Shown here one piece after another: positions 1 through 64,000 of a stretch of 64,000 nucleotides of DNA. The stretch lies in IMG/VR virus record IMGVR_UViG_3300029305_012082, positions 40,688-104,687 of that record; one strand, given 5' to 3'. The DNA is from a virus. Lineage: Duplodnaviria; Caudoviricetes. The position numbers and the translations under genes are program-made. Below the pieces are notes generated by a model that saw nothing but the letters and a program-made list of their open reading frames with translations, was not told where the DNA came from and did not search any database. The first letter of the stretch is position 1; every line of letters starts with the position of its first letter.

Positions 1-150
1 GCTGCTGAAATCGAAGCTCAAAGTGAAAAGGACACCGCTTATCAAAAGCGACAGATGTTCAACAAGGACTCTGGTGCCGCAGAAGAAGCCGGCACCTCTG
101 CTGCTGACGCTCGTCAGAGAATGATCGACCGTCAGACCAATAAGATTTAA
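1..150 (+). CDS. 3' end of capsid scaffold / prohead protease (DUF2213-like), truncated by window edge
   Basis: Frame 1 is open to TAA at 148-150 and ends ...SAADARQRMIDRQTNKI. It lies directly upstream of the decoration and capsid genes. Confidence 0.55.
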   Translation, partial: AAEIEAQSEKDTAYQKRQMFNKDSGAAEEAGTSAADARQRMIDRQTNKI

Positions 151-164
151 GGAGGAATTCCATT

Positions 165-659
165 ATGAGCGCACAAACCAGATACGGATTCACTACTCCC
201 ATTGGCGTCGCAGGTGGCATTTATGATCTCGCCCCCTACGAAATCAACACATTCCTGAACGAAGAAGAAACCGGCGTTATGAGCTTTGGCGTTGGCGTTG
301 TGAAGGGCACCGCTCCCGGTGCAAACGTCAAGCTGCCTGCGGAAGGTGCAACTGCTGCTGATTTCGAAGGCATTACCGTCAACAACCGCACAACCGAGTA
401 CGGACTGGACGACAAGGTCCGTGTTCGCAAGGGTGCCTCTATGGGCGTCATGCGCTATGGTCGTATTTACGGCCGTGTCGCAGCTGATGTTGAACCTGAA
501 TACGGCGAAGCCGTTTACATGGTTGCATCCGGCGAAGAAGCAGGTTTCTTCACCAATGTTGCTTCCGGCAATGTTGCGATCAAGGCACGTTTCGGCGGCA
601 GTGTTGATCCCATCCATAAGGTCGCACTGATTGAACTGTTCAATCAAGCACAGGCGTAA
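165..659 (+). CDS. Capsid decoration/cement protein
   Basis: GGAGG RBS; 164 aa, Gly/Ala/Val-rich; lies between scaffold and major capsid genes. Confidence 0.7.
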   Translation: MSAQTRYGFTTPIGVAGGIYDLAPYEINTFLNEEETGVMSFGVGVVKGTAPGANVKLPAEGATAADFEGITVNNRTTEYGLDDKVRVRKGASMGVMRYGRIYGRVAADVEPEYGEAVYMVASGEEAGFFTNVASGNVAIKARFGGSVDPIHKVALIELFNQAQA

Positions 660-671
660 GCAAGGAGGTAA

Positions 672-1709
672 ATGAATATGAGCACTCATACCAACTACAA
701 CCCTTCTGAAATGAAGGCTCTGCAGAATTCTGCTATCCCCACCGCCATCATGGCTTCTCCCGGCACAAGATTTGACAGCGCAGAACAGGCATCTGTTTTC
801 TTTGCACAGGAACTGGATCACGTCAAGGCTCAGTCCTACGACGTGGAATATCCTGAACTGACAGCTCTGAGCCTGTTCCCCGTCAGCTCTGAAGTTGACC
901 CCGGCGCTGAGACCGTTACTTATCATACCTACGATAAGACCGGCCTCGCAAAGGTCATCGACAACTATTCCACCGATCTGCCCCGTGCAGACGTGAACGG
1001 CAAGCCCGTCCATGCAATCATCAAGTCCGTCGGCGACTCCTATGGTTACTCCGCACAGGAAATGAGAGCATCCAGACTGGCTGGCAAGTCCCTGGACTCC
1101 AGAAAGGCCGAATCTGCACGTTTCCAGATCGACAACATTCTGAACAAGATCGCATGGGCCGGCGATGCAGAGTCCGGCCTGATGGGCGTTCTGTCCGAAG
1201 GTCAGAATATTCCTCTGTTCGCCATCGGCGCTGGTGCAAGCGGTGCTACCTCTTGGCTGGAAAAGACCGCAGATGAAATTCTGGCCGATGTTGCCGGTAT
1301 GCAGAAGCAGGTCGCAAAGATGACAAAGAACGTTGAGCGTCCTGATACCCTTTGCCTGCCCTCCGATGTCTATCTGCATCTGAGCACTACCAGAATCCCC
1401 GACACTACCACCACCGTGCTGTCCTTCATCAAGGAACATGCTCCCTATATCAAGAACATCGTTTCTGCCGCCGAGCTGGACAGCGACAGCACCTTCACCA
1501 ATCCCTATGCTGCTGAAGAAGACGGTCAGGGCGTTGCATTCCTGTTCAAGAACGACAAGCGCAAGCTGTCTCTGGAAAATCCCATGCCCTTCTATCAGTA
1601 TCCTCTGCAGGTCAGAAATCTGGAAACCATCATTCCTTGCGAGGCACGAACTGCCGGCGTCATTGTGTACTATCCCATGTCCGCTCTGATTGCCGTTGGC
1701 GTGTCCTGA
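672..1709 (+). CDS. Major capsid protein (DUF2184-like, HK97 fold)
   Basis: 345 aa with AAGGAGG RBS and strong codon bias. Motifs ELDHVKAQSYDVEYPEL, DLPRADV and EARTAGVIVYYP are typical of this capsid family. Confidence 0.85.
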   Translation: MNMSTHTNYNPSEMKALQNSAIPTAIMASPGTRFDSAEQASVFFAQELDHVKAQSYDVEYPELTALSLFPVSSEVDPGAETVTYHTYDKTGLAKVIDNYSTDLPRADVNGKPVHAIIKSVGDSYGYSAQEMRASRLAGKSLDSRKAESARFQIDNILNKIAWAGDAESGLMGVLSEGQNIPLFAIGAGASGATSWLEKTADEILADVAGMQKQVAKMTKNVERPDTLCLPSDVYLHLSTTRIPDTTTTVLSFIKEHAPYIKNIVSAAELDSDSTFTNPYAAEEDGQGVAFLFKNDKRKLSLENPMPFYQYPLQVRNLETIIPCEARTAGVIVYYPMSALIAVGVS

Positions 1710-1724
1710 TTTTTTTCGGCAACA

Positions 1725-1740
1725 CTTACCGATCGGTAAG
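1725..1740. promoter_or_regulatory. Perfect 16-bp palindrome CTTACCGATCGGTAAG (operator-like, member of a recurring family)
   Basis: Read directly; the same core recurs at 33275, 42872, 48738, 51633 and 61692. Confidence 0.7.
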
Positions 1741-1751
1741 AGAAATGAAAG

Positions 1752-1783
1752 GGAGGCTACCGCTTGGTAGCCTCCTTAACTTT
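1752..1783 (+). terminator. Hairpin / probable terminator after the major capsid gene
   Basis: GGAGGCTACC-gctt-GGTAGCCTCC followed by ttaacttt. Confidence 0.6.
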
Positions 1784-1795
1784 AGGAGGTAAAAC

Positions 1796-2089
1796 ATGAT
1801 TATCAAAAACACCAGCCCCAAGATCGTAAACATCGGCACCACAATGCTGCTGCCCGACAAGACCATGACCATCACCCCTGTTGTTGCAAATACTCCCGCA
1901 ATCAAGGCTTTTATCCGAACCAACGTGATTGCTGTCGTTCCTGAAGAAGTTCCGGAACAGGAGCAGCCTGATCCCAACGAAACCGACGACACCGCCGATC
2001 CCGAAACCGACGACACTCAGGGCACAAAAACACCGAAGCCCAGAGGCCGGAAGAAGAAGGAAGAGGAGACCGAAAATAACGCCGAATAA
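1796..2089 (+). CDS. Small head-associated protein
   Basis: AGGAGGT RBS; acidic and Lys-rich low-complexity C-terminus; follows the capsid gene. Confidence 0.65.
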   Translation: MIIKNTSPKIVNIGTTMLLPDKTMTITPVVANTPAIKAFIRTNVIAVVPEEVPEQEQPDPNETDDTADPETDDTQGTKTPKPRGRKKKEEETENNAE

Positions 2090-2102
2090 GGAGTGACCGT
2101 CC

Positions 2103-2507
2103 ATGAAAATGTCAGCCATAGACATGATCCGGTTGATCGGAGCTGAGTTTGTCGACGTCGATGAAGATACGCTCAACGATTGGATCGAAATGGTAAGACC
2201 TATGGTAAGCCGTAAACAATTCGGCAGTCTCTATGAACAAGGACTTGCCTATTTGGTCTGTCACAAAATGAAGATGGCTGGCTATGGAGTCAATCCTTTG
2301 GGAGATATGGGAACTATCGGCGTCGGCTTCTCCGTAGGAAGTGTTTCAGAAGGCGGCAGCAGTGTAAGCTACGGCGCGAACCAATCGTCGAATCTAGCAA
2401 CGGATGCCGAGCTGGGTCTCACAGCCTATGGGGTGCAGTTTTTGCAGATTCGAAGATCCGTTATTGTGCCCATTCATTGTGGTGGGGAGAATGATTTGAA
2501 TGTTTGA
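2103..2507 (+). CDS. Head-tail adaptor (DUF4054-like)
   Basis: Motifs [11 protein letters not shown] and LTAYGVQF; synteny. Confidence 0.7.
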
Positions 2508-2949
2508 TCTGAAAGACCTTACTCCTGAAGGCAAGAGGTATATGGAGCAGCTTAAACGGCTAACCGAACTTCAAGTCCACGTTGGATTTCAATCGGGAGA
2601 TGATCCTTATGAAGACGGAACGGATCTGGTAAGTGTCGCTGCCTATAACGAATTCGGTTCCTCGTCAACTCCGGCCAGACCTTTTATGAAACAGAGCTTC
2701 GATAACAACGAAGACAAGCTGAAGGCTCAAGGGGCGAAGGCAAACAGAGATCTCGCCAACGGAGCTTCCGCAGAAAGCATCTTAAAAGAGATGGGAGTTG
2801 TGGTGAAAGGCATTGTTCAGCAGGAAATTGTTGAAGGCGACTTTGCTCCAAACGCTCCCTCTACTGTCCGGAGCAAAGGATCGGGACAACCTCTGATCGA
2901 CACTGGCCACATGCGGCAATCGGTCAACTTCGTCATAAAGAAAGGATAG
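2500..2949 (+). CDS. Neck / virion morphogenesis protein
   Basis: Motifs AAYNEFG..TPARPFM and PNAPST...KG...PLIDTG. Confidence 0.75.
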
Positions 2950-2956
2950 TAGACCG

Positions 2957-3388
2957 ATGAATATTAGGTTATTCAACAAGAAATACTGGGTCAGACGTTT
3001 CGAGGAGCAACGAGAAGTTCGTGGTTATCTCGCATCCGGTTACTCGGACTTTGTTGCAGATTTGAATGTCCACCCTCTGGGGACAGATCAGGTCATGACC
3101 CTTCCTGAAGGTCAGCGAAAAATCAAACGGCTCGAAGCTCACGGCGAGATTCAACTCGTCGTCGCAGATCAAGACAGCAACAGAAAAGGCGATCTTCTAT
3201 TCTATCACGGAGAATGGTTTGAGTGCATCTCATCACAGATGTGGGATCATACGGTCTTATCTCACTATAACTATCAGTTTGTGCTTGTTCCCAGAGATGC
3301 AGCACTTTCGACGGATATCGAACACGATCCAGTAGGAATACCCGGATCTCAAAAGGAGTGTCATTGCCATGAGAGTATCTGCTGCTAA
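2957..3388 (+). CDS. Head closure / neck protein
   Basis: LPEGQR and GDLLFYHGEWFE motifs; synteny. Confidence 0.6.
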   Translation: MNIRLFNKKYWVRRFEEQREVRGYLASGYSDFVADLNVHPLGTDQVMTLPEGQRKIKRLEAHGEIQLVVADQDSNRKGDLLFYHGEWFECISSQMWDHTVLSHYNYQFVLVPRDAALSTDIEHDPVGIPGSQKECHCHESICC

Positions 3389-4121
3389 AGAACTCTTCCG
3401 GACTCTTGTGAAGAGGTATTTTCCCGGAGCTGTTGTTATTTTTGCGAACCAAAGCCGAGTAGCAAAGCCGCCGATTCCTCTTGTTGTTATAACGCCCGGA
3501 GCAGTAAGACGGAACCAAACTCCCAATTACTCAATTGTAAACGGCGTCAATGTCGGGTTCTATCATTCGAAGATCCCGATGACTATTGATCTGTTTTCTC
3601 CCGGCGATCCAATAAAGGATGACGATACAGGGCAGGTTGTTGCATACGCCAATTCTGCAGTGGACGATATGCTTAGTCTTGCAGACTATATCAACTCTCA
3701 AGATTCTGTTGAGTGGTCTCATCAGCATGACGTCAGTATGGTTATAGACGGAGATGTGCAGGATCTGACATCGATCGTTAATGATTCAAACTATGCATAC
3801 CGCTCAAGAATGGTCGTCCAGTTTTACTTCACTCAAGCAGCTGTGGGATACTCCGCTGTTCTGTCTGAAGGCAGTATCCACTATCCCACACGCATAGACG
3901 ATCCGATAACAGGAGAACCGCAATATACAGATCAAGAACCTGTTACTACGACAAGCCCGACTGGGGATTACGTTGATGAAGCAACAGAAAAAGAGCGAGA
4001 TGCGGTAATAATTCCTGTTCAAGAACAGACGCCTAGCGGAGGCGGGTCTGTTGAGCTGGCCGATAAAGAAGCCGGCTACTTCACAAATGTTGTAATCAAG
4101 GAGGAAACAGGCAATGAGTAA
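3369..4121 (+). CDS. Tail terminator / completion protein
   Basis: Immediately upstream of the sheath gene; overlaps both neighbours. Confidence 0.6.
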
Positions 4122-5268
4122 AAATTACGACCAGATTGCAACTGTCAGCATCGACCTCGCCACCCCGCTGGTTGATGACACCAGTTTCGACAATCTCTGT
4201 ATCGTAGGTCCTCTGCCCAAGACCGAACCCGATAATGCACCTCCCAAGATCGGCGTTTATGCCTCTTTGGAGGAAGTTGTTTCTGCTGGCTGGGTTGTCG
4301 TAGGCGAAGAGGCTGATCCTGTCGGTCTCGCAGCACTCGCCGCTTTCAGTCAATCTCCCACTCCGTCTAGCATCTACATTGCACCTCTGCAGACGGTTGA
4401 AACTGCAGAACTCGACACAGATGGAAACAACATCTATGTCTCAGAACCTGCCGTTAATGCTGTCCAGAGAGCCTGCGATGTCACTGGCTGGTACGTCCTT
4501 TGCACCGCTGGCGTTGATGCATCTGAGTACGAAGAAATTGCGGCTTATATCGAAACTCAGGACAGAATGTTCTGCTACACAGAACTGGACTGTTTCGAAG
4601 ATGAGGTTGTAGAATTTAAGCCTGCAGTCGGTGACGTGTATTACCGCACCATGTCTATCTACGGAAGACAGTACGCTGGTCAGCCCACAGAAGAAATTCC
4701 TGATGCAAACAAGTACATCAACTGCGCTTGGGTTGCAAAGTGGCTCAACTACGAGTCTGGTACTGAGACATCTGCTTTCAAGTCTCTTTCTGCAATCTAT
4801 CCCAGTCAGCTCACCTCTACAGAAATGGCAGCAATGAAGGCTGGCAATGTCAACTATTTCATTACTGTCGGCAATAAGAAGGTCTCCATGAACGGCAAGG
4901 TACGAGCCGGCGAATGGGTTGACATCATCCGTTTCCGTGACTGGCTCAAGAACGACATGCAGGTCCGTGTTGTGAACCTGTTTGTCACGACTCCGAAGAT
5001 CCCCTACACGGATAATGGTATCAGTCTGGTGCAGAACCAGATGATCGCCTCTCTCAAGAATGGTCAAGATATTGGCGGCATCGCTCCCGATGAGTTTGAC
5101 GTAGACGGCAACCGCATCCCCGGTTACTCTACGTCTGTGCCTCTGGCAGCAAGCATTCCTGCTTCCGACAAGGCATCCCGTGTCCTGACTGGCTGTAAAT
5201 TCAAGGCAAGACTCGCCGGCGCAATTCACTTTGCGGAACTCAACGGCAGCTTGACCTACGAAATGTAA
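4114..5268 (+). CDS. Contractile tail sheath protein (DUF3383-like)
   Basis: Motifs [22 protein letters not shown] and ARLAGAIH. Confidence 0.85.
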
Positions 5269-5285
5269 GGAAGGAGGCGCAATAA

Positions 5286-5702
5286 ATGGGTAAGATTAAG
5301 ACTTACAATCCCAAGGAAGTTACTGTTGCATTCGGTAATCATATCGTCACTGGTTACGCTGATGACAGCTTTTTGTCCATTGATCCCGCAGGTGATGGCA
5401 TGACAAAGAAAGTTGGATGCGATGGCGAAATTGTAAGAAGCGTAAACCCTGATGATACGTTTGTCGTTAAGTTGACTCTTCTGCAGACTTCTGATACAAA
5501 TTCTTTCCTCCAGCAGAAACTTGCTCAGGACAGAAAGAGCGGAGACGGCATGTTCCCTGTGCTTATTAAGGATCTGAAAGGCGGTATGGTGTTCAGCACT
5601 GATGCCGCTTGGCCGATCAAAGCCACTTCCCGCAGCTTTGGCAAAGAGTCGTCCAACAGAGAGTGGGAGCTTCACACTGGTTCTGGTGAACTTACTGAAT
5701 AA
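5286..5702 (+). CDS. Tail tube protein (DUF3277-like)
   Basis: KTYNPKEV, LLQTSDTNSFL and REW motifs; follows the sheath gene. Confidence 0.8.
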   Translation: MGKIKTYNPKEVTVAFGNHIVTGYADDSFLSIDPAGDGMTKKVGCDGEIVRSVNPDDTFVVKLTLLQTSDTNSFLQQKLAQDRKSGDGMFPVLIKDLKGGMVFSTDAAWPIKATSRSFGKESSNREWELHTGSGELTE

Positions 5703-5708
5703 AAATAG

Positions 5709-5739
5709 CAGGGTCGCTCCGCATGAGCGACCCTGTTTC
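5709..5739 (+). terminator. Hairpin after the tail tube gene
   Basis: CAGGGTCGCTC-cgcat-GAGCGACCCTG followed by ttt. Confidence 0.55.
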
Positions 5740-5770
5740 ACCAAGAAGAATGTCTATAGGGGGTAACATA

Positions 5771-6352
5771 ATGGCATTAAAACGAATGGAGGTCGTCACG
5801 AAAACCATTGGTGACGCAACTTTCTACATCAAGCCTTTTGGCGCATTCACGTCCGCAAATCTGAGCGGAGAACTTGCAAAGATCATTTCCCCGTTTATCG
5901 GTGGAATTCTGCCTGCTGTATCTGCCGTATTTGGCAAACTTGATCTTGATGTTGAAAAAACACAAGCAACAACAACCGAAAATACTGGCGATATTATGGA
6001 CATGCAACTGGACGATGCTATCGGTGCATTTACAGATGCTTTTTCTACTCTCTCTGGCGATAAAATCGAACAACTCATGATGCAGTTGCTCATCAACAAC
6101 CAGAATATATCCGTCAATTGCTATGCAACGGAAGATAGACCTCAACTTCTCACCAAAGATCTTGCTGATGAAATTTTCTGTACCGACATTCAGGATATGT
6201 ATATTCTCTGTTTTGAGGTTATCAGAATTAACTTCAAGGGTTTTTTCAAGAAGCTCGGAGGCCGATTTGGAAAGCTGCAAGGAATTATTCAGCGGTTGAC
6301 TCCGAGTACAGCAAATACGGATACCTCGATGCAAGCCAGTTCTGCGAACTAG
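5771..6352 (+). CDS. Tail assembly chaperone (gpG-like)
   Basis: Lies between tube and tape measure genes; contains slippery GGGTTTT at 6238-6244. Confidence 0.75.
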   Translation: MALKRMEVVTKTIGDATFYIKPFGAFTSANLSGELAKIISPFIGGILPAVSAVFGKLDLDVEKTQATTTENTGDIMDMQLDDAIGAFTDAFSTLSGDKIEQLMMQLLINNQNISVNCYATEDRPQLLTKDLADEIFCTDIQDMYILCFEVIRINFKGFFKKLGGRFGKLQGIIQRLTPSTANTDTSMQASSAN

Positions 6353-6513
6353 AAATGAGAATGTACACGCTAATCAAGGCGAAGATCGCCTCAAAATCAG
6401 AGCTTGATGAAGCATACACCCTTGATGAAGCGTTGAAGTTATACGCACTTTATAGCATGGACTGTGACATAGAACGTGCCGTTTCAGAAGAAATGAAGCG
6501 ACAGTCTGATTAA
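6238..6513 (+). CDS. -1 frameshift extension of the tail chaperone (gpGT-like)
   Basis: The -1 frame is open from G-GGT-TTT to TAA 6511-6513 (FFQEARRPIWK...ELEMRMYTLIKAKIASKSELDEAYTLDEALKLYALY...QSD). Confidence 0.7.
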   Translation, partial: GFFQEARRPIWKAARNYSAVDSEYSKYGYLDASQFCELEMRMYTLIKAKIASKSELDEAYTLDEALKLYALYSMDCDIERAVSEEMKRQSD

Positions 6514-6543
6514 AAGATTCTCTCCTTCCGCATATGCGTATTC

Positions 6544-6575
6544 AAAAGACCTCCCATTGGTGTGGGAGGTCTTTT
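6544..6575. terminator. Bidirectional intrinsic terminator
   Basis: AAAAGACCTCCCA-ttggtg-TGGGAGGTCTTTT between convergent genes. Confidence 0.8.
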
Positions 6576-6583
6576 GTTACGGG

Positions 6584-6952
6584 TCAGTATAGAACAGAAA
6601 GCAAAAATTTATGAGTTTTTTCATCAATTTCGCAGAGAGCCTTCTTACCGTCATTGAAAACTATAGATACTTGATAGGTTGTTTTGCTTTTGCCTGATGC
6701 TGCTCCGGCAATAGCACCGACCCCACCGAACAATAATGCTCCAGCAGCCCCTCTTGCGGCTCCACTGATAAGGCTTTTTCTAGACGACTGATCTACGACC
6801 TCCCATTCAGAAACAGTGTTTTTGTTCACAAAAATCTTTTTTGGGCCGATAAGAAATCTTGGCACAGAAATCAACAGGCCCTTTCTGGCGTTCTTCCATG
6901 TTATAACGCCGCCCTTATAATCGCCAGCAATTACTTGATTCAAATCCGACAC
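6584..6952 (-). CDS. Moron: small protein with a glycine-zipper hydrophobic segment
   Basis: The only convincing minus-strand gene; AAAGGAG upstream, GAARGAAGALLFGGVGAIAGAASG segment, own terminator. Confidence 0.75.
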   Translation of the reverse strand: MSDLNQVIAGDYKGGVITWKNARKGLLISVPRFLIGPKKIFVNKNTVSEWEVVDQSSRKSLISGAARGAAGALLFGGVGAIAGAASGKSKTTYQVSIVFNDGKKALCEIDEKTHKFLLSVLY

Positions 6953-7040
6953 ACTCCTTTGTAATTAGTGGAAGCGATTTCATTTTAACAGTCTTTCTTC
7001 TGTGCGTCAATCCTCATATGGTACGAACGGTGGTGTTCTT

Positions 7041-9446
7041 ATGACCCTAGCAGAATTTATTAACGTTGTTGGCTTCAAAGTCAAAGACGGCGATATAAGT
7101 AAAGTAAACAACTCGATCAATACTATAAAAAACACAGCGCAAAAGGCTTTAGGTGCTATAGGAATATCCCTTTCGATTGCAGGGATTACGAGCGTTATAA
7201 AGGATTGTGTTTCCCTCGCGTCTGAAGCCGAGGAAATGCAAAACAAGTTTGATGTCGTGTTCCAAGGCATGAACGAAACCGTAGAGGAATGGGCGAAAAA
7301 CTACTCAGATGCAATAGGTCGAAATGCAAATGACATAAAAACCTACATGGCAGATATGCAAAATCTGGTTGTAGGTTTCATGGGAACTGATATGAGACAA
7401 GAAGCCTATGAGCTTACTCAGTCTATGACAACCCTGGCTTTAGATCTGGCATCCTTCAACAACATAGACGAGGGTATTGCTGTAAACGCAATGCAAAAGG
7501 CGGTTATGGGCGAATCGGAAGCAGCGAAAACAATCGGTGCTGTCCTCAATGATGTTACACGAGCCGAAGCTATGCATCAGCTTGGGCTTAAAGGAAAGTA
7601 CGACGCCTTGGATCAAGCGACCAAGATGATGGTCAATTACCAAGCAATTCTACTTCAAAGCACTGATGCCGTTGGAGATTGTGAACGAAGTCTTGGTTCA
7701 TACAGAAGCACCTTAATTGCATTTCAATCCAAACTCAAAGAGATTAAAACTATAGTTGGTCAATTTTTCATGCCAACTGCACAGAAAATACTCCAAATTG
7801 GCACGAAAGGACTTACCGTCGTTCGCAATTGGGTTCAGAATATAAGTGATTTTGCGGAAGAACTAGGAGGAGCGCACAGAATAATCACGATTATCGGCGG
7901 TGCTCTAGCGGGAATGTTGTTGGTACGAAACCTCGGCAAAGTAGCAGCTTTAGTGAAAGTTGTTGTCGGGCTTCTTTCTCCCGCCAAGCTTCTTATCGCT
8001 GCCATTGCTGCAGCATTTACTCTTGTGGCTCTAGTCGTAGAGGATTTCTTTGCATTTGTTCAGGGTAAAGACAGCTTGTTTGGTGATTCCTTGAAGAAAG
8101 CAGGAATTGATCTCGCCCAATTCCGCACATCTATTTTACTGTTGAAAAATCGCCTTAAAGATGCATTTGGAGGAATCAAGGATTTTGCTGGTGAAATAGG
8201 AACGGGTCTATTTAATGCGCTCCAACAAATTCTGCCGATCATTGTAGATTTCGTTGTTGCAAAAGGTCCCGGAATCATTGACATCATAAAGAAAGTTGCG
8301 CCGCTTATCGGAAATCTTGCAAGTGGCAAGCTCTCGATGCTTTTTAGTGTTGCAAAAAAATTGTTGCCCGTTGTTGCAAACGTAGCAAAGACCCTTAGCG
8401 GACATCTCGTAAACGCAATTTCGACACTTATTCCGTTCATAGGAAATCTTGCTTCCAGTCTGGGCGGATTTTTATTAGAAGCAATACAGACATTGCTGCC
8501 TCCACTGGTTGAGTTTGCGATGAGTATTCTTCCGGTGATTCTTTCGTGTGTAAACGCTATTCTGCCTGTGATTCTTGAGTTCGCACAAGCTGCACTGCCC
8601 ATAATCATAGACCTTATAAACCAGCTTCTTCCGGTTCTTCTTCAGATCATAGAGGCGGTTCTTCCTGTGTTGTTATCCTGTATAGAGCAGCTTCTTCCTA
8701 TCATTCTTCAGCTTGTTCAAGAACTACTTCCGATTATATTGGAAGTCATAATGATGATTCTGCCACTGCTGGTTCAGGTCATTGAGGCAATATTGCCGGC
8801 AATCATGTCGTTCATCGAGGAACTTCTTCCTCTTGTCAGTCCACTGATTGAGATAATTGCAAATCTAGCATCTTCTATTCTGCCTGTCATCATCACCTTG
8901 CTTGAGTCAATTTTGCCGATTCTCGAACCGATTCTCGGCATACTTCAGCCAATTGCAGATGTACTGGCTGTAATAATTGATGCTCTCGGAAAGGTTGCTG
9001 GAGGTATAGCAACAGGGATTCAATGGCTTGTTGATGCTGTGACTGGCGGTGGAAGTGACACAGACGCTTCCAGCACAGTCCCCGGATATGCTGTTGGTAC
9101 AGATTATTCAGAGGATACATTTGTCGCAGGCGAAAATGGGCCGGAACTCATAACAGGACAAAGAGGCAAAAAAGTTTTTACCGCCCTCCAAACAGGAAGT
9201 ATATTTGCTACAGCCAAGGAAGTAATATCTGCGGCGATCGCTCTGTCAAATATTAGAACAGCTCGGCCAGCAACGGCTGCAAACGTTACAAGTTCTCAAT
9301 CCACCAGAAATGTATTCCAAAATGTATCAATTAGCAATCAGTTTAATGGAGACAAGGCAATCCAGCGTCAGGCAGCTAACACCATGGGAAAATCTGCAAA
9401 TGACATAACAAGAGAGCTGGCTCGTGGATTGGCGTATGCAAGATAG
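7041..9446 (+). CDS. Tape measure protein
   Basis: About 800 aa, helical, with 11-residue LLP-periodic hydrophobic repeats and a YAVGT...AGENGPEL C-terminal motif. Confidence 0.9.
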   Translation: MTLAEFINVVGFKVKDGDISKVNNSINTIKNTAQKALGAIGISLSIAGITSVIKDCVSLASEAEEMQNKFDVVFQGMNETVEEWAKNYSDAIGRNANDIKTYMADMQNLVVGFMGTDMRQEAYELTQSMTTLALDLASFNNIDEGIAVNAMQKAVMGESEAAKTIGAVLNDVTRAEAMHQLGLKGKYDALDQATKMMVNYQAILLQSTDAVGDCERSLGSYRSTLIAFQSKLKEIKTIVGQFFMPTAQKILQIGTKGLTVVRNWVQNISDFAEELGGAHRIITIIGGALAGMLLVRNLGKVAALVKVVVGLLSPAKLLIAAIAAAFTLVALVVEDFFAFVQGKDSLFGDSLKKAGIDLAQFRTSILLLKNRLKDAFGGIKDFAGEIGTGLFNALQQILPIIVDFVVAKGPGIIDIIKKVAPLIGNLASGKLSMLFSVAKKLLPVVANVAKTLSGHLVNAISTLIPFIGNLASSLGGFLLEAIQTLLPPLVEFAMSILPVILSCVNAILPVILEFAQAALPIIIDLINQLLPVLLQIIEAVLPVLLSCIEQLLPIILQLVQELLPIILEVIMMILPLLVQVIEAILPAIMSFIEELLPLVSPLIEIIANLASSILPVIITLLESILPILEPILGILQPIADVLAVIIDALGKVAGGIATGIQWLVDAVTGGGSDTDASSTVPGYAVGTDYSEDTFVAGENGPELITGQRGKKVFTALQTGSIFATAKEVISAAIALSNIRTARPATAANVTSSQSTRNVFQNVSISNQFNGDKAIQRQAANTMGKSANDITRELARGLAYAR

Positions 9447-9454
9447 GTGATAAA

Positions 9455-10099
9455 ATGGCAAAAGCAAAAAGACCAGTAACAGTAGCCGGAATACAATTCG
9501 ATGCACTTATTAGTGAAGAAAGATCGTTGACAGCAACTGTACCAACATATTCTGTCGAGTCTGGGTTTTGTGTAAGCGACGCCATCATTCTAGAGCCTGA
9601 GACATTGTCTATGGTGCTATTTCTCACCGATACCCCAGTGACTTGGAGAAGAAACGGTGGGCGTGGAAAGACGGAGAGGATTGTTAGCCAACTCGAAGAA
9701 CTGTATTATTCTGCTTATCCTGTAACCATCGTTACTTCGGATAAGACATATACGAACATGGCAATTACAAGCCTTGGACTAAACAAAAGCACAGAGATTG
9801 GCTACGCAAGAGAGATTCCGATTGAATTTCAAAAAATTCGAATAACTACCGCTTCAACGACGACAATCCCTGACTCCTATGGAAAAAGCGGAACAACAGG
9901 AGCGCAAGCCGGAACAGCAAGCGTTACTACTGAGTCAACTTCGCCCTCGACCGGGGCAAGTACATCCGCAAGAGACACAGAAACAACCGTTTCAGAAAAC
10001 GGTCAATCTATAGCAAGAAATATCACACAGATGACCGTTACTGAAACAAAATATCATAATGCACAGGATGTGCTGTGGGAGAAACGGAATGGATTATAG
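9455..10099 (+). CDS. Distal tail / tube initiator (Dit-like)
   Basis: FDALISE...T.YSVESG...D motif directly after the tape measure gene. Confidence 0.7.
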   Translation: MAKAKRPVTVAGIQFDALISEERSLTATVPTYSVESGFCVSDAIILEPETLSMVLFLTDTPVTWRRNGGRGKTERIVSQLEELYYSAYPVTIVTSDKTYTNMAITSLGLNKSTEIGYAREIPIEFQKIRITTASTTTIPDSYGKSGTTGAQAGTASVTTESTSPSTGASTSARDTETTVSENGQSIARNITQMTVTETKYHNAQDVLWEKRNGL

Positions 10100-10406
10100 T
10101 TTCATCGAAGTTCCTGATATGAATGATAGCATTTCCCGCATCGTCCTTTCTGGGACACCATACCAGATCCGGTTTACCTACAACGATACCGGAGACTACT
10201 GGAAATTTGGGTTGCTCAACACTCTCGGAGAGCCGATTATTCAAGGAATGAAAATCGTCCCGAGATTCCCGCTAAATATTTTTTACACCGTTGCCAAGAT
10301 TCCAGCCGGAATATTTGGTGTCAGAACAAAACTCGAACGCATTGGTCGCAATGACTTCAAAAACGGAAACGCAAGCTTCATATTTTGCCCTATCGACATT
10401 GGGTAA
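10089..10406 (+). CDS. Small baseplate protein
   Basis: I.LSGTPYQIRFTYN...YW motif; synteny. Confidence 0.65.
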   Translation: MDYSFIEVPDMNDSISRIVLSGTPYQIRFTYNDTGDYWKFGLLNTLGEPIIQGMKIVPRFPLNIFYTVAKIPAGIFGVRTKLERIGRNDFKNGNASFIFCPIDIG

Positions 10407-10418
10407 AACCTCTGCTTC

Positions 10419-10517
10419 GGAATTTCCGTGGAATTTCCGTGGAATTTCCCGCGACTTTCCACGGAAATTCCGGCGCAACCGTAACCGTAACCGTAACCGT
10501 AACCAATATACCGTAAC
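10419..10517. repeat. Iteron-like direct and inverted 11-mers plus (AACCGT)4
   Basis: GGAATTTCCGT at 10419 and 10430, partial at 10441; inverted TTCCACGGAAATTCC at 10457-10471; AACCGT x4 at 10477-10500. Confidence 0.85.
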
Positions 10518-10604
10518 TATATATAGATTCTGCGCTAATGCGTGTTTTTTATGAAATTGCAGAATGACCATTGCAATGGTTTGTGATAGATAAGAGGTGA
10601 GAGA

Positions 10605-11468
10605 ATGGCAGGTCTTGAGAATTTTGATCGGCAATATCGTCTGTCTGCCGGCAAGGCCGGGGGCACAGGATTTGAGATCGGCGGAGAAAAGCCTGTTCCG
10701 CTGCACATAGATTTCTCTGTGGAAAGAACCGACCAAGAAACACAGAACACCGCCACTCTCAGCATTTGGAACCTCAATGATGCCCATTTGGCAGCTCTTG
10801 AAGAAAAAGACTGTGTTGTGGCACTTAGAGCAGGATACGGGAACCGTATGCCTCTAATTTTTTCCGGAATCGTAACTCAAGCAGTAACTTCGAATGATGG
10901 CGCAGACAGAAAAACTGAGCTTGACATAGTAGACAACCTTGTGGAGATCCGAGACACCTATGTAAGCCTCTCGTACAACGGGACTGTCAATTGGAAAACA
11001 ATTTTTGATGATGTTTCTTCCCAGATGGGTGTCGCCATCTCCTACTCCTACAATGCCGAGTTTGTCGATATTCCGAATGGATTTAGCTTTGTTGGTATGG
11101 CTAGAGACATAATGACCAAGGGCTGCGCTTGCTGCGGTCTTGTTTGGAGTCTCCAGAATGGGGTCATGCAAGTGAAAAAGCCCGGGGATGTAATGTCCAA
11201 GGAAGTCTATGTTCTGTCCCCGGAAACTGGACTGCTTGGTATTCCCGCCCGAATCACGGAAGCGTCCGACAAGTCTGACGAAAAAAATACAATCGGCTGG
11301 GATGTCGAGTATTTTATGAACGGCGCAATCAACATAGATGACTATGTTAAGCTTGAGAGCAAAATGGTGACTGGGTATTTCCGCGTCTATTCGTTAAGCA
11401 TTTCTGGCGATAATGTTTCTGGCGACTGGATATGCAAGGCCCGACTGAAAGAGGTGAAGGAATCATGA
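10605..11468 (+). CDS. Baseplate hub protein
   Basis: NTATLSIWNL, LRAGY, WSLQNG and LSPETGL motifs. Confidence 0.8.
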   Translation: MAGLENFDRQYRLSAGKAGGTGFEIGGEKPVPLHIDFSVERTDQETQNTATLSIWNLNDAHLAALEEKDCVVALRAGYGNRMPLIFSGIVTQAVTSNDGADRKTELDIVDNLVEIRDTYVSLSYNGTVNWKTIFDDVSSQMGVAISYSYNAEFVDIPNGFSFVGMARDIMTKGCACCGLVWSLQNGVMQVKKPGDVMSKEVYVLSPETGLLGIPARITEASDKSDEKNTIGWDVEYFMNGAINIDDYVKLESKMVTGYFRVYSLSISGDNVSGDWICKARLKEVKES

Positions 11469-12061
11469 TGCAGGAGTTTGTCCAAGAGATTACCAACACT
11501 GTCAATCAGTCTTTGAAGGGCGTCCATACAGCAATGCCTGGTACTATCGTCTCATACGATCCCGGAAGCGGAACGGCAACAGTGAAGCCGGCGATGAAGT
11601 TCAGGAAGCCAGATGGAACAACTATCGACTATCCGCAGATCTCTGGTGTCCCTGTTTCCATTTCTCAGGGATCTGGTGGTCAGGCAACAGTTGCTATCCC
11701 CATCAAAGGCGGAGACGGATGCATGATCGTAGTTTCCGAGCAATCTCTCGATTATTGGATGTATGGACAGGAAACCCCCACTGATCTGCCCTTCGACATG
11801 AGCAACGCCATGTGTATTCCGGGTCTTGCTCCTGCTGCGAATGCTGCCATGCAGAAAGCATGTGCTGAAAACTGCATTGTGATAACGGCCGGAGGAGCAA
11901 CAACCGTCAAAGTAAAAGGGGACGAAGTTGAGATCGAAGCTCCTTCCGTCAACATGAAATCGCCACAGGTGAAAATAGAAGGTTCTCTGGAGGTAGGGAG
12001 CGGAATGACTGTCAGTGGTGGGTTGTCTGTAGAGGGAGGCATTGAAGAAACCTTGAAGTGA
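11465..12061 (+). CDS. Baseplate central spike (Gp138/gpV-like)
   Basis: HTAMPGTIVSYD, ATVKP and PIKGGDGC motifs; beta-repeat C-terminus. Confidence 0.8.
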   Translation: MMQEFVQEITNTVNQSLKGVHTAMPGTIVSYDPGSGTATVKPAMKFRKPDGTTIDYPQISGVPVSISQGSGGQATVAIPIKGGDGCMIVVSEQSLDYWMYGQETPTDLPFDMSNAMCIPGLAPAANAAMQKACAENCIVITAGGATTVKVKGDEVEIEAPSVNMKSPQVKIEGSLEVGSGMTVSGGLSVEGGIEETLK

Positions 12062-12200
12062 TCGCCCTACAATTCGCTTCACAGCCGCCCAAATTGCCTC
12101 TAACGGGACTTTTTGGCAGACATCAACTTACAAACAAAGCAAAGAAACTCCGACCTCACAAGACACAGTGGGTTCTCAGCTTATAAACAAAGGGAGGACA

Positions 12201-12557
12201 ATGATGGCCGATATTAGGTTGAACAAAGATGGCGATATCGACGTGTCGAAGACAGGTGACATCTACCTCACAAACAGCGTTCGACAGGCGATCCTGATTA
12301 AATTGAGATGGATTTATGGCGAATGGCGGCTCGGTCCAGAATTAGGTTTCCCTTGGTTTGAACAGGTCTTCATTAAGAACCCGAACACAGATGCGATCAA
12401 GGGTTTACTTCGAGAAAAGATCCTTCAGGTAGAAGGAGTAGATGCGGCGATTGTAACAGAGGTCGAATATAGCCGTGAAAAAAGATCTGCAACCTTCCGC
12501 TACACCGTAACGGTAGGGGAGGAAGTGTTCAAGGAAGAGGTGACGCTTTATGAGTGA
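12201..12557 (+). CDS. Baseplate wedge / sheath initiator (gp25-like)
   Basis: RQAILIKLRWIYGEW...GFPW motif. Confidence 0.75.
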   Translation: MMADIRLNKDGDIDVSKTGDIYLTNSVRQAILIKLRWIYGEWRLGPELGFPWFEQVFIKNPNTDAIKGLLREKILQVEGVDAAIVTEVEYSREKRSATFRYTVTVGEEVFKEEVTLYE

Positions 12558-13992
12558 ATATGGGCTTACACCGAAAGGGCCGAATATCAAAAGACTTGAT
12601 GAGATCATTGAGTCCTTGCATAAGAACCTCTCAGAGCGGTGGGGTGTCAATACCCGTCAGAACCCCGAGTCTCTGATAAATCATGTTTTGACAAATGTTG
12701 CCGATCAGATCGCAGAATTGTGGGAGTTTGGAGAGAGTGTTTATTATTCTCAGTATCCTGCCACAGCGGAAGGCATCAATCTGGATAATGCTGCTCAGTA
12801 CGGCGGCTCCACGAGAGAGCCGGCGGCGAAATCCTATTACCCCATCCACTGCACAGGCAAAGATGGAACGGTCCTTGCAGCAGGAACGATCATTGCCTCT
12901 ACCACGAATCCGACAACACAGCTGTCTCTTGCCGAGAGCCGGACCATATCGAGATCTGCTTTCAATAAAGCTGCGATAAAAGTGGCATCCCTGCAAACGG
13001 GAAATCCGTACATAGTAATCATCAACAACAAAGACTACCGGCATACAGCTGGAACCCTCAGTGCTCTTGAAATTCTGAATGGGTTGGCCGAAGAAATGGG
13101 CAATGACTTCACCGTCAGCGTAGATACCGAGAACGAGCTGCTGAATATCGAAGCTGACGCAGGAACAACAAACGACTTGACTCTTTCAGAGAATCTGACC
13201 ACAGAAACCGTCACATCAATCATCACGTTCGGCACTGTCGAAACAGGAAACATTCTGCTTCCGGACGGAGTCATTACGAATATCGTAAAGGCAGATGCCG
13301 GCCTCCAAAGCGTTGTAAATGTCAGCGGCTACATTGCGGGACGAGATGAAGAAAGTGACGCAGAGTTCCGGATGTCATATGCAGATAAGATTTTCAACCG
13401 ATCCAAGACAATGCTTGACACCATACGCAGTGCGATTTTGAACAACGTACAAGGCGTCGCTAGTGTTGCTACATACGAGAACGATAGCGACATTACCGAC
13501 GAATATGGCCGTCCCCCTCACAGCATCGAAATCGTTGTTGATGGAGGAGACAACTACGAAATTGCACAGCAAATATTCGCAAACAAAGCCGCAGGCATTT
13601 CCACACATGGAAATGAAGAAGTGACTATAGTAGGTTCCTATGATGAAAATTTCACTATCAAGTTCAGCCGCCCCGAGATTGTCTATGTGTGGTTCCATCT
13701 GAAATTGGAGCGAAATTCTTCTCAGAGCATTCCGGACAATTACGAAGAACTACTGCGATCGGTTGTAACAAAAAATATGGAGAATTTGGACGCAGGAACC
13801 GATGTGGTTCCCATGCGCTTCATGACCGAACTTTACGATGCTTTCTCAGGCATCAACTACATCGACATTACATTGACAGCAACCTCGAACAAAGAAAAAC
13901 CGAGCGTGTACACAGCTCGAAGCCAAGCAATTACAGCTAGACAGAGAGCCTTCACCAGCGAAGACATGATAACGGTGGATTTCTATGAGTAA
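12550..13992 (+). CDS. Baseplate J-like wedge protein
   Basis: TAEGINLD, GRDEESDAEFR and PPHSIEIVVDGG motifs. Confidence 0.85.
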   Translation: MSEYGLTPKGPNIKRLDEIIESLHKNLSERWGVNTRQNPESLINHVLTNVADQIAELWEFGESVYYSQYPATAEGINLDNAAQYGGSTREPAAKSYYPIHCTGKDGTVLAAGTIIASTTNPTTQLSLAESRTISRSAFNKAAIKVASLQTGNPYIVIINNKDYRHTAGTLSALEILNGLAEEMGNDFTVSVDTENELLNIEADAGTTNDLTLSENLTTETVTSIITFGTVETGNILLPDGVITNIVKADAGLQSVVNVSGYIAGRDEESDAEFRMSYADKIFNRSKTMLDTIRSAILNNVQGVASVATYENDSDITDEYGRPPHSIEIVVDGGDNYEIAQQIFANKAAGISTHGNEEVTIVGSYDENFTIKFSRPEIVYVWFHLKLERNSSQSIPDNYEELLRSVVTKNMENLDAGTDVVPMRFMTELYDAFSGINYIDITLTATSNKEKPSVYTARSQAITARQRAFTSEDMITVDFYE

Positions 13993-14647
13993 TAGATATG
14001 TTGTAAATCTCCAAAGTGATCTGCTTGAGCAATTTCGAGGAAAGCCGAATATCGAGGCTCTTGTTGAGGTAATTGGCGTTGAACTCCAAGAAGTGTATGA
14101 TTTTTTCTCTCAACTCCTGATCGAGCGAGACATCAAGGTCGCAGTCGGAAAACAGCTGGACGGAATAGGCAGCATTGCAGACATGACCCGCAGCGAGGCG
14201 ATTGCTCTTGCAAGAGACGCCAATTACCCCTATACCGATGAAGATGAGATGTATCGAGTATTCCTACTCTACAAAATCTTCGTCAACACGGCAAAGGGGA
14301 CATATGCCGATGTTCTAAGATCCATCCACATGTTATGGGAAGGAACACTGACATATGAGGAGGATGCAACAGTTCCTGCGACCATTATCCTGAATTTTGA
14401 GCGGTTTAATGGGCTTGATATTCAGAGACTTCTAAAGGTGCCCATTGTCAAACCTGCAGGCGTTAGAATTCTTTTCCGAGCCACTGGTCGAAAGGATCAT
14501 TCTTTCTATACTGCAGGAACAATCACACATAGCAAAAGAATAACCTACACCCAAGAAGAATACGACTTCTCTATCCCTGACATCCTCGTAGACGAAGACC
14601 AAAACCTTCTTCTTGATGAAAATGGTAATATCCTAACCGAAGGCTGA
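13985..14647 (+). CDS. Baseplate wedge protein (DUF2612-like)
   Basis: AVGKQLDGIG, D..YR.FL and KPAGV motifs. Confidence 0.75.
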   Translation: MSNRYVVNLQSDLLEQFRGKPNIEALVEVIGVELQEVYDFFSQLLIERDIKVAVGKQLDGIGSIADMTRSEAIALARDANYPYTDEDEMYRVFLLYKIFVNTAKGTYADVLRSIHMLWEGTLTYEEDATVPATIILNFERFNGLDIQRLLKVPIVKPAGVRILFRATGRKDHSFYTAGTITHSKRITYTQEEYDFSIPDILVDEDQNLLLDENGNILTEG

Positions 14648-14664
14648 CAGGGAGGTAATGAAAT

Positions 14665-15726
14665 ATGTCCATATTCGTTGAAACTACCGACAGTGGCATC
14701 GGCTTGATGGTTCAGGCCCTGTTTGGAGACGCCACTATAGAGTTTACAAGGTTTGAATTCGGGAATGGGGACGTCCCCTCTGAACCCGAAAAGATGACCG
14801 AACTGGGCAACAAAATCTTTGAAAGCCCCGTTGTTGGTGAAATTGTTAAAGGCGAAAACTATGTCGATGTAGCAACGAAATTCGACAACAGAAATGTATC
14901 GCACGATTTCACTCTCACGGAAATTGGAGTATTTGCTATCGATGTGGGCACTCAGGAAGAGGTGATGTTTGCTTACATTCATCTCGGCGACCAAGGCGAA
15001 CCTGTTCTTAGCACTGCGGCAAATAAACTGGTTGAGAATGAGATTGTCGTTCGTATCATTATCGACAAAGCCATAAACGTTACTGCTTCGGTTGCATCCA
15101 CCATGTATGCATATCAAAAGGACTTTGATGACCACTTGAAAGACTACGACAATCCGCACAAGGTCACAAAAGCACAAATTGGGCTTGGTGAAGTTCCGAA
15201 TACGCATCCCAAAGACACAGAGATTAAATTTACAGAAGCACAGGAAATCGGAAATATAATGTCAGGAGATACGATCGGAACTGTCTTCGGAAAAATTGCG
15301 GCTGCAATCAGAGCTTTGATTGCCCACATCGCAAACAAAAACAACCCGCATCAGATTACGCCCATGTCTATTGGTGCTGCTGGAGAAGGACACTCACACG
15401 CAACTTCCGACATTAAAACCGGCGTGCTTACTGTTTTGAGAGGTGGCACAGGGAAGAACAACTGGATAGCCAACAGAATTCTTTTCGCTGCTGCAAGCGA
15501 TGAACTCGGCCAAATCAAGAATCCTGACAAAAAGTCTTTCCTCGTCCAAGGATCTAGTGGAGCACCATATTTTGAAGCCATTTCCGAGTTCGCCTTTTTC
15601 TCTACAGGAAAAGAAGCCCCTGATAGTACGAATATCTTGTGGATTGATACAACTCCTACTACCGGCGGACTTAAATACCACAACGGGACAGAATGGACAC
15701 ATGTGCCTGTTGCATATGTGCAGTAA
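14665..15726 (+). CDS. Tail fibre / collar protein (baseplate-attached)
   Basis: N-terminal TDSG...LTEIGVFA..MFAY collar domain; NPHKVTKAQIGLG and HIANKNNPHQIT fibre repeats; L.V.RGGTG motif. Confidence 0.8.
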   Translation: MSIFVETTDSGIGLMVQALFGDATIEFTRFEFGNGDVPSEPEKMTELGNKIFESPVVGEIVKGENYVDVATKFDNRNVSHDFTLTEIGVFAIDVGTQEEVMFAYIHLGDQGEPVLSTAANKLVENEIVVRIIIDKAINVTASVASTMYAYQKDFDDHLKDYDNPHKVTKAQIGLGEVPNTHPKDTEIKFTEAQEIGNIMSGDTIGTVFGKIAAAIRALIAHIANKNNPHQITPMSIGAAGEGHSHATSDIKTGVLTVLRGGTGKNNWIANRILFAAASDELGQIKNPDKKSFLVQGSSGAPYFEAISEFAFFSTGKEAPDSTNILWIDTTPTTGGLKYHNGTEWTHVPVAYVQ

Positions 15727-15735
15727 GGAGAGAAT

Positions 15736-16065
15736 ATGAAAACGCTTGTATTTGATATTCCGTATGATCTTTCCAGTTTGATAGAAATGCTCGATTATGA
15801 AACGGGAGCATTGAGAGAACTCCTTGCGTATGCAGCCTCCAAAGGGTTAGAGAACACTACTGCATATCAAAAGTGGGAACAGGACTACCACGCCACCTAC
15901 AAAGAATTCCAGATTGCAAAACAAACTCTGCAGAATGATTATCTGCCCCGTGTCGTCGAAGGAACCGTTTTGAACTGGGAGCTGACTTACTCAACCAACT
16001 CGATCGAAGTACAAGTCTGTCAATGCGAGGGGGAGCAGAATGAAGAAGCACGAGTCGTTCTCTGA
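15736..16065 (+). CDS. Putative CXXX-repeat peptide modification system accessory protein
   Basis: 109 aa helical protein ending in a W.L.Y.T..I.V strand pattern; overlaps the rSAM start. Resemblance to the TIGR04116-type family is recalled, not searched. Confidence 0.55.
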   Translation: MKTLVFDIPYDLSSLIEMLDYETGALRELLAYAASKGLENTTAYQKWEQDYHATYKEFQIAKQTLQNDYLPRVVEGTVLNWELTYSTNSIEVQVCQCEGEQNEEARVVL

Positions 16066-17359
16066 TAAGCTTGGACGGATTTATCACCCGATTGATGCCG
16101 ATGATACCTTCAAGGTAAACGATTGGAGAGCAAAAACAATCACATTTCAGATCACAGAGGAATGCAACCTGAATTGCTCCTATTGTTATCAGGGAGCGAA
16201 ATCTCGAAACAGAATGAGTTTTGAGACAGCCAAAGAAATTGTAGACACCCTTTTGGCTGCAGACAGCAGGACGAATCAATATATCACATCGGACAAAATC
16301 AGCGGTGTTATCTTGGATTTCATAGGTGGAGAGCCACTGCTCGAAGTAGATTTGATCGATCAAATCATGGACTATTTTCTGGAACAGGCGTTTTTGCTCA
16401 ATCACCCTCTGGCGACCAGATATATGATCTGTATATCTTCGAATGGCACCTTGTATTTCACAGAAAGCGTACAGAGATTTCTGGAAAAATGGGAAGGTCG
16501 AATCTCTTTTTCTGTTAGCGTTGATGGGAACAAGGAACTCCATGATTCCTGCAGAGTCTTTCCTGATGGGACTGGAAGTTATGACCTTGCAATTGCTGCA
16601 GCCAAAGACTACATGAACAAACATGGCTTCATAGGAAGTAAAATGACGATAGCTCCCGGAAATGTCATGCATGTAAGAAGTGCTGTAAACAGCCTGCTTC
16701 AGGAAGGGTATGACGAGATTTATCTGAACTGCGTTTTCGAAGAAGGGTGGGAGCTTTCTCATGCCCAAATTCTGTACAGACAGCTCAGAGGACTGGCTGA
16801 CGATTTGTTGGCTATGGAAAATCAACCCTATCTGTCCATATTTGACGAACACATCGGACACCCCATGAAGGAATCAGATAACCAAAACTGGTGCGGTGGG
16901 TGCGGAAGCATGCTTGCGGTCAATTGGAAAGGAGAATTCTTTCCTTGCCTCAGATACATGGGATCTAGCCTGAACGGAGCACAAGAGCCGTTCATAATCG
17001 GAGACCTTGAGAATGGGATTATGAATTTGCAGGAACACCGCGACAGGGTACAGGAACTCTCTGTCATCGACCGGAAGTCTCAAAGCACAGAGGAGTGCTG
17101 GAGCTGCCCCATCGCATCTGGATGTGCATGGTGTTCGGCATATAACTATCAGGTATATGGAACACCGAATAAAAGAGCGACCTTTATTTGCAAAATGCAC
17201 CAGGCTAGAGTCTTAGCAAACGCATACTACTGGAACCTGATATACAAAAAAGAAAACATAGGAACACGGTACTTGTTAGATATTCCTGCTGATTGGGCTG
17301 TCGAAATAGTTGGCGAGAACGAATACGCTATGCTCAAATCTTTGGCGGAGGAGGTGTAG
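16040..17359 (+). CDS. Radical SAM/SPASM peptide maturase (CXXX-repeat target type)
   Basis: CNLNCSYC (CxxxCxxC), FIGGEPLL and SVSVDG; SPASM cysteines WCGGCG...FFPC...CWSCPIASGCAWC...FIC. Confidence 0.9.
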   Translation: MKKHESFSDKLGRIYHPIDADDTFKVNDWRAKTITFQITEECNLNCSYCYQGAKSRNRMSFETAKEIVDTLLAADSRTNQYITSDKISGVILDFIGGEPLLEVDLIDQIMDYFLEQAFLLNHPLATRYMICISSNGTLYFTESVQRFLEKWEGRISFSVSVDGNKELHDSCRVFPDGTGSYDLAIAAAKDYMNKHGFIGSKMTIAPGNVMHVRSAVNSLLQEGYDEIYLNCVFEEGWELSHAQILYRQLRGLADDLLAMENQPYLSIFDEHIGHPMKESDNQNWCGGCGSMLAVNWKGEFFPCLRYMGSSLNGAQEPFIIGDLENGIMNLQEHRDRVQELSVIDRKSQSTEECWSCPIASGCAWCSAYNYQVYGTPNKRATFICKMHQARVLANAYYWNLIYKKENIGTRYLLDIPADWAVEIVGENEYAMLKSLAEEV

Positions 17360-17362
17360 TAG

Positions 17363-18034
17363 GTGGCATATATCGACCATGAAAGATTTCTTGATCTCAA
17401 AAAGCGAGTACGAGAAGAATGCCTCAAAAGGTGCTACACTGGATCGGTGCTGATGTATGGAAGTCAAGACTTTGACTTTGAAAACCAACCTGCGGAAGGA
17501 AATCTGATTCTTGGGGAGCATTATGAGAAAATTGCAACCCCCCTCGCTGCGATCAATTCTGACCTAGTTCCAGATTTAGATCCCAAACGAATTGTCTCCG
17601 AAGAAGAACTCGCTATGTTGGAGGCGGCAGTAACTACATTTGAGGCAGAGTCGAAAGCAAGGACAACTCCGGGTGAATGCAAATCGTCCTGCACCGGAAC
17701 CTGTTATACAGAATGCTCCGCATCATGTACCGGAAGTTGTGGTGGAAACTGTTCCGGTGGTTGTCTTACAAGCTGCAATGGGTGCGACGGATGTAGTGGC
17801 AGCTGCACCAACGTATGTTCTGGATGCACAAGTACATGCAAAACGCACTGTACTGGAGGATGCAGCGGTTCCTGCAAGGAGACCTGCACTGTTTCTTGTG
17901 GATTTAGGGGTTGCTCCGGAAGCTGTAGAAATCATTGCTACAATGGTTGCGTTTCTTCTTGCGGTGGAGGCTGCTCAACTTGTGGCAGCAACTGTTCGGG
18001 CGTTAGTCTAGTAGGAACGCAAAGCAGTCATTAA
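17363..18034 (+). CDS. Cys-rich (CxxxC)n protein, putative rSAM substrate
   Basis: GTG start 3 nt after the rSAM stop, with GGAGGT RBS; 28 Cys at mostly 4-residue spacing encoded at 17678-17995; about 105-aa non-repetitive N-terminus. Confidence 0.85.
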   Translation: MAYIDHERFLDLKKRVREECLKRCYTGSVLMYGSQDFDFENQPAEGNLILGEHYEKIATPLAAINSDLVPDLDPKRIVSEEELAMLEAAVTTFEAESKARTTPGECKSSCTGTCYTECSASCTGSCGGNCSGGCLTSCNGCDGCSGSCTNVCSGCTSTCKTHCTGGCSGSCKETCTVSCGFRGCSGSCRNHCYNGCVSSCGGGCSTCGSNCSGVSLVGTQSSH

Positions 18035-18045
18035 GAGGTGACAAC

Positions 18046-18594
18046 ATGAATATTGCATCAAAGTTTGATATAGCTGCCTTGAACCTTTTCGTGGCAGCAA
18101 GTGAGGGAACTGTTTCTACGGAACATAGAATGGAAATTTTCGAAAGCGTTGCTGGCGATCTTGACCTTATGGTCGAGGCCCTTAATGCGTTGATCGTCGG
18201 ACACAATGCTAGAGTGTACTCTGGAACGCTTTCTGCGGAGAAGGCTTTTAAGTCCATTAAAGCAGAATACAAAGCAATTGGTTTTGGAGAAATTGTTCCT
18301 TTCGATTGCATGGAAGGTCCTCTTGAGATGCTTTATTATAGAAAAAGCTCAGATGAAATAGATATGGACCACATGTTCGAGATCATCCAGAAGATGTTCC
18401 AAAAAAATGAAACCTGTCCCAACGAGAGAATTAAGTGTGGCGTATATCAGCTTGCGCTGAGAACAATTACGCACTACAACCTCGTAGCAAAGGACATAAG
18501 TTTCTCCAGACAAGTCATCGATAAAGTAAATTCCTACACACAGGAACAAAAAGATTCCGCTCTTTTGCCCCCTGCCATTGTGACAGAACTGTAG
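18046..18594 (+). CDS. Hypothetical protein, possibly part of the rSAM cassette
   Basis: GAGGTG RBS, 11 nt after the Cys-rich gene; no recognised motif. Confidence 0.7.
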   Translation: MNIASKFDIAALNLFVAASEGTVSTEHRMEIFESVAGDLDLMVEALNALIVGHNARVYSGTLSAEKAFKSIKAEYKAIGFGEIVPFDCMEGPLEMLYYRKSSDEIDMDHMFEIIQKMFQKNETCPNERIKCGVYQLALRTITHYNLVAKDISFSRQVIDKVNSYTQEQKDSALLPPAIVTEL

Positions 18595-18604
18595 GAGGTA
18601 TTCT

Positions 18605-18928
18605 ATGGCTATTGAAAAAATCACAGATAAGCCGGTGGCTGCATCGGCTGAATTGGCAGATCATATTTTGATCGTCATAGACGGAAAGCTCCGAAGGGCT
18701 ACTGTTGAAACACTGGCGGATATTTTGGTGGAAGGGCATATAGTCAAAATCAACGCTGATGTTACTTCTGCCGTCAATGAAGCGACAGAGCTTGCTGATA
18801 GAATTAGAACATCGCTGGATAACGGGGAATTCAACGGAACGCCCGGTGCTGCAGGAATTTATATCGGCAAGGACGAACCGACAGATCCTCACCATCCCGT
18901 ATGGCTGTACTATGATCCCGAAGCATGA
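18605..18928 (+). CDS. Small tail appendage protein
   Basis: GEFNGTPG and IYIGKDEP...VWL motifs typical of fibre segments. Confidence 0.6.
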   Translation: MAIEKITDKPVAASAELADHILIVIDGKLRRATVETLADILVEGHIVKINADVTSAVNEATELADRIRTSLDNGEFNGTPGAAGIYIGKDEPTDPHHPVWLYYDPEA

Positions 18929-18969
18929 TTTGCAAGGATTAGAGAATCCCAAATAAAGGAGTACGGAAC

Positions 18970-19929
18970 ATGGATAAACAGTATGCGAGAAAAAGATCTC
19001 CCGTTACAATCGGAAGGCATGGCGAAAACAAAGCAAGGCAGATTCTGTTCGATATCTCGCGCTGGAAAAAGCTCTACGGGTCTGGAACCGTAGCTCTTTT
19101 GCACAGGAGATGTGGAGACATCGAAGCATATCCTTGTCTCATCGAAATTGACGGAAACTTTGTTGTCTGGACGATCATGGAATCTGACCTTGCCAAAGTT
19201 GGACAAGGTCAATGCGAACTCCAGTATCTTAAAGGCGAAACGGTCGTCAAATCTGAGGTCTGGGTCACAAAAGTAAATAAATCCCTCACACACTGCGGAA
19301 ACAGCTGCGATAACCCCCAAGACAGCTGGGTGACAAAAGTATTGCAGGCAGGTGCAGCTGTCCTTGAGGCGCAAATGCACCCTCCGATGATTGGAGACAA
19401 CGGGAACTGGTTGGTTTGGTCATCCGAGGAAAGCGCATACAAGGACACAGGAATTTCTGCCGGCGGATACAACGATGCAGATAAACTGGATGTAGATCAA
19501 GGCGTAGAAAATTTCGGGAAAGCCATGGTGGTCGGACCAGACGGGCGATTGGTTCCGGCTTATGTGTCTCCCGTCATTTCTGAAGAGCCTCCGGACGATC
19601 TTAATGTCGGGGCATACATCGACCCGAGAGAGGATTATGAGGAAGAAGAAGGTGTCCCTGTCGCTTCTGGTGGAAGCGTCAGATACGACAACCCTCAAAA
19701 TCTATCCGAAGATCAGAAAAGACAAGCCAGAGAGAATATCGGAGCTTTTGCCTCAAGCCAAGGCGAAGAAAACGCCGAAAAACTCCTGTTTGTAGACAAG
19801 AACGGCATTGTCTCTGTACTAGCCATTGGAGCAGGGCTTGCGATAGTAGGAGGAAAGCTTACTCTTGCAACGCTCGCTACAACAACAGCCATACTGGGCA
19901 CAGCGAAGCTCGGAGAAATGATCCTTTAG
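18970..19929 (+). CDS. BppU-like baseplate/fibre anchor protein
   Basis: N-terminal RQILFD...VVWTI...DL...GQGQCELQY domain; P.IGDNGNW...DTG.SA motif; PQNLSEDQKRQARENIG repeat. Confidence 0.65.
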   Translation: MDKQYARKRSPVTIGRHGENKARQILFDISRWKKLYGSGTVALLHRRCGDIEAYPCLIEIDGNFVVWTIMESDLAKVGQGQCELQYLKGETVVKSEVWVTKVNKSLTHCGNSCDNPQDSWVTKVLQAGAAVLEAQMHPPMIGDNGNWLVWSSEESAYKDTGISAGGYNDADKLDVDQGVENFGKAMVVGPDGRLVPAYVSPVISEEPPDDLNVGAYIDPREDYEEEEGVPVASGGSVRYDNPQNLSEDQKRQARENIGAFASSQGEENAEKLLFVDKNGIVSVLAIGAGLAIVGGKLTLATLATTTAILGTAKLGEMIL

Positions 19930-19943
19930 GAAGGAGGATTTAC

Positions 19944-20444
19944 ATGAGCTACAAAAAACATATTTTTGCAGACGGGCATATACTAAAAGCCGAACATCTC
20001 AATGCCATGGAAGATCAGATCGCCCAGAACGAATCCAACAATGGCAACTTGGCTGACCTTTCCACAGACTCCAAATCATCCACTGTTTCGGCGATCAATG
20101 AACTTAATTCAAAAAAGGCAAATGCACCAACCAAGGCAGCGGTTGGACAGATACTTGTCGTAAAATCGGTCGACTCAGAAGGACATCCAACAGAGTTTGA
20201 GACTATCGCACTTCCTCAATGTGATTTTGGAGAAGAAGCAAAGATACTGTTGGTGGATATTCTTGGAAGCGCAAAATTTGAATCAGACCAAACATCCAAC
20301 ATTTCTGCTCTGGCAGAGGCGTTGGGTGTTGTTTTTTCACCTGAGCTTCCTGAAGAAAATGGCGTAGAAAAGGTCGACGAGACGCTGGTTATCACTGACA
20401 ATGTCGACGCAGTACAAGATGGAAACACACTGGTAATATCTTGA
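19944..20444 (+). CDS. Tail fibre-like protein
   Basis: AEHLNAMEDQI and GNLADLSTDSKSSTVSAINEL motifs. Confidence 0.6.
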   Translation: MSYKKHIFADGHILKAEHLNAMEDQIAQNESNNGNLADLSTDSKSSTVSAINELNSKKANAPTKAAVGQILVVKSVDSEGHPTEFETIALPQCDFGEEAKILLVDILGSAKFESDQTSNISALAEALGVVFSPELPEENGVEKVDETLVITDNVDAVQDGNTLVIS

Positions 20445-20457
20445 GAGGAGTGAATTT

Positions 20458-21867
20458 ATGAGCAAAGACGTATTGATCGGCGAACAGACGTATTCAGGAA
20501 TAACAGACGTGCAGCTTAAAACCACAACTGGTCAAGCCGCCACGTTCAAAGATGTTGACGAGATCGTCACACCGAGCGGTGAAAAGGAAATCACAGCAAA
20601 CGGCACATACGATATCACGGGATATGCCAGCGTGGTCGTAAATATTCCGACGGAGGGTGAAGCAATGACGATTAACACAGAAGCAAGCACAACATTTGAA
20701 CTTGCAAATGGCACCGAATTCAGACGGGGAGAGGTAGCGGAACTTGTTCTTACAATCCCCGAGGAACTCCCCACAGCTTTTAGCTGTCAAGTTGCATTTA
20801 CAAGTGGTGAAAACGCAACTAGCATTACAATGCCCACAGATGTCGTAATGCAAGGCGAATCTGTGTCCAATGGAGTTTTCACACCCAAGGCCCATTATCG
20901 ATATGGTCTCATGTTCTGGTACGACGGCGAAATCGTGTGGTGTGTCATTTGTGCCGCAGCTCTGGAAGGAGCAGAAGACAATCCTGACGAAGGCGGCAGC
21001 GGAGATAATACCGGAGATGACACCGGCGATACTGGAAATACCGGAGGTTCTGGATCTGGCGGCGAAGATGATAACACCGAGATGACTGGTAGCGGAACGG
21101 AGTCTGATCCGTACATGATTGCAACTGCAGCACAGTTCGTTGCACTTGGAGAAGAAGTTGATGCCGGCGATACGAAGAGTGGAGTTTATTACGCCGTTGC
21201 AAACGACCTCGATTTGGATGGCATCGAATGGAACCCCATTGGCGCAAACTATAAGAATACCAACAGTGACACCGACAATAGCGGTAGCTTTGCCGGTACG
21301 ATTGATGGTCGTGGTCACGTCATCCGCAATATCAGCATAAACGGCATGCAGTATGCAGGTCTGTTTGGCTCGAACTTTGCCGGTACAGTAATGAACCTTG
21401 GACTTGAAGGTGGCTCCATCAGCACGACTTATGCAAGTTCCACTTGCGGTGCCATTGCACGCAAGGGTTCCGGCAAGATCGTAAATTGCTACGCACGAGT
21501 TCCCGGTCAAGCTGTTACTCGTTCGTCCGGTATCATTGATGAGATCGAAGCTGGCGGCATGGTCCTTGGCTGTTACCAAGCTGCAGCTATCAACAACGGA
21601 AATGGCTATGCGATCAAGTCTGCTACTACAACAACCGGAACAATTAAGTATTGCCTGTGGGATAGCACATTGACAGAAAAGGGTATTGCCGGGACTTCTT
21701 CTTCTGATTCCAACAATAACGGTATTACAACCGCAGAGTTTGCAACAGCTCATACAACCCTCAATAATAATCTTTCCGCTGTTGCTGCTGCGGCCGGAAT
21801 CGATGTTGCCAAGCTGTGTGCTTGGGAGGCTGGTTCTGACGGTTATCCCAGACTGGTGGTGGCGTGA
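20458..21867 (+). CDS. Tail appendage protein with a GLUG/ZmpB-like beta-helical domain
   Basis: GSGTESDPYMIATAAQF, NDLDL...WNPIG, FAGTIDGRGHVIRN and YAGLFG motifs after a G/D/S/T linker. Confidence 0.7.
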   Translation: MSKDVLIGEQTYSGITDVQLKTTTGQAATFKDVDEIVTPSGEKEITANGTYDITGYASVVVNIPTEGEAMTINTEASTTFELANGTEFRRGEVAELVLTIPEELPTAFSCQVAFTSGENATSITMPTDVVMQGESVSNGVFTPKAHYRYGLMFWYDGEIVWCVICAAALEGAEDNPDEGGSGDNTGDDTGDTGNTGGSGSGGEDDNTEMTGSGTESDPYMIATAAQFVALGEEVDAGDTKSGVYYAVANDLDLDGIEWNPIGANYKNTNSDTDNSGSFAGTIDGRGHVIRNISINGMQYAGLFGSNFAGTVMNLGLEGGSISTTYASSTCGAIARKGSGKIVNCYARVPGQAVTRSSGIIDEIEAGGMVLGCYQAAAINNGNGYAIKSATTTTGTIKYCLWDSTLTEKGIAGTSSSDSNNNGITTAEFATAHTTLNNNLSAVAAAAGIDVAKLCAWEAGSDGYPRLVVA

Positions 21868-22799
21868 TGAGTCTTACGATGAGACGATTTGCTGCAATTG
21901 CTCAACTATCGTCAGGTAGTGCAGTTGCGCCTGTTCTTCGGTACAAGCTCGGAATTATATCGGACTCTCACTCTGGATACACAAATGCAGTTCCGCATTT
22001 AACGGCAACCTTGAATACGCTTCATAATCGTGGGGCGCAAGAAATCGTCACTTGCGGAGATAGTGCTGTAAATGGTACTCAGGCAGAATGGGAGCAGTAT
22101 ATCAGCACAATCGAATCGTCCCCGTACAAGAGAACTCAAGTTCATGAGTGCAATGGCAACCACGATGGTGCCGCCCCCGATCTGACCACGTTTAAGCAGT
22201 ATTCAAACAATGGAGCTTTGGTGGGAAAAGATCCGTACTTTGCGATCGACCTGTTTGGAGATCGTTTCATTTTCTTGGCTTTCGATGTTGGAACGTCTCC
22301 CAGCGGTGGAAACTGCTTCTCAACAGCACAGCTTGATTGGCTTGAAGAAGAGCTTCAGGAGCACTACGGCAAAGGGAAGAATGTGTGGATCATTGAACAC
22401 TCTCTTTTCTATGGTTGGGGTGCTGGTGATATTATTTCCGCCCCTAGATACCCAAGAGCCTTGTCCCTTTCCTTTGATAGCCATATCCGCCTGAAATCCA
22501 TTTTGGAAGCACATCCCAAGCTTATCTTCCTCCACGGACATACGCATATTAGGCTTGAAGATGTTTCCGAAGGACTCGTTGCCCATGCACTTCCTGCGGA
22601 TGCCGGATGCAATCAGATTCACGTCCCTGCTGTTACCGCAGGTAAGTTTATTGGAGGCAGCGGCGAACCCTCGGCGGATTTTAGTATGGACCCGGAATGC
22701 TGGTACTGCGAAGTTTACACAAACAAGATTGTTTTCATCGGTCTTAACGGCAATACTGGTGAAGAAATAGCAAACGTTTCTCATACTATTGCAGTCTAA
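21864..22799 (+). CDS. Calcineurin-like metallophosphoesterase within the tail module
   Basis: All five motifs present: DSH, GD, GNHD, H and GHTH. Confidence 0.85.
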   Translation: MMSLTMRRFAAIAQLSSGSAVAPVLRYKLGIISDSHSGYTNAVPHLTATLNTLHNRGAQEIVTCGDSAVNGTQAEWEQYISTIESSPYKRTQVHECNGNHDGAAPDLTTFKQYSNNGALVGKDPYFAIDLFGDRFIFLAFDVGTSPSGGNCFSTAQLDWLEEELQEHYGKGKNVWIIEHSLFYGWGAGDIISAPRYPRALSLSFDSHIRLKSILEAHPKLIFLHGHTHIRLEDVSEGLVAHALPADAGCNQIHVPAVTAGKFIGGSGEPSADFSMDPECWYCEVYTNKIVFIGLNGNTGEEIANVSHTIAV

Positions 22800-22825
22800 G
22801 AGAAGCGAAGAGTTGAGGTGTGAAA

Positions 22826-24712
22826 ATGGCAAGATATTACGTTCGAAATCCCGACAATCCTCAGGAGTGGCTGCTTGTAGGTGGTAACGCCAAAGGGGCT
22901 GTCCTGTACAACAGACCTCAAACTCTTAGCGAAGAAGCAAAGAGCGTTGCAAGAGACAATATTGGCTCAGCTTCCAAGGCAATCGTCGGCGATCTTAAAA
23001 AACTCAACACTTCGTCAAAGAACGATTTGGTCGAAGCCATAAACGAAATTCTCAGACTTGTTGGAACAGGAGTCGGAGGAACTGTTGATCCGGAACAGAT
23101 CGAAAGAATTGTCGAGGATTATTTAGAAAATAATCCGCCCGAAGATGGTCAGGATGGTATTTCTGCAACGCATAGTTGGGAAGGTACTGTCCTGACCATG
23201 ACAAGTGCAAGCGGCACATCGAAGGTAGATCTTCAAGGCCCCAAAGGGGATGACGGAATATCACCGCACATCTACCTCGAACAGATCGATGGCGGACATA
23301 GAATCACCATTGAAGATGCTTTCGAAAGAAAAGAGTTTGTCATCAAGAACGGTTCTGACGGGCGAGATGGTGATAATGGCGCAACGCCAGAACTCAAAAT
23401 TGGCACCGTTACGACTGTATCCTACGGGGGTGAGGCAAAAGCAACAATAACGGGAACGGCAGATAAGCCGGTTCTCAACCTATGGCTTCCTTCTGGTCCC
23501 GCTGGATCTTCTTCCGAAGGGGATGACGGAAGAGAAGTTGTCCTTCGTGCTTACGGTGGTTATATCCAATGGCAATATGTTGGTGATACCACTTGGGAAA
23601 ACATTGTCGCATTGTCTGAAATATCCGGAGACGATGGTGTAGGCATCGAAAGTGTAGAGCAGACTACTACCTCTGATGAAGACGGTGGCACAAACAAAAT
23701 TGTACTGAGACTGTCCGATGGGTCTGAAACTGAAATATCAATAAAGAACGGCTCTGCAGGAACACCGGGCAGAACTCCGGTTAAAGGCGAAGACTACTTT
23801 ACCGATACAGAAAAGCAAGAGATTGCCGAAGAAGCATCAAAGCTTGTAACCATCGATCAAGTTCTCCCCACACAAGTCGTTTTCCCCGAAGGACAGACAA
23901 CGAACTTTGCCATCGGCAAGGTAAAACTGTCGAATGGTAGCGCAGAGCTTATTCCTGTAGGAGGAACACTGCAGGACTTCTTCGACAAATTGGTTGAAGA
24001 AAAGAACCCCTCTACAACTCAGCCGAAAGTAACGCTTACGTTCGATCAGGCAAAGGCTTATGAAGTTGGAACAAAAGTCACTCCTACCTATAAAGCCACC
24101 CTCAGCGCAGGTTCATACACATACGGACCCGCTACAGGAGTTGTAGCATCTGCATGGGAAGTCACTGACACCCAAAACGCTAAAAGAACAACAGCCAGCG
24201 GTAGCTTTGATGAAATCCAAATAGTTGATGATATAAGCTATAAGATTACAGCAAAAGCAACTCACAACGCAGGTGCTGTTCCTGTAACAAACCAGAAGAA
24301 CCCTTATGCCGCCGGCCAGATTAAATCCGGAACAAAAAGTGCTACCTCTGGAGCGATGACAGGATATCGAAACGTCTTCTATGGAACAAGAACAGATAAG
24401 ACAGATCTCACATCTGATAAGATCCGCGCTCTCTCTGGAAAATCCGGAAAGGCTCTATCAAATGGAAGCACATTTGTGGTTGATGTTCCTGTTGGAGCCT
24501 TGCGTGTTGTTATAGCATATCCGGCCACCCTTCAGGATATTTCTTCTGTAAAAGACGTGAACGGCATGAATGCTGAAATTGCTTCAGGTTTCTCGATGAT
24601 TACACTTGATGTTTATGGAGTTGATGGATACAAAGCCATTCCGTACAAAGTGTATATCATGGACTTTGCATCCGCAAATGACACGGCAAACACCCTTGCT
24701 GTAACAATCTAA
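22826..24712 (+). CDS. Tail fibre protein with collagen-like segments
   Basis: QGPKGDDG, GSDGRDGDNG, WQY.GD..W.N and GRTPVKGEDYFT motifs; Ig-like C-terminus. Confidence 0.75.
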   Translation: MARYYVRNPDNPQEWLLVGGNAKGAVLYNRPQTLSEEAKSVARDNIGSASKAIVGDLKKLNTSSKNDLVEAINEILRLVGTGVGGTVDPEQIERIVEDYLENNPPEDGQDGISATHSWEGTVLTMTSASGTSKVDLQGPKGDDGISPHIYLEQIDGGHRITIEDAFERKEFVIKNGSDGRDGDNGATPELKIGTVTTVSYGGEAKATITGTADKPVLNLWLPSGPAGSSSEGDDGREVVLRAYGGYIQWQYVGDTTWENIVALSEISGDDGVGIESVEQTTTSDEDGGTNKIVLRLSDGSETEISIKNGSAGTPGRTPVKGEDYFTDTEKQEIAEEASKLVTIDQVLPTQVVFPEGQTTNFAIGKVKLSNGSAELIPVGGTLQDFFDKLVEEKNPSTTQPKVTLTFDQAKAYEVGTKVTPTYKATLSAGSYTYGPATGVVASAWEVTDTQNAKRTTASGSFDEIQIVDDISYKITAKATHNAGAVPVTNQKNPYAAGQIKSGTKSATSGAMTGYRNVFYGTRTDKTDLTSDKIRALSGKSGKALSNGSTFVVDVPVGALRVVIAYPATLQDISSVKDVNGMNAEIASGFSMITLDVYGVDGYKAIPYKVYIMDFASANDTANTLAVTI

Positions 24713-24724
24713 GGAGGTGGGGAC

Positions 24725-26278
24725 ATGGCTGATTTCGGAACGCTTAATTTTTCTGTTGCATTCAAACCTACCGGCGCATTTCCCATCAACGCAAATCAGT
24801 ATTTTGAAAGCTTGGATGAAGCAAGGGCAGCGGCCGCATCTGCAGAGGAAGTCGGTAGCACAAATACCGTTTATCACTATGGAATGAAGCTCCTTGTTTC
24901 TCAGGACGGTGTAGACACATGGTACACAATCCTGAGAGACGGGACTCTTTCTCCTGAAGGGACAACCGGCCCGTCCGAAGTTGTGCTTGTCATACCCAAG
25001 AAATATGACGAGCTGAAAGAACTCCTGAATAATTCCGCCCTTGTTGCAGGTAGTTTATATCGCATAACCGACTATGTCACCGCAACTACTCAAGAGGCGA
25101 CCCAGAGCGCAGGACATCAATTTGATATCTTGGTTCAAGCTCTTACCGCTAGTACGCTTGCCGAAGAAGCGAAAGCAATCCATCACGATGGAGACGAATA
25201 CTTCTCAAGCAGCAATCTTAATGGATGGCAGCTTTGGTACACCATAGACAACGACACAAATCGGTTTGCATGGGCAGACGCTGAAAACGGCAAAGGCGTC
25301 ATCTATCGACTGATAGATGAGTGGGGAAACGAGTGCCCATATGATTTCAAAAACATCATGATGCAAAATCCTCTTGACGCAGATGATTCTGGGTACTATT
25401 ACACGTTCGACAACGCAGGAGGAGATCTTTCCCTCATTGGTGAACTGTGTTTCTCAAACCACATTGACAAATATATAGATGGTGCTCAGAAGATCAACAG
25501 GAATATTTTCATCGCTGCCGGGTTGGAGGTCAGTGGGAACTCCTTTGACACCCAATGCTACAACAATGTTTTCCGCAGAGCAACAAGGCGGTTGAGCTTT
25601 GCTCGTGAATGCTACGGAAATAACTTTCTGGGGCACAATCATCTGAGCACGTTCGATACAAAGTTCAGAAATAATACTGTCGGCGGAGAAACACAGTCAA
25701 TCCAAGTTGGGCAAGGAGCAACCAACAATGTTTTTGCTAACAACATTTACTATTGCTCGTTCGGCAACTATTTCAAAAACAATGTCCTTTGTAGTTATCT
25801 GTACTACAGCACTTTCGGCCATTATATTCAGAACTGCATATTAGGAGAAAGTGCAGAGCTTCCTGGCCAATACATGAGATTTTTGACATTTGAGAACAAT
25901 GTCACTTACTTGAATCTCTACAAGGCGGATACTGCTACAAAATCCTATTTGGAGAATGTAACAATATCCAGCGGCACTTGCGGATCATCTGCTGCGCGAA
26001 TTATGCTTCTTGTAGAAGAATTGGCGCAGAAATATGCAATTACTTTCGGCCTGAACACAAAAGGAATTGTCGAAAAATATTGTGCTGCAGACCTGCCCAG
26101 TTCTGCAAATAATTCAGGAGGAGTTAGTTTCAAAACAGATGAAACTCTCTCTTTGGTCGATGGGGTGCTCTCTGTCAACACGGCTAATTCTGCTGAAGAA
26201 GACAACACAAAACCCATCACATCAGCTGCTGTTCATACACAGCTCGGCAACATCGAAGCCCTGCTTCAGACAATATGA
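24725..26278 (+). CDS. Tail appendage / receptor-binding protein (predicted beta-helix)
   Basis: YRITDY and IYRLIDEWGNECPYDFKNI motifs; (N/S)xF-G-N repeats. Confidence 0.65.
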   Translation: MADFGTLNFSVAFKPTGAFPINANQYFESLDEARAAAASAEEVGSTNTVYHYGMKLLVSQDGVDTWYTILRDGTLSPEGTTGPSEVVLVIPKKYDELKELLNNSALVAGSLYRITDYVTATTQEATQSAGHQFDILVQALTASTLAEEAKAIHHDGDEYFSSSNLNGWQLWYTIDNDTNRFAWADAENGKGVIYRLIDEWGNECPYDFKNIMMQNPLDADDSGYYYTFDNAGGDLSLIGELCFSNHIDKYIDGAQKINRNIFIAAGLEVSGNSFDTQCYNNVFRRATRRLSFARECYGNNFLGHNHLSTFDTKFRNNTVGGETQSIQVGQGATNNVFANNIYYCSFGNYFKNNVLCSYLYYSTFGHYIQNCILGESAELPGQYMRFLTFENNVTYLNLYKADTATKSYLENVTISSGTCGSSAARIMLLVEELAQKYAITFGLNTKGIVEKYCAADLPSSANNSGGVSFKTDETLSLVDGVLSVNTANSAEEDNTKPITSAAVHTQLGNIEALLQTI

Positions 26279-26292
26279 TAGGAGTGTGAATC

Positions 26293-27180
26293 ATGAGCAT
26301 TGCACAACGAATAAGCACTATTCAAACAGACAGAAACACAATCCGAGCCAAGCTGGTTGAACTCGGTCTGGCAACGAACACAGACAAGCTGACTGCTCTT
26401 GCGGCTGCGATCGAAGATATCGTCAATCAAGGTGCAGTATCTGTCGAGATCAAAGAGGGTACAATCTATACGATTCCGGCTGGTTTCCACAACGGCTCTG
26501 GTGTCGTAAAAGCTATTTCCGACGCAGCCGGCGACGCAGAGACCTACAAGACTCAGGCAAAGGTTGTAACCCCCACAAAGAAACAACAGAGTGTAACGCC
26601 CGATGTCGGCTACTATGCTCTGGAATCTGTCACTGTCTATCCCATTCCTGACGCATATCAAGATGTTACCAGCGTTACCGCAACGGCAGAAGACACACTT
26701 ACCGGAAAAATCTTTGTTGCAGCGGATGGTACTGTTGTAACAGGTACTATGCCCAACAATGGCACTGTAGATAAGATCCTCGACTGTACGACTCTTACCT
26801 ACACAATCCCGAAGGGCATGCACAGCGGCACTGGTAAGATCCAGATCATTGTAGAAACAAAAACTGTAACTCCCACCAAGGCCGTACAGGAAATCACTCC
26901 TACAGATGGAAAGGTACTTTCCAAGGTTACAGTTGCGGCTATTCCCGATGCATATCAGGACGTCACTCCCGTTGATGCCACAGCGGCAGATGTGGTTGTT
27001 GGAAAGACTATCGTTGCCGCCGATGGCACCGTGATTGAAGGGGGAATTCCCGTCAATGGCGACGTATCCAGAACAATCGATGGCCTGACAACAACCAGTG
27101 TAGAAATTCCTGCAGGAAGCACTACTGGAGGAACCGTGAGTCTCACAGACGATATTGAAGAAGCTCTTGCGGCTATCTGA
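26293..27180 (+). CDS. Tail fibre protein with internal repeats
   Basis: Repeated YTIP.G.H.G.G.V, VTPTK..Q..TP and IPDAYQDVT.V.ATA.D...GK..VAADGT units. Confidence 0.75.
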   Translation: MSIAQRISTIQTDRNTIRAKLVELGLATNTDKLTALAAAIEDIVNQGAVSVEIKEGTIYTIPAGFHNGSGVVKAISDAAGDAETYKTQAKVVTPTKKQQSVTPDVGYYALESVTVYPIPDAYQDVTSVTATAEDTLTGKIFVAADGTVVTGTMPNNGTVDKILDCTTLTYTIPKGMHSGTGKIQIIVETKTVTPTKAVQEITPTDGKVLSKVTVAAIPDAYQDVTPVDATAADVVVGKTIVAADGTVIEGGIPVNGDVSRTIDGLTTTSVEIPAGSTTGGTVSLTDDIEEALAAI

Positions 27181-27221
27181 GCCCCGGGGCGTGAATCGCC
27201 CCGCAAGGAAGGAGGCGCAAC

Positions 27222-27728
27222 ATGAGCATAAAAAGCGAGATTGAAAGGATTCGTTCCGCCGTTTCCGACCAAGAAAGATTAGTTGGGAGAATACAGGAAG
27301 AACTCGCAAAAAAAATAAATGCTTCTCAAGTCAAGACTTGCACCCTTACAGTAGCTTCAGATGGGAACGGAATTGTTACAGCAATCTGTGTCACCAGATT
27401 TGAAAACGGCGCATTTATTGCAGACAATAGATATACCCCAAACAGCATAGTGCCGCAGACCTTCAGCAATGTGGTTTGCGGCAGTGCTATATATATTGAG
27501 ATTTGCAACTTCGAATCCGCTGCGTTTGAAACATCCGGAATCTCTGGCAACCCAATAAGCAACGGATATTTTGGACAGATAACAGCACCTGCCGACAATG
27601 AATGTCAAATCCGAGCCTACGACCCAAACAAGCAAGATCAAGCAGGAGTTATACAGAACGAAAATACACTGATCGTAAATAGCGGTGTTACATCTTCTCA
27701 GGATGGAAGTACACTGCTAATACTGTAA
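27222..27728 (+). CDS. Tail fibre-associated protein
   Basis: MSIKSEIERI coiled-coil N-terminus; GGAGG RBS. Confidence 0.6.
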   Translation: MSIKSEIERIRSAVSDQERLVGRIQEELAKKINASQVKTCTLTVASDGNGIVTAICVTRFENGAFIADNRYTPNSIVPQTFSNVVCGSAIYIEICNFESAAFETSGISGNPISNGYFGQITAPADNECQIRAYDPNKQDQAGVIQNENTLIVNSGVTSSQDGSTLLIL

Positions 27729-27741
27729 GGAGGTGTGGCGG

Positions 27742-28653
27742 ATGAGTATCCTCGAAAACAATACGAGTAGGTTGCAGCAAATACTAGAAGATATAGAAAC
27801 TCTTCCGACTGCACCCTCTTTGCCTGAACTAGACAATCCGGGCGATGGAAACAAGATGCTCGAAGGGTACAAGTTGATCGGCCAGAACGGTGAGGTTGTC
27901 ACAGGCACAATCCCTGTCGAAGAAGGAAAAACCGTTACGCCCGGCGAGACCGAGCAGGTTGCCGTGGAAAGCGGAACATATGTATCCGGTGACATTGTCG
28001 TTGCTGCAGTAGAAAAGGTGGAAGAGGTCGAACAGGCCACCCCTGTTATCTCCGTCACCATTGATGGTATAATCACGGCTAGGGCTACGCAGTCGGCAGG
28101 TAAAGTGGCGGCTGGCACGAAGACCGCCACCAAGCAGATGACGGTTCAAGCGGCTAAGACATGGACACCCGGTGCGACAAACCAGACCATTGCCTCTGGT
28201 CGGTATCTCACTGGTACACAGACCATCAAGGGCGACGCAAACCTGAAAGCAGAAAACATTGTTTCCGGTGTTTCTATCTTTGGGGTTGCTGGTACGGCGG
28301 AGACTGGAACGGGTGGGGGTTCTGAAACAGGGGCTGCCTGCACAGTCCATATTGATAACTCGTCAAGTTATCCTTGCGCTGTTTGTTATGCGAACAGTGA
28401 TGGAGAAGGAAAGGCAGTGATCGTAAACGATTGGACTTCCGATCAAATTGATGCGACCGTGGGGGATATTGTCACCTTTTATTCTCCCTTCGATTCTTTT
28501 GCGCCCCCATTGGTGTGTGAGGTACAAGGTTGTAGCTTTTTGGGTACTACAGAATTCGTCTCAGGCATGGTTCAATGTAGGGTTTGTATGTTCCGCCTAA
28601 CCTCCGAGAATGCAGATATTTTTGTGTATGATTATACTGGAGACGATACGTGA
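27742..28653 (+). CDS. Tail fibre protein
   Basis: TPG...Q...SG.Y..G repeats and GDANLKAENIVSGVSIFGVAG motif. Confidence 0.75.
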   Translation: MSILENNTSRLQQILEDIETLPTAPSLPELDNPGDGNKMLEGYKLIGQNGEVVTGTIPVEEGKTVTPGETEQVAVESGTYVSGDIVVAAVEKVEEVEQATPVISVTIDGIITARATQSAGKVAAGTKTATKQMTVQAAKTWTPGATNQTIASGRYLTGTQTIKGDANLKAENIVSGVSIFGVAGTAETGTGGGSETGAACTVHIDNSSSYPCAVCYANSDGEGKAVIVNDWTSDQIDATVGDIVTFYSPFDSFAPPLVCEVQGCSFLGTTEFVSGMVQCRVCMFRLTSENADIFVYDYTGDDT

Positions 28654-28670
28654 AAACATGAGGTACAGAT

Positions 28671-28940
28671 GTGAAATACTATATTTTCCATGGGGAAGTG
28701 CTGCCCCCCGAAGAAATAACCACATATTTTGGGGATAAAACTACTTATCCCTATGCCCAGAAACTGTACTGTGGTGAAATCACCCTTGACGATATTCCCG
28801 AAGACCTTCGGGAGACGGTACAGACCGCCGTCAACAACCGTATCAACCGGTGGGGTGCGTATGAGGATCAGCTTGTTTCATACAACGACATGAAGGAAGC
28901 ACTGCAAGAAATTGATAGAGAGGATAATACAAATGGCTGA
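28671..28940 (+). CDS. Small tail-associated protein / fibre chaperone
   Basis: GEITLDDIPEDLRETV motif; synteny. Confidence 0.5.
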   Translation: MKYYIFHGEVLPPEEITTYFGDKTTYPYAQKLYCGEITLDDIPEDLRETVQTAVNNRINRWGAYEDQLVSYNDMKEALQEIDREDNTNG

Positions 28941-29604
28941 TGTTCCTATTTTAAGAATATGGAATCCTGAAACAGGAAGGTATGAAGGCGTTTCTCAGAT
29001 CAAGGGGGACGACGGAAGAGGCATTACATCTGTATCATATGACGAAACAAACGACGAGTGGGTTATTGCTTATACAGATGGAACAACGGATAGACTTGGC
29101 GCTTCGTCAAGCAAGAAATACCCCTACATTTCAGAAATCAATATTTCAGGATCTTCTGTCGAAGTCGTCACAGTAACGGCAAAAGACGAAACGGATGTTC
29201 AAACTTTCTCCATTCCAAGCAAGCTGAGTGACCTCAAGGGCGACACTACGCACAGAACCGTGACCGATACCCAGATAGACACATGGAATTCAAAGTCATC
29301 GTTCTCTGGATCGTTTAAGGACCTGTCCGATCTTCCGAGTAAAATTGTTAAAGAAATTAACTTCACAACTTACGATGGACTCTGGATATATTATGCCGAT
29401 GGCTCATCTGCTCATTTCCCTCAGGATAATATAAGTGCTCACTCGCACACAGCAGACAAAATTAGTGGCGGCATACTCGGCGGGCAAGTCGCCGCAAACT
29501 CACTTCATCAATCTCCGGGCGAATATCTAGTCCGCAATCAGAAACTCTCTGCTACCGATGATGAGCCTACGGTTGAAGGAGAGATCTGTTGGATTTACTC
29601 GTAA
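28933..29604 (+). CDS. Tail fibre-like protein
   Basis: IKGDDGRGITS, IPSKLSDL..D.THRTVTD, FSGS..DL and P.VEGEICW motifs. Confidence 0.65.
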   Translation: MADVPILRIWNPETGRYEGVSQIKGDDGRGITSVSYDETNDEWVIAYTDGTTDRLGASSSKKYPYISEINISGSSVEVVTVTAKDETDVQTFSIPSKLSDLKGDTTHRTVTDTQIDTWNSKSSFSGSFKDLSDLPSKIVKEINFTTYDGLWIYYADGSSAHFPQDNISAHSHTADKISGGILGGQVAANSLHQSPGEYLVRNQKLSATDDEPTVEGEICWIYS

Positions 29605-29616
29605 GGGGGTGAGTAT

Positions 29617-30411
29617 TTGGCAGAGACATTGTTAGCCATCATCTCCATTACCGGAAATGGAATACAGGACGTAACCTATGTCGAAATTGACGGAGAACAA
29701 TACTTTGGAGATGAAGAGATAGAAGTACCCCTTGGCACAGAAGTCCGATGTGCTTACTTTGGTGGATATCTTTATTTGAATGGCGAATTGAGCGACATGA
29801 ACAGTGAACACACGTTTGAGGCTACAGGAAATGTAGGTATCACATTCGTCGATTCTGGCGCATCAATTGAAGTCGAAATGGATAATTCCGAAGGCGATCC
29901 AGAACTCACAGGAGAGCACACGGCGATGGTTGGAGCGACAGTCTATCCAATCACAGAAGGAATCTGCCTTGCAGATGGCACTGGATATAAGATCGACATG
30001 GGAAGAACAATGGTCAATGGCACTATTTATGATGTCTCGTGGAAACGGACGATAAGAATAACTGGTGCCGGACGAGCAAAAAGCTATGACGAAAATTACG
30101 ATAATTACTACGGCTGCTTTGTCGAATTAGAAGATGGCACGTCTTATCCGGTTGCAAATGGACAAGTCAGAATTCCAGTTGACGTCACCATAGATGTTAA
30201 TCAGGGAGATGTTCTGATTCTCCAAACCACGAATTCTGTCAACCTGAAATCTTATATCTATTTGAACGGAGAAGAACCTGACGGGATCGAGGTATCCACG
30301 TCTGGAGGTAGAACGGACAAAAGATTTGAATATCGAGTGACAAAGAATGCGACCATTACACTCGAATACAATCTAAATACTTTGCCAAACAGAATTTACA
30401 TCGAGGATTAA
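29617..30411 (+). CDS. Tail-associated protein with two Ig-like repeats
   Basis: Two I.ITG.G...VE.D...Y...IYLNGE units. Confidence 0.55.
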   Translation: MAETLLAIISITGNGIQDVTYVEIDGEQYFGDEEIEVPLGTEVRCAYFGGYLYLNGELSDMNSEHTFEATGNVGITFVDSGASIEVEMDNSEGDPELTGEHTAMVGATVYPITEGICLADGTGYKIDMGRTMVNGTIYDVSWKRTIRITGAGRAKSYDENYDNYYGCFVELEDGTSYPVANGQVRIPVDVTIDVNQGDVLILQTTNSVNLKSYIYLNGEEPDGIEVSTSGGRTDKRFEYRVTKNATITLEYNLNTLPNRIYIED

Positions 30412-30424
30412 GGAGAGAACACCA

Positions 30425-30772
30425 GTGATCTATATTAACATCAACGGCGATCAATATCCTGCCAAAGTACGCGGATTTGTCAGAGATCCCAATTGGAATA
30501 ATCGAGACAGCAAAGAAATCACTTTATCGATGACTTATGAAAATGCACTTGCCATTTTTGTAGACGATGTGGACTGGGAGATTGTCTATCAAGCAAAGAG
30601 CTACACCAATGAAGATGGCGAGACAATAACCCCCGACCCTGCAATCTACGATAATAGCGATTGGTGTCTTGCTGGACCGATCACCGACAATCGGGATGGA
30701 ACCGTAACAGTTAAAATGGGAAAAATTACAGCCGAAGAAGCCTTGGCTGAACTTCTGGAGGTATTGGCATGA
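30425..30772 (+). CDS. Hypothetical phage tail-associated protein
   Basis: GPITDNRDGTVTVKMGK motif; GGAG RBS. Confidence 0.6.
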   Translation: MIYININGDQYPAKVRGFVRDPNWNNRDSKEITLSMTYENALAIFVDDVDWEIVYQAKSYTNEDGETITPDPAIYDNSDWCLAGPITDNRDGTVTVKMGKITAEEALAELLEVLA

Positions 30773-30948
30773 AACGAAAAGAACTTGATGCACTGAAGAC
30801 GAAGATCAAGCAGAAAACAGAAGAGTCTTCCGATCTGCACGCCCTCGTTGAAGCTATCTCTAAGCTTCCTTATGGACAGTTCAAAAAAGTCGCAACTGAT
30901 GAAGTGCTTGAAATACTAACAAAGTATGGCTACGTTGAAGCTTCCTAA
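30769..30948 (+). CDS. Hypothetical 59-aa protein (not in ORF track)
   Basis: ATGA overlap with the previous gene; GGAGGT RBS; MKRKELDALKTKIKQK...YGYVEAS. Confidence 0.55.
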   Translation: MKRKELDALKTKIKQKTEESSDLHALVEAISKLPYGQFKKVATDEVLEILTKYGYVEAS

Positions 30949-30960
30949 TAACGACGGGAG

Positions 30961-31263
30961 GTGTTCCCATTGGACTTGGCACACGAAGAACGACTGAGCA
31001 AGGTCGAAGAAAGGTCGAAGTCGAACCAGCATCGCCTAGATGAGATGGAGCGACGACAGGACAACCTTGACGATCTCGTTGGAACCGTTAAAGTTCTTGC
31101 ATCCAGAGAAGAAATAGTCGAGAAAGATGTAAAAGAAATTAAAGATGACGTCAAAGAATTGACCAACAGACCGGCAAAAAGGTGGGAAGACATCGTAAGC
31201 AAAGCGATTATGACCATTGTAGCCGCTGTTGTAGGGTTCATTTTGGCGAAAATCGGACTGTAA
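30961..31263 (+). CDS. XhlA-like coiled-coil membrane protein (lysis)
   Basis: RLSKVEERSKSNQHRLDE coiled coil followed by a C-terminal TM helix. Confidence 0.7.
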   Translation: MFPLDLAHEERLSKVEERSKSNQHRLDEMERRQDNLDDLVGTVKVLASREEIVEKDVKEIKDDVKELTNRPAKRWEDIVSKAIMTIVAAVVGFILAKIGL

Positions 31264-31300
31264 CCAAACCGAAAATCCCAGAGAGGAGATATACTTTCGA

Positions 31301-31720
31301 ATGGAAATAAAAGAATTCTTATCTGCGTTGCTCCAAGCGATACTGATTGCCTCTATACCTGTGGTTGCTACATACATCAAGAAGAGTCTTCAGGCGTTTG
31401 CAGAATATCTGAAATCAAAAATCGAGAACGACAAATCTAAGCATATTCTGGACGACATCGCAAAAGCTGTCACGGATGCAGTGACATACACGAGCCAGAC
31501 ATATGTTGACGCACTCAAGCAGAGCGGATCATTTACCATGGAGAACCAAGGGATTGCACTTCAGAAGTCCTATGACAAAGCAAAAATGCTGCTTGGAGAT
31601 CAGGCAATTGAGTACATCGAACTCACATACGGCAACCTGAAGGAATATCTCACCACCAGAATTGAGGCTGAAGTCAGGAAGCAAAAAGTTTGTGTTCAGG
31701 CTGTAGAAGCGAAGGAGTGA
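31301..31720 (+). CDS. Holin (LL-H-like)
   Basis: N-terminal TM helix; AV..TSQTYVD.LK and IEAEV motifs; directly before the endolysin. Confidence 0.7.
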   Translation: MEIKEFLSALLQAILIASIPVVATYIKKSLQAFAEYLKSKIENDKSKHILDDIAKAVTDAVTYTSQTYVDALKQSGSFTMENQGIALQKSYDKAKMLLGDQAIEYIELTYGNLKEYLTTRIEAEVRKQKVCVQAVEAKE

Positions 31721-31725
31721 GAAAC

Positions 31726-32550
31726 ATGACTGAATTGGAAAAGCGTCAACAGGTAGTTGATATCATGGCTGGATGGGTTGGCGCAACCAAGGGAAGTGCG
31801 GCACATAGAGAAATCCTATCTTTGTACAACGGCCGTTATCCTATTGCGAGAGGGTACGCTGTCCAAGAATATGACGATTATTGTGCTACAACGGTAAGTG
31901 CTGCCTTCATCAAGGCTGGGATCGCCGAGTACACAGGGACTGAGTGTGGCGTAGAACGGTTCGTTGAAGTTGCAAAAGAAAAAGGCATATGGATCGAAGA
32001 TGATGCATTTGTTCCCCAGTTCGGAGATGCGATTGTCTACGATTGGCAAGACACAGGCGTAGGAGACAGCCAGGGCTGGGCAGACCACATCGGCATCGTC
32101 GCTGCAGTGAATGGAAACCTTGAAACCGTAATTGAAGGCAACATGAGCGGCGGCGTTGTTGGAACCAGATCGATTGAGGTCAATGCAAGATACATACGAG
32201 GCTATATCTGCCCTGACTATGCAAAGATTGTCGGCGTGTCAACCGTTTCTCCGTCTGTTCAGCCACTACCTCAAGTGCCACTGCAGCCGCAGCAAACGCA
32301 TCCTCAAACAACAGATCTTAACTACGAAATGTTCAAGAGTTACCTTGCCAAATACAGAGGCGAGGTACGAGACAATGATGCATCTGCGTACAGCGAGGAA
32401 GCTCGTATCTGGAGTGTAGCAATGGGCTTAATCGCTGGCGGAGGCAATGGCGCGGACGGAAAGCCAAATTATATGTGGGAAGATTTTCTCACGAGAGAGC
32501 AATTTGTTACCGTGCTGTACCGGTTCGCTAAGATTATGGGTAGAGCCTAA
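31726..32550 (+). CDS. Endolysin: CHAP amidase plus SLH-like cell wall binding domain
   Basis: YCATTVSA, GDAIVYDW, HIGIV and IEGN; P/Q-rich linker; W....GLI.G...LTREQFVTVLYRF. Confidence 0.85.
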   Translation: MTELEKRQQVVDIMAGWVGATKGSAAHREILSLYNGRYPIARGYAVQEYDDYCATTVSAAFIKAGIAEYTGTECGVERFVEVAKEKGIWIEDDAFVPQFGDAIVYDWQDTGVGDSQGWADHIGIVAAVNGNLETVIEGNMSGGVVGTRSIEVNARYIRGYICPDYAKIVGVSTVSPSVQPLPQVPLQPQQTHPQTTDLNYEMFKSYLAKYRGEVRDNDASAYSEEARIWSVAMGLIAGGGNGADGKPNYMWEDFLTREQFVTVLYRFAKIMGRA

Positions 32551-32873
32551 TGAGCGGAAAATATCTCAAGAAAAGAAAAACCAAGGGCAGAAGCACTGAT
32601 TTCAGCAAACGTCTGGTATCGGATATCAGGAGTCTCCTTTGGGTTGTGACTATCGGCGGATTAGGGCTTGCCGGTCTTTGCATCATAAAAGGGTACACCG
32701 GATCGCTGCCGTGGTTGTCGGCTATGGTTGGATTGCCTTGGAGTGCCCACGGTGTCGTATGCTCTTTCTACCTTACAATGGCAAAATCAGATCACAAATC
32801 TGGAGGGATAACATTCGAAGCCGCAGCGGCTAATAACTTCGGAGTTGAAAAGTCGAATAGTCCTTCCATCTGA
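32550..32873 (+). CDS. Two-TM membrane protein (holin/antiholin-like)
   Basis: Basic N-terminus and two hydrophobic helices; overlaps the endolysin stop. Confidence 0.6.
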   Translation: MSGKYLKKRKTKGRSTDFSKRLVSDIRSLLWVVTIGGLGLAGLCIIKGYTGSLPWLSAMVGLPWSAHGVVCSFYLTMAKSDHKSGGITFEAAAANNFGVEKSNSPSI

Positions 32874-32975
32874 ATACATTAAGCGATCACGGGTTTACCT
32901 CCGGCCCGTTTCGCCCGGTGTTCGTAAGAAAGATATCCCCCTTTTCTTCGACAAAATCGAATACCGGAAATAAAT

Positions 32976-33012
32976 CCCCCCCACTTCAGCAATTGCTGGA
33001 GTGGGGGCTTTT
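32976..33012 (+). terminator. Intrinsic terminator ending the late operon
   Basis: CCCCCACTTCAGC-aatt-GCTGGAGTGGGGG followed by ctttt. Confidence 0.8.
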
Positions 33013-33231
33013 GTTTTTGTGGAACAACTCCGCAGAAAAAATCAATGCTCAATTTATACAAAAATGAAAGCTCTGTTTTGACAGAATGTTCCCTGCGGCA
33101 TTTTAGCAACTTTTTATACACTTATACCAATGAAAAATAATTACGGCAAAACTCATTCTAAAGTCCCACAAAAGGATTATGATCTAAAATGGCGATTTGA
33201 ATAAATCTTTTCAAATATATCGAAATTCCTC

Positions 33232-33290
33232 TTGACTTTACTGATTGGTATGCTACGATATAGTCACAAAAAAGTTTACCGATTGGTAAA
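33232..33290 (+). promoter_or_regulatory. Early promoter P1 with two operator-like sites
   Basis: TTGACT-16-TACGAT with TG; TTACTGATTGGTA in the spacer; TTTACCGATTGGTAAA at 33275-33290. Confidence 0.75.
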
Positions 33291-33350
33291 AAGGAGTTTC
33301 AAACGATAAACGCGGAGATTTATCCGCAATCAAGAAAAGGAGTTCTCAGC

Positions 33351-33701
33351 ATGATAGATCTCAGAAAATATTCGGCTCTCATCCGTGAAATGGTTGCCAA
33401 AGAAAACGAAAAAGACCTCAACTGGAAGTGGTCGGTTAAGTCGATTGGGAAGAAGAAAGCGCGCATTCGCTGGGGCTATCTGGACTATCTGGAAGAGGAA
33501 CAGAACTGCTTCATCCTTTCTGTCGATTGCAACAAGGAAGCCGGAGACTGGATCTGGGCTTGTCTCCCTGACGGAGACCACATTGAATGCTATATGGTTG
33601 CTGAGAAACCGAATCCGAAGATCGGCGCAGAGCAGACAATCGAGAGCGGCATCAGAGATGCAATTGAGGAAATCGCCTACTATGCACACACCAGATATTG
33701 A
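33351..33701 (+). CDS. Hypothetical early protein
   Basis: AAGGAG RBS; first gene after P1. Confidence 0.65.
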   Translation: MIDLRKYSALIREMVAKENEKDLNWKWSVKSIGKKKARIRWGYLDYLEEEQNCFILSVDCNKEAGDWIWACLPDGDHIECYMVAEKPNPKIGAEQTIESGIRDAIEEIAYYAHTRY

Positions 33702-33716
33702 AAGGATGAGAAAAAG

Positions 33717-33974
33717 ATGAAGAAATACTTAGTTCAGACAAAGCATTCAAACGGCGAGATCGATCTCTCCGAGAACACTGCAGGTCAGATCATCAATTTC
33801 TTTGGTTTTCGTGACTGCACCGACTGCGACTACGAGGTTTTCGACGGCACAGTTTTCGGCTCCATGATCCGCCTTATCTACGAGCCGGCGGAACACCCTC
33901 CGTTCAACTTCCACCGTTTCATCAATTCGGCGACCAAGGAAGTCGAGTTTGAAGGTTTCAGCAAAGAGCACTGA
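33717..33974 (+). CDS. Hypothetical early protein
   Basis: ORF with RBS in a tightly packed operon. Confidence 0.6.
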   Translation: MKKYLVQTKHSNGEIDLSENTAGQIINFFGFRDCTDCDYEVFDGTVFGSMIRLIYEPAEHPPFNFHRFINSATKEVEFEGFSKEH

Positions 33975-34687
33975 GGAGAAAAAGAAATGTTTTATGTACT
34001 AGACTTCAGAAGTCACCAGTTCCGTACCTGCCATACCATACAGGATGTTTTATTGCAAATTAAATACCTTCTTCTTTCAGGCGTATACGAAGATGAAATC
34101 GAAATCGTAAGTTGTTTTCACGATGAAATTAGATTTACGGTTGACGAATTTATCTCTGACAACGAAGGTGGTGCAGCCGTATGATCTTTCTTTGCTACGA
34201 CCCTGTCGGAAAAACCTTAGAAGAAGTTACACGAGAACCAACTGTATATTCGCAAGGAGTTTCTGTTTTTGTTCTTCAATATGAAAACGACACTCTCGGA
34301 AAGAGAGCAGCTGACGGGTTTTCTTTGAGAGAGATTCTTTGCCGGCACCCGGAGTTGAAAACCGCTTTGGTAGTCAGCCACAACGACTTCTTTGGTGAGT
34401 CCGTGTTCCGAGTCAGAAAGGAGAATTGCATTGAAAGCGAAACGAATTGAAGGTATCGTCTACCGGATCAGGACGACCTACGGAGGCTTCCTGGTGGAGG
34501 TTCCCAACGAGGGCGATACGATAGGCGAGCTCGCCCGGTACTGCGCTAACCTCAGCATGAGCGGTTACATCATTTCGTCCGTAACGAGAGTGCTCGATGC
34601 GGACACCGCAACGCCGAGAGTTTCTGTCCTGACCACAAAGGAATATCGGGACGAAATCAAACGGCTGACCAAGAAGGAGAATTGATA

Positions 34688-35632
34688 ATGAAGCTGGATG
34701 AAATGTGGAACGGCCTGAAGCGGATTGCAAACGGCGATTATGTGCTGGAAGGTGATTTGATTGTCACCGAAGACGAAGACTTGGAAGTGGAGCTGAATGA
34801 CCCGCTGGTTGTCAATGGCACGGTTGATGTCAAAAAGAGCCTGATTGTCCGTTGTGGCATCAAGGCTGGCGATGGCATCAATGCTGGCTGTGGCATCAAG
34901 GCTGGCGATGGCATCAATGCTGGAGATAGCATCAATGCTGGCTGTGGCATCAATGCTGGCTGTGGCATCAAGGCTGGCTGTGGCATCGATGCTGGCTGGG
35001 GCATCAATGCTGGAGATGGCATCAATGCTGGCTGGGGCATCAAGGCTGGCTATGGCATCAATGCTGGCTGGGGCATCAATGCTGGCTGGGGCATCAAGGC
35101 TGGCTATGGCATCAATGCTGGCTGGGGCATCAAGGCTGGCTGTGGCATCAATGCTGGCTGGGGCATCGATGCTGGCGATGGCATCAATGCTGGCTGGGAC
35201 ATCAAGGCTGGCGAGGGCATCAATGCTGGCTGGGGCATCAATGCTGGAGATGACATCAATGCTGGCGATGGCATCAATGCTGGAGATGGCATCAAGGCTG
35301 GCTGTGGCATCAATGCTGGCTGGGGCATCGATGCTGGCGATGGCATCAATGCTGGCTGGGACATCAAGGCTGGCGAGGGCATCAATGCTGGCTGGGGCAT
35401 CAATGCTGGAGATGACATCAATGCTGGCGATGGCATCAATGCTGGAGATGGCATCAATGCTGGCGATGGCATCAAGGCTGGTACGTACATCTGCTGCGAG
35501 AAGCGCATCTTTGCTGGCCTGTCCGTGTCCAGAACAAGCACAGACTGTGACAAAAAGATCATTTGCGCCGAACTGCTGAAGGGCGAAATTGCCTATGGTG
35601 ATTTAGAGATTGTACAACATAAGGAGGATTGA
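34688..35632 (+). CDS. Hexapeptide-repeat (GI[NKD]AG[CDWYE]) beta-solenoid protein
   Basis: 35 in-frame six-residue repeats between unique N- and C-terminal caps. Confidence 0.8.
   Translation: MKLDEMWNGLKRIANGDYVLEGDLIVTEDEDLEVELNDPLVVNGTVDVKKSLIVRCGIKAGDGINAGCGIKAGDGINAGDSINAGCGINAGCGIKAGCGIDAGWGINAGDGINAGWGIKAGYGINAGWGINAGWGIKAGYGINAGWGIKAGCGINAGWGIDAGDGINAGWDIKAGEGINAGWGINAGDDINAGDGINAGDGIKAGCGINAGWGIDAGDGINAGWDIKAGEGINAGWGINAGDDINAGDGINAGDGINAGDGIKAGTYICCEKRIFAGLSVSRTSTDCDKKIICAELLKGEIAYGDLEIVQHKED
34856..35485 (+). repeat. 35 x 18-bp tandem repeat (GGCATCAA[T/G]GCTGG[C/A]NNN)
   Basis: Counted from the translation; units 16-24 recur as units 25-33. Confidence 0.95.
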
Positions 35633-35800
35633 AAATGGTTCAGTGGGTTGTTTTTAAGCGTGGCAAAAAAGAGCTGCTGGCATATACGCTTCAGGGGACG
35701 TTCCGTGAGGAACGAGAACAAACAATCGAATTGCTTGCCTGCGAACACGGCATTCCGAAAGAAGAAATTTCCGTTACGATCGAGGCAAGGAGGAGATAAA

Positions 35801-36448
35801 ATGAAAGACGCTTTTATGAAAATTTTCAATGCTCATATTAAACGAGATGGAGCAGACAAATTACTGGAGTGGCTGAAGACTACAGATTTCTTTGAAGCAC
35901 CGGCATCTACTAAGTATCATCTGAACCGCCCCGGCGGGTTGCTGGAACATAGTCTTAATGTTTATGCACGACTTCGGCAACTGTACATCAATGAACGGAA
36001 ACGGGAGAATATTGACTTTGTCGCCCTGACAGATCATGAAGAAGAAAAGATTGCTATTTGTGGTCTGTTCCATGACTTCTGCAAGATCGGGCTTTATCGG
36101 CAAGAACCAAAAAATCAGAAAACCTATGATCCGGAAAAAGTTGGTGCCGCGCATCCCAAAAGCATTAAGCATGATGCTCTTGGAGACTTTGTCTGGGAAA
36201 CTGTCATGGGATACACACATGAGGACAATCTGCCCTATGGGCATGGCGAAAAGTCTGTCTACATCCTGTCTGGCTTCATCAAGTTGAGCAGGGAAGAGGC
36301 AATGGCGATCCGGTGGCACATGGGCTTTTCTGATGATACATTCCGAGGCGGTTCTCAGGCGGTTGGTCAAGCATTTGGGATGTACCCTCTGGCTGTTATG
36401 CTGCATATGGCGGACCTCGCAGCAACCTTCATGGACGAGAAGGAGTAA
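35801..36448 (+). CDS. HD-domain phosphohydrolase
   Basis: APASTKYH...GGLLEHSLNV, LFHDFCK, GHGEKS, AIRWHMG and LHMAD motifs. Confidence 0.85.
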   Translation: MKDAFMKIFNAHIKRDGADKLLEWLKTTDFFEAPASTKYHLNRPGGLLEHSLNVYARLRQLYINERKRENIDFVALTDHEEEKIAICGLFHDFCKIGLYRQEPKNQKTYDPEKVGAAHPKSIKHDALGDFVWETVMGYTHEDNLPYGHGEKSVYILSGFIKLSREEAMAIRWHMGFSDDTFRGGSQAVGQAFGMYPLAVMLHMADLAATFMDEKE

Positions 36449-36812
36449 TTGATGAGTACCGAAACACGAGTAGAAGCTCTCATTAAGATCATTCAAACAG
36501 GATCAATCCTATGCGGACTCGATCTCACTGTGACAGGAAACCAGATTGCGTTTGTAGATCAACGAGAAGGAAAGCTTGTATCTTTCTGGACTCCAGAATA
36601 TACTTTATCTGACAAGTTAGGAAAGGAAGGAGAGAATGAAGGTGTCTCCCACTGATATTTCTTTTATCCTTTTCTATGCCTCTCGAACGTTTCTTGTTCT
36701 TTCATTAGGAGTCTTCTTCAGTGATTACATTATCCCCAGAATTAAATGGCTGGACAGATGGATTAGCCGGTTACCAGCTAACCGTGATGAATAATAGATT
36801 GGAGGGCTATCC

Positions 36813-37013
36813 ATAAATATCGGAGACATTGTAAGTGAGAAGATTGAAGAACTCGGCATTCAGAGAATGGGAAAGGTCATTTTCATTCATCCGAAGGGCA
36901 GGTTCTACACCGTAGAATTCGATCTGGGAAATCAGATCGTTCGACACTGCTACACATTCGACCGACCTGAAGAATATATTGAAAAAGAAAGAGGATACAA
37001 GCGAAAAGCGTAG
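36813..37013 (+). CDS. Hypothetical 66-aa protein with probable ATA start
   Basis: GGAGG 7 nt before ATA; INIGDIV...GKVIFIHPKGRFYTVEF. Confidence 0.45.
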   Translation: MNIGDIVSEKIEELGIQRMGKVIFIHPKGRFYTVEFDLGNQIVRHCYTFDRPEEYIEKERGYKRKA

Positions 37014-37083
37014 ACTAGAATTCGGCTCAATTCATTGTAAAAACGGTCAGGTCTAGAAAAATAAAAATTCTGCATAAAGAATG

Positions 37084-37125
37084 AAATCCCTCGCAAGCCG
37101 CATAGGTGCTTGCGAGGGATTTTTT
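37084..37125 (+). terminator. Intrinsic terminator
   Basis: AAATCCCTCGCAAGC...GCTTGCGAGGGATTT followed by ttt. Confidence 0.8.
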
Positions 37126-37210
37126 GTTAGAAAAAATTATATGTAGCAGATGAAGGCAAACAAAAGAAAAACTGAACTTTTGAGGGGAAAAAACAGCCGA
37201 ATAAAGCATA

Positions 37211-37285
37211 TTTACCGCATGGTAAAAACAAATAAGCAAAATTTACCGTCATATCTATTGACTAGGTAGGTAGGTATGCTACGAT
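37211..37285 (+). promoter_or_regulatory. Early promoter P2 with an upstream operator variant
   Basis: TTTACCGCATGGTAAA at 37211-37226; TTGACT(37258)-AGGTAGGTAGGTATGC-TACGAT. Confidence 0.7.
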
Positions 37286-37375
37286 ATCATCGAAGAAATA
37301 CAACAAGAAAAGGGTGCTACAACACCTAATTCCTGTGGAAGATCGTATCTTTTCGACTATTTAAGGAGGTATAAC

Positions 37376-37645
37376 ATGGTCACACCAGCCCTGGTAAAAC
37401 AGAAAGCTCAGGCACTGAATGCCATTATGGAGGCATTCGAACACTACTATCTTGAAGTATTGGAGATAGGTCACTCGGATATGGATGAAAGAGAAATAAA
37501 TCTCAGGGATAATGGATGCAACGCATTCTACCTTATTCGAGAAATGCTTTCCAACTTGACCGCCATCATGGACGAGTTAGCTGGACATATGGAAGTTTGC
37601 AATGCAATTGCTGCAATTAACAAAAATAAACAGGGAGGAAAATAA
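37376..37645 (+). CDS. Hypothetical protein
   Basis: AAGGAGGT RBS. Confidence 0.65.
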   Translation: MVTPALVKQKAQALNAIMEAFEHYYLEVLEIGHSDMDEREINLRDNGCNAFYLIREMLSNLTAIMDELAGHMEVCNAIAAINKNKQGGK

Positions 37646-37648
37646 TAA

Positions 37649-38152
37649 ATGGAAAGTGTAAAAGAACTCCAGAAGAACACAGCGGTTATTGAAAGCAAAT
37701 CTCACTCCATCCGTGCGATTCTGAAAGATGGAGAAACACTGTTCGCAGCGAGAGATATTCTCCAAGCGTGTGGTATCAAGTATCCGGGGCGATGGATGAA
37801 TCGTGTAAGGCACGAATTCCCCAATAAGTACCCCGAAGAAAAACTCACTTATCCATTCATGACCGATGGAGGATTGAGAGGAATTAAGATGATATTCGTT
37901 TCTGAGAATACCGCTATGAAGATCTTAGAGGCGACACCTTGTACCCAAGAGATGAAGAAATGGCTTATAAAAGATGTGCTTACATACAAAATCGATACAG
38001 ACGCTCATTGTCGGCCGGGCACAGCACATGAAGGATTGGTCATTGAAGAAAAAGAACAATGTGCCAATCATTCGGCTGAAGAACTCAACCGAATGATCGA
38101 TAGGATTTTGATTGTATTGTTGGAAATGAAAAAAGCTGTTACCATCCAGTAA
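37649..38152 (+). CDS. Bro-N-like (antirepressor-type) DNA-binding protein
   Basis: IRAILKDGETLFAARDILQACG, T.GG.....FVSE and KKWL..DVL resemble Bro-N. Confidence 0.65.
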   Translation: MESVKELQKNTAVIESKSHSIRAILKDGETLFAARDILQACGIKYPGRWMNRVRHEFPNKYPEEKLTYPFMTDGGLRGIKMIFVSENTAMKILEATPCTQEMKKWLIKDVLTYKIDTDAHCRPGTAHEGLVIEEKEQCANHSAEELNRMIDRILIVLLEMKKAVTIQ

Positions 38153-38377
38153 CAAAACAGTCACCATGAAAATCTCATGGTGACTGCATTTGAAAGATTA
38201 TACCTTGCGGATACGGCGATTCCAGCTTATCACAAACAACAATACATCATTAGGAGCAAGAAAAAAGCTCCATCCTGTAAAATCACAACGACAAAATGTT
38301 TCACGGGAAACACAACGGTAATTTCTGACCAGAAATCGCTTTACTGTAAAATATTTGTGACTATCACCGATTTACTA

Positions 38378-38405
38378 TTGACATAGACGGTAGGTGTGTT
38401 ACGAT
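38378..38405 (+). promoter_or_regulatory. Early promoter P3
   Basis: TTGACA-TAGACGGTAGGTGTGT-TACGAT. Confidence 0.7.
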
Positions 38406-38455
38406 AAGTATGAAGGTAATCACCTTCAATATAAGCCGGGTAGGAGGTAAACGAA

Positions 38456-38593
38456 ATGGAGCCTGATGCCATGACTGTAGCTGAGCTGATTGTTTTTCTG
38501 GAAACTCTTGCAGAGAACGTAGAGCTTAAAGCAGCAACCGGCGCAGACGCAGCGCAGATTATTCGTGAGAAAATCGGAAATCTAAAGGCGTAA
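38456..38593 (+). CDS. 45-aa peptide (not in ORF track)
   Basis: AGGAGGT RBS; MEPDAMTVAELIVFLETLAENVELKAATGADAAQIIREKIGNLKA. Confidence 0.65.
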   Translation: MEPDAMTVAELIVFLETLAENVELKAATGADAAQIIREKIGNLKA

Positions 38594-38668
38594 AAAAGGG
38601 GTCAGCTGCAACCTGACCCCAAATCCCCCAGAACTAAAGAGGGGCGGTGGTGCCTACCCACCACTCGC
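38591..38668 (-). ncRNA. Predicted small antisense RNA (about 75-80 nt)
   Basis: Minus-strand TTGATT-17-TATTAT promoter with TG (38703-38675); GC-rich stem; GGGGTCAG/CTGACCCC terminator followed by T6 on the minus strand. Confidence 0.55.
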
Positions 38669-38896
38669 TCCTCCATAATACCATCAAGGGTAGGAAAAAT
38701 CAAGGAGGCCGTCAAGTGTTTGCTGTAGTTATTGCATATCCCACAGGAAAGCGAGATCTGATCGATTTTGCATCCTGCCCTGAGGAAGCTGAAGAAATTA
38801 TAGAAACAGTTTGCCGCAACAATGGTGGCCGCCAATACCTCTACGAGAAGGGCGTTCGCTTTCAAGTGGAACTGGCATTTTGAGGAGGAATGGTAC

Positions 38897-39262
38897 ATGA
38901 GCAGATTGACACGAGAAGACTGGGAAGTCTACGGTATTTTGAGAAGTGTTCGTGGCAAGAAATATGCTGAGAACTGGCGTCACAGCCGTAATAAGAAAAA
39001 TGCGGATTATGGGATTGGTCTCCCCAGAAAAGATCATGAATGGAGGCTCGTCAAAGAATATGGAATTGATGGCTATCTCATCAAACGCTTTGTTTCTGGA
39101 CACATGACAGCTGCCGAAAAAGCCAGATTCGAAGAAGACAATTGGGTTCATGCACCTGCAACGGCCTATGACTGCACTGGAAAGCCGTTTACCAGTTGGA
39201 TTTCGTTCCACGAAGTTCCCGAAGGCACATGGGTCTATCACATGATCTCGTTTGATGTTTAA
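38897..39262 (+). CDS. Hypothetical early protein
   Basis: GAGGAGG RBS; YDCTGKPFT.W motif. Confidence 0.6.
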   Translation: MSRLTREDWEVYGILRSVRGKKYAENWRHSRNKKNADYGIGLPRKDHEWRLVKEYGIDGYLIKRFVSGHMTAAEKARFEEDNWVHAPATAYDCTGKPFTSWISFHEVPEGTWVYHMISFDV

Positions 39263-39942
39263 GCAAGGAGACACTACAATGGAAAAGAAAATCGTGCTGA
39301 TATACCCGTCCGAGGCTGTCGGACTGATCGCAGATCTCGGAAACGGGGAGCCGACTGACAATGGCGACAGAACCAGTAGATACATCAGCGTCGCCAAGGG
39401 ATACGGCGAGAAGATGGGGAAGACGGTCAAGGTAGCCTTGATCGAAGAAAAGGCGCTGTTGCCTCAGAAGGAATGGGGCTATGCGCTCCATATCATCAAC
39501 GATGTGGACATGACCAACTGTCGGCTGATCAGAACTATCGGCCTTTCGGAGGACGAACTCATCCAACTACTCGGAACGATCCTCGAAGAGCTTGAGAAAG
39601 GAGCAATGTAACGATGAGCTACGAGCAGGCTATGCGGCACTCCCGAAACCACCGCAAGGATCGCTTCACTCAGCAGTGCGGTGGTCCAGTTCACGAGCCT
39701 GATGCGACGTGGACGCCTGACCAGACAAGAGCGAACGAGCTTTGCTCCCTTGAGCGAATAGCAGAGAGGGAACAGGATTACCCCATCTACATCAAGTCGC
39801 TGTCAGGCGGCGTATATGTGACCGTGAGTGAGCGTGACAGCTTCGCTACGAAGATCGAGAGCCGGGATGAACTGAATGATTTCATCCGGGATTTAGTGGT
39901 GTAAACGAAAATGGATTTTCCGAAAAATATTCACAGGACCTA

Positions 39943-39970
39943 TTGACTAGGTAGGTAGGTGTTGTAACGT
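39943..39970 (+). promoter_or_regulatory. Early promoter P4
   Basis: TTGACT-AGGTAGGTAGGTGTTG-TAACGT; 21 bp identical to P2. Confidence 0.6.
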
Positions 39971-40016
39971 AAAGTAAAGAAAACCACACAGAACAACAAG
40001 AATGGAGGAAACGAAA

Positions 40017-40151
40017 ATGCTGATGGAACTTGTTATGGCACTTCTCACCGCCGGAGATGAAAAGGAAAAAGAGAAAGCATACAGAAATCTTGAAAGAGTA
40101 GGGGTCGACCGCATTACTGCCGACATAATGGCAGCAGAGTTCAAATCGTAA
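40017..40151 (+). CDS. 44-aa peptide (not in ORF track)
   Basis: GGAGG RBS after P4; MLMELVMALLTAGDEKEKEKAYRNLERVGVD... Confidence 0.55.
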   Translation: MLMELVMALLTAGDEKEKEKAYRNLERVGVDRITADIMAAEFKS

Positions 40152-40330
40152 TCGACAGGATTGGTTCCTTACCTCGTTTTCTGCTGGCAGGGAGCGTCGC
40201 ATTTAAGCGGCTTTTGAACTTTCGTGCCTTGCCAATAAAACAACACACCAAAACAAAAAGGCCGATACAAAGCATTCAGCGCCTTCATACAGCCCAACCT
40301 TACCGACCGGAAAATTCACAGGAGGAATTC

Positions 40331-42488
40331 ATGCGAAAACTTACCAAGAAACAAATCGAGCGGCTTGCCCTAGAAATTAGACGCTTTCTTCTGAATCGTG
40401 ACATGTGGGTTGATGTCACTATCTATTTCAACGGCAAGGCAATCAGCACAGACGACAGAAACGGGAACTTCGGATACAACGATCCGGACAAGCTTTTTAT
40501 TCTGGAAAACATGAACCCGAGGGATTACTTCTTGTATGCGGGTGATATCCTCAGCATGAGTTTTGAAGGCGACTTTTACGACGTTCTCAACTATGATTGC
40601 TGGCCTGCCGCAAAAAAACATTTCGAAGACCTTCTCTCCAAATACGGCCTGTATTATGAACTTGGCAATTCGTGGAACCTTACAGTTGCTATGAAAGGAT
40701 AGAAAAGAACATGAAAAAAAAGAAATCGTTGACCGATCTGCTTTTCAAAAAAGCTGATGATCTCGGCTGGAGCATTTATCGTGACGAATATGGAGATTTG
40801 GAATTCAGTAAACATAGCCCTTTGGGAGAAGACTTTTCGTTCTATATTGGAGGCAGAGACATCGTAAAAGAGGTTCTTGAATACTACGAATACTTCGATC
40901 CTGATGAACACTGTAAGATGTGGATTGAAGCGCAGGGGCGTGTAGCGGGGGTGCCCAGAAGTATCCGCGATCTCATTGATGATGCAGAAGCCATCGACGA
41001 GATGCTGAAAGAACTGGCTTATGCACTCATGGGTGTAGAACAGGAGCTCAGAGATGAAGATGAGGAGGGAGAGGAAGATGATTGATGCAACCAATTGCCC
41101 ACATTGCGGCAAGTTTTCGGCTCCAAGAATTCAATTTACATACGAAGGTGAGCCGTTCTGGGTTTGTCGCCATTGCGGTGTTATGATTTATGACCGCAGA
41201 TGGTACAAATATGTTGCCAAAAAGGAAGCAACAGAAATCGTGGAATACCGTGGCCGGCGGGGGTTATTTGTTCTTGATACAGGCGCTGGATACATCGGGA
41301 TCGACAACTCGACTGGAGATGCATGGTTCGAGGAGTTCCCAGATCTCTTTGAGTGCCTGATGTGGCTGGCTGGCGAAAAGGAGGCAGAAGAATGACAAAA
41401 GCAGAACTCCGTGCGGAACTGATGAAGGGCCGCGCACTGGATGACATTCTGTACTTCATCGACGGTCAGGAGTGCCTGATTTTCAAGGCTGACCGGTTCG
41501 TTCCCGGAGATGAAGTTCTGTACATCCCTGACATCGACTTGAACCAGATCCCGGTCGACCTCAACCTGAGCCGCAATAACTCGATGATGGATGAGGCGTT
41601 ACACGGTTGGGGTCCGATGACGGCAGAGGAACAGGTCACGGTCGTTCTTTCGTACTGCTACACCGGTGATGACTTCATCAAAGAGTGCGGCGGAGACGAG
41701 GAGAAGGCAAGATACCTGTTCTATTACTGCGATTGGCAGCATCCAAGCTCCGCATACCCTGAGATCTGCGAGTTGGAGGAGGTTGTATGAAGCGGTATAT
41801 TCTGAGGGCGTGGTATAAAGCAGCATACGGAAAATGGGCAATAGCCGATTTTGTAGTAACTCGTCCAACCGTTTCTCCGGAAGGAGTGTACGCCACAAGC
41901 AGAACGGCTTGGGGTGGAGAAATCCGAAATTTTTATCCGTTACATACAGTGTTGAGCTTGAAGGAGGAATGAAAACGAATGGGCAGAGGCAACGTATGTG
42001 TTTCCGACGATTTTGAGGGGCTGTACTATGTTGACAATGATTATCTTCATATTTACAGGACGACCGACACCTATCCGGGAGAACCCGAATATAAATCTAT
42101 GGGAGATCTAGATTACGAAGAAATCTGTAGTGATAATTGGGAATTCGACGAGATCCAGAGCCGAATTGAACTTGAAGACACAGAGATAAACCTTACTGCA
42201 TACTTGAAAGAACGTTTCAAAAGCTTTGTAGATTGTAAAAAATGGATAGAGCACGATCGCTATGCGCTCCTAGAAAACAACCTGTTCTACATCGCAGAGG
42301 CAGACAATCAGTGGAGCATGGCTTTTATGCTTATTCAGAAGGATCATCCTTACATGGACCTAAGCGGGCTTCAGCAGCGACATTATCAAACATATCTTGA
42401 TGGCATCAGAGACGGACTGTTCGAAATGTTCCCGACACTCGGCACCTATGCAGGCGCATGGACAAGCGGAACGATCAGACGCCAATAG
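40331..42488 (+). other. Cluster of small acidic hypothetical early genes (40331-40702, 40711-41085, 41078-41395, 41392-41790, 41787-41972, 41979-42488)
   Basis: Abutting or overlapping + strand ORFs, most with an obvious RBS. Confidence 0.65.
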
Positions 42489-42521
42489 GAAGAAAAAACT
42501 TCGCATAGGAAGATATTCCAC

Positions 42522-42549
42522 TTGACACGGTAGGTAGGTAAGCTACGAT
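42522..42549 (+). promoter_or_regulatory. Early promoter P5
   Basis: TTGACA-CGGTAGGTAGGTAAGC-TACGAT followed by AAAGTCACAG. Confidence 0.7.
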
Positions 42550-42871
42550 AAAGTCACAGAAAACATAGAAAGCCGAGGATATAAAATGGAAGAACGGATC
42601 AAAAAGGAAATTGCTTATCTCGAAATGGAGCTGGACGACCATCAGCAGCGAAGAGACAGACTTGTTTCTGAACTGAAAGGAGATATCCAAACGTATACTG
42701 ATTATCAGGTTGTGACATTCCTTCCCGGCAAGATCAAAGACATCGCATATGAACGTCAGAAGATTTCTGAGATTTCTGATCAGATTAGAATGCTCCGTCA
42801 CCTGCTTGCAAATGCAGGTTAATAACGCAAATGGGAGTCATCGGCATAGGCCGATAATAATTTCGATCGAC

Positions 42872-42887
42872 TTTACCGATCGGTAAA
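42872..42887. promoter_or_regulatory. Palindrome TTTACCGATCGGTAAA
   Basis: Perfect 16-bp palindrome just upstream of the RBS of 42910. Confidence 0.7.
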
Positions 42888-42909
42888 ACTTGAAAAAGGA
42901 GATATAAGA

Positions 42910-43692
42910 ATGAATGTGAACTGCGGCAACTGTAGCCACCAAATTGTCGGCACTCTTTCTGGTTTAAGAAACGAAGAAGGCTGGCATATCGCATGCCCTG
43001 AGTGTGGAACTTCTGTCACCATGGAGGAACTGCCCCGCCGGATCATCATGGTTTTTGATTTCGATGAAACTGGCGAACACTTCACCGATGACCTTCTCGC
43101 AGACACTCGTTCTCGGGATTTTGAAGCGTTTGAAACCCCCAAGGAGTTTCTGGATTCTTGGAAGGTTCTTGTCCAAAAACCCGATGGGATGTGGTACTGG
43201 ATTATTGACAATGGCGAGATCTTCTGTTCCGGACCTGTCGACGTCAACGACATTTACTGCATCGTCGATCATTTTGATGGAGAGCAGCTATTTCAAGGCC
43301 GGCCTTCCAAGATTCAGGAATTCAATATTACCGTTTCGCAGAAAGTTGTACTCACTGTTGAGGACATTGATGACATTATGGTCGGAGCACTTGAAGGTGG
43401 AATCAATTACTGGTGCAAGGAAGCTGAAGTGATCGAAGAGAAACGGGTTGCGGCATGGGGACACGAGCAGATCGCCAGAGGTGGAGTCTTGATGCTCCAC
43501 GATAGATATGAAGATGAAGTGTACGAGCTTACCAGAACCAAGTTCATTGCTGGCTTCCAAAAATGGTTCGAAAACGGCGGATACGAAAGTGGCGCAGTGA
43601 GCGGCGGAAAGGTTGACTGCTGTTTGATTGATGCGATCGAGGCTGACATGATTGTGCAGTATGCTTTGTTTGGCAAGCTCGTCTATTGTTGA
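42910..43692 (+). CDS. Zn-ribbon multidomain hypothetical protein
   Basis: CGNC...CPECG N-terminus; ALEGGINYW and AD.IVQYALFG C-terminal domain. Confidence 0.65.
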   Translation: MNVNCGNCSHQIVGTLSGLRNEEGWHIACPECGTSVTMEELPRRIIMVFDFDETGEHFTDDLLADTRSRDFEAFETPKEFLDSWKVLVQKPDGMWYWIIDNGEIFCSGPVDVNDIYCIVDHFDGEQLFQGRPSKIQEFNITVSQKVVLTVEDIDDIMVGALEGGINYWCKEAEVIEEKRVAAWGHEQIARGGVLMLHDRYEDEVYELTRTKFIAGFQKWFENGGYESGAVSGGKVDCCLIDAIEADMIVQYALFGKLVYC

Positions 43693-43705
43693 GGGGTTGA
43701 GTGCG

Positions 43706-44527
43706 ATGGGAAGAAAAAGATATGATGACTTATTGGGTATGAAGTTCTCCAACCTTCTGGTCATCAAACAAGCAGAAAGCAGCCGAACCGGCTGCGCTAG
43801 GTGGATATGCAGATGCGAGCTTTGCGGAAGCGAAACGGCCATTTTTGCATCAAACCTAAAAAACGGAAGAACCAAGATGTGCAAATCTTGTTCAGAGAAA
43901 AGAAAGACGACACACGGGTTATCCCGCGACCGAATTTATCCTGTATGGCAAGCCATCCTCCGCAGATGCGAAAACCCGAAAAATGAACACTACCACGACT
44001 ACGGAGGCAGAGGAATAGCTGTTTGCGAGGAATGGCACGATCTCAGAACATTTGCTAAATGGGCATATAGCAATGGCTTCGCCCCCTCCGCAAAGAGGGG
44101 CGAATGTACGATTGAGCGCAGAGATGTAAATGGCAATTACTGCCCCGAAAACTGTTTCTGGGCTAACATGAAGACGCAGGGCAGAAACAAGAGAAACAAC
44201 CGACTGCTTCAGACGAGCGAAGGTGACAAAACAATCACAGAACTCTCCGAAAACGCAGGTATTCTCGCAACTACTGTTTCTGGGAGAATAAAACGTGGCT
44301 GGAGCATCGAGGCAGCGCTGAATATACCAGTAGATAAACGCAGAGGAGGACACCGAAAGCCTGTCCTGTGCGTAAATGACGGAAAACTGTATGGATCACT
44401 CATAGATGCGGCAACAGCGTATGAGCTGAGCTATGACAAAGTGAGGAGAGCCGTCGACACTGACAAGGATGTAGATGGCTATATATTCGCAACGAACTAT
44501 GAGGAGGGATGCCAAAATGGATTATGA
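43706..44527 (+). CDS. HNH-like homing endonuclease with NUMOD-type C-terminus
   Basis: WICRCELCG, HGLS..RIY.VW...RRC, YGGRGIAVCEEW, TIERRDVNGNYCPENC and KPVLCVNDGKLY.S...A. Confidence 0.75.
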   Translation: MGRKRYDDLLGMKFSNLLVIKQAESSRTGCARWICRCELCGSETAIFASNLKNGRTKMCKSCSEKRKTTHGLSRDRIYPVWQAILRRCENPKNEHYHDYGGRGIAVCEEWHDLRTFAKWAYSNGFAPSAKRGECTIERRDVNGNYCPENCFWANMKTQGRNKRNNRLLQTSEGDKTITELSENAGILATTVSGRIKRGWSIEAALNIPVDKRRGGHRKPVLCVNDGKLYGSLIDAATAYELSYDKVRRAVDTDKDVDGYIFATNYEEGCQNGL

Positions 44528-44686
44528 GACTTTTGTGAAGCTGAAGCAGCTCTGCCAGGAGTGCGAAGGCCGTGGATGCACCTACAATCACGACGGTGAG
44601 TGCCGCTTCGCCTTGGTACACGAGAGGAAGCCTGAAATCAACGACATCGACGGCTGTGTTGACTATGACTATACGGAGGAAAACTG

Positions 44687-44815
44687 ATGAGCTACATCGG
44701 CGGTGGAATGTACGAGGCAACAACATGCCCGATCTGCGGTGAAACAATGTGGAATGGCAAGTGCGAAAATCCCGACTGTTACTTCCACTGGCACCCGATG
44801 GATGACGACGATTGA
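44687..44815 (+). CDS. 42-aa Zn-finger peptide (not in ORF track)
   Basis: GGAGG RBS; CPICG...CENPDC..H; acidic end. Confidence 0.5.
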   Translation: MSYIGGGMYEATTCPICGETMWNGKCENPDCYFHWHPMDDDD

Positions 44816-47800
44816 AAAACAAAAGGAGAGATCATAGTGACGAAGTTTGTAAGGGAGATCCAGCCGCATGTTAAGCTGTATCGAGATGTCAAAAATGGAA
44901 TCGCCTGGATCGAAGACGGGCGGTCCGGCCTTGGGATTAGTGTCCATCCCAACATCAGCACCTCGGGGAGCGTAAGGGGCATGAAGGACAGGGGCTACTG
45001 GGGCAAGAATGATCGGATAGTGAGAAGCCACGGTTGGGTCTATAACATCGACAGGTTTGTCTGCAACAAGGATGACGAGCTTGAAATGATTGTAGCCAAC
45101 GAATGCATGTGCGAATCGTGCTGGGAACGAAGAAGACAGGAATAACGTAATCGCCCACCGGGCAGAAAGGATAGCACCATGAGTTACAAAGTGACCATCA
45201 ACACGGAAGAATACAAGCCTCGTCGCTGCAGCAAGACCAACTGGGAGCCTGGCACCATGAACGACTACATGGCCGCCATCAATGGCTGGCACACTACCGA
45301 GCGCAGCCTGAAAGAGGTCGAATGGCGTCTTATGATGTTCCAGGGCTCTTGCCGTCCTGTCTCTGAGTGGGACGAAGAAAAAGGGGATTACTCGGACAGA
45401 TACCAGCGCTGGGAATCCAAGAAGTGCAACAAGGTCACTTACCTCGACCGGCTTTGTGGATTTGAGAGAACCCAGAATGTCACCGGATATGGCTTTACCC
45501 AGGGCTACTTCAGCATTGGCAAAGTGCTTGACGAGCTGAAGGCAAAAGGCGTTGTCAGAATCCCCTTTAGCTGGCTTTATGATGCCAGACAATACTGCAA
45601 GAACATGAACGGATGCTACATGGAGATCCGGAAGGAGGGCTGACAATGGCACGACATTCGTACAGAGGGAAAGACGGGCGTTTTGAACGATGCACGGTTC
45701 AGAAGCTTTTCGGCATCCAAGCGAACGAAAAAGGCAATCAATACCGGTGCCTGAATTGTGGCCATGTGTTTGCCCCTATCATCGAATCAGGGCGCTGCGT
45801 TAAATGCCAAAGCACCGAGATCACACTGGTAAAGGAGGATTTGTTGTGATTACTTTTACGGACACTTGTGCGAACGTGCCGACAACTGGAGCTTCCGTAT
45901 TATCACAACCTAAGGAGAGTAAAACATGAGAATTCCGAAATATATTGATGATGCTCTGAGAAAGCGGACAAAAGCAGCTCAAGCCTTTAACAAATATGAC
46001 TGGATTGTGTCTCACTGGCTAGACGACCATGGAATTGGGGACGAAATCGACACTGCCAATACTCACGGAGGCGTGGAAAGTATTGTCAATCCTACGGTTG
46101 CGGAGAGAATAATTCGAAATGCAATCTATTTTAAGGAAGGATGATGAAGATGAAGAACAGCGGAAAGATTGTTGCGCTCATTGAGGCGTACATCGAACTC
46201 GCTCAGGATAATAGCTATGACGACAGCAAGATCATCGACGCCTTGACCGACATTTTCAACCGTGAGGAGTTGGAGGAACTCGGGTATGCGGAGTTCGTCC
46301 GAGCCTACTTCGAGGAGGACTGACGATGAAAGATATCCAATGCAAAAACTGTACTCAACTTAAAGCTGCATGGTGCGACAAGAAGATCGACTCCCCCGAC
46401 CCGGAGCTTGTTCATGATTGCCGGGACTTCAAACAGATCACCGAACACGATCACATCTGCGGCATGAGCGACGAAGAAATGGCGTTGTGGCTTTCTAACA
46501 TCATCCGCAGCTGTTGGGATTGTTTCATTCGACACACCTGCAATAACAAGAATGCTTGCGCCGACAACTTTCTAGAATGGCTTAGATCGGAAAGGGTGAA
46601 GTGATATAAAAGGAAAATATGATGCCTTTACGGAGACAGTAGCTGACACTGTTTTCGCAGAAATCAATAAAGGGAAGTGTCTCGATGATTGGATTTCTCT
46701 GCTTGTTAATATCCCTCTTCCGGCCTTCGTTGCAACCGGAGGGAAAATTGTCGTACTTGGCAACGAGAATAAAAGAGTCAAGCGGTATCTGATTACGCTC
46801 GTAGAGAATGATAATTGGGTGCGTGCCGAAACCACTGCGTCCGCCGGTAGGGATGATCTCATTGCCGCCGTTTCTCGTATTCTCGACCAGCGTGTTACTC
46901 AACAAAAGAGTGCTCGAAAGAAACGGCCCAAATACCGAAAAGGAGACAAAATTCAAAGCCTCGACGAGCTTGCGAGACAGGAGTTCATTTTCTTTCACGA
47001 TAAGGTCTACCACAGAGGATGGTTCGGTTCGTGGCAGCTCTCGTGGTGTGCGGCCAGGATCAAGTTAGGTGAGCTTCAGTATGCGATAAAGGAGGGAAAT
47101 GATGAAGGCGAGAAGTAAGATCCGACTGGATGCGGAAAGCATTGGCAGGCTTTGTAATTCGCTGAACGCTTGTGCCGGTGCGGCATGGAGCGTTTTTCCC
47201 TCGGCTGCTCGAACGATGCTTCTGGCGCAGGGGACGATCTCCGTTCTGCACGACAAGGTCGAGGAGAAAAAGACCGTGCTTGTTTCCGACCTCGACTCTA
47301 TGTGCCCGCGCTACAAGGTTGTAGACGAGCACGGATGGACCATCGGCGAAAAGATCCCGAGCTTCGGATATATGAAACCCGAATACCAGAAGAACGGCCG
47401 AATGACCGGCGGAAGACGCGGCAGTTTTGATGCTCGCCTCTATAAGGGCTCGCCGCCCTGGCTCAAGTATGAGGTCTTCAAGATCGACCACCTCGGCGGA
47501 GGTATCACTTTCCACGCAAGAAAGAGAGGAGATACCAAGGATTGAAACGGAATAGAGTAAAACGAGGATTACCGAGTAGGGCAACCATAGAGGAGAGGGG
47601 AGGATATTTTAATGGTGAACGGGCCTGACAACTACGGCGTATATAGTCAATTCGACATCGCCAAACACAAAGAAACCTTTGTTCATTACTTGGAGGTTAT
47701 CATTCACTCAGACGGACTCGTTGAATATGCCGTTCCCTCGCATCAAAAGAAACTGATACAACTCGCAGCGAGAAAATTGGGAGTTCCGGAAGAAACTATC

Positions 47801-48052
47801 CCGGGGCTTTGCCCACAGGAATATCATGGAGACTATATGGTCTGGCTATCAAAAATAACAGGCTGCATTGCTGTGTGGAATGATTTTTACCACGCTTACG
47901 AAATTTCGAGAGCACAGGCGTTAAAGCTCAGAAGCCTAAAGGTAGCGGGAATTTACCACGGAACCGTTCCACCGCTCCCCGGAGACCGTGTTTGATATGA
48001 CCGAAAATTCGGAAATGTGCCAACATCTGTTTTCTTCATCAAGCAAAAATAA

Positions 48053-48081
48053 TTGATTTTGTATTCGTTTCGGTGTATGAT
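48053..48081 (+). promoter_or_regulatory. Sigma-A-type promoter of the HTH gene
   Basis: TTGATT-17-TATGAT. Confidence 0.55.
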
Positions 48082-48111
48082 ACAAATAATTTAGAGATAG
48101 GAGGTTGTCTG

Positions 48112-48624
48112 ATGACGGCAAAAGATATCATCGAGGCTGTATCGAAAATCACCCACACAAGCCAGAATGAACTATCGAGAAAGGCAGGCAAACCTGTACA
48201 GTGGCTTAATACCAGAATGACCCGAGGAACCCTGAGAGTTGATGATCTGCTTCAGATTTTAGATGTAGCCGGCATCGACATCACGCTTACGGTGCGAGAA
48301 ACAGGCGAAATTATCAAGCCGTATATTGTCGGATACGGACGAAGAGTGCGCCGCATGGTTGATCGGGTTATCTACGACACTGCAGCAGCAGATGCTCTGT
48401 CTAACAGCTTTTTTGCAGACGGCGTAAACGAGTTCAACGACGATGGCAAGGCATCAGAACTGTACATGGATAGATCCGGTAGATACTTTCTGGCCGAATA
48501 TACTTCTTGGGAAGGCGAAAAAGACCGTATCGAACCGGTGTCCGGCGAACGTGCCGCCGCATACATCGCAAAACACGGTACCACTTTGATGAAAAAGCAT
48601 AATGATGAAAATGCTCCTCTGTAA
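48112..48624 (+). CDS. XRE/Cro-like HTH regulator with an extra C-terminal domain
   Basis: SQNELSRKAGKPVQWLNTRMTRGTLRVDDLLQILDVAG; own promoter and terminator. Confidence 0.65.
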   Translation: MTAKDIIEAVSKITHTSQNELSRKAGKPVQWLNTRMTRGTLRVDDLLQILDVAGIDITLTVRETGEIIKPYIVGYGRRVRRMVDRVIYDTAAADALSNSFFADGVNEFNDDGKASELYMDRSGRYFLAEYTSWEGEKDRIEPVSGERAAAYIAKHGTTLMKKHNDENAPL

Positions 48625-48644
48625 CGAGGAGCATTTTTCTTTTT
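48607..48644 (+). terminator. Intrinsic terminator
   Basis: AAAATGCTCCTC-tgtaac-GAGGAGCATTTT followed by tcttttt. Confidence 0.8.
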
Positions 48645-48694
48645 GGCAAATATTTAGATAACAGAAAATATTTCTAGAAACATCGATTTCACTA

Positions 48695-48753
48695 TTGACT
48701 TTACCGATAGGTGTGCTACGATATAGTCACAAAAAACTTTACCGATCGGTAAA
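48695..48753 (+). promoter_or_regulatory. Early promoter P6 with two operator-like sites (near copy of P1)
   Basis: TTGACT-TTACCGATAGGTGTGC-TACGAT...TTTACCGATCGGTAAA at 48738-48753. Confidence 0.75.
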
Positions 48754-50342
48754 ACAGTTGTACACGGCGGATAGAAAGGGAGAAAAAGAATGCTTTACAG
48801 TGAATTCCTTCTTGGAACAGGCGCAGTAGACAATGTTGCATCCTATAAAGAGTACCGGCGAGTCGAGCGGATCTACATGGAGTCCGATCATTGCTCTAAA
48901 GAGGATGCATACCGGATGGCAAAGGTTGAAACCGTTAAGCAGTTCGAGGCTCGTCAGCGCAAAGCTCGAAAGGCCGAAATCGAATGGGTAAAGAATAATA
49001 TCATCTCCGCCGCTGCTTTCATTCGTGCAATGGCAGAAAAGGAAGGAACCGTTTCCGGCATGGGTTATTCTCACCGCACTCCTTGCGGAAATATCTTCGA
49101 GCTGAAGCTGAACCGTCAGATCAATGGTTGCTCGGTTCTCCTGTACGACTTCTTCGTAAATGGAAAGCAGATCGACACCAGCGAAAGCGGCTACAACCTG
49201 CTGCCCAGTGCAGAGTTCCAGAGTTACCGAGCAAATTGGCACGACAAGACTCGCGAGGAGCTGGAAGACCTTTTCGGATATATTGCATAAATGGAGACAG
49301 ATTGCAGATACAGAGAAAGGAGGTGCCAAGATGGCTCTTAGTAAGTTTGCACAGGCGTATCTCGAAGCAGAGAGAAACTTGCGAGATGAGTGCGATGAGA
49401 TGGTTCGTAGGGGTGAATGCAGCGAAGACTATGCCGAATTTCGCTTTCAGATGGTGAGAGATGAAATTCTAGAAGCTATGGCTTATGCTGATATGGACTA
49501 AAACCAAATGCACAAAGGAAAAGTTGTTTACCCAAAAGGAGGAAGTCAAAAAATGATTGATGCAGCACAGGACAGAACCTATTTGCACACTTATATCTTG
49601 CAGCAGCAGGTTCTCGACAATATCGCTACCAAACTGGGGGTTGTCTGCTTCAGACCGAACTATCACGCAAAGAAAGGCGATGCAAACACCGTCTTGTTTT
49701 ACACCAAGGAGGATCACGCTCACAATTGTCATGTAGACAGGCAACCCACAACTTATAGCCCTTCTCAGGCTGCAGACCTGCCGTATTTCATCGACGAAAA
49801 ATATATCTACCGAGACCATTTCTGGTTCTTTGAGAATACGGACATCAACGGAAGACACGATCTCGACTTTGCGAATTTCGGAATGTTCGATCTCAGAGGA
49901 CATGAATGGGCCAAGCGGATTTACGGAGCGGTATGGCTTGCCCTGACAAAGAAGCTGCAGAAAGATTATGTTATTTCCTGCGGAGGGTTCGCACAGATTT
50001 TTGAAGCAGACGAGCGATATAACGATTATAATCGGGATTTGATTGCTTCGTTTGCAATGGCAAAGGGAGAAACTTGGATAGGCAGCTTTAATCTCACCAA
50101 AGAAGAACGAGATGATGTTCGAAACAACGGCATGTCTGTGTACAGAAAATACGAAGGAGACACGGTTTTGAACTTTGGTTGTTCTTTCATAGTACCGAAA
50201 AAGGATGAAAAACTTGAGATGGCGATCAAAGCATGGAATGGATTAAACGAGAAGAACACAGTTCGTCCTGAACATCTCCTTAATCTGGTAGAACGTGCAG
50301 GAGGAATTTATTTACATTGGTTTTGAAACAAGGAGGACGAAA

Positions 50343-50807
50343 ATGAACGGATATCAGAAACTGATGCGGAGACATCAAAAAGAATTCAATGAATTTCCTA
50401 TCCATTTTGCATTCGGTCAAGAGCAGATTGACAGAAAGATCGAGGAACTTCATCTCAGCAAGGATCCCGGGAAAAGAGCGCAGCAGATCGTATCCATTGG
50501 TGCAGGAGGTTTCGTTCTGAAAGAGGATTTTCCCAGATATGCAGAGATGTGCGAGAGACACGCCAAGGAACGACTCGAAGCAATGGCAGATGATGAGAAT
50601 GGCGCGACCTACTTGTACGATATGTTCTACACGGAACTGGTCAATCACGAATATGGATATACCCTCAGCACAGAAGACACCTTATGTGCTCTCGGCTTAT
50701 CCAGAGAGGACATTGAATCGAATCCTGTCATGAAAGAAGCTTTGAGAAAAGCCACTACAGACATTCTGAAAGCTGAAGGATACGAAACAGAAGCGGAGGA
50801 AGATTGA
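50343..50807 (+). CDS. Conserved-looking hypothetical phage protein
   Basis: AAGGAGG RBS; FAFG.EQ, GAGGF and MFY.EL.NHEY motifs. Confidence 0.6.
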   Translation: MNGYQKLMRRHQKEFNEFPIHFAFGQEQIDRKIEELHLSKDPGKRAQQIVSIGAGGFVLKEDFPRYAEMCERHAKERLEAMADDENGATYLYDMFYTELVNHEYGYTLSTEDTLCALGLSREDIESNPVMKEALRKATTDILKAEGYETEAEED

Positions 50808-51632
50808 TGCGATTTGCATTCAAAGTATTTTATCGAACTGATCGTTCCCGCAAAGAAGGGAAATTTCAATATAAGCTGGTTCGTGCAAGAAACCATATCG
50901 AAGCCTGCGAGAAGTTCATGCAGAAATACCCGCATTTGCCTACTCCACTCTATGCAGTCTAAAGGGGTGAAAACTCGGTGGAAGAAAAAAGCAACGTAAG
51001 GACAGTCCGCTATATTGGAACTCATAATTGCGAAGACCTGTATCGATGCATCGACAACGGGCGTGTGTATATCAGACAGACACTGAACACTTCCAACCCG
51101 GTCGGGCTTGTCCGATGGTTGACCACCAGCAAATGGTCTGGAGGATATGAAGCAAACTGCCCCATCAAATGTGGTATCACAATGCGAGTGATTGATAGGA
51201 AGCGCAATGTGCTTTTCGAAGAAACGGTCGAAAACATTGATGGAGTGTTTGCCGGGAAAGCAGCAGTGAAAAAAGGCAATTCAATGAGCGAGGAAATTGC
51301 TAATCATGCCAATCGCCTAAAAAAAGAACTCGGCTTGAACCTGCTGAGTTACGAGGCATGGAAGAAAACTATGATGGACGATGCTAAGCATCATGGTTTC
51401 ACTGGATATTCGGATAACTGGCTGTATCCGGAATCCGACTATATGGAGAAGAGCATCATCCAGACTTTTGAAATGCTAGGTGTGCCGGCAGCACTCTCTT
51501 GCCAAAGGGCGAGACATCGTATTTCCAAAAGAATGTATCTTTGTTATGAAATCATAGATTTGAAAGATAATCTCACCTTTGATCTTTTGGGATATGAAGA
51601 TTATGGGATCTATGAATAATTTTTCGATCAAA

Positions 51633-51650
51633 TTTTACCGATCGGTAAAA
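51633..51650. promoter_or_regulatory. Palindrome TTTTACCGATCGGTAAAA
   Basis: Perfect 18-bp palindrome immediately before the GGAGG RBS of 51667. Confidence 0.7.
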
Positions 51651-52931
51651 ATGGGAGGAGAACACATGGAAAGAAACTGGAGACTTGGAGACGACCTTCT
51701 TCCGAGCGACAACATTCTCGACGGCCTTACCTTTGATGATCTGATTTTGGCAACCAGACACACGAGTGTCGTAAACCCGAAAACGGTCAGGGAGAACCTG
51801 AAGGATATGCTCGAAGGAAGGCTGGAGGATATGTGGTTCCTGGTCGAGAACAACATGGACATCATCATCCAGGCTGCACTGAAAGGAAGAGGTTAAATGG
51901 AACGAAAGAAAATCGTCATCACCGAAGAAAAGTATGCACCGGTTCTAAAAACAGGAGATCGTTTCGTTGCAAAATCCAAAGGACGTCCCGAAACGGAATT
52001 TGAATTCGTTGGATTCTCTCCGTTCAACAACTGCAAGTGCCAATACATCATCCTCAAGAATATCGAAACCGGAAACCACCTTGGCGTAGAACGCCTTTGG
52101 TTTGACGAGACGTACTGCGGAAGAAAAATCACCCTAGTAAAGGAGGGAGAAGATTGAAATATTGCAACTGCCTAACGTGTGACGCCTACTTCGAGATGAA
52201 GAAAGCCGAAAGAAGAAAGGGCAGATGGTATGCAAGTTGTCCTGATTGCGGCTGTTTGGCGGAAATCGACATTGACGACTATGTAGTCCCCACCGGGACA
52301 TACGTCAAAATCTCGCCCAATCATTATGGCGAGATCGTCAAATGCAGTCACAAAAATGCAAAGGACTACTCCGAGATCCTTTACCTTGTCTTGCTTGAAG
52401 ACGATGGAGAAGAAAGCACGTTCTGGGCAAAACGAAGCGATTTTACTCTTGCTGAGGACTGGCGCAAGATCCGGAGAGATGAAAATGGTTTCCACAGGGT
52501 ATGCCATTATCCGGCAAACCAAGAATACAGCAATGTCCCGTGCTATAACTGCGCCGATCGCGCAAAGTGCAGCTACGATATTTATGCTCAGCTAAATGCT
52601 TATGAAGAATCGGACATGCAGCCGGATCTATGCCAGAAGTACGGTCGCCTCAACAAGGAACTCAGGAAATCGGGGCTGACATTTGCGGGTCTCATGGAAA
52701 TGATCGCAGCACACAAGGCTGGAGAGTTGTACAAGCTTCCGTGTCCCATCGGAGGAACCCTATGGAGAGTGCGGTCTCAGGAAAGTAGGCGCGGATGCAA
52801 AAGAACGTATTTTGTCCAGCCCATTACGTTCAACCAGCACAATCTTTTCAAGATCGTGTTCGGTGGCGAATTAAACACCGTTGTCTTTGCAAGCAAAGAC
52901 GATGCAAAAAATAGACTGGAGGAACTGAAAA

Positions 52932-53528
52932 TTGAAGACAAAAATTCTGGGCATTAAGGGTGGTTGGCAGGAGGTCGTTGACAACTGCCGCGCAACTGTA
53001 TCAAAGCCTCCGCTCGGTAAAGAACCGAGTGAAGACTTCAAGAGAAAAATCCTGCTCTCCGAACATTCGCCTATCCGTTGCATCTCCGTTCACTGGATCT
53101 GGAACGGCATCAAATCTTGGATTGCAACACACTGGAGCAGACATAAGTGGGAATGCTTCATTTCGACTCAAAGAACAGACAGAACTGGAGTTAATCGGGA
53201 TCAGCTCACTCAGGACAACCCTGTGACCTTCACAGGTGAAGCGAATGTGCAGCAGCTAATCGACACATGGCGCAAGCGTCTCTGCTATCAAGCGTCCGAG
53301 GAAACCCGCAAGTATGCAGAGGATTTCAAAGAAGCTCTCCACGATCTCGAACCTGAGATTTCTGATGTATTAGTCCCGAATTGCGTTTATCGAGGAGGCT
53401 GTCCCGAACTCACCTGCTGCGGTTATTATCAAAAGCTTCTTAGAATGAACCCGGATTGTGCTTCTTCTGATCTTCGGAAACGATACGAAGCCTATAACGA
53501 GATGTTCCGGAACGGGAAAGGTAGATAA
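52932..53528 (+). CDS. thyX: Flavin-dependent thymidylate synthase (ThyX-like)
   Basis: EHSPI, IATHWSRH...STQR.DR (variant RHRxxSxxxxSxR), RKRLCYQAS.E.R and P.CVYRGGCPE. Confidence 0.75.
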   Translation: MKTKILGIKGGWQEVVDNCRATVSKPPLGKEPSEDFKRKILLSEHSPIRCISVHWIWNGIKSWIATHWSRHKWECFISTQRTDRTGVNRDQLTQDNPVTFTGEANVQQLIDTWRKRLCYQASEETRKYAEDFKEALHDLEPEISDVLVPNCVYRGGCPELTCCGYYQKLLRMNPDCASSDLRKRYEAYNEMFRNGKGR

Positions 53529-54104
53529 AGGCGTAATATGAGACTAATAAAATGCCCGAAGTGCAAATCTTTTGTAACAACCGAGGACAACCTGCAGCAG
53601 CAAATGTTTGCAGAAGTTAGCCGTTTGTCAGAGCTTGCCAGAAAGGACAAGAAAAACGCTGCAGCTTATTTGTCGGAAGCGAAAACAATCCGGAAAATTC
53701 TATCACAGACCATTCATCTTTCAGCACAGCTGGATGAAGAACGGTCGAGGCTGGCGAACGAACTCAAAGTTATCGTCCATTACCTGCTTGACAATCACCT
53801 TATTACACAAGAAAAGTTAGACGAGCTGAATAATATTGCAAGATCACACGCTGCAGAAAATCAGAGAAAAGCTTCTGATCGCATGCAGGAACTCTACGGC
53901 GATTTCAACAATATTATGTCCAACCGCAGCAAATCCGACCCTACAGCTGACAGAGCAATCAGACAGTCTCAGAGGAAAAAACCATGACAGGCGCAATCTT
54001 CCGGCTTTGTGGGGGTGCATTTGTATTTTGTGATGGGATGTGTCAATCTTGCCCGAGAATGCAGTTCAACACAATAAACGAAACACAAGAGGAGAATATT
54101 CGAT

Positions 54105-54716
54105 ATGACCAATAAAAGAGTACAAGAACAGGCATATTGTCAATTGACCCTCACTAAGGAGCAAGCAGACATTTTGCAAAAAGCCTGCGAGATGTATGCC
54201 AGAGTCAGGATGGGGCAGTTCTCAGAAATAATTTGGTGCTTACTTGATATCAAGACACCAACTGAAGAGTATTGCAAGAGACGAGATGAAGCTGAACGAC
54301 TGTTGTATGAAGCCCGTAAACATATCTATCCTGACCTTTTTGGGAGAGGTCACTCCTATGGAATTGGAAAATTTGAAGATGCTGACATAGCCTTTGATAT
54401 CCATCAAGTCCTAAGATATAAAAAAGGGGACCAGAGAGAACCGTTCAGCTACAGACATCTTCCCGAAGTCAAATTGCTTTGCTGTGAGAATAAGACGGAG
54501 AATGGAGATGAAGAGAAACCCAACATCAACAAGATGACCGCTGAAGAAATAAATTCAGTTACAGGAATTGGACCTACTAAGAGTTTGCAGATTGTCAGAG
54601 CCAGAAAGCACTGGCTTCATACAATTGAAGCTGCTGAAGATCTTCTTAAAATAGGGGGCATCGGACACATTACTGTCATGAAAATTGCTGAGAAAGTGAG
54701 GTTCGGTACAAAATGA
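54105..54716 (+). CDS. Protein with a C-terminal ComEA-like helix-hairpin-helix domain
   Basis: NINKMTAEEINSVTGIGPTKSLQIV...EDLLKIGGIG. Confidence 0.7.
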   Translation: MTNKRVQEQAYCQLTLTKEQADILQKACEMYARVRMGQFSEIIWCLLDIKTPTEEYCKRRDEAERLLYEARKHIYPDLFGRGHSYGIGKFEDADIAFDIHQVLRYKKGDQREPFSYRHLPEVKLLCCENKTENGDEEKPNINKMTAEEINSVTGIGPTKSLQIVRARKHWLHTIEAAEDLLKIGGIGHITVMKIAEKVRFGTK

Positions 54717-55233
54717 CTACGGAAGAAGTAGCATTCATTCTGCAAATCATAAAAAAAGAAATTGGTGCTATGTATGAAACTCCATATCCTAACAACCACG
54801 GGATCCATATGCTTCATCGACGAGAAAAAGCCTTGGATTTTGCGATTGAAGCCGTTTCAGAGAAAAGCGAAAGTGATAAAAACCTTCCCATCGAACTGAG
54901 CGTCCTCAAAAGCATGAAGTGGGAACCAGTGTGGCTAGAACATTACTTACGGCATTCAGACAGAATTGAGACTTACGGTGGTTGGGCCATCGTTGATGGA
55001 GACTATGCTTGCACTCTGAAGCATCTCGATCCGGAACAGTTCGTTGTATTTTCAAAAAGTAATGGTCAGCAACTGTTCATGAAAACAAAAGAATTTGGAA
55101 TGCCTCAAAAGCATCTAGACATTGGCTGGCTTGCGTATAGACGTGAGCCAGATGGAATTTGCAAAACAAAACACGGAGAGATTTACGGGCGAAGAACTCT
55201 GACTCTTGACTATGTTGATAAGCAGGTAAACGC

Positions 55234-55497
55234 ATGAAAGCAAGTAAAGAAGACCCCAAAACTCCTAGGAACTTTTCCGACAAGACAATGGAATTATACC
55301 ATGCAGAAGTCGTATTAGAATTTGCCGAAAACGACATGAACGGTGCGAGAACATCGAACGCACTGAAGTTGCAAGGGAAACGAATATATTACATTCTTGA
55401 TTCCATACGAGATGCAACAAGTCTTGATCCGAGAAAATTCGAAGACTTGCGAACCCTTGTCGAAATAGCTAAAACAACTCTCTACAAATCTAGATGA
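55234..55497 (+). CDS. Stand-alone PucR C-terminal-like HTH
   Basis: FAENDMN...TSNAL......IYY.LD.I...T.LDPRKFEDL. Confidence 0.55.
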   Translation: MKASKEDPKTPRNFSDKTMELYHAEVVLEFAENDMNGARTSNALKLQGKRIYYILDSIRDATSLDPRKFEDLRTLVEIAKTTLYKSR

Positions 55498-57469
55498 TGA
55501 TATGAGACTAAAAAAAGAGTTAATCCAATTTCACAAGCAGGGCCGTTGTGGGCAGACACGACCGTTAGGAGGCGCGATGAAGAAAGAAAATTGCAGATCA
55601 GATGATCTTCGCACTTGCAAAAAATGTTTTCATTGGATTCTGGCAGATCTTTTAAGAAGAGAGCAGGAACGAAACACGCAGTCACCAAAGCTTCAAATCA
55701 CAAACTCAATGGTGAAAAACATGGACAGGTGCTGCACATGCAGAAACTCCAGCAATTTTCAAGAAGCTCCGCAGACGCTGACGGATGCAAGAATCTTACT
55801 TAGGAGATGGACTTTTAATGGAGAGTAGAACTGTAAGTTTTGGCTACAAGTCAATTGGGAATTTCGTTCGGTTGATTTCGACAATAAGGTTCGAAAAAAG
55901 CCATACTGCGAGAGAAATAGCGATTTGGCACGAGCGATTTGATGACGAAGACGGGGATGACCTTTTTGAACAGTTCCTTGCTGATCTTTACCCGGAAGGC
56001 AAGACAATTGAGCCAGAAGATGTTGACACTATTGTCAATTGCGCTATGCGGTTTCTCATGAAAGACGATAAGACCAGACAGATTAGAAACCGATACACCA
56101 AATTTGATAATGTCTACTGGGTGTATTTCAAGCCGGATGACATTGTTTATCCCTGCGGTTATGCCAAACATGCAGAAAAAGTACGGGAGATATGCAGGGA
56201 TTTCTTCAAGGATTTTGACGAAATTGATCCCGATTTCCTTCAAAAGTTCATCCTTGAGAACATCGAAATCTGTTCTGATAATTCGACAATCGAAAGAATT
56301 GCAAAAGACAGCCGCTATATGTGCATTACAATTCTTCTAGACAAGGACATGGAAGAAGAGGCAAACCGAAAAATAAAGGCAGGTGAATTGTAATGCAAAA
56401 CGACCTGATTTCCCGAAGTGCGCTTGGGATTGGCAAATGCAAGCCAGAAGTGTTTGAAAATAAGGCGTATGCTGACGGCTGGAATTCTGCCATTGCAGTC
56501 ATTGAAAACGCCCCTGCCGTTGATGCTGTAGTGCTTCCGATTGGTAGACCGGGCGGTTATCTGGAATGGGACGACGGGGTTGGACACAGACAAATTTTCC
56601 GCATCCATTCCATTATGATTTGCGAGGATTGTATGCGGTACGAACTTTCTGGCTTTTCGCCCGTTGTGGATCACAAAGGAATTGTGCGGATTTTAAGCCC
56701 GGAAGACGTAGAAACGCTGGTAAAAGAGAGAGGGAAAGCGTGGAAATATGTGTGGTGTGAGGACGACAATAAAACCGAAAAAGGAACGGAGGGCTGACAA
56801 TGAAGTGTCCGTATAACGACTTCAAGGAATGCTTCAAAGAAGATTGTGCCGCATGGAAACTCGTTCCAGACCCCAAAAATAGAGGTTATCTGATCCGTGT
56901 ATGTGCCATTGCTTACGATGGTGGCGTTCCGAATAATGCCAGGAGGGATGACGATGGCTGACATTATCATTCACAAGCAAGATGACATTTCGGATTATGA
57001 TGCCTTGCTCCATGTGCAAACAGTTATTCGTGACGGCAGGGTGGCAGGGAACGGCACTTGCTATTGTTATGTGACAAAGTTCAGTGATGGTTTCTATGTG
57101 TATGCCGACAAAAGGAAAGCGGATATTTTCACGGTAAGGAGGGCGGACGATGGTAATATTTCCTGAACTCAAAAAAATCGCCGAACTTAACGACAAAATC
57201 AGGCGACTGGCGAAAACTGTTGGCGAAAAGATCGATGCGGATGGATTGTATCTCGAAAATGCTCGTCTGATTTCCGGATGCACAACAGATGGAAAGCACT
57301 TGTACCAAGACGACGGCAGGCTTGACAATTGCGGTTTGGTCGACAATCTGTACTACTGTGACCAGCACACAGGCTATTGTGAGGATTACTTTTACGGAAC
57401 GCTGTACTTCAAGACGGATGTTCCGGGGCAGTATGTGGCTGTCCCGTTCGATATGTAGGAGGGCACACG

Positions 57470-57814
57470 ATGGCATTTTCAAAGAAAGTCCGTGAAGCCG
57501 TCTATGCTAAGTACAACGGTCATTGCGCTTACTGCGGAAGAAAAATTGCATACAAAGATATGCAAGTAGACCATTTTGTAGCAAAGCGAGGATGGAACGA
57601 TAGCGGAAGCGATGACATTTCCAACCTCATGCCAGCCTGTCGGATGTGCAACCATTACAAGAGGGCACACACTCTTGAGGTGTTCAGACAGTATATTGCA
57701 GAAATTCCACGAAAACTGCGAGAGAACTATATCTACAAGGTCGGCGTTGCATATGGAAACATAATCGAAAACGAGAAACCGATTGTGTTTTACTTTGAGA
57801 AGATGGAGGCTTGA
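57470..57814 (+). CDS. HNH endonuclease
   Basis: CAYCG, QVDH and NLMPACRMCNHYK. Confidence 0.85.
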   Translation: MAFSKKVREAVYAKYNGHCAYCGRKIAYKDMQVDHFVAKRGWNDSGSDDISNLMPACRMCNHYKRAHTLEVFRQYIAEIPRKLRENYIYKVGVAYGNIIENEKPIVFYFEKMEA

Positions 57815-57816
57815 CG

Positions 57817-58290
57817 ATGGCAGAAGTAAGGCTGATTGAACATCGCCCTTTCTACCTTGAACCTTGGCATGGTAGCTATCGTTCTATGATGGATCGTTGT
57901 TATCGTAAAAAAGCAAAAAACTATCCATCATACGGAGGTCGTGGTATTAAGGTCTGCGAGGAATGGCATAGCGTGGAAAACTTCTCCGAGTGGGTGCAGA
58001 AAAGCGACTTTTCTAAAGGAATGACTTTAGAACGCAAGGATGTGAATGGTGACTATTGCCCGGAAAACTGCATCTGGGCAACACCAAAACAGCAAGCAAA
58101 TAATCGCAGAAATACAGTGTTCATTGAATACAACGGCGAAAGTCACACGATCAGCGAGTGGGCGGAGTTGCTTGGTATCAAGAGAAGCACACTCAGCAAC
58201 AGATACTATCACGGACAATCTCTGGACGACATTTTTTCAAAAGAACTCTTGTATTCTCGTTGTGGCAAAAAGAAAGGGGTAGGAGCATGA
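57817..58290 (+). CDS. HNH-like homing endonuclease
   Basis: M..RC, YGGRGIKVCEEW and TLERKDVNGDYCPENC.WAT..QQANN. Confidence 0.75.
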   Translation: MAEVRLIEHRPFYLEPWHGSYRSMMDRCYRKKAKNYPSYGGRGIKVCEEWHSVENFSEWVQKSDFSKGMTLERKDVNGDYCPENCIWATPKQQANNRRNTVFIEYNGESHTISEWAELLGIKRSTLSNRYYHGQSLDDIFSKELLYSRCGKKKGVGA

Positions 58291-58594
58291 GACTTATAGA
58301 TGCGGATGCGATGCTTGCCACGATTCGCCCTGACGCTGACGAGGATACCAAGAGTGCAGTGCTTCTGAGCGATGTAAAGAAGCTCTTTAGAAATGCGATT
58401 GCTAATGCTCCAACCATCGGCCCCGAAAGCCTGAGACCGCAGGGACGGTGGGCGAAGCGACAGACGAATGTTGGTGAAGAAACATATTGCACAGCTTGTG
58501 GTAAAGAAGCAGAAATCCTCCAAGATGGAGGCGGATGCGAATTGTTGTCAGATTACTGCCCCAATTGTGGATGTCGAATGGTGGAGGTGGAATA

Positions 58595-58939
58595 GTGTCT
58601 GGAATAAAAGGTTCAAATGCAGGTGAAAAGCATTACCGATATAAACACGGAGCAACCGGCACTAGATTGTTCAAAATCTGGCAGAGCATGAAGGAAAGGT
58701 GCTATCGTGAAAAGCACAAATATTTTGCAGATTATGGTGGTCGGGGAATTGCTGTTTGCGATGACTGGAGGTTTGATTTTTCTGCGTTTCGGGATTGGGC
58801 TATCAAAAACGGTTATCAAGATGGTTTGACCATAGACCGCATTGATCCGAATGGGAATTACGAGCCGACTAACTGTCAGTGGCTAACAAGAAGTGATAAC
58901 ACGAAAAAGGCATGGGCTGATAGGAGGAAGAATGCGTGA
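58595..58939 (+). CDS. HNH-like homing endonuclease (short)
   Basis: HGATGTRLFKIWQSMKERC, YGGRGIAVCDDW and TIDRIDPNGNYEPTNCQW. Confidence 0.75.
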   Translation: MSGIKGSNAGEKHYRYKHGATGTRLFKIWQSMKERCYREKHKYFADYGGRGIAVCDDWRFDFSAFRDWAIKNGYQDGLTIDRIDPNGNYEPTNCQWLTRSDNTKKAWADRRKNA

Positions 58940-59274
58940 ATAGCGACAAAGAAAAACTGATTGAGGTGCTTCAGTATGGGATGGACAAGTATTTTCTGCT
59001 GAAGTTTGAAGCGGAGATATTCGCCGAGCTGCTCATTGCCAACGGCGTGACCTTTGCGAAGGACACGAATGTCCCTAGCAAGTGGGTGCCCGTAACGGAG
59101 AGGTTGCCAAAAGAAAGCGGAATGTACATTGTCACTGCTTATGATGGACACGCAAAGCGGGTGACATTTGTAAAATGGCAAAAACGGAACAAACTGTGGG
59201 AACGCACAGGGGCAAGAAGCTATTGGAAGATTACCCACTGGATGCCGCTGCCGGAAGCACCGAAGGAGGAATGA
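58936..59274 (+). CDS. DUF551-like phage protein
   Basis: WVPVTERLP...ITHWMPLPEAP. Confidence 0.75.
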   Translation: MNSDKEKLIEVLQYGMDKYFLLKFEAEIFAELLIANGVTFAKDTNVPSKWVPVTERLPKESGMYIVTAYDGHAKRVTFVKWQKRNKLWERTGARSYWKITHWMPLPEAPKEE

Positions 59275-60231
59275 CCGTGTGTAACATCGCTCCGTTTCGA
59301 AAAAAATGTGAAAATGATACTTACGCTAAGGATCTGATTTCATGCAATTTACACCACTTATCCCACTATTGGCGGGAATTTCTCGGATCAATCCCTATCA
59401 TAAGAATGTTTGTTGAACCGTATTGTTGCCCCGGATACCGGGAGAAGGAGAACGAATGAAAAACGGATTCTTAATGACAATAGTAGCGAACGTAGTAATC
59501 ACTTTTGCTTGGATCTTTTTGGCTATCTACTTTGGGAAATGGTGGATCGCATTGTTCTCTGCCCTGTTTCTCCAAAGTACAAAAACAGAACGTAAGCACT
59601 ACCGCGTTTGCAATAAATGTGGACGGCACAGTCCTTATGCAAATTCTCACAACGACGCACTTGACAAAGCAAAGGCAGAAGGTTGGACTATCGTAAGGAA
59701 CGGTGATGAATTTGAAGACACCTGCCCAATCTGCAAGAAAGTTGAGGACAACAAATGGCTACGAATGTGAACAATGTCAGATATATTGATGCAATTGCTG
59801 CGGAACAAAACTTGTGGACCATTCTGAAAAGACATAGAAAAGAGCAGGGAGACCAGATGGGAGGCTGCTGAACTTGGTCCGTGAATGTGTTACTGCCATT
59901 AGAGAACATCCAACAATCGCAACTCCTCCAGACAAGCCCAATGGGAAATGGGTTAAGATCGAAAGCGAAGATCCTTCCCGCGTTAGACTTGCATGTTCCA
60001 TGTGCGGATTCGACGTCAGCCATCCTGTTAGAGAAATCACGCACATTCCTTTCTGCTGGAACTGTGGCACCCACATGCACCGAGAAAATGGAGGAAAGGA
60101 ATAATGGCAATTACCTTAGGTGGGGGAAGGTGGATTGAAAGTGACTTGTTTGATCCGGATGACGATCATGAAGAAATCTCCCCATATGATGACGACTACA
60201 TTCGAGAAGAATATCTTGAGGAGGAACTTTA

Positions 60232-60465
60232 ATGGGCCTAGATAATTGTCCTTTTTGCGGAAAACCCGGCAGAGTTAGAACACTATCCAACCAAACAAGT
60301 GGATTCGGTTTTGGATGCAGGTTTAGGATTGAATGCCACGAATGTCCGCATGTCGCCACCAAGAATTATGAAATAATCATGGAGCTTAAAAGTGATGGTA
60401 GTGTTGCTTTTGTAAAAGACGAAAGAAATGTAGCAATGGACACATGGAATAGGAGATCAAAGTGA
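60232..60465 (+). CDS. Lar-family restriction alleviation-like Zn-finger protein
   Basis: CPFCG...IEC..C...A...WNRR. Confidence 0.65.
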   Translation: MGLDNCPFCGKPGRVRTLSNQTSGFGFGCRFRIECHECPHVATKNYEIIMELKSDGSVAFVKDERNVAMDTWNRRSK

Positions 60466-60656
60466 TGATTGAAAATCTTAACCTCTCACTTAGAGCATAC
60501 AACGGCCTCAAACGTGCAGGAATCGATACAATAGAGGAATTGCTCAATGCCCCTGTGGAATATATTTTTTCAATCAGGGGGCTAGGAGAAAAATCAGTCG
60601 AGGAGATATACAGCAGGCTGAAGGAGGTGCATATAGATGAAACCGATACTGTTTAA
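60465..60656 (+). CDS. Stand-alone RNA polymerase alpha C-terminal domain homolog
   Basis: IENLNLSLRAYNGLKRAGIDTIEELL...IRGLGEKSVEEI matches the alpha-CTD consensus ([22 protein letters not shown]...NLGRKSLEEV). Confidence 0.8.
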   Translation: MIENLNLSLRAYNGLKRAGIDTIEELLNAPVEYIFSIRGLGEKSVEEIYSRLKEVHIDETDTV

Positions 60657-61335
60657 TTCAGAAATGGTTCTTGCCATCAAGAGAGGCCGGAAAACTGTTA
60701 CCAGACGGCTAGTGAAGCCTAGATACCGTGATGGAGAAGCATCGTTTGCCGTTGTTTTCGAAAAACACAGTGGAAAGTACGTCCGAATAGAATATCTAGA
60801 TGAGCATGACTGTGAAACCCGATACATGCGAGAACCATATAATCGCGGAGACATTCTATATGTTCGGGAAACATGGGCGGAAATGCCCTATGGTTTCGTT
60901 TATAAAGCAGATGACGAGGAGCCTGAGGGCTGGGATAGCTTAGACCGATGGAGACCTTCTATCCACATGCCAAAAGAGGCAGCAAGGCTTTTCCTAAGAG
61001 TTAAAAGCATCAGGGCAGAACAGCTCCAAGAGATCACAAATGAGCAGGCGCTCCAAGAAGGAGTTCCTGATGAATGGCCCATGAATGAGGTGTATTGTCC
61101 TGTCTGCAAAGGCGAGGGTATTGTAGGCTATTTCCATACGAAGACTCTGGGTCATATGAGCATTGATTGTCCGCACTGCAAGAACGCAGCAGATCGCTTC
61201 GGCCACCTGTGGGACAGTACGATTACGCAGGCCGACCTAGACTTTCACGGATGGACAGCAAATCCGTGGGTGTGGGTTATCGAGTTTGAAGTAATAACCA
61301 AAGAAGAAGCTATACACTATAACGAAACAGATTGA
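60637..61335 (+). CDS. ASCH/PUA-like phage protein with a Zn-ribbon insert
   Basis: MKPILFN.EMV.AI..GRKT.TRR, LYVRETW, WRPSIHMPKEAAR and W.ANPWVWVIEF; CPVCKG...CPHC insert. Confidence 0.7.
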   Translation: MKPILFNSEMVLAIKRGRKTVTRRLVKPRYRDGEASFAVVFEKHSGKYVRIEYLDEHDCETRYMREPYNRGDILYVRETWAEMPYGFVYKADDEEPEGWDSLDRWRPSIHMPKEAARLFLRVKSIRAEQLQEITNEQALQEGVPDEWPMNEVYCPVCKGEGIVGYFHTKTLGHMSIDCPHCKNAADRFGHLWDSTITQADLDFHGWTANPWVWVIEFEVITKEEAIHYNETD

Positions 61336-61337
61336 AT

Positions 61338-61562
61338 ATGAAAAAGAAATCACTTACTCAGAAACACCTCGAAACAATCTCAGTTTTCTCGCAATGCGAC
61401 ATGAAAGAGCGGCGAGCTGCCGCAAGTCTAGGAATCAACAGAAATGCGTTGAGATGCAGACTTCGAACGATAACAAAGCACAGCGGACTGAATCCGAAGT
61501 GTTTCTACGATCTGTGTGAACTGGTTGATATGATTGAGTCAAAACATCCACCCACAACATGA
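61338..61562 (+). CDS. Stand-alone PucR C-terminal-like HTH
   Basis: CDM....AA..L.INRNAL..RL..I...SGLNPKCFYDL. Confidence 0.55.
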   Translation: MKKKSLTQKHLETISVFSQCDMKERRAAASLGINRNALRCRLRTITKHSGLNPKCFYDLCELVDMIESKHPPTT

Positions 61563-61691
61563 ATGGCACAGATCTGTTTATCGAAGTGTGGTTAGTTTAT
61601 TTTTGCATAGGAATATAAGTGTAGTTTGAATTCTATCTACATATAATGCAATTATTCCGCCTAATAAGGCGGCTGCTGTTTATCAAATCCA

Positions 61692-61703
61692 TACCGATCG
61701 GTA
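61692..61703. promoter_or_regulatory. Palindrome core TACCGATCGGTA
   Basis: Intergenic; read directly. Confidence 0.6.
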
Positions 61704-62090
61704 AACTTCTTTCGAAAATCAAAGTGCTATTTCAGTTTCGGAGGAAACAGTATGAATTATTATGAAATCTTCGATGCCAAAACTGGGGTGCTAATTGCGA
61801 AAGGAAATGCTAGAGAATGCAAAAAGATCTTAGGGTGCTCTAGCATCGATGGATTTTACGCACTAGCCAACAGATCAAGACGTGGTATCAATAAAAAGTA
61901 CAGAGCAGTCATTAAGAAGGGTGGGGAAGTAGACTACCCTGTTCTGGGGAAAGATGATCCGAAATGGGAGGAGTGAAATAATGAATGTTGTATTTCTTGG
62001 CTACGACGGAGTAGTCAACATTCTAATGCGGAACTGGGCTGTCTACAGCAGTGCAGCTTCATCAAAAATTTAACTGCGAGGAGAAAAAGA

Positions 62091-62522
62091 ATGAACAATA
62101 ACGTACCTACTATCAGAATTGCCATTGACGAAGGAGCAAAAAAACCGACCAGAGCACATGACAATGACGCCGGCCTCGATCTGTACGCAGCCGAAGACAA
62201 AGTAATTTTTGCAAACAGTTTTGACACAGTAGAAACAGGTATTCACATCGAAATCCCAGAGGGATATGTAGGACTTCTCACATCAAAAAGTGGGCTGATG
62301 CGTTACAATGGTGTCACCTGCAGAGGGACGATCGATCCCGGCTACACAGGATCTGTTAAAGCAATCATTTTCAATCACGGAGGGCAAATGGTCCAGGTCA
62401 AAGCGGGAGAGAAAATCACCCAAATGGTCATAGTTCCCTGTATTACCCCTTCTCTCGAAGTTGTAGACGAACTTCCCGAAACCGAAAGAGGCAACAACGG
62501 ATTTGGAAGCACTGGTAAATAA
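62091..62522 (+). CDS. dut: Trimeric dUTPase
   Basis: DAGLDL, KSGL, GTIDPGYTG, KITQMV and ERGNNGFGSTG. Confidence 0.95.
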   Translation: MNNNVPTIRIAIDEGAKKPTRAHDNDAGLDLYAAEDKVIFANSFDTVETGIHIEIPEGYVGLLTSKSGLMRYNGVTCRGTIDPGYTGSVKAIIFNHGGQMVQVKAGEKITQMVIVPCITPSLEVVDELPETERGNNGFGSTGK

Positions 62523-62937
62523 GGAGAAATATAATGGAAAGGCTTACTTACTTCAATGAAGGATGCTGGGAGCTTCGCGAGACTGGCAATAAAGTTTGCT
62601 CCGAAGTTTGTGCATCTGTAGATGGCTGCGAAACGTGTCCGATCAGTACAGCAATCAATAAACTCGCCGCATACGAGGATATTTGTTCAATCGAAGACCT
62701 TTCAGATCTGATGAAAGCACAGAGAGACGGCCGCCTTGTGATTCGTCCTGCTACAGCAGACGGAACATGTGGAACATGTGCGAACTTCAAAAGAGAAGGG
62801 ACTACTTGCCACGGATCGTGTTCTGCTAGACCCTTTATCAACAGTGCTTTTGGCCCTCCGAACAGACCGTTAGTTGTAACACGGACCAGAAAGGCTTGTA
62901 GCAGTGACTACCGTCCAATTCATAAGGAGGGATAAAA

Positions 62938-63285
62938 ATGGACAAAGTCGATAGACACCTTAAACACTGTCTGGATCTCAACGAACTGTATAAAAAGAAA
63001 AATGCTGACTACGGAGATAGCTTCCACAAAACCTATCTTGAAGAGGGGCTTGCAATGTGTCGCATCCGTCTCAGCGACAAGCTAGAACGCTTCAAGACCC
63101 TCAGCAAGAGTCAGAAAGCTATGGTCGCAGACGAAACTATCATTGACACCCTTATTGATTTGGCGAACTATGCTATTCTTACCGTACTGGAGCTGGAGGA
63201 CACCCCGGAAGCAAATGGTCTATTATCGCCTGATCCGCTTCCGAAGGATTACGTCGAGGGCTGTAGAGCGACGAAGAATGAATGA
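62938..63285 (+). CDS. DUF1599-like nucleotide-modification-associated (MazG-like) protein
   Basis: KKNADYGDSF, IRLSDKLER and DTLIDLANYA. Confidence 0.75.
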   Translation: MDKVDRHLKHCLDLNELYKKKNADYGDSFHKTYLEEGLAMCRIRLSDKLERFKTLSKSQKAMVADETIIDTLIDLANYAILTVLELEDTPEANGLLSPDPLPKDYVEGCRATKNE

Positions 63286-63559
63286 AGAAAAGAAAACTGT
63301 ACAAATGGCGAAACATAGGGCGGCTTGATGTTGTGTTTGATGACCATTCAGCTTCGTTTCGATACAAACCTGCGGTGATTGAAGTCATAAGGCACTTTGC
63401 AAAAGCCCTCAATCAACACCAGAGGCAGAAAAACCTTGGACAACACCCATCTATACCAGACCCTGAAACAAGGCATACAGGAAGAAACAGCCAGTCAAAA
63501 AGCAACTTATAGAAAGCTATAGAGTCGACAACAAAGTAATATGCGATAGGAGAAAAGTA

Positions 63560-64000
63560 ATGGTTGAAAACAAGTGCAGATTTCTGGAATTGTCACTTCA
63601 AAGCCATGAGCATCTTCGATGCGGCAACTTAAAATTGTATATCGATGTTGTGGAGCAAATGGCCGTTATCTTTCTTCATGAACGGAAATATATCGACTGT
63701 TTGAAATCGCTCATGCTCGTATTCTATTTCAATTTGAGTGGCATATCAAAACGTCCGTTTATCAGCAAAATACTGACGTTTATCATGAGATATTGTCTCA
63801 TGAACTCATCAATGGATGAAGAAGGTGCGGTCCAGTTGTTTTGCGACACTATCCGAAAAGACACTCTCCCATCTCACAAATACTCGATCGAGGAATGTAC
63901 CCTCTTATTGACGATGTGTTTGTCTGGAAAATCTCATCAAGCAAAAAGTGAAATGCGATCATGGAACAAACAGAAAAAATTACATAATTCTGGAAATTAG
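63560..64000 (+). CDS. Hypothetical protein
   Basis: AGGAG RBS; ORF ends at the window edge with TAG. Confidence 0.5.
   Translation: MVENKCRFLELSLQSHEHLRCGNLKLYIDVVEQMAVIFLHERKYIDCLKSLMLVFYFNLSGISKRPFISKILTFIMRYCLMNSSMDEEGAVQLFCDTIRKDTLPSHKYSIEECTLLLTMCLSGKSHQAKSEMRSWNKQKKLHNSGN

Follow-up and report, generated by a model that had tools for sequence, protein, structure and literature searches.

Among the closest described counterparts of the locus analyzed here is the CXXX-repeat system of NCBIfam, which is defined by bioinformatics only and comprises a maturase (TIGR04115), its targets (TIGR04114 and TIGR04117; Pfam PF27846), a partner (TIGR04116) and TIGR04119. A literature search that extended to SPASM proteins of prophages and tail fibres, phage ranthipeptides and radical SAM proteins of SPN3US returned no paper on this system. 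Radical SAM/SPASM maturases act on small secreted peptides and, in the case of QhpD, on one enzyme subunit: this SPASM enzyme forms several cysteine thioether cross-links in the small subunit of quinohemoprotein amine dehydrogenase. For PapB the substrate is a repeated Cys-X3 motif. Virion assembly is generally held to proceed by folding, proteolysis and a small number of autocatalytic cross-links. Fibre assembly proteins encoded after the fibre genes include Tfa of lambda, U' of Mu and G of P2, and we know of no system of the lambda Tfa/Mu U'/T4 gp38 type with an enzyme-installed modification.

The window (the whole stretch of 64,000 nt that was analyzed, taken from an IMG/VR virus record) carries a cassette of four tightly packed ORFs (15736-18594, + strand), encoding a small partner protein, a radical SAM/SPASM enzyme, a protein ending in a cysteine ladder and a helical protein. 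The cassette shares with the CXXX-repeat system an enzyme that belongs to the family by score, a presumed target with CX3C repeats, and a gene for a partner of approximately 100 aa beside the enzyme gene. It differs in that the partner and the ladder fall below the TIGR04116 and TIGR04114 cut-offs, TIGR04119 is absent, and the presumed targets are two-domain proteins of 141-496 aa placed in phage tail modules. With the PapB/freyrasin (PapB is the subject of PMC12373016) and SCIFF/CteB systems it has in common the radical SAM core and the cysteines of the SPASM auxiliary clusters, but the enzyme scores far below the cut-offs of both families (PapB NF047865, 171.2 bits vs an equivalog cut-off of 340; SCIFF maturase TIGR03974, 106.6 bits vs 425), the ladder is poor in Asp/Glu acceptors, and the candidate substrate is a large protein and not a peptide of approximately 40-50 aa. 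QhpD, a detectable relative (TIGR03906, 112.2 bits vs a cut-off of 453), offers a precedent for a cross-linked protein that stays in a larger complex; there, however, Cys-Asp/Glu pairs are joined in a periplasmic enzyme subunit, and here a repetitive ladder lies in a phage tail module. The slot directly after a fibre gene and the accompanying fast-evolving ORFs recall proteins of the lambda Tfa, Mu U' and T4 gp38 type, to which no sequence or fold similarity of the cassette proteins was detected.

Organization of the cassette within the tail module

The cassette follows a tail-fibre gene (14665-15726, + strand) whose 353-aa product matches phrog_7037 (tail fibre protein, E 1e-23) and many further tail-fibre PHROGs. 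After 9 nt come, all on the + strand, the genes for the 109-aa small partner (15736-16065), the 439-aa maturase (16040-17359), the 223-aa cysteine-ladder protein (17363-18034, GTG start) and the 182-aa protein (18046-18594). Successive genes are spaced by -26, 3 and 11 nt, the small partner gene overlapping the start of the enzyme gene by 26 nt; these coordinates are exactly those on which the original prediction of four tightly coupled genes was built. A Shine-Dalgarno-like GGAG/GAGG sequence lies 6-10 nt before every start codon of the cassette, and the next gene begins at 18605, 10 nt past the last ORF. The tail terminator, tape measure, baseplate hub, baseplate wedge J and tail fibre are encoded upstream and further tail-like proteins downstream, so that the predicted placement within the tail region is confirmed: the cassette sits inside the tail module of this contractile-tailed prophage of a gut anaerobe and not at its end. 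The IMG/VR record is classed as a provirus.

The absence of a terminator, also part of the original prediction, calls for one caveat: a weak terminator-like hairpin (18228-18245) is present within the 182-aa ORF. Promoter- and terminator-like matches in the 11-26 kb region are no commoner than in shuffled sequence. Two long ORFs on the opposite strand, one across the cassette (15857-16861, 334 aa) and one across 20494-21753, were regarded as spurious, as the sense-strand genes there have strong family matches or conserved homologues.

Proteins encoded by the cassette

The 439-aa enzyme matches TIGR04115 over all profile positions (1-359 of 359) with 465.6 bits (E 1.4e-139; cut-off 350), and the same family was recovered with 466 bits in a genome-wide profile search. 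On this score it is clearly a bona fide TIGR04115 radical SAM/SPASM 'CXXX-repeat target' maturase, a family of the system that the original prediction had named. The cysteines announced there are also in place: those of the radical SAM motif CX3CX2C (C42/C46/C49) and of the auxiliary clusters (C285, C303, C353, C356, C362, C365 and C384) show no variation among 23 homologues. The enzyme further matches Pfam Radical_SAM (38.7 bits), Pfam SPASM (21.1 bits, slightly below the 21.5 cut-off) and phrog_1802 (224 bits). Its second-tier families, PapB, CcpM, QhpD and the SCIFF maturase, are thioether formers or maturases of Cys-rich peptides; judged by score, the enzyme is a relative of PapB and not an equivalog. 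The nearest solved structure is that of the thioether-forming CteB (5WGG), and the alignment runs from CteB residue 97 on. The part of CteB before this residue, its substrate-recognition domain, has no counterpart in the 439-aa protein.

The small partner was modelled by AF2 with confidence (pLDDT 90.8) as a strand, a helical hairpin and a beta-hairpin. A PqqD-like recognition element was considered for it; the model had no Foldseek match in the PDB at E 0.001 or better. TIGR04116 (90 positions), likewise named in the original prediction, matched nothing in the genome of the window at a threshold as loose as E 10, and among 34 homologues of the small partner only one matched the profile, weakly (E 0.005). 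The equal size and the place beside the radical SAM gene suggest an analogue or very distant relative of TIGR04116. TIGR04119 (CXXX_matur), searched at E 10, was likewise not found in the genome of the window; of five related host genomes, four gave weak matches alone, located inside open frames of 449-502 aa outside the studied cassettes.

The 223-aa protein consists of a folded N-terminal domain of approximately 100 aa (17363-17662, + strand; conserved in at least 26 lineages) followed by a ladder of CX3C and CX2C repeats (residues 106-211; 17678-17995, + strand; phrog_6085). The ladder contains 28 of the 30 cysteines of the protein, at spacings of CX3C (23), CX2C (4) and CX4C (1), in agreement with the predicted end of 28 cysteines at mostly 4-residue intervals. 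The N-domain is helical in the AF2 model (pLDDT 80-96), and the ladder is modelled with low confidence. An HMM of the N-domain matches ladder proteins only, and a BFVD search with it recovered uncharacterised phage homologues alone. No convincing structural relative of the N-domain was found, the best VIA-align hit being an N-terminal fragment of LonA (Z 6.0), followed by rows of the type VI secretion protein TssK (Z 4.3-4.8), with both sets of values in the noise range for helical models.

TIGR04114 aligns with four stretches of the ladder, the best reaching 15.9 bits, and so stays below the cut-off of 20 for this family, which the original prediction had named. TIGR04117 gave E 1.2 with the ladder protein (cut-off 50 bits). 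The CX3C periodicity as such is plain. Among 60 family members, seven match TIGR04114 and six TIGR04117 at E < 0.01, and in precomputed tables relatives, fused forms among them, carry Pfam PF27846.

The 182-aa protein has no Pfam, NCBIfam or PHROG match, and its Atlas model is helical, with a weak TPR-like resemblance. Its homologues are confined to the closest clade. Lineage L008 was recognized by similarity, L011, L012 and others have 182-aa ORFs at the same place, and L253 has a 180-aa ORF known there by position and size alone. Other lineages carry within the cassette an unrelated, fast-evolving ORF of 165-220 aa to which the 182-aa protein has no detectable similarity. The four-gene cassette of the original prediction thus describes the window correctly, but the unit conserved among lineages has three genes, the fourth being specific to one clade.

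Related loci, the fibre motif and fused ladder proteins

For the comparison of lineages, 160 viral and bacterial loci were dereplicated to 62. The conserved core comprises the genes for the ladder protein (141-496 aa in the surveyed loci), the partner of approximately 110 aa and the radical SAM enzyme. In 58 of the 62 lineages a homologous ladder protein is encoded on the same strand within approximately 2 kb of the radical SAM gene, and in 36 a homologue of the small partner belongs to the cassette, mostly immediately before that gene. Proteins of the fibre cluster, which includes the 353-aa fibre protein of the window, adjoin the cassette in 53 lineages (directly upstream in 32), and every top PHROG family among the upstream neighbours is a tail fibre, baseplate or minor tail family. 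Phage tail gene clusters lie beside the cassette in 43 of the 44 lineages from bacterial genomes with at least 3 kb of upstream sequence. The sampled relatives of the enzyme are 43-65% identical to it and, with a single exception, all those with enough flanking sequence are located in phages or prophages. We read the cassette as a conserved accessory module that phages carry in the tail-fibre region.

Downstream, the usual neighbours are lysis genes (amidases, GH25, CHAP and holins), the cassette lying at the junction of fibre and lysis genes in most lineages. The 113 downstream neighbours yield no ABC transporter or C39 peptidase among their top 25 Pfam families, in line with the predicted lack of a transporter and a leader peptidase. 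The expectation that homologues would consistently follow fibre or baseplate genes was borne out in nearly all sampled lineages, viral as well as bacterial. Random positions or chromosomal bacteriocin clusters, named in advance as the pattern that would contradict the prediction, do not describe the homologues, since they lie behind fibre and baseplate genes and no transporter or peptidase travels with them. A classical exported RiPP cluster would have a short precursor whose leader can be cleaved, together with a leader peptidase and/or its own exporter or immunity gene; the locus presents a 223-aa precursor, a folded 100-aa N-domain, tail proteins as upstream neighbours and, among those top families, no transporter or C39 peptidase. 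Position alone does not prove a structural role, because the fibre/lysis junction is also a common site of cargo genes in temperate Firmicutes phages.

Near its C-terminus the fibre protein of the window carries a motif of approximately 33 aa (residues 315-347; 15607-15705, + strand; consensus AP-N-T--LWIDT--GG-KYYNG--W--V). With an iterated HMM the motif was detected in the protein preceding the cassette in 30 of the 62 lineages, 5-8 residues from the C-terminus, its carriers ranging from 56 to 974 aa. IMG/VR loci with the motif were also collected with a degenerate DNA pattern scan. Downstream sequence of 3 kb or more is available for 26 distinct motif proteins, of which 14 are followed by the cassette; as a scale of rarity for this fraction, a pattern-based scan found relatives of the radical SAM gene in 376 viral-contig stretches of a collection of 2.9 million contigs. 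The other 12 are not followed by a cassette, and the motif is therefore not dedicated to it.

A pattern-based scan of species-representative genomes gave 91 matches, and more than 3,800 protein clusters lay below E 1e-30. The cassette is concentrated in Clostridia, including Oscillospiraceae and Lachnospiraceae. In the phage collection no isolated phage with the exact cassette was found, the nearest matches being unannotated faecal contigs, and a megablast search of the 12-24 kb region against this collection gave no match.

The ladder also occurs at the end of giant proteins (ten clusters at 50% identity, 1,461-1,803 aa), in which it spans the C-terminal 400-650 residues and extends to the last one. 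These proteins have no N-domain. Three giants that were scanned with Pfam carry adhesin-type Flg_new repeats, and one giant is encoded two genes from a radical SAM gene in a phage with a T4-type portal. When the non-ladder parts of the fused and long ladder proteins were scanned with PHROG profiles, the ladder family phrog_6085 alone was matched. In the SPN3US-type Salmonella phage SEGD1, ladder ORFs precede two radical SAM genes beside a putative virion structural protein, a gene set that is a distant analogue of the window cassette. Phages of the SPN3US type are virulent.

Possible function of the cassette

As the gene set occupies the same site in nearly all of the related phages that were sampled, a tail-associated role is probable, and the cassette product probably modifies a tail-associated protein rather than being a secreted antibiotic. 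The ladder is the presumed substrate. We lean towards enzymatic cross-linking of a tail-fibre-associated protein, with thioethers as the probable bonds, as the function of the cassette. Maturation would coincide with late gene expression in the anaerobic host. The small partner, translationally coupled to the enzyme, may stand in for the N-terminal region of CteB that is missing here, and 5'-deoxyadenosyl radical chemistry would introduce many intramolecular sulfur-to-carbon (thioether) cross-links along the ladder, so that a flexible Gly/Ser/Thr/Cys tract would become rigid and withstand proteases and reduction. The matured protein would then join the distal tail fibre, its N-domain possibly docking on the motif that is conserved near the C-terminus of the fibre protein encoded before it, and would serve as an element of the fibre tip or of an appendage and not as a released peptide. 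More tentatively, and with a little under even confidence, we propose that many phages of gut Firmicutes anaerobes, and distantly some giant enterobacterial ones, finish the fibre tip chemically in this way, radical SAM stapling of the ladder by dozens of thioether bridges producing a rigid, protease- and redox-proof appendage that is docked through the N-domain on the fibre motif or fused to giant fibre proteins. The residues between the ladder cysteines are mostly Gly, Ser and Thr, with just 3% Asp, and on this composition the Cys-Asp acceptor logic of PapB is not transferable to the ladder.

An unlikely alternative is a RiPP-like product with the N-domain as leader and the ladder as core, cross-linked, freed by lysis (perhaps with the help of host proteases) and acting extracellularly as a bacteriocin, signal or metal binder to the benefit of the phage or lysogen population. 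In its favour, the family of the enzyme bears the name of a peptide maturase and has ranthipeptide and sactipeptide enzymes among its relatives, the layout resembles that of RiPP precursors, with a domain of approximately 100 aa that fits a long leader, and lysis could replace an exporter at a site usually just before the lysis genes. Such a product is hard to reconcile with substrates of 141-496 aa, or up to approximately 1,800 aa when fused, some with Flg_new repeats. Nor does a recurrent protease, exporter or immunity gene occur among the surveyed downstream neighbours; moreover, the cassette is tied to the post-fibre slot and the fibre motif across very different tail modules, and in the window it lies inside the module, away from its end. 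The same slot is classic for fibre assembly proteins, and together with the fast-evolving 165-220-aa ORF that often accompanies the cassette and the association with the fibre motif it would suit a ladder protein, or a whole cassette, that acts as a scaffold or chaperone in fibre assembly and is then discarded. We regard this as rather improbable: a ladder at the end of giant proteins, of which some have adhesin-type repeats, agrees better with a permanent part, and we know of no precedent for an enzyme-matured, heavily cross-linked chaperone.

That the chemistry is other than thioether formation, the ladder holding a metal or iron-sulfur array or undergoing formylglycine oxidation, epimerization or methylation, seems to us quite improbable. 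It would accommodate the regular CX3C/CX2C arrays, which resemble metal-binding motifs, the rarity of the Asp/Glu acceptors typical of PapB and QhpD, and the lower-scoring matches to the anaerobic sulfatase maturase (anSME) and other SPASM families; yet the best-scoring characterized relatives of the enzyme are thioether formers (PapB 171, QhpD 112 and SCIFF maturase 107 vs anSME 58 bits), as is CteB, its nearest structural match. Cargo (moron) genes inserted at a permissive site near the fibre or lysis genes and expressed from the prophage for the lysogen, in superinfection exclusion, defence, or redox or metal handling, would agree with the provirus class of the record and with the usual place of the cassette at a common cargo site. 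We consider this very improbable, as the genes are co-oriented and translationally coupled with tail genes without an excess of promoter- or terminator-like sequences, at least 62 divergent lineages have retained the cassette beside the fibre (53 with an adjoining fibre-cluster protein), and comparable sets are found in SEGD1 and in a phage that has a T4-type portal.

If the proposed cross-linking of a tail-fibre-associated protein is correct, virion proteins would be subject to a new class of enzymatic post-translational modification, an enzyme-installed covalent step would be added to virion assembly, and the catalogued 'CXXX-repeat peptide' system would be recast as a phage structural system. 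A literature search found no paper reporting the use of a radical SAM/SPASM maturase on phage tail-module proteins. Some 'RiPP clusters' obtained by genome mining may in fact be prophage tail modules. The cassette would make a tractable test case, with three genes, an obvious candidate substrate and cultured lysogens. It could also matter for how hosts are recognized or how particles survive in anaerobic gut habitats, given that it is common and concentrated in Clostridia and that the window DNA occurs in faecal metagenomes: the public runs containing positions 14665-18594 number 12 and include no RNA run, all being DNA runs of faecal or gut metagenomes.

Cassette genes and their setting

An ORF check of the window confirmed the coordinates, lengths and spacing that the original prediction had assigned to the four cassette genes, all located on the plus strand. 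The tail-fibre gene (14665-15726, plus strand) is followed after 9 nt by an ORF for a small partner protein of 109 aa (15736-16065), a radical SAM (rSAM) enzyme of 439 aa (16040-17359; gap of -26 nt), a 223-aa "ladder" protein with a GTG start and a Cys-rich C-terminal part (17363-18034; gap of 3 nt), and a 182-aa protein (18046-18594; gap of 11 nt), and the next gene begins 10 nt past the last of these ORFs. A ribosome-binding site of the GGAG/GAGG type is placed 6-10 nt before every cassette start. Promoter-like and terminator-like sites in the 11-26 kb region show no excess over shuffled sequence, and the sole sense-strand terminator-like hairpin of the cassette is weak and lies inside the 182-aa ORF.

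PHROG matches identified the surroundings as a contractile-tail module, which includes (i) a tail terminator (3369-4121), (ii) a tape measure protein (7002-9446), (iii) a baseplate hub (10605-11468), (iv) baseplate wedge protein J (12550-13992), and (v) a further baseplate protein (13985-14647), after which the fibre gene is found. Tail-like proteins are also encoded downstream of the cassette (e.g., 22820-24712), and among their genes lies a metallophosphoesterase-like gene (21864-22799; phrog_1649, E 6e-6). Two long minus-strand ORFs overlap sense genes, one of 419 aa with 43 Cys (20494-21753) and one of 334 aa (15857-16861); both look like by-products of composition, and antisense ORFs led a simple longest-ORF gene caller astray in several loci. 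The source record is an IMG/VR provirus of 104.7 kb, judged complete. The nearest relatives of the enzyme were found in Oscillospiraceae genomes, and the DNA of the window is present in faecal metagenome runs.

Gene neighbourhoods and the fibre motif

The enzyme family comprises more than 3,800 clusters (90% identity) below E 1e-30, and pattern-based scans matched it 376 times in IMG/VR and 91 times among the species representatives of GTDB. For the survey, ORFs were called in the best 80 loci per collection, the enzymes were dereplicated at 75% identity to 62 lineages, and the neighbours within 9 kb were clustered across them. A homologous ladder protein occurs in 58 of the 62 lineages and a small-partner homologue in 36, the latter within the cassette and mostly immediately before the rSAM gene. 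Next to the cassette, 53/62 lineages encode a member of the tail-fibre cluster, which is directly upstream in 32/62, mostly with gaps below 60 nt; baseplate J was found in 28/62. When the two genes closest to the cassette on its upstream side are assigned to PHROG families, the commonest families are without exception of the tail fibre, baseplate or minor tail kind, and representatives of neighbour clusters bear the annotations baseplate wedge, tape measure, tail protein and endolysin. Upstream flanks of 3 kb or more were available for 44 lineages from bacterial genomes; 43 of these carry phage tail clusters beside the cassette, and in the remaining one (L100) a fibre-motif protein is encoded upstream. 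Cassette-bearing lysogens in culture include Neglectibacter timonensis SN17 (L094), Desnuesiella massiliensis (L096), Eubacterium pyruvativorans i6 (L098), Anaerolentibacter hominis (L115), Anaerobacterium chartisolvens DSM 27016 (L125) and Vallitalea maricola (L129). Downstream neighbours are mainly amidases, GH25 and CHAP domain proteins and holins, and neither ABC transporters nor C39 peptidases appear in the top 25 families of these neighbours.

The commonest gene order is fibre, ladder, a variable ORF of 165-220 aa, partner, rSAM and lysis genes, while the clade of the window has the order fibre, partner, rSAM, ladder, an ORF of about 180 aa, and then further tail genes. The fourth gene is not conserved: within the closest clade, ORFs of 182 aa are found at the corresponding position, and similarity to the 182-aa protein was seen in one locus only (L008); for equivalent ORFs elsewhere no similarity to it could be detected, and they resemble one another little. 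In five of the 62 lineages a reverse transcriptase (phrog_1423, E 1e-101), absent from the window, is encoded a few kb from the cassette (L015:15896-17122; L083:17728-18849; L106:17450-18754; L159:13909-15336, minus strand; L165:5841-6914), an indication that this fibre region also houses diversity-generating retroelements.

The protein encoded just before the cassette often ends in a conserved motif of about 33 residues (AP-N-T--LWIDT--GG-KYYNG--W--V), placed 5-8 residues from the C-terminus and corresponding to residues 315-347 of the window fibre. Its carriers, found in 30/62 lineages, are 56-974 aa long and otherwise unrelated. In a reverse test, a degenerate DNA pattern for this motif was scanned across IMG/VR, which yielded 26 distinct proteins whose downstream sequence extends for 3 kb or more; the cassette follows 14 of them. 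The cassette is thus strongly enriched after fibre-motif proteins, although the motif also occurs without it: no rSAM gene or ladder ORF was found within 6 kb downstream (or less where the sequence is shorter) of the other 12 viral proteins (L172, L173, L175, L176, L180, L182, L189, L219, L223, L233, L238 and L248).

Cassette proteins and their possible role

Scoring 465.6 bits (cut-off 350), the enzyme is, as judged from its sequence, a member of TIGR04115 ("radical SAM peptide maturase, CXXX-repeat target family"); the runner-up families, namely the PapB ranthipeptide maturase (171 bits), CcpM, QhpD (112 bits) and the SCIFF maturase (107 bits), all remained under their own cut-offs. It contains a CX3CX2C motif (C42/C46/C49) and seven conserved auxiliary-cluster Cys residues. 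Several rSAM homologues are interrupted by inteins (Pfam matches to Hint, Intein_splicing and LAGLIDADG), giving products of 575-782 aa (L168:4320-6110; L252:2589-4937; proteins P0038 and P0071). TIGRFAMs/NCBIfam and Pfam list systems of the CXXX-repeat type (TIGR04114-04119, PF27846), and our literature search found no paper characterising them or tying them to phage tails. Unlike the enzyme, the partner and ladder proteins of the window fall short of the companion family models by profile score: the ladder reached 15.9 bits with the TIGR04114 repeat model, slightly below the cut-off of 20, and the TIGR04116 search does not detect the partner.

Residues 1-100 of the ladder protein (N-domain) are conserved across lineages and predicted to form a confident helical fold (pLDDT 80-96), for which structure searches gave no informative relative; ladder proteins are the sole matches of an HMM of this domain. 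Residues 106-211 contain 28 Cys, spaced as 23 CX3C, 4 CX2C and 1 CX4C, and the residues between Cys are 30% Gly, 26% Ser, 15% Thr and only 3% Asp in 61 family members. This ladder matches phrog_6085. Proteins of 141-189 aa encoded just upstream of the cassette in four lineages (L092:8242-8712; L098:8368-8793; L103:8330-8797; L112:8545-9114) group with ladder proteins and did not pass the Cys-rich screen; they may be an N-domain-only paralogue or a clustering artefact of overlapping ORF calls. The AF2 model of the small partner (pLDDT 90.8), consisting of a strand, a long helical hairpin and a beta-hairpin, had no match in the PDB. The 182-aa protein is modelled as helical and received no assignment in NCBIfam, Pfam and PHROG searches.

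PapB and CteB are the nearest chemical analogues of the enzyme, and by analogy with such thioether-forming relatives it would install thioethers on the ladder. The acceptor atom is not predictable, because acceptors of the PapB/QhpD type (Asp/Glu) are rare there. CteB also provides the nearest solved structure. The alignment begins at CteB residue 97, and the preceding part, the substrate-recognition domain of CteB, has no counterpart in the enzyme; with gene coupling as the sole basis, the small partner might stand in for this region.

As a combined explanation, we slightly favour an enzyme-matured protein system associated with the tail fibre, for which QhpD would be the nearest working analogue, cross-linking a protein that is retained in a complex. 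This reading draws on (i) the obligate pairing of enzyme and ladder, (ii) a location next to the fibre that is near-universal although the tail modules differ widely, (iii) translational coupling within the tail operon of the window, (iv) the association with the fibre motif, (v) fused forms in which a fibre-sized body replaces the N-domain, and (vi) the absence of export and cleavage machinery. One alternative is a product released at lysis, for which the 100-aa N-domain could serve as a long leader. The junction of fibre and lysis genes is moreover a known cargo site, as would suit a cargo function expressed by the lysogen. Our preference for the fibre-associated system is therefore only slight, and both alternatives are kept, together with an assembly helper that is later discarded and with a different chemistry or metal binding by the ladder.

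Fused ladder proteins and a distant analogue

Ten clusters (50% identity) contain proteins of 1,461-1,803 aa whose extreme C-terminus is a ladder of 400-650 residues and which are devoid of the N-domain. Listeria-Bacteroides (Flg_new) repeats were present in all three of these giants scanned with Pfam. One of the fused proteins is encoded by a phage with a T4-type portal, where two more Flg_new giants are its neighbours; an rSAM gene that contains an intein is found two genes away.

A distant analogue of the cassette is found in the SPN3US-type Salmonella phage SEGD1 (deposited as Enterobacteria phage SEGD1, KU726251.1), with small ladder ORFs upstream of a pair of annotated radical SAM genes and a putative virion structural protein alongside. 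Within L251:3284-3920, a 134-aa ladder ORF (3497-3901) carries no annotation and another begins at 3917; the deposited SEGD1_gp170 and gp169 are apparently in frames other than those of the ladder ORFs.
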